DNA of 11,175 bases. It comes from Promethearchaeota archaeon (lineage in GTDB: Archaea; Asgardarchaeota; Lokiarchaeia; Sigyniarchaeales; SOKP01). A program made the position numbers and the translations under genes. Under the pieces are notes generated by a model, which made no database searches, was not told the origin of the DNA, and saw nothing but the letters and a program-made list of their open reading frames with translations. This document shows, piece by piece, positions 1-11,175 of the stretch. The stretch covers positions 1 through 11,175 of the forward strand of contig JAEOTP010000018.1 in the NCBI GenBank assembly GCA_016839765.1, read 5' to 3'. Numbering within the stretch: position 1 is the stretch's first letter; each line of letters opens with the position of its first letter.

Positions 1-1205
1 GGAGATGCATTAATTCCATTCGCTAAAACATGTATAACAGCATGTTCATCGATACTCTTAAATAATAATTTTGAAATTTTATTAGGATCAAGGCTCATTA
101 TTGCCTCTTCCTTTGATATTAAACCTTCTTTAACCATATCAACAGCTATTTTAACTGCTGCTGAAGGTGTACGCTTACCGCTCCTTGTTTGAAGGATATA
201 TAGGATTCCATTTTCAATAGTAAATTCAATATCTTGCATGTCCCTATAATGCTTTTCTAGTTTATCCATGGTATTTAGTAATTGTTTATAGATTTTTGGG
301 AACTCTTTTTTCATTTCGTCAAGCATTTTCGGTGTGCGTATACCAGCAACTACATCTTCTCCTTGCGCATTTGATAAGTATTCACCAAATTTTATATTTT
401 CACCAGTAGATGGATCCCGTGTAAAAGCTACTCCAGTAGCAGAATCCCATCCCTTATTTCCAAAAACCATCGTTTGAATATTTACTGCGGTCCCATAATC
501 AGGAATATCATTAATTTTTCTATAAGTCATTGCTCTCTTATTATTCCATGACTTAAACACAGCTTCAATCGCGAGAAATAATTGTTTATAAGGATCTTGT
601 GGAAATAGAGAACCAATTTCATTTTTATATAAAGCTTCATAATCAGCAATTATTTTTTGTAAATCTGATACTGATAAATCTGTGTCTTGTGCATTTCTAG
701 AAATTTCACGCTTATATTTATTAAGAATCCTTTCAAATTTCTCATCTCCAATTCCCATTACCACATCTCCAAACATCTGAATAAACCGTCTCCATGAATC
801 GTAAGCAAATCGAGGATTATCTGTCTGTTCTGCCATACCTTTAACTGATACGTCATTTAAGCCAAGATTTAAAACTGTATCCATCATTCCAGGCATAGAT
901 TGGGGTGCTCCAGAACGAACAGAAACCAGCAAGGGATTTCGCTCGTCACCAAACTTTTTACCAGTCTTTTTCTCTAATTCTTTGAGATGCTTAATTACTA
1001 TAGGTTCAATTTCAGCCATTATTTGCTCTGGGTGTTGAAAATATTCCAAACATGCTTCAGTAGTTATCGTGAATCCTGATGGAATATTTAGACCTAAATT
1101 TGTCATTTCCCCAAGATTGGCTCCTTTTCCGCCTAAAAGATTCTTTAATTCTTTTTTTCCCTCTGTAAAATCATATATAAATTTGTTTGTTTCAGTGCTT
1201 GTCAT
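1..1205 (-). CDS. ppdK: Pyruvate, phosphate dikinase, N-terminal ~400 aa (runs off the left edge)
   Basis: Manual translation from ATG at 1205: MTSTETNKFIYDFTEGKKELKNLLGGKGANLGEMTNLGLNIPSGFTITTEAC...PLLVSVRSGAPQSMPGMMDTVLNLGLN...QTMVFGNKG..SATGVAFTRDPSTGE...NAQGEDVVAGIRTP...LEKHYRDMQDIEFTIE...LQTRSGKRT. These are hallmark PPDK nucleotide-binding domain motifs. Confidence 0.97.
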   Translation of the reverse strand, partial: MTSTETNKFIYDFTEGKKELKNLLGGKGANLGEMTNLGLNIPSGFTITTEACLEYFQHPEQIMAEIEPIVIKHLKELEKKTGKKFGDERNPLLVSVRSGAPQSMPGMMDTVLNLGLNDVSVKGMAEQTDNPRFAYDSWRRFIQMFGDVVMGIGDEKFERILNKYKREISRNAQDTDLSVSDLQKIIADYEALYKNEIGSLFPQDPYKQLFLAIEAVFKSWNNKRAMTYRKINDIPDYGTAVNIQTMVFGNKGWDSATGVAFTRDPSTGENIKFGEYLSNAQGEDVVAGIRTPKMLDEMKKEFPKIYKQLLNTMDKLEKHYRDMQDIEFTIENGILYILQTRSGKRTPSAAVKIAVDMVKEGLISKEEAIMSLDPNKISKLLFKSIDEHAVIHVLANGINAS

Positions 1206-1276
1206 TTTATTTTACCAAATCTCTATTAATATAAAATTCATGAAATCAAATAGAAAATTTTATTGTTTTAAATAAA

Positions 1277-1305
1277 TAAGAATTTAAAATTCTTAAGTTT
1301 ATAAA
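1277..1305 (-). promoter_or_regulatory. Candidate ppdK promoter: TATA box TTTATAAA (1298-1305) with an adjacent perfect palindrome TAAGAATTT-A-AAATTCTTA (1277-1295)
   Basis: The minus strand reads CAGAAAGTATA-TTTATAAA (purine-rich BRE-like stretch then TATA). The 9-bp-arm inverted repeat lies immediately downstream, near the expected start site. The region is very AT-rich, so other TATA candidates exist. Confidence 0.4.
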
Positions 1306-1360
1306 TATACTTTCTGAAATAAAATTTTGCTTTATTGAATATATATATAGCTACATGTAA

Positions 1361-2170
1361 TTATAGCTGTTTTAACAATTCATATATTTCCCAAATTCCA
1401 TCAATAATAAAATCAGGTTTAGAATCTTTACTTTTATTTATCATTTCCATGGTAATTTCTCCAGATAATACACAGCAAGTAGTAACTCCTGCCTCAATTC
1501 CCATTTTAATATCGGTATATAATCTATCTCCAAACATAATTGCATCTTTAGGAGAGATTTCTAATTCATGAAGCTTAAATAAGAGCATCTGTTTATTTGG
1601 TTTTCCAAAGACTTCAGGCATTCTTCCCGTGGCTTTATATAGTAAAGCTGCAATTCCACCAGCATCAGGAATATAACCTTCCTCTGTAGGACATCTATCA
1701 TCTAAATGAGTTGCAATATAAGGAATTTGATTTTGAAGTAGATATGAAGCATTTACTAAACGTTCATAAGTTAATTCTTGATCAAAAGCAAGCACAATTA
1801 TTTCTGGATTTTCTTCTGTCAAAATAAAACCTTCTTTCAAAAATTCCTTCTTAAGCGATTGTGTGCCTAATAAGAAAATCCGCTCATAATCATTTTTTTT
1901 AAGAAAATCTATGGTTGGGTGTTGAGATAATATAATATTATCCCGGGTTATGTTTAGGTTTAAATTAAGTAACTTCCGAATATAATCAGAAGTTGATTTA
2001 CTAGAATTATTTGAAAGAAAGTAGAAGTGTTTATTTTTACGTTCTAATATATCAATTAATTGAATCACTCCATCAAAAAGTGTATCGCCTAAATAAATAG
2101 TTCCATCCAAATCAAAAAAAAATACCTTCTTTTTAAGGATTTCAGATAAATCTTGTTTTTGATCATTCAT
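1361..2170 (-). CDS. HAD-superfamily subfamily IIA hydrolase (NagD-like sugar/nucleotide phosphatase)
   Basis: Motif I FFFDLDGTIY, motif II LSNNS, motif III GKP, motif IV GDRLYTDI; 269 aa. Confidence 0.93.
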   Translation of the reverse strand: MNDQKQDLSEILKKKVFFFDLDGTIYLGDTLFDGVIQLIDILERKNKHFYFLSNNSSKSTSDYIRKLLNLNLNITRDNIILSQHPTIDFLKKNDYERIFLLGTQSLKKEFLKEGFILTEENPEIIVLAFDQELTYERLVNASYLLQNQIPYIATHLDDRCPTEEGYIPDAGGIAALLYKATGRMPEVFGKPNKQMLLFKLHELEISPKDAIMFGDRLYTDIKMGIEAGVTTCCVLSGEITMEMINKSKDSKPDFIIDGIWEIYELLKQL

Positions 2171-2305
2171 AGGCGGTTTATTGATGTTTTAAGCAGATTT
2201 AATTAAATACTATTTTAATTAGTAGAAAAAATAATAATTCAAAATTAAATAAAAAAATGATTTAAAAATAAAAAATTTAATGAGAAAATCATAAAAATCA
2301 TAAGT

Positions 2306-2995
2306 TCAAGCAATTATTTTAGATGTTTCATCTTTTTTTTCATTTTGTATGAGCCATGCTTTATATTTAAAAGTAAATTTACCTTTTATTATGGCCTTAT
2401 ATCCTGTTTCTTCCTCAAATAAAACTTGCTTTATTTCTGAATCCATCTCCTTATATGTATAATAATTTATTCTTTTTTGTATTAAGAAATAAGTTATGAA
2501 TAATCCAACGAAGATCCCAGGGATAATTATCCTTTGAACGATTTCTGGAGTATAAATAATAGTTATTAATCCAAAGATTAATACAAAAGGGATAATGCAA
2601 TAACAACAATAAAAACAGTATGAAATTCCAGAAGAACTAGTTCTTGGTTTAAGTTGTATATCTAAATTTTTATTTGCGGCATCCCTGATTAACCACCCTT
2701 TATAGGCTTTTGTTAATTTATTTTTCTTTAATGGCTCTAAACCCATCTTGTCTAAAAAGTGCTCACGGTTTAATTTTGTATCTAGCGTAATGCATGTTCT
2801 TTTAATTCTTCGCAAAACTAATAAAAATAAAAATACTAAAACCAAACCTAAAAATGATACATAAATATACCACTCAAGAGGAGGAATAATATCTAATAAA
2901 AATAACCCTAAGATAATAATTAAGAGTAGAAAACTATTTGATATGATTTTCTCAGCTTTACCTCTTAAATATAAAGAAAAAAATTCTTTTAACAT
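2306..2995 (-). CDS. Hypothetical 4-TM membrane protein made of two internal repeats
   Basis: Four hydrophobic segments (about aa 22-39, 42-61, 126-148, 156-172). The soluble motifs at aa 80-103 and 193-216 align with each other without gaps. Confidence 0.75.
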   Translation of the reverse strand: MLKEFFSLYLRGKAEKIISNSFLLLIIILGLFLLDIIPPLEWYIYVSFLGLVLVFLFLLVLRRIKRTCITLDTKLNREHFLDKMGLEPLKKNKLTKAYKGWLIRDAANKNLDIQLKPRTSSSGISYCFYCCYCIIPFVLIFGLITIIYTPEIVQRIIIPGIFVGLFITYFLIQKRINYYTYKEMDSEIKQVLFEEETGYKAIIKGKFTFKYKAWLIQNEKKDETSKIIA

Positions 2996-3062
2996 TTTTA
3001 TGAGTTTAGAATTTTACTATTCTAATAAGTTAATCCATATTCAGAGTAAAAAATAATATAAG

Positions 3063-3070
3063 AAAAAAAA
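3063..3070 (-). terminator. Oligo-T (T8 on minus strand) archaeal-type terminator candidate after the 491-aa gene
   Basis: A8 run on the plus strand, 8 nt past the stop codon. Archaeal intrinsic termination uses U-tracts. Confidence 0.4.
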
Positions 3071-3078
3071 TGAAATTA

Positions 3079-4554
3079 TTATAGTTTTTTAATAGTCGAT
3101 TGATTACTTTTTAGCTTTGGTGTGCCACACCATGGACAAAAATTTGAAGTTTCAGAAAGTTTGCTACCGCAAAAAGAACATGTTTTAGCTTCAGCTGGAG
3201 TAGTAATTTCAGAAGACCCAATACTTCTTCCTTCTATTTTACCTCCACATTTGGGACAAAAATTCGCATCGTGTTTAATATCAAAACTACAACGAGGACA
3301 TTTTCTCGCCTCAATCTTAACTTCTTCTTTAATAGCTTTAGTAGTTTTAGTAGGTTCTGCTTTTTGTTCCTTTTTCGCTTTCAAACTCATTTTCTTTTGT
3401 CCTTTTCTCGCTGCAAAAGCTATAATGATTACAATGACTATAACAACCAGAATAAATATTAGTATCCATTGGATATCCAACCATCTATCAACATAAGTAA
3501 GCCCAGTATCATAAGTAACATCGAAAGTTATGGTAGTATTTAATTCAGGTGAATTTAGTGGATCATGATAAACAAAAAAATACCATGTGCCATCATAAGG
3601 TACTATAAAGCTATCAGATATATCAATCTCTGCTTCCTGAAACGCATACGCATCACTTAAGTTGTATACACCAATAGCAGTAAAATTTACAATGAAATTA
3701 ACTGTAGGGATAAACCCTCCATCATTATACCATGTAATGTAATAAACATTCGGTGTTGATATAGATAAGGTTCCAATAGACCCATTTGTGTTGTCAATTT
3801 GCCTGTAGAAGCTAGGACTCCCCCAATTAAGCCAAATATCCATTTGATTAGCATCAGCTATGAAAAAGTCGATTGGGTTGGTGGCATTAAAATTATAGTC
3901 AATCGAAGATCCTGTATTTAAATATACCTCATAATACTGATATTCATTATATTGAAGGTAGAAAAGATCAATATAGCCTCCCATTCTAGTAGTTGTAGGA
4001 AGGTTCTCAAGCCTTTGATCCCAAATGAGAAAACTAACATAACCCGGACTTGATTGGATTGAAAAAGTTATCTCATTTCCTTCTTCAATATATTCTTCTT
4101 CAAACCAATATTCGTTAAACCCAAGAAGCTGACTGTCACGATAATTTACGATTCCAGATGAGTCCGCATTAGTGAAAGGGAACCATAGACCGACTTGAAG
4201 TAGAGGAAGCATAATTAGTCCAAATATAATGGCAAAGAAGATTCCTCCACCAATATACATGGGACTGTAATACCACGGTCTATACCAGTGTCCAGCCCAC
4301 CATGGAGAATACCACCATCTATAATACCAAGGATGATATCCCCATCGATAATACCTATAATGAGGCCGATAGTAATTATGTCTATAAGGGCCTCGTGGAG
4401 ACCTTGAAACTATTCGATTAGCACCAGTTCGACCAAAGGGCATTCCCCCGGGCCTTATTCCTCTCCCTCTAAAACTAGCAGGAGCTCCTCGAAAGCCTCC
4501 GCCTCTGAATCCTCCTCCTCGAAAGCCTCCCCTAAATCCCCCACCACGTGGCAT
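3079..4554 (-). CDS. Two-TM membrane protein: RGG/FRGG-rich N-tail, Tyr/Trp/Arg-rich segment, outer beta-rich (APD1-4/DUF4793- or GOLD-like) domain, C-terminal double zinc ribbon
   Basis: MPRGGGFRGGFRGGGFRGGGFRG at the start. TM1 about aa 101-125, TM2 about aa 361-382. Four CxxC motifs (CPRC, CPKC, CSFC, CPWC). Five N-x-S/T sequons between the TMs. SD GAGGTG at 4566-4571. Confidence 0.85.
   Translation of the reverse strand: MPRGGGFRGGFRGGGFRGGGFRGAPASFRGRGIRPGGMPFGRTGANRIVSRSPRGPYRHNYYRPHYRYYRWGYHPWYYRWWYSPWWAGHWYRPWYYSPMYIGGGIFFAIIFGLIMLPLLQVGLWFPFTNADSSGIVNYRDSQLLGFNEYWFEEEYIEEGNEITFSIQSSPGYVSFLIWDQRLENLPTTTRMGGYIDLFYLQYNEYQYYEVYLNTGSSIDYNFNATNPIDFFIADANQMDIWLNWGSPSFYRQIDNTNGSIGTLSISTPNVYYITWYNDGGFIPTVNFIVNFTAIGVYNLSDAYAFQEAEIDISDSFIVPYDGTWYFFVYHDPLNSPELNTTITFDVTYDTGLTYVDRWLDIQWILIFILVVIVIVIIIAFAARKGQKKMSLKAKKEQKAEPTKTTKAIKEEVKIEARKCPRCSFDIKHDANFCPKCGGKIEGRSIGSSEITTPAEAKTCSFCGSKLSETSNFCPWCGTPKLKSNQSTIKKL
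4485..4530. repeat. 16-nt direct repeat CTCCTCGAAAGCCTCC (4485-4500 and 4515-4530) within the FRGG-encoding tract
   Basis: Exact copy with a 30-nt (10-codon) period; encodes GGFRG units on the minus strand. Confidence 0.8.
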
Positions 4555-4556
4555 TC

Positions 4557-5564
4557 TTAATCAGGCACCTCTCTATTTTCTGTAGATCCTTTCTGTCGGA
4601 AAAAATAGTCATGATTTATTGCAGCAAGAACCAAGAGCATTGAAATAATAGACATTGTCAATCCAAGGCTATCTAATGAAACTATTGTTGTAAGGTTTGA
4701 AATTGCAAACGCAATCCCAAATAGTATCCATTCAATAACCATAAAGATTATGAACAATATTGGAAAGATGTTTCGCAATAAAAATTCAGTAGTAGTGTAT
4801 TTATTCCCGATATAACTTGAGTAAATTAGAGAAAAGAGACTAATTATGCCAAAAATCATTATTAAAACACTAAATATAATAATTGCTAACCATACAGCCC
4901 CACTTCTCGAAAAAAGGTCTAGAAATGTAACAAAATAATCTGCTCCTCTTGCTTCAAACAGATGAAAAGTTACTTTTCCATCAAACATAAAAACAATACC
5001 AAATAAACTAATTAAATCTGTTTGATTCGCAGTAAAAAAGCCGTAGATCCCTCCAAAAGGTAAGAAAACACCTAAAACGATTGCTAATATTGAACAAACA
5101 GCAGTAAACAAAAATTGAACATATCGAGTATTAGCAACTGGAAATAATCCAACCTTATCACCCTCTTTATCAGGGATAAAACTCCAACAATCTTGAATTG
5201 AGCATACACCAATTAATTTGTTATTTTCTACGACCGGTACAACATTCACTTGTAAATCACGCATCCTTGTAAAAGCTTCTGTTACAGGAGTATCTAATGA
5301 GACAGGAGATATTTTATACATCGCCGAGGTAACGTTAGTACTTTTTGGGTCTAATCCTTCTGCAATAGTATTTTGGACAATATCGAAATCTCCTATTACA
5401 CCAATTACCTGCTCTGTTCCTTCTTCAACAACAACTAAATCTGGAATGCCTAATTGTTTCATCTTTTTCGCAGCATCTTCAACTGTGGCTTTAGTGGTAA
5501 TTATGTCATATTGATCATCTATTACTAAATCCTTTACAAAATATTCCTTAGTGTATAAGTCCAT
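4557..5564 (-). CDS. CBS-pair (Bateman) domain fused to a 4-TM C-terminal membrane domain
   Basis: aa ~10-128 match two CBS repeats (ATVEDAAKKMKQLGIPDLVVVE..VIGVIGDFDIV; TPVTEAFTRMRDLQVNVVPVVENNKLIGVCSIQD). Four hydrophobic helices follow. The stop codon is 2 nt from the next ATG. Confidence 0.85.
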   Translation of the reverse strand: MDLYTKEYFVKDLVIDDQYDIITTKATVEDAAKKMKQLGIPDLVVVEEGTEQVIGVIGDFDIVQNTIAEGLDPKSTNVTSAMYKISPVSLDTPVTEAFTRMRDLQVNVVPVVENNKLIGVCSIQDCWSFIPDKEGDKVGLFPVANTRYVQFLFTAVCSILAIVLGVFLPFGGIYGFFTANQTDLISLFGIVFMFDGKVTFHLFEARGADYFVTFLDLFSRSGAVWLAIIIFSVLIMIFGIISLFSLIYSSYIGNKYTTTEFLLRNIFPILFIIFMVIEWILFGIAFAISNLTTIVSLDSLGLTMSIISMLLVLAAINHDYFFRQKGSTENREVPD

Positions 5565-5727
5565 TCTTTATCACAAATTTTTTGGATAAATTAGTTATTA
5601 ATTACAAAAAAAGAAAGAACTATTAAATGTTACTATAGTCCAATTATTACTTTTCGTTTATTTAATTAAAAATCAAAATAGTTTTTGTTTGTCTAATTGA
5701 TATTTCTAAAAATAAATTTAAGTAGAT

Positions 5728-5735
5728 AAAAAAAA
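5728..5735 (-). terminator. Oligo-T terminator candidate after the SCP2 gene
   Basis: The minus strand reads CTCTTTCTCTTTTTTTT shortly after the stop codon. Confidence 0.4.
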
Positions 5736-5750
5736 GAGAAAGAGTATTTA

Positions 5751-6209
5751 TTAAAATAACTCTGTACCCTCGACCATAGTGGATGCTACGACTAATTCTT
5801 GCGCTGCTTTGGTAGCGCGCATTACTTTCGCCATGTTTCCTACTAATTTAAACTTACCTGCCATTAACCCTTGGATAGGATCGAGTTCTTTCTTTAACAC
5901 TTTTACCCAATTATCATAAGGACCTGAAAAAACAAATTCGGCACCTACTTTTTCACCTTCTTTTAACGGTCTAGGGGGTGAATTAGGAGATAACACTTCA
6001 TATTCCTCGTCGGGGGCTAAAACTTTAACTCCAGTGCAATCGCCTTTATATAATCCAATGAAAATTTTAATTTCATGATCTAAGTTTCCACTGGGTTCAA
6101 TAACAAAAATAAAATCTCCTTCCCACCACGATGCTGCTGTTTTATAATTAGGGTTACTATTTATTGCTTTCATATAAGCTTCATTCCATTCTTCTGAGAA
6201 AACTATCAT
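5751..6209 (-). CDS. SCP2 sterol/lipid-carrier domain protein
   Basis: FSEEW..AY...IN....Y..AA..W at the N-terminus and W..V....LDPIQGLMAGKFKLVGNM at the C-terminus are typical of SCP2. ATG at 6209 is preferred over the track's GTG at 6218, which sits within an SD-like AGTGA. Confidence 0.9.
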   Translation of the reverse strand: MIVFSEEWNEAYMKAINSNPNYKTAASWWEGDFIFVIEPSGNLDHEIKIFIGLYKGDCTGVKVLAPDEEYEVLSPNSPPRPLKEGEKVGAEFVFSGPYDNWVKVLKKELDPIQGLMAGKFKLVGNMAKVMRATKAAQELVVASTMVEGTELF

Positions 6210-6381
6210 ATTTTTCACTATTTATTTAATTTTTGAATATCTTCTGTTAGTATTATTTTTTATTAATACTTTTTTTTATTAATTATTTTTTTAAATTTAA
6301 TTCAAATTAAATAGTTCTAGAGGAATATTCACACTTATTTGTCAATATTTTTAAGAAAAATAAATTGTTAAAAAAGTTTTA

Positions 6382-7536
6382 TTAAACACCAATCCCGATT
6401 GTATTTCCAATACCAGCCACAATTATTTTTGACCCTTTTTCTGTACGTTTTCGTATTCCCATTTTAATCTTTTCTACAATGTTTGGTACACTTTGAGTAA
6501 TACTCCTACTTATCGTGGTGATAGCATCTTCTAAAGACTCTCTACATATCAATGCATCAATTGGAATTTCTTTTTTTGTCGAAGATTCTTCGATATAATA
6601 TTTCTCTACACCAATTCCACCAATAGCTGCTCCAACGCCTATAGCAATGGAACCACGCTTATCACCCGAAAGTTTCAAACCAGCATCAATCATTATTATT
6701 CTAGCTATATCATCTCCATGTTCTTCAATTAACTTCTTAATCGCAGTGCCTGGTTTTCCAACAGTTCCACCCGGACCCTTTGCACGAACAACATAAACAA
6801 TTCTATCTTCAAAGTTCACTTCTTGGACTATAGTATCTTTTGCAATTTCACGCGCTTTAATATCCCCATTATCAGAAACATTCCTTACAAAATTTCCAAC
6901 AACCAAGGGACCAAGGGAGTCTCCAATAGGACTACCTTCTGAAAACGCTTTAGTAGCGTGATAATATGATTTTGCCATTGAAGTAATTAAGCTCATTTGC
7001 ATCGAGATTTGCATTAGTAAAATATAGGATTTTGATTTCTTACCTAAAATTAAGTAATGCTTAACAAGCCTATATATAAAATCCACAGCCATTACTGCTT
7101 CAAGTAAGTTTTCCAAATTCTGAGCATCCGCAGAACCCTTTATTATATTTGGAGCCATTAGCGCTACTTCTTCTTTGAATCTATCATCTCTAACATCAAT
7201 AACATGATCTAACTTTGGAATAATTCCAAAAGGATCAAGTGAAACAGGAGTAATTGCAATAAAAGTTAAAAAATCTTCGAGTTTAATCATTAGATCTTTA
7301 TCAGTCTCTTTCTTATCAGCATACTTTTTAAAATTTGACAATAAAATTTGTTTACATTCATCATCCCATTCTTTAAGTTTAGTTAATCCAGTTTCAATTT
7401 CTTTCTGTGATCTCCATGCTTGAAGTTTAGTTCCATAGAACATCGAAATGAATATTAATACGAACCATAAAACTTGGATTATTAAACTAAGTGGATCTAC
7501 TTGAGTTTGACTAAATTGCATTAAATTTGAGAGCAT
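6382..7536 (-). CDS. DUF1512 family protein (N-terminal TM; C-terminal YyaC/GPR-like domain)
   Basis: Motifs PVSLDPFGIIPKL, PIGDSLGPLV, KGPGGTVGKPG, IIMIDAGLKL, GVGAAIGGIGVEKY and the C-terminal GIGNTIGIG are recognisable as archaeal DUF1512. Confidence 0.88.
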   Translation of the reverse strand: MLSNLMQFSQTQVDPLSLIIQVLWFVLIFISMFYGTKLQAWRSQKEIETGLTKLKEWDDECKQILLSNFKKYADKKETDKDLMIKLEDFLTFIAITPVSLDPFGIIPKLDHVIDVRDDRFKEEVALMAPNIIKGSADAQNLENLLEAVMAVDFIYRLVKHYLILGKKSKSYILLMQISMQMSLITSMAKSYYHATKAFSEGSPIGDSLGPLVVGNFVRNVSDNGDIKAREIAKDTIVQEVNFEDRIVYVVRAKGPGGTVGKPGTAIKKLIEEHGDDIARIIMIDAGLKLSGDKRGSIAIGVGAAIGGIGVEKYYIEESSTKKEIPIDALICRESLEDAITTISRSITQSVPNIVEKIKMGIRKRTEKGSKIIVAGIGNTIGIGV

Positions 7537-7680
7537 AATTATCCTTTATATATTTCAAGTATTAATATTTTAGAATTTTAATCTAGTAAATTTTCATAAT
7601 AACAAAATTTATTTAGTCTTATATTCTTTTCTATTATAAAGAATAGAATTAGAAGAACACAGACAGCTTAAGAGATATAT

Positions 7681-8109
7681 ATGATCGACGATGAGGATGA
7701 AGATGAGGAGATCTTAAAGAAAGGGGTCTCATTAAAAAGTGTACTAAAAAATTTACTCTTAATTCTATTAATTATAGTTGGAGTACTTTTTATTTATTTA
7801 GCCGGTGGTACCAATCAAATCACTAACTGGTTTATAGGTTTTTCATTTATATGCTTAGGTTCCACATTAATTCAAATTAAAAAACGTAAATCTGAACCAA
7901 ATTTGCAAACACTGTCTATTTTAAAATGTAATGTGTGTGGGATTACGAAAGTAAGAAATTACCAACACGGAGATTATGTTTTTAGAGAAGTAGAAACATG
8001 TAATGATTGCAATGAGTCAATGCTAATAGAGCAAATCTATAGTGTAAAATTAAAAAAACCAACAGTTGCGAAAAAAGAAGAAGAACTAAAAAGTAAAGCT
8101 AGGAAATAA
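7681..8109 (+). CDS. 2-TM protein with C-terminal zinc ribbon (archaeal DUF1512-associated type)
   Basis: Acidic N-tail DDEDEDEE, two hydrophobic helices, then CNVC...R.Y..GDYVF....CNDC...M.I..IY. Confidence 0.8.
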   Translation: MIDDEDEDEEILKKGVSLKSVLKNLLLILLIIVGVLFIYLAGGTNQITNWFIGFSFICLGSTLIQIKKRKSEPNLQTLSILKCNVCGITKVRNYQHGDYVFREVETCNDCNESMLIEQIYSVKLKKPTVAKKEEELKSKARK

Positions 8110-8144
8110 ATTAAATAATTGTATAATTAGTGTGGTGCTTCCTT

Positions 8145-8585
8145 ATTTTTAATAAATTAGGAATGGGTGGATCTTTCGACCATCTTCATGAAGGCCACAA
8201 ATACTTAATTGAGATTGCTTTATCTCTCTCAAGAAAAGTGATTATTGGTTTAACGACTCAAAGTTTATTGAAAAATAAAAAATTTCCTTCTAAAATAGAA
8301 AACTATAAAGTAAGAGAAGAAAATCTAAAGGGATTTATCAAGACATTCACTGATATTAGTAGAGTAGAAATTATACCATTAGAAGATCCATATGGACCTC
8401 CTATTCATGAACCTGATTATGAGAGTATTATCGTAAGTCAAGAGACTTATAAGACTGCTCTCAAGATTAATGAAATAAGAGAAAGCAAAGGGTTTAATCC
8501 TTTAATTATAATTGTAATACCAATTATTAAAGACTATAAAAATCAAAAAATTAGTTCTACAGCAATTCGTGAACAATTAATGTAA
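8145..8585 (+). CDS. coaD: Phosphopantetheine adenylyltransferase (archaeal/eukaryotic type)
   Basis: GGSFDHLHEGH (HxGH), IGLT, L.DPYGP, IIVSQET, IN..R...G..PL, KISSTAIR. The start is uncertain: the track gives GTG 8130, but ATT 8145 is favoured (see findings). Confidence 0.92.
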   Translation: MFNKLGMGGSFDHLHEGHKYLIEIALSLSRKVIIGLTTQSLLKNKKFPSKIENYKVREENLKGFIKTFTDISRVEIIPLEDPYGPPIHEPDYESIIVSQETYKTALKINEIRESKGFNPLIIIVIPIIKDYKNQKISSTAIREQLM

Positions 8586-8589
8586 AAAG

Positions 8590-8596
8590 TTTTTTT
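8590..8596 (+). terminator. T7 tract just after the coaD stop codon
   Basis: TAA-AAAG-TTTTTTT. Confidence 0.4.
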
Positions 8597-8727
8597 AAGG
8601 AACCTTTCTATTTAGAATTATATTAATTAATTGCTTGAGTTGCGATTTAATTGCTTAAAGCTATTAACAAATTATACTCGGAATATTATCTCAATCAAGC
8701 CTCATTTTTCTTTCAATTCTTTATTTT

Positions 8728-8771
8728 GCCAAGGGTGTAAAAATTAATTTTTTAAGTTTTTTTCCCTTGGC
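8728..8771. repeat. Long inverted repeat/hairpin GCCAAGGG...CCCTTGGC
   Basis: Perfect 8-bp GC-rich outer stem (8728-8735/8764-8771), plus an inner AAAAATTAA/TTAA(G)TTTTT stem and a 4-nt loop. Confidence 0.75.
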
Positions 8772-8863
8772 TGCGGATCTTGTCTATGTTAATTGATAAA
8801 AATGTATTAATTTCTTCCTTAATAACTATAGATTTATTCTAATTTAAGATAGGATAATTTTAA

Positions 8864-8916
8864 GTAAAATTTCGCGCGTAAAATTTAAATAAGTTAAAAA
8901 TTTAGAAATTATATAA
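8864..8916 (+). promoter_or_regulatory. Candidate pheST promoter: BRE-like CGTAAAA + TATA TTTAAATA (8884-8891); alternative TTATATAA (8909-8916)
   Basis: Matches to archaeal BRE/TATA consensus 30-60 nt upstream of the pheS ATG. Confidence 0.45.
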
Positions 8917-8946
8917 TAAAAAGGAAAAATTTTTGGATTTATTCAT

Positions 8947-10482
8947 ATGGCAATCAAGCTTAAAAAACAAGTAATAGAGATATTAAAGATTTTAAAAGAA
9001 AAAAAAGAAAAAGTTATTGCAGAAGATTTAGCGCAGGAATTAAATATTGATTATATAGTGCTTATGTCTGCTGTAAATGATTTAATAGAATATAATTTAG
9101 GCGGATTTAAAGAGAAAGAGATTAATAAAATCTCATTAAATGTAGAAGGTCAAGGATATCTAAGAAATGGATTACCTGAAAGACAATTGTTGCAACTTTT
9201 ATTAAAAAATGAGATTAAAGAAATATCTATTGAAGATTTTTTAAAGAGATCTAAATTAAATAAAAATATCTTCTATATTGGTCTTTCGAATATGAAAAAA
9301 AATCGTTGGATTGCTCAGAGTAAAGCAACAGGGGATAATAGAATTTATCTTATAACAGAAGACTACTCTGAAACCAAATTGGAAAAACTCTTAAATTTAT
9401 TTAAAGGAAATAAGTTTTTAGATTATTATTCATTTTCGAAAGAGGATTTAGAACACGTTGAAATCCTAAATAAAAGAAAATTGATTATTAAATCGAAAAA
9501 AATTGAGAGATTAATATTTCTAACTGAAAAAGGTAAGAAGCTACAACTTTCAAAAATCCAAGAATTAAAACAAGTTAGCAAGATTACGTCTAAAATGCTT
9601 ATAAATGGCTCTTGGGATAATTTTGACTTAAAAGCTTTTGATATTACTAAGCCAGGCCCTCTCTTGAAGGCTGGTAAGTTTCATCCCGTTATTGCCTTAA
9701 TAAATGAAATAAGAGAAATATTCTTATCAATGGGTTTTACAGAAATACGTGGTCCTATTGTAGAGAGTGCCTTTTTTAATTTTGATGCTTTATTTCAACC
9801 TCAAGATCATCCAGCAAGAGAAATGCAAGATACTTTTTATCTGAATAATCCTAAAGTGGCAAGATTACCAGAAAAAGATAGGGTACTTGCGGTAAAAGAA
9901 ACCCATGAAAATGGGGGGGATTCTAACTCGATTGGATGGGGTTATGAATGGGATGAGGATATTGCAAAAAGAACAGTTTTAAGAACCCATACGACGGCAA
10001 CAACTATTAGACGTTTAGCTCAATTCTATAAAAATAATGAAAATGTACCTGTAAAGGTTTTTTGTATTGACCGTGTATTTAGGAATGAGAAAGTCGATAA
10101 ATCACATCTAGCAGAATTTATGCAGGTAGAAGGTATAGTTATTGATGATCACGTAAATTTAGGTGACCTTATTGGACTTTTATCAGAATTCTATAGAAAA
10201 ATGGGATTTAAAAAGATTATTACTCGACCAGGCTTTTTTCCTTATACAGAACCTAGTATGGAAGTTTCAGTTTATTATGATAAGTTAGGTGAATGGCTAG
10301 AAATGGGGGGAAGTGGAATTTTTCGCCCGGAAGTAACCTATCCTTTCGGAATTAAAGAACCCACAAGAGTACTCGCATGGGGGCAAGGTCTTGAGCGGAT
10401 TGCAATGTTGTATTACGGGCGAGAAGATATAAGAGATTTGTATATCAATCCAATAAAATGGTTAAGACAACAAGCTTATTAA
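8947..10482 (+). CDS. pheS: Phenylalanine--tRNA ligase alpha subunit (long archaeal/eukaryotic type)
   Basis: G..HP, FNFDALFQPQDHPAREMQDTFY, LRTHTT, IDRVFRNE..D..HLAEF.QVEG, FFPYTEPSME, WLEMGGSGIFRPE, LAWGQGLERIAM. The N-terminal extension contains GLPE; 511 aa. Confidence 0.98.
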   Translation: MAIKLKKQVIEILKILKEKKEKVIAEDLAQELNIDYIVLMSAVNDLIEYNLGGFKEKEINKISLNVEGQGYLRNGLPERQLLQLLLKNEIKEISIEDFLKRSKLNKNIFYIGLSNMKKNRWIAQSKATGDNRIYLITEDYSETKLEKLLNLFKGNKFLDYYSFSKEDLEHVEILNKRKLIIKSKKIERLIFLTEKGKKLQLSKIQELKQVSKITSKMLINGSWDNFDLKAFDITKPGPLLKAGKFHPVIALINEIREIFLSMGFTEIRGPIVESAFFNFDALFQPQDHPAREMQDTFYLNNPKVARLPEKDRVLAVKETHENGGDSNSIGWGYEWDEDIAKRTVLRTHTTATTIRRLAQFYKNNENVPVKVFCIDRVFRNEKVDKSHLAEFMQVEGIVIDDHVNLGDLIGLLSEFYRKMGFKKIITRPGFFPYTEPSMEVSVYYDKLGEWLEMGGSGIFRPEVTYPFGIKEPTRVLAWGQGLERIAMLYYGREDIRDLYINPIKWLRQQAY

Positions 10483-10498
10483 AAACGAGGTGAAAAGA

Positions 10499-11175
10499 AT
10501 TCCAACATTAGAATTAAAAATTGAAAGATTAGAAAGACTGGTGGGAAAAAAGTTAAATATTCAAGATTTGGAATATGATTTACAATGGATTAGCCTTGAT
10601 TTGGAGGGTGTTAATGAGGACGAGCAAAAAATTAAAGTGGAATATAACCCAAATAGACCTGATTTCTCAAGCCCAGAAGGTATTGCAAGAACATTGAAAG
10701 GTTATTATGAAATTGAATTAGGGTTACCTCAATATGAGATTACACCTGGAGAAATAGTTTTAAACGTAGATCCTTCAGTTAAAAAAGTTAGACCATATAT
10801 TGTGTGTGCCGTAATCCGTAATATCGATTTAGATGAGGACGAAGTCGCTACTTTAATGAATATTCAAGAACACTTGCATTGGGCTGTTGGTAGAGATAGA
10901 AAGAAAGTAGCAATAGGAGTCCACGATTTTGATAAGGTTGTTCCTCCATATCGTTATACCGCAGTCAAACCAGAATCTGTTAGCTTTACTCCCTTGCATG
11001 GAGATGGGTATCCCATGAATTTAGAAGAAATTTTACTATTACACGAAAAAGGAATTGAATATGCTCATATCTTAGAAAAAAAAGAAGTATATCCTATTAT
11101 TTTTGATAAAAATAATGACGTACTTTCCTTTCCCCCAATAATTAACGGGGAACTAACGACAGTTACAGAACAAAC
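10499..11175 (+). CDS. pheT: Phenylalanine--tRNA ligase beta subunit, N-terminal part (runs off the right edge)
   Basis: Manual translation: (I/M)PTLELKIERLERLVGKKL...VEYNPNRPDFSSPEGIARTLKG...VRPYIVCAVIRN...LMNIQEHLHWAVGRDRKKVAIGVHD...YPIIFDKNNDVLSFPPIING. SD GAGGTGA at 10487-10493. Start is ATT 10499 or GTG 10490. Confidence 0.96.
   Translation, partial: MPTLELKIERLERLVGKKLNIQDLEYDLQWISLDLEGVNEDEQKIKVEYNPNRPDFSSPEGIARTLKGYYEIELGLPQYEITPGEIVLNVDPSVKKVRPYIVCAVIRNIDLDEDEVATLMNIQEHLHWAVGRDRKKVAIGVHDFDKVVPPYRYTAVKPESVSFTPLHGDGYPMNLEEILLLHEKGIEYAHILEKKEVYPIIFDKNNDVLSFPPIINGELTTVTEQ

Follow-up and report, generated by a model that had tools for sequence, protein, structure and literature searches.

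A two-pass membrane protein of Asgard archaea with a predicted GOLD-in-GOLD outer region and its indirect resemblance to eukaryotic APD1-4 proteins

The question raised by this locus is whether a two-pass membrane protein of an Asgard archaeon is related to the eukaryotic APD1-4 proteins (for Arabidopsis, Luo et al. 2012, cited by PMC13210498 and PMC6118397) and whether it could act in the ubiquitin system. The window, that is, the whole stretch of DNA analysed (11,175 nucleotides), comprises positions 1-11,175 of the forward strand of contig JAEOTP010000018.1 of Promethearchaeota archaeon GCA_016839765.1. A preliminary description of this DNA had likened the outer region of the protein to the DUF4793 domain of membrane E3 ligases.

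Layout, fold and gene neighbourhood of the 491-aa protein

The features of the locus are listed below, with aa positions referring to the 491-aa protein.

3079..4554, minus strand: ORF of 491 aa, assigned to type A of the APD-like family in Asgard
3481-4173, minus strand: outer region as delimited in the preliminary description, aa 128-358
4447..4554, minus strand: aa 1-36, (F)RGGG repeats, predicted cytoplasmic, read from the sequence and kept in homologues
4378..4446, minus strand: aa 37-59, conserved GRTGA..R..GPY.H segment
4255..4377, minus strand: aa 60-100, conserved tract rich in Tyr/Trp/Arg/His/Pro, read from the sequence
4180..4254, minus strand: TM1, ~aa 101-125, from hydropathy and charge bias
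4006..4152, minus strand: first half of the outer GOLD-like sandwich, ~aa 135-183, AlphaFold2 model strands 14-57
3664..3996, minus strand: inner GOLD domain, ~aa 187-297, from the p24 GOLD fold match, the APD1-4_N match and profile-profile comparison
3880..3888, minus strand: N223 sequon, kept in 109/121 homologues
3505..3663, minus strand: second half of the outer GOLD-like sandwich, ~aa 298-350, model strands 183-228
3409..3471, minus strand: TM2, ~aa 362-382, preceded by the conserved W358, from hydropathy and conservation
3247..3300, minus strand: zinc ribbon 1, C419-C436, Pfam DZR (E 4e-10), cysteines invariant
3127..3180, minus strand: zinc ribbon 2, C459-C476, Pfam DZR, cysteines invariant
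4557..5564, minus strand: upstream partner gene, 335 aa, CBS pair (Pfam CBS) and membrane helices
4566..4571, minus strand: Shine-Dalgarno-like GAGGTG within the end of the CBS gene, read from the sequence

The protein is composed of an FRGGG tail, TM1, an acidic loop of ~235 aa and TM2, after which a Lys-rich linker leads to two zinc ribbons. Following the FRGGG repeats, the columns G37, P39, G41, R42, T43, G44, R47, G55, P56, Y57 and H59 are invariant in 53 homologues. A word-indexed search returned 276 homologues, the best 120 of them at 46-90% identity, and those carrying names are mostly from Promethearchaeota/Lokiarchaeota. The Atlas cluster of the protein is archaeal throughout and mostly Promethearchaeota, and the protein has a single match in the source genome.

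Two TM segments, corresponding to hydropathy windows 97-128 and 355-387, flank the outer region, and the topology of TM, luminal domain and TM that had been compared with APD1-4 is present as judged from hydropathy and charge. Lys and Arg stand against Asp and Glu at 18 vs 0 in aa 1-100 and at 5 vs 32 in the loop, and 13 Lys/Arg fall within the 35 aa following TM2. From this pattern of tails versus loop, an N-in/loop-out/C-in orientation with both tails cytoplasmic is predicted by the positive-inside rule. Five sequons in the loop had also been offered as support for an outside location. All five exist, but sequon number was rejected as such a sign since the count is at chance level (5 observed vs 3.3 expected, p 0.22), and the mean per protein in 121 homologues is 2.97 vs 3.23 in shuffled sequences. 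Conservation among these homologues differs from site to site (N223 in 109, N290 in 50, N257 in 26, N298 in 7 and N339 in 1), and the charge bias together with the conserved N223 provides better arguments for an outside location than the sequon count.

For the fold of the outer region, an AlphaFold2 model was obtained from a 47-sequence alignment (pLDDT 92), in which a GOLD sandwich spans residues 66-175 (aa 187-296). Among solved structures, this inner domain was most similar to the p24 GOLD domain 5azw_B (VIA Z 13.2, rmsd 1.4 Å, 87 residues), and Foldseek gave TM values by target of 0.72-0.78 for the GOLD fold. In the model, the strands flanking the inner GOLD on both sides build a second sandwich, and when the two outer-sandwich halves were joined by script they matched the inner domain at 97.9% (hhalign). 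Since the inner domain is a GOLD sandwich and the joined outer halves match it, the outer loop is, on the model, a GOLD domain inserted into a GOLD domain. A sequence search of the PDB with the 491-aa protein gave no match. The top Foldseek matches, to birnavirus VP2, were set aside as generic sandwiches (TM ~0.3, rmsd ~15 Å).

The CBS gene ends 2 nt ahead of the start codon of the 491-aa ORF, and the Shine-Dalgarno-like GAGGTG lies inside its 3' end, 11 nt before the ATG, which suggests that the two genes may be translationally coupled. A CBS-membrane gene was found directly upstream at all 28 type A loci checked. A scan of the locus for promoters and terminators yielded no more than chance, and complex prediction for the 491-aa protein with the CBS membrane protein reached a score of 0.28 against a mark of 0.32, a value that weighs neither for nor against an interaction. 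In the metatranscriptome of Ca. Lokiarchaeum ossiferum (four runs, one study), contigs cover the orthologue and some span the CBS gene and the orthologue; such contigs show neither a single transcript nor an expression level.

Resemblance to APD1-4 proteins and the second Asgard subfamily

The motifs from which the APD likeness had originally been read were all found, namely YLNTGS (aa 211), IDFFIAD (228), IWLNWGSPS (240), ISTPNVYYITWYN (aa 265), VNFIVNF...DAY (285) and DRW (356), and the two TM segments bracket the outer region as in the APD layout. The likeness lies above chance; it points, however, to APD1-4_N (DUF4792) and the inner GOLD and not to DUF4793. With the 491-aa protein, APD1-4_N (PF16040) gave 13.2-15.6 bits over aa 198-225 (E 0.03-0.07), under its gathering score of 27, and APD1-4_M (PF16041, gathering score 25) gave no match. 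Among 47 homologues, APD1-4_N was matched by 26 (best E 1.1e-6) and APD1-4_M by 7 (best E 0.056), and every other Pfam family by just one. The Pfam comparison that had been proposed bears out the APD1-4_N link for the homologues, but not at cut-off level for the protein itself.

In a HMMER search of 1.84 billion proteins with a Loki profile, Asgard proteins came first, followed by proteins with above-cut-off APD1-4 domains. The named eukaryotic matches belong to Pellita, Cochliopodium, Balamuthia, Planopodium and the sponge Ephydatia, and 16 more members were counted as eukaryotic on similarity alone. A profile built on these eukaryotic matches recovers the plant APD RING ligases; as the protist and animal set was first gathered with the Loki profile, this set is biased. 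By hhalign, type A matched the eukaryotic APD-like proteins at 99.1%, and its inner GOLD matched the type B/eukaryote inner domain at 99.3%. When only named eukaryotes were used for the profile, the 491-aa protein ranked 1st of 4827 frames of the genome with 32.2 bits (E 1e-8), the next frame having 6.2. A plant-only profile gave a non-significant 8.5 bits, and a direct plant match was dropped.

The fold search gave a similar answer, as the APD1-4 Atlas cluster was the best match of the model after its own cluster (TM 0.55, 171 residues aligned over model residues 21-222), and prokaryotic Atlas rows aligned over ~100-125 residues, chiefly of the inner domain. The outer sandwich of the 491-aa protein scored 0.2-5.7% against the type B or eukaryotic outer sandwich (hhalign). 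Its second half with the linker reached 81% against eukaryotic sequences, the whole outer sandwich 5.7%. Strands flanking the inner domain on either side are present in the models of both type A and type B. What stands of the proposed archaeal APD homologue is a homologous inner GOLD in the same topology; the outer sandwich is unalignable by profile. The APD resemblance of the 491-aa protein is real but indirect, with only the inner GOLD clearly shared.

The gap is bridged by a second Asgard subfamily, type B, whose members, and not those of type A, are the closest archaeal relatives of the eukaryotic APD proteins. Type B proteins have a G/R/H/Y tail, a TM, the nested module, a second TM and one zinc ribbon; they include OLS20438.1 of Heimdallarchaeota LC_2, UYP45816.1 of Ca. 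Lokiarchaeum ossiferum and Kariarchaeaceae proteins, the last of which are named automatically by NCBI as 'E3 ubiquitin-protein ligase APD1-4 domain-containing protein'. By hhalign, type B matched eukaryotes at 100% and its outer sandwich matched the eukaryotic outer sandwich at 98.9%, and type B versus plant APD2 gave TM 0.66 (Atlas). The type B model (pLDDT 95) matched p24 GOLD at Z 13.1, and the APD1-4_N cut-off was passed by type B proteins P0210 (35.2 bits) and P0216 (32.8 bits). Against the named-eukaryote profile the median score was highest for type B (79 bits), followed by type A (35) and by non-Asgard single GOLDs (14), one single-domain protein reaching 43, and a similar ordering was obtained with another eukaryote profile (type A 43 vs single GOLDs 22). 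Against the link to eukaryotes speaks that the best single GOLDs scored no lower with the eukaryotic profiles than the 491-aa protein (up to 43-47 bits vs 32-49).

Type A occurs in Lokiarchaeia and in a Heimdallarchaeia genus (UCG01445.1), which we take to be Hodarchaeales. Cultured-strain accessions are UYP45408.1 (type A) and UYP45816.1 (type B) for L. ossiferum and QEE15546.1 (type A) for Promethearchaeum syntrophicum. The two types are alike in overall layout, inner GOLD (99.3%), zinc-ribbon tail and, at most Heimdallarchaeia loci checked, the upstream CBS gene; in type A there are two ribbons, and the outer sandwich is still recognisable as a GOLD repeat, while type B has one ribbon and a diverged outer sandwich in common with eukaryotes. 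A short CBS-only gene lies upstream at 6/8 Heimdallarchaeia(-like) type B loci (5/7 plus P0216), and for the five type B-linked CBS genes tested the best match in the source genome was the CBS neighbour of the 491-aa ORF itself. No CBS gene precedes type B loci L004 and L014. Nor does one precede the type B genes of Loki, which are additional copies at other sites. The shared upstream CBS gene links A and B as positional orthologues and, since tails, TMs and inner GOLD are also common, types A and B most likely descend from one Asgard gene.

Distribution, cytoplasmic tails and competing explanations

A eukaryote-built profile found matches in 156/400 Asgard genomes. At E 1e-12, a type B plus eukaryote profile retained 95 Asgard genomes from three Lokiarchaeia families and three others, with no match in the remaining families (6/30 listed families positive). 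Outside Asgard, 804 archaeal genomes were scanned (301 Thermoproteota, 201 Thermoplasmatota, 151 Halobacteriota and 151 Nanoarchaeota, phyla inferred from centre records) and the nested form was not found in them. Matches there had at most 40 bits and none extended past profile position 174 of 217; the 491-aa protein, with the same profile and tool, had 53 bits over positions 62-208. The Thermoproteota matches inspected were single GOLD proteins, and a scan of 251 of the Thermoproteota genomes with the type A profile agreed with this. Bacteria were covered by a representative HMMER search and the Atlas. These scores and coverages indicate that the GOLD-like domain is generic and that the nested two-TM form, among the named sources searched, is found only in Asgard and eukaryotes. 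The restriction to these two groups that the preliminary description had considered holds, within these searches, for the nested form but not for single GOLD-like domains, which are widespread in non-Asgard prokaryotes; since the fold is GOLD-like and such single copies are common outside Asgard, half of what had been named there as counting against the APD reading was in fact found. On the eukaryotic side, the family covers Amoebozoa, a sponge and land plants, with a mostly molluscan Atlas cluster, so that it occurs in Asgard plus several eukaryotic supergroups, which is one of the marks of a eukaryotic signature protein.

Trees were built on 108 columns of the inner domain and are weak. A quick tree joined every type B and eukaryotic row (SH-aLRT 98), and in a careful tree this grouping was incomplete, a few long-branch rows standing apart. 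In a 62-row tree without the longest branches, type A formed a clade (100/95) lying between 19 of the 21 single GOLDs (89/90) and type B plus eukaryotes (95/91), and the other two single GOLDs strayed into the latter group. None of the groupings put to the AU test was rejected (all nested forms, p 0.30; A with eukaryotes, 0.22; B with eukaryotes, 0.33). The trees are compatible with Asgard ancestry and show neither ancestry nor direction.

For the cytoplasmic side, no RING-HC finger was found in the 491-aa protein, its eight cysteines forming two CxxC-x10-CxxC ribbons (Pfam DZR). These ribbons do stand at the RING position, as had been pointed out, but they are no specific stand-in for a RING, because DZR is matched 43 times in the source genome and none of the non-plant eukaryotic members sampled carries a RING. 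The eukaryotic RINGs are in plant members (Pfam PF13920); the non-plant eukaryotic tails are cysteine-poor. PSAP/PTAP is present in 6/13 of these tails (0.4 expected) and PPxY/LPxY in 5/13 (1.4 expected), and no PSAP/PPxY enrichment was found in type A or type B tails. PSAP/PTAP and PPxY motifs bind Tsg101/ESCRT-I and Nedd4-type ligases. An NZF ubiquitin-binding finger, of which W, TF and N are the hallmarks, was rejected for the ribbons since the spacing fits and the hallmarks are missing in the family consensus. Neither the protein nor the non-plant eukaryotic members sampled have a RING, and the sequence gives no support for an E3 role; lacking any catalytic or RING domain, the 491-aa protein is most likely no E3.

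The explanation that we consider fairly probable is a two-pass receptor/adaptor family, of which type A is the Lokiarchaeia/Hodarchaeales form, with an ancestry shared with eukaryotic APD1-4 (DUF4792/DUF4793). For the shared family ancestry of the 491-aa protein and eukaryotic APD taken alone, confidence is high, and for the receptor/adaptor role the chances are about even. The outer domain, probably glycosylated at N223, may bind a surface ligand or cargo such as a glycan, a glycoprotein or a lipid-anchored protein, by analogy with p24 GOLD and CBM/PPC sandwiches, which bind such ligands. The two cytoplasmic tails could recruit partners, the RGG tail might bind RNA, and the CBS protein might tie the receptor to the adenylate energy state. 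On the simplest reading, the ancestral state would be a non-catalytic surface receptor/adaptor with exchangeable cytoplasmic tails, coupled to CBS in Asgard. In eukaryotes, the zinc-ribbon tail would then have been replaced by ubiquitin/ESCRT-linked tails, with RING in plants and PSAP/PPxY in the sampled non-plant members. The stronger claim that the APD-like module is a vertically inherited Asgard-derived signature family, in which A keeps GOLD-in-GOLD, B is the eukaryotic precursor and tails were swapped, is tentative.

Type A could instead be a generic prokaryotic GOLD/PPC-TM-zinc-ribbon receptor with its own internal duplication, leaving only type B truly related to APD and, for the 491-aa protein, nothing in common beyond GOLD ancestry. 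The outer sandwich of type A does match its own inner domain and not the B/eukaryotic outer sandwich, the 95/91 branch has A and most single GOLDs on one side and B with the eukaryotes on the other, and clusters of single GOLD with zinc ribbon are known in Acidobacteriota and Thorarchaeota (Atlas). That branch is unrooted, however, and type A is itself set apart from 19/21 single GOLDs (89/90); its scores against the two eukaryote profiles are about twice those of single GOLDs, and A and Heimdallarchaeia B have in common the upstream CBS gene, the N-terminal G/R/Y/H tail, the TMs and the zinc ribbon, so that we regard this reading as unlikely. A further possibility, that genes passed from early eukaryotes into Asgard and the link is no ancestral signature, draws on the patchy Asgard spread (strong matches in 6/30 listed families), the intermingling of type B and eukaryotes in the tree and similar transfers argued for other genes (PMC12395588). 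The intermingling is without branch support, and the presence of two deeply diverged forms in Lokiarchaeia and Heimdallarchaeia, a conserved prokaryotic operon partner and prokaryotic building blocks (single GOLD, DZR) make such a transfer highly improbable.

A role in the ubiquitin system of Asgard archaea, with the protein serving as an E3 in the membrane or as an adaptor of E3/ESCRT and its ribbons binding E2 or ubiquitin, is suggested by ubiquitin-like and E2 proteins encoded in the source genome, by plant relatives that are RING E3s (PMC13210498), by an extra Cys/His-rich, RING-like tail in the Hodarchaeales orthologues P0129 and P0435 and by the PSAP/PPxY motifs on non-plant eukaryotic tails. 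The ubiquitin-like and E2 genes lie on other contigs, the 491-aa ORF being on C74 and the ubiquitin cluster on C17, and DZR domains are frequent appendages in the source genome. With no RING, ribbons that lack the NZF hallmarks and A and B tails free of PSAP/PPxY enrichment, this explanation is quite improbable, and a non-catalytic receptor/adaptor is preferred.

Significance and comparison with known systems

Ancestors in Asgard archaea can be traced for few of the luminal domains that bind cargo in the endomembrane system. The whole receptor layout of this family is found in Asgard and in three or more eukaryotic supergroups, and the cultured Ca. Lokiarchaeum ossiferum encodes both forms. 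The family is a credible candidate for an archaeal forerunner of a eukaryotic membrane-sorting protein. The substrates of the plant APD1-4 ligases are unknown (PMC13210498), and these ligases can be recast as GOLD-domain receptors to which a RING was added. If descent was vertical, cultured Lokiarchaeia would give access to the cargo-receptor function of the ancestor and to the plant APD ligases, which are orphans.

No mention of Asgard together with APD/DUF4792/DUF4793 was found in the searchable parts of the full-text literature, the Eme 2023 supplements and the Kostlbacher preprint text and supplements, nor did the main texts of PMC12962969 and PMC13734099 mention an Asgard APD link; an earlier ESP listing in supplementary tables is conceivable. 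New here are the division into types A and B, the CBS neighbour that they share, the comparison with non-Asgard genomes, the late-domain motifs of the eukaryotic tails and the accessions from cultured strains; already public is the Pfam-based automatic NCBI label on type B. The weight of the finding is moderated by this label, by the position of the 491-aa protein in the more distant subfamily and by a function that is inferred only.

Among known systems, the eukaryotic APD1-4 proteins resemble the 491-aa protein in two TMs around a luminal beta module and in a homologous inner GOLD; plant APD1-4 also has a cytoplasmic C-terminal zinc-binding domain, and amoebozoan and sponge members have an N-terminal tail rich in G/R/H (G/R/H/S-rich in amoebozoan, sponge and type B proteins). 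Unlike them, the 491-aa protein has a double zinc ribbon and no RING, a prokaryotic CBS operon partner and an outer sandwich unalignable by sequence. The GOLD domains of p24/TMED proteins (5azw, 5gu5, 7rrm) share the inner-domain fold (Z 12-13, rmsd 1.4-2.2 Å, 87-102 residues) and a luminal or extracellular placement, but identity is 10-13% and p24 is without nested domain or zinc ribbon. p24 proteins cross the membrane once (type I) and consist of a single GOLD, a coiled coil and a short tail, a layout from which the 491-aa protein departs with its two TMs, nested domains and long tails. The single or tandem GOLD/PPC-like surface proteins of Bathyarchaeia, Thermoplasmatota and Acidobacteriota match the inner domain, to ~40 bits, and some terminate in a TM and zinc ribbon; they differ in being non-nested, in lacking the RGG tail and in leaving the outer halves unmatched.

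Loss of the module, a tandem array and fusions

In the 158-aa paralogue P0301 (HeimC2_37200), the N-terminal tail and the zinc ribbon were kept, while the entire outer module, the nested GOLD region between the two transmembrane helices, was absent. Since P0301 lacks this region yet retains the N-tail, the transmembrane helices and the zinc ribbon, it shows that the outer module of the APD-like family can be lost as a single unit. Its locus tag adjoins that of P0267 (HeimC2_37210).

A tandem array of four genes with double zinc ribbon (DZR) tails, encoding 450-487 aa each, was present at L205:2356-8685. One of them is P0166, a divergent member of type A (the subfamily of the window protein), and the remaining three are probably paralogues. 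Fusions of type A and of type B, the second Asgard subfamily, were read by eye (at L009:1270-3120 and L010:916-2628, and in P0123 and P0125): type A was placed after TPR-like repeats or inside beta-propeller-like repeats, and type B carried further membrane or other C-terminal domains.

GOLD-like domains outside the nested form

In the Thermoproteota loci L157 and L160, a single GOLD is bordered on either side by Thr/Val/Glu/Lys-rich stretches, which may pair as a long beta-ribbon; this arrangement is a possible model for the origin of nesting. The 2329-aa protein P0155 gave 14 inner-domain profile matches; in its signal peptide and at its C-terminus it resembles a bacterial surface-layer protein.

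Other genes in the window and its genome

The window also carries the following genes:

2306-2995 (-), membrane protein of 229 aa, no confident family; downstream position kept in eight related loci
Within 5751-8109 (-), two genes, one SCP2 sterol-transfer-like, the other DUF1512
Within 5751-8109, divergent 142-aa ORF, N-terminal part hydrophobic, CxxC..CxxC at the C-terminus

Elsewhere in the same genome, three ubiquitin-like matches and one E2 are clustered (G000:C17:126179-130468).

Cytoplasmic tails

An additional Cys/His-rich RING-like finger was found C-terminal to the zinc ribbons in type A orthologues of one Heimdallarchaeia genus (L187:2887-4566, L193:2609-4279 and P0129). In the C-terminal tails of non-plant eukaryotic APD-like proteins (P0194, P0235, P0237, P0281, P0285 and P0286), PSAP/PTAP and PPxY motifs occurred above chance, a motif content pointing to putative recruitment of ESCRT-I and Nedd4-type ligases instead of a RING.

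Follow-up and report, generated by a model that had tools for sequence, protein, structure and literature searches.

RGG/GAR tails and domains built from Arg and aromatic 'stickers' are regarded as characteristic features of RNA biology and phase separation in eukaryotes. RGG boxes bind RNA, and phase separation of the FUS type is driven by Arg-Tyr contacts, in which Lys cannot take the place of Arg. Indolicidin and other Trp/Pro/Arg peptides partition into the interfaces of membranes, to which Trp/Arg-rich peptides and Trp-rich regions preceding transmembrane (TM) helices also bind. Archaeal fibrillarin has been reported without RGG/GAR tails (PMC9957100), and a literature search returned no relevant paper on RGG or GAR in Asgard archaea or Lokiarchaeota. 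APD1-4 are described as eukaryotic membrane RING E3 ligases (Luo et al. 2012, PMID 22897245, as cited in PMC6118397).

The window analysed here, a stretch of 11,175 nucleotides of contig JAEOTP010000018.1 of a Promethearchaeota genome, contains on its reverse strand an ORF that translates into 491 aa followed by a stop codon. The layout of the encoded protein and its coupled partner gene is given in Table 1. More than 270 homologues of the 491-aa protein were retrieved, and an AF2 model was built with an alignment of 49 sequences. The double zinc ribbon matched PF12773 with 40 bits (cut-off 27.3 bits) and all eight of its Cys residues are invariant; RRM, KH and methyltransferase domains were not found in the window protein by Pfam search. 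TM1 is read as an uncleaved signal anchor. The outer domain, modelled with a pLDDT of about 95, has a median net charge of -29 and a median of three sequons in the family. This acidic, Cys-free domain with its sequons, the Lys residues after TM2 and the zinc ribbons fit an N-in/C-in topology with a cytoplasmic tail, a placement based on charge and sequons that agrees with the cytoplasmic location of both termini proposed in the initial annotation.

Table 1. Features of the tail-bearing gene and its coupled partner gene (positions refer to the window).
Feature	Position	Strand	Description
Whole gene	3079..4554	(-)	N-terminal RGG/aromatic tail, TM1, outer beta-sandwich, TM2, Lys-rich linker, double zinc ribbon
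Block I, aa 1-36	4447..4554	(-)	MPRGGG followed by FRGG(G) repeats; repeat number differs among orthologues
Block II, aa 37-59	4378..4446	(-)	Invariant linear motifs PFGRTG..R..SRSP.GPY.H
Block III, aa 60-74	4333..4377	(-)	Arg/Tyr/His linker of variable length
Block IV, aa 75-104	4243..4332	(-)	Juxtamembrane aromatic block PWYYRWWYSPWW.G..YRPWYYSP.Y.GGG; repeated Y-x-P-W units
TM1, ~aa 101-125	4180..4254	(-)	AF2 helix 98-118; L116 and P117 invariant
Outer domain, aa 126-355	3490..4179	(-)	Acidic, Cys-free beta-sandwich with APD1-4_N / GOLD-like core
TM2, aa 363-382	3409..3468	(-)	Predicted from AF2 model and charge pattern
Lys-rich linker, aa 383-418	3301..3408	(-)	Predicted cytoplasmic; poorly conserved (0.39)
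Double zinc ribbon, aa 419-479	3118..3300	(-)	Four CxxC pairs; Pfam DZR, E 4.4e-10
Coupled partner gene, 335 aa	4557..5564	(-)	Acidic CBS pair and 4-TM domain with outer beta loop (Pfam CBS, AF2 model)

The Shine-Dalgarno (SD)-like sequence GAGGTG and the coupling to the upstream stop codon, both put forward in the initial annotation, were located: the former lies at 4566-4571(-), 11 nt 5′ of the ATG (4552-4554) and within the end of the upstream gene, whose TAA (4557-4559) is separated from the ATG by 2 nt. An SD-like site at most 22 nt from the start was kept in all 93 loci, in each of which M/V/L-PRGG forms the start (70 ATG, 21 GTG and 2 TTG). The internal Met residues are poorly kept, M38 being Met in 3 and M99 in 11 of the 49 sequences, so that a downstream start is not backed. 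An untranslated tail or a wrongly placed start was ruled out by the conserved start and SD, the unconserved internal Met residues and the dN/dS values given below. Judged from the sequences, the first 100 codons, which correspond exactly to 4255-4554, are a genuine, translated N-terminal tail. Since the tail is kept in orthologues and translated from the annotated start, neither of the sequence outcomes that would speak against the initial annotation, loss of the tail from orthologues or initiation downstream of it, was encountered. For two orthologues, P0004 and P0036, some gene callers began at a downstream Met.

Recounting of aa 1-42 gave the same four RGG and five FRG units as before, with 17 Gly, 9 Arg and 6 Phe, and the near-complete restriction of aa 55-100 to Y/W/R/P/H amounted to 38 of 46 residues (83%; 14 Y, 8 W, 6 R, 6 P and 4 H). 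The 22 Tyr and Trp residues among these 46 are the genome maximum for 46-aa windows, followed by 14 among the short spurious ORFs and 12 among the long ones. In the six-frame translation of the 3.32-Mb genome (29.7% GC) no other ORF of at least 60 aa contains three or more RGG or three or more FRG units. The enrichment in RGG/FRG and aromatic residues is thus far above chance. Pooling of 119 tails yielded 2193 Arg, 2 Lys and a single Asp/Glu, with 16-24 Arg per tail and two to nine RGG copies (median 5). The linker after TM2 of the same proteins, rightly described earlier as K-rich, contains 1138 Lys vs 218 Arg family-wide, and genome-wide K/(K+R) is 0.71. The Arg bias of the tail next to this Lys-rich linker and proteome points to an Arg-specific chemistry beyond a positive-inside signal. 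Disorder is predicted for the tail, with a pLDDT below 50 at residues 1-76 and 78-97 of the AF2 model from the 49-sequence alignment.

The tail is retained in about 120 orthologues with 40-95% identity, which come from the taxonomic order of the window genome and from a second lineage of another class. The motifs MPRGG, PFGRTG, GPYxH and RPWY..SP.Y.GGG are invariant across them. In block I the residues P2, R3, G4, G5 and R22 do not vary, and in block II, with a mean majority fraction of 0.84, P39, G41, R42, T43, G44, R47, G55, P56, Y57 and H59 are invariant in 49 sequences. Block III contains indels and is less conserved (0.68), and block IV, in which P75, G88, R92, W94, Y96, P98, Y100 and G104 are invariant, is the highest-scoring segment (0.86). 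With conservation values of 0.77-0.86 for the blocks other than block III, compared with 0.65 (outer domain) and 0.66 (zinc ribbons), the tail is the best-conserved portion of the protein. It is also under stronger purifying selection than the remainder, as dN/dS of unsaturated pairs was 0-0.12 in the tail and 0.15-0.40 elsewhere, and one orthologue pair differed in the tail by 12 synonymous and no non-synonymous changes. A DNA slippage artefact was ruled out, because the imperfect 15-nt repeat underlying block I has just 74% matches and synonymous changes dominate.

The family was found in Loki-type Asgard archaea, namely Promethearchaeia and one further lineage. Remote relatives that have no RGG units keep a weaker form of block IV, PWY..WG.P.K.WF.SP, and from this retention block IV is judged to predate the RGG part. 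Together with the invariant positional motifs, the aromatic block shared with these relatives indicates that the tail exceeds a generic low-complexity region. The remote RGG-less group (P0157-P0180) had no members among the GTDB representative genomes or JGI metagenomes scanned, a phylum-wide genome search with P0164 returned the RGG family alone, and a short-protein search with aa 1-60 returned fragments of the same family and nothing else. In one divergent orthologue FRGG is replaced by Gly-His and Gly-Tyr repeats and PFGRTG is lost, and the coupled CBS partner is kept at 41% identity. An orthologue is also present in a closed genome, so that questions about the RGG/aromatic tail are directly testable in a cultured lineage.

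In its composition the tail resembles eukaryotic GAR/RGG tails (N-terminus of fibrillarin, GAR1, C-terminus of nucleolin): it contains an RGG/RG cluster of (F)RGG(G) units among which Phe and Gly are scattered, uses Arg exclusively, is free of acidic residues and has a prediction of disorder. The description as 'eukaryote-style' in the initial annotation therefore holds for composition, but homology to eukaryotic GAR domains was not detected. GAR/RGG tails belong to soluble RNP proteins, whereas the tail described here belongs to a prokaryotic two-pass membrane protein and continues, after its RGG part, with linear motifs that are invariant and with a Trp/Tyr/Pro block. Searches with the tail gave no usable match in the ESM Atlas and nothing below E 0.25 among PDB sequences; these searches, like the one of short proteins, are limited by low-complexity filters. 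PRMT5 (PF05185) had no match in the 96%-complete genome, while control genomes responded; PRMT_C (PF22528) likewise had no match, and here the control genomes were equally silent. With no other RGG ORF and no detectable PRMT5, nothing in the genome suggests a more extensive RGG/RNP system.

The reading to which we tentatively give preference, with a probability somewhat short of even, is that the tail is a cytoplasmic Arg/aromatic sticker-and-spacer segment that binds polyanions such as RNA and/or self-associates, and that is anchored at the membrane interface. The tail would lie in the cytoplasm, close to the zinc ribbons of the same protein and to the CBS pair of an operon partner taken to be obligate. 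Block IV would sit at the interface of the inner leaflet and anchor TM1, and blocks I-II would form a flexible arm with Arg and Phe/Tyr as stickers and Gly as spacers. Through its guanidinium groups, such an arm could contact polyanions, RNA being the likeliest, and/or aromatic residues on adjacent tails in a multivalent manner. If the protein clusters, which the outer APD/GOLD-like domain could drive or the CBS partner could gate, a membrane-attached Arg/aromatic network might result. Judged by its composition, the tail may bind RNA, form condensates and undergo Arg methylation. FUS, hnRNP A1 and plant GRP7 likewise combine Arg and aromatic stickers with Gly-rich spacers in a single chain in which Lys does not stand in for Arg, and the drift of divergent family orthologues parallels the GY/GH repeats of Gly-rich RNA-binding proteins. 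The variable RGG number and the divergent Gly-His/Gly-Tyr orthologue suggest that the sticker-spacer property survives sequence change. Unlike FUS, hnRNP A1 and GRP7, which are much longer in this region, the tail is tethered to a membrane, very rich in Trp, conserved by position and not accompanied by an RRM. The sticker-and-spacer reading is weakened by the invariance of PFGRTG and GPYxH, which is unusual for composition-driven low-complexity domains, by the lack of further RGG proteins and of a detectable PRMT5 in the genome, and by the absence of an RRM or KH domain from the protein. Within this Asgard genome the tail is the sole sequence of RGG-aromatic type. It is attached to the membrane, is under tighter constraint than the folded domains of the protein, shuns Lys almost totally despite a Lys-rich proteome and is always paired, in a unit of two genes, with a CBS sensor protein. 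It raises the questions of whether prokaryotes use an RGG/aromatic grammar, what the ligand of the tail is, and whether an APD-like receptor family signals through it.

The invariance of PFGRTG and GPYxH suggests that a specific partner with a folded structure exists, and it is possible, if rather unlikely, that blocks I-II are short linear motifs which dock onto such a partner and couple or auto-inhibit a two-gene module responding to adenosyl ligands. The likeliest partner would be the acidic CBS pair in the 4-TM protein with which it is co-translated, and the alternative would be its own zinc ribbons. The very low dN/dS agrees with docking, as does gene order, for the CBS-4TM gene lies directly upstream (gap of 0-9 nt) in 89 of the 90 loci, which span several families and classes; the CBS pair, moreover, has a net charge of -6 to -16 and would face a tail with many Arg and no acidic residues. 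The CBS pair gave structural matches with Z 15-16. The top structural match of the TM part was TARP gamma-3 with Z 11.3, which is under the trustworthy level for helical bundles, so that 'claudin-like' is a lead only. Against docking, the divergent orthologue without FRGG and PFGRTG still has its coupled CBS partner, and the variable number of RGG units suits a flexible arm more than a fixed interface. If the tail proves to be no more than a docking peptide for the CBS partner, a new conserved Asgard membrane signalling pair would still be defined.

Block IV is similar in its W/P/R makeup, immediately before a TM helix, to indolicidin, tritrpticin and the HIV gp41 MPER. This is an analogy only, as block IV is predicted to lie on the cytoplasmic side, within a larger protein that is neither an antimicrobial nor a fusion protein. 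It is unlikely that the entire tail rests against the anionic inner leaflet, where it would change the local packing of lipids or the curvature and have no part in nucleic-acid binding. The Trp/Tyr/Pro/Arg-rich block adjoining TM1, its retention in RGG-less relatives and the exclusive use of Arg over Lys suit such a membrane-shaping role, but Gly-rich FRGG repeats located 60-100 residues off the membrane are poor lipid binders, and the invariant PFGRTG would be left unexplained. Decidedly doubtful is the extension of the preferred sticker-and-spacer reading to an Asgard membrane-anchored RGG/aromatic module that forms condensates or tethers RNA and, when signalled from outside or by a nucleotide, recruits RNA or ribosomes to the membrane. 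If true, it would use an APD-like receptor as its scaffold and be a prokaryotic counterpart, even a forerunner, of the RGG-based RNP assemblies and the membrane-bound mRNA localisation of eukaryotes.

Very improbable is a true forerunner of eukaryotic GAR domains, Arg-methylated and homologous to the tails of fibrillarin, GAR1 and nucleolin. The FRGG periodicity, the Asgard host lineage and an outer domain akin to a eukaryotic family (APD1-4_N with 28-29 bits in orthologues) would suit it; however, no similarity beyond composition is detectable, PRMT5 was not found, the setting is a membrane protein rather than an RNP protein, the family is confined to few Asgard lineages, and short repeats easily arise by convergence. 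That the tail is a topogenic signal, neutral filler or untranslated sequence ahead of a downstream true start is barely credible: it is strongly basic, precedes TM1 and is omitted in the calls of P0004 and P0036, but an Arg:Lys ratio of 2193:2, in a genome where Lys comes cheaper as a basic residue, rules out a pure positive-inside signal, and the low dN/dS, invariant motifs and conserved start and SD with unconserved internal Met residues contradict the remainder.

The outer domain was compared with known families. Its core (residues 187-297) matched the p24beta1 GOLD domain (5azw_B) with Z 13.4 and an rmsd of 1.4 A over 87 aa, followed by 5gu5_A (Z 13.1) and 7rrm_C (Z 12.7). The beta-sandwich fold is common to p24/TMED GOLD and this core, but sequence identity is 10-13%, the topology differs and no EMP24 Pfam match was listed; as other small beta-sandwiches reach Z 9-10.6, just the fold is taken to be shared. 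APD1-4_N (PF16040) scored 13.2 bits (E 0.074) in the window protein, below the cut-off of 27 bits, and 28.4-29.1 bits, above it, in the orthologues P0038, P0049 and P0051; 27 of 49 members matched at E < 1. APD1-4_M (PF16041) left a sole trace of 12 bits (E 0.24) in one orthologue. The order of TM, outer domain, TM and cytosolic zinc module is common to APD1-4 and the host protein, the tail excepted, whereas the C-terminal RING of APD1-4 is absent from the window protein, which ends in two sequential C4 zinc ribbons instead. Orthologues of about 560 aa, restricted to the second lineage, contain an additional RING-like finger (zf-RING_4, 18.6 bits).

The first 42 residues of the two-pass membrane protein carry four RGG and five FRG motifs, and residues 55-100 comprise 14 Tyr, 8 Trp, 6 Arg, 6 Pro and 4 His (38 of 46 residues), in agreement with the initial annotation. 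Both features are exceptional in the genome of origin (3.32 Mb, GC content 29.7%, completeness 96%), whose proteome contains 8.9% Lys and 3.7% Arg. No second ORF with at least three RGG or FRG motifs was detected in an ORF scan of the 3.32 Mb, and with 22 Tyr+Trp per 46 residues the tail ranks first in the genome, ahead of 14 for the runner-up and 12 for the best long ORF. The RGG and aromatic composition of the tail is thus genuine and well beyond what chance would give.

Homology searches retrieved more than 270 relatives, of which more than 100 are full-length proteins with identities of 46-90%. All come from MAGs of the Promethearchaeota/Lokiarchaeia type, and the NCBI records name them 'zinc ribbon domain-containing' or hypothetical. 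The conservation of the tail in orthologues, for which a check had been proposed, was confirmed, as the same N-terminus opens nearly all relatives found and four successive blocks could be defined on a 49-sequence alignment (see table). Mean majority fractions are 0.77 in block I, 0.84 in block II and 0.86 in block IV, compared with 0.65 in the outer domain, 0.66 in the zinc ribbons and 0.39 in the post-TM2 linker, which makes the tail the best-conserved part of the protein.

Coordinates of the tail blocks, the tail-bearing gene, its neighbours and selected orthologous loci
Feature	Location	Strand	Description
Tail-bearing gene	window 3079-4554	-	491 aa, translation of the window
Block I	aa 1-36		MPRGGG, then FRGG repeats; copy number gives 2-9 RGG, median 5
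Block II	aa 37-59		invariant P39, G41, R42, T43, G44, R47 and G55, P56, Y57, H59
Block III	aa 60-74		length-variable Arg/Tyr/His linker
Block IV	aa 75-104		invariant P75, G88, R92, W94, Y96, P98, Y100, G104; Y-x-P-W units, GGG end at TM1
Outer domain	window 3490-4179	-	beta-sandwich with a GOLD-like core; match to p24beta1 at Z 13.4
Partner gene	window 4557-5564	-	335 aa; TM part weakly resembling TARP/claudin-type tetraspans, no Pfam family
Downstream gene	window 2306-2995	-	229-aa membrane protein, weak Wzy_C trace (E 3.5e-4)
Divergent Lokiarchaeial orthologue	L119:3348-4964
Gene downstream of divergent orthologue	L119:6069-7013		Arf-family small GTPase (Pfam Arf, E 6.5e-37), about 1.1 kb away
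Second-lineage orthologue	L026:2387-4066		about 560 aa
Second-lineage orthologue	L027:2414-4078		about 560 aa

Translation of the tail had been argued from the GAGGTG site and from coupling to the upstream stop codon, and this argument held in a comparison of 93 distinct orthologous loci. In the window, GAGGTG lies 11 nt 5′ of the ATG, and the TAA of the upstream gene 2 nt before it. The start codon (ATG in 70, GTG in 21 and TTG in 2 loci) lies at the MPRGG position every time, an SD-like site is found at most 22 nt from the start in 93 of 93 loci, and in 89 of the 90 loci with enough upstream DNA the gap between a CBS gene and the start measures 0-9 nt (mode 2), the single exception containing masked bases. 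The candidate internal starts M38 and M99, named earlier as a possible objection, are poorly kept, with Met in 3 and 11 of the 49 sequences, respectively. In a codon-level comparison of unsaturated pairs, dN/dS was 0-0.12 for codons 1-100 and 0.15-0.40 for the remaining codons, and the closest orthologue pair differed by 12 synonymous and no non-synonymous changes. An untranslated tail, or one acting as a topogenic signal only, is effectively excluded.

The tails of 119 full-length members (99-129 aa) together contain 2193 Arg, 2 Lys and 1 acidic residue, while the post-TM2 linkers of the same proteins contain 1138 Lys and 218 Arg, and K/(K+R) across the whole genome is 0.71. As Lys could also make a positive-inside signal, the exclusive use of Arg points to guanidinium-specific chemistry, namely contacts to phosphate or to RNA, or interactions with aromatic rings of the cation-pi and pi-pi kind.

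The structure of the protein was predicted by AlphaFold2 with the family alignment. The tail, residues 1-97, is modelled at low confidence (pLDDT <50), and TM1 spans approximately residues 98-118. Beyond it lie an all-beta domain predicted with confidence (pLDDT about 95 over residues 135-349), the long helix of TM2 and the zinc ribbons. The beta-domain core (residues 187-297) superposes best on p24 GOLD domains with an rmsd of 1.4 Å over 87 aa, other small sandwiches reaching Z 9-10.6 against the same core. Pfam APD1-4_N gave E < 1 in 27 of 49 members; three orthologues lie above its 27-bit cut-off, and the window protein, at 13.2 bits, lies below it. With this core and this similarity, the outer domain is a possible eukaryotic-signature domain. 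It is essentially Cys-free and acidic (median net charge -29), with three N-X-S/T sequons in the median member, and all tails together contain one sequon. The acidic, sequon-bearing outer domain, the abundance of Lys after TM2 and the Cys4 ribbons together fit an N-in/C-in topology, as annotated, in which the sandwich lies outside. In a profile search, the same outer domain was also seen behind unrelated N-terminal regions in two longer proteins, P0130 (875 aa, with a zinc-ribbon-like CxxC segment at the N-terminus) and P0141 (652 aa), which may be fusions or mis-joined gene calls.

Distant relatives (370-470 aa) were identified in a profile search against 1.8 billion representatives. They share the domain order TM, sandwich, TM, zinc ribbon; their N-tail is ordinary, polar and free of RGG, and a weaker juxtamembrane motif (PWY..WG.P.K.WF.SP...G) aligns with block IV. 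Retention of this motif in RGG-less proteins marks block IV as ancestral, probably structural, and blocks I-II as later gains of the Loki-type clade. The divergent orthologue at locus L119 carries Gly-His and Gly-Tyr repeats instead of FRGG and has lost PFGRTG; its coupled CBS partner is retained at 41% identity. Judged from these sequences, a Gly-spacer tail with aromatic and cationic stickers is what stays constant through divergence.

It is tentatively proposed that the tail is a cytoplasmic sticker-and-spacer arm. In this reading, block IV would act as an anchor at the membrane interface, and blocks I-II, as a flexible arm of Arg, Phe and Gly, would contact polyanions, most plausibly RNA, and/or cross-link with aromatic residues of neighbouring tails. 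In the chief rival, which is rather unlikely, the invariant motifs would bind to the zinc ribbons or to the acidic CBS pair of the partner (net charge -6 to -16), coupling both proteins; the two-gene pairing is kept in the window's family, two sister families and the second lineage. Typical structural matches (Z 15-16) were obtained for the CBS pair. C-terminal to it lie four TM helices, the first outer loop being rich in beta-structure; TARP gamma-3 ranks first among the matches of this TM part, at a score (Z 11.3) too low to be relied on. A purely lipid-binding role appears improbable, and true homology to eukaryotic GAR domains very improbable. PRMT5 was not found in the 96% complete genome, a PRMT_C search was uninformative, and no other RGG protein is encoded there; the eukaryotic package of RGG, PRMT and RNP thus appears to be absent as a system. 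The GAR domain of fibrillarin is stated to be absent from Archaea (PMC9957100), and no paper linking RGG or GAR to Asgard archaea was found in the literature searched.

Across 301 sampled genomes of the phylum, a full-length match was counted in 55 of 68 from the window's family, in 6 of 7 from one sister family and in 18 of 21 from the second lineage, an Asgard group of another class (labelled 'same phylum', not 'same class', in the genome index). Orthologues of the latter have an extra C-terminal RING-like C4C4 finger (zf-RING_4, 18.6 bits), which the window protein lacks. Essentially no full-length match occurred in the other groups of the sample, except for one copy that resembles those of the window's family and lies on the 3.1-kb contig G304:C264 (locus L030) of a different-family genome; given the 8% contamination of that genome, this probably reflects a mis-binned contig and no real spread. 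A separate relatives search yielded a full-length match in a single genome from a third family within the same order. Overall, a relative is encoded in 114 species genomes of the GTDB set, and the genomes with a tail-bearing orthologue include a closed one of 4.32 Mb that shares its genus with a MAG labelled Promethearchaeum sp. The gene downstream of the pair in the window adjoins it only within the genus and thus lies outside the conserved two-gene unit.
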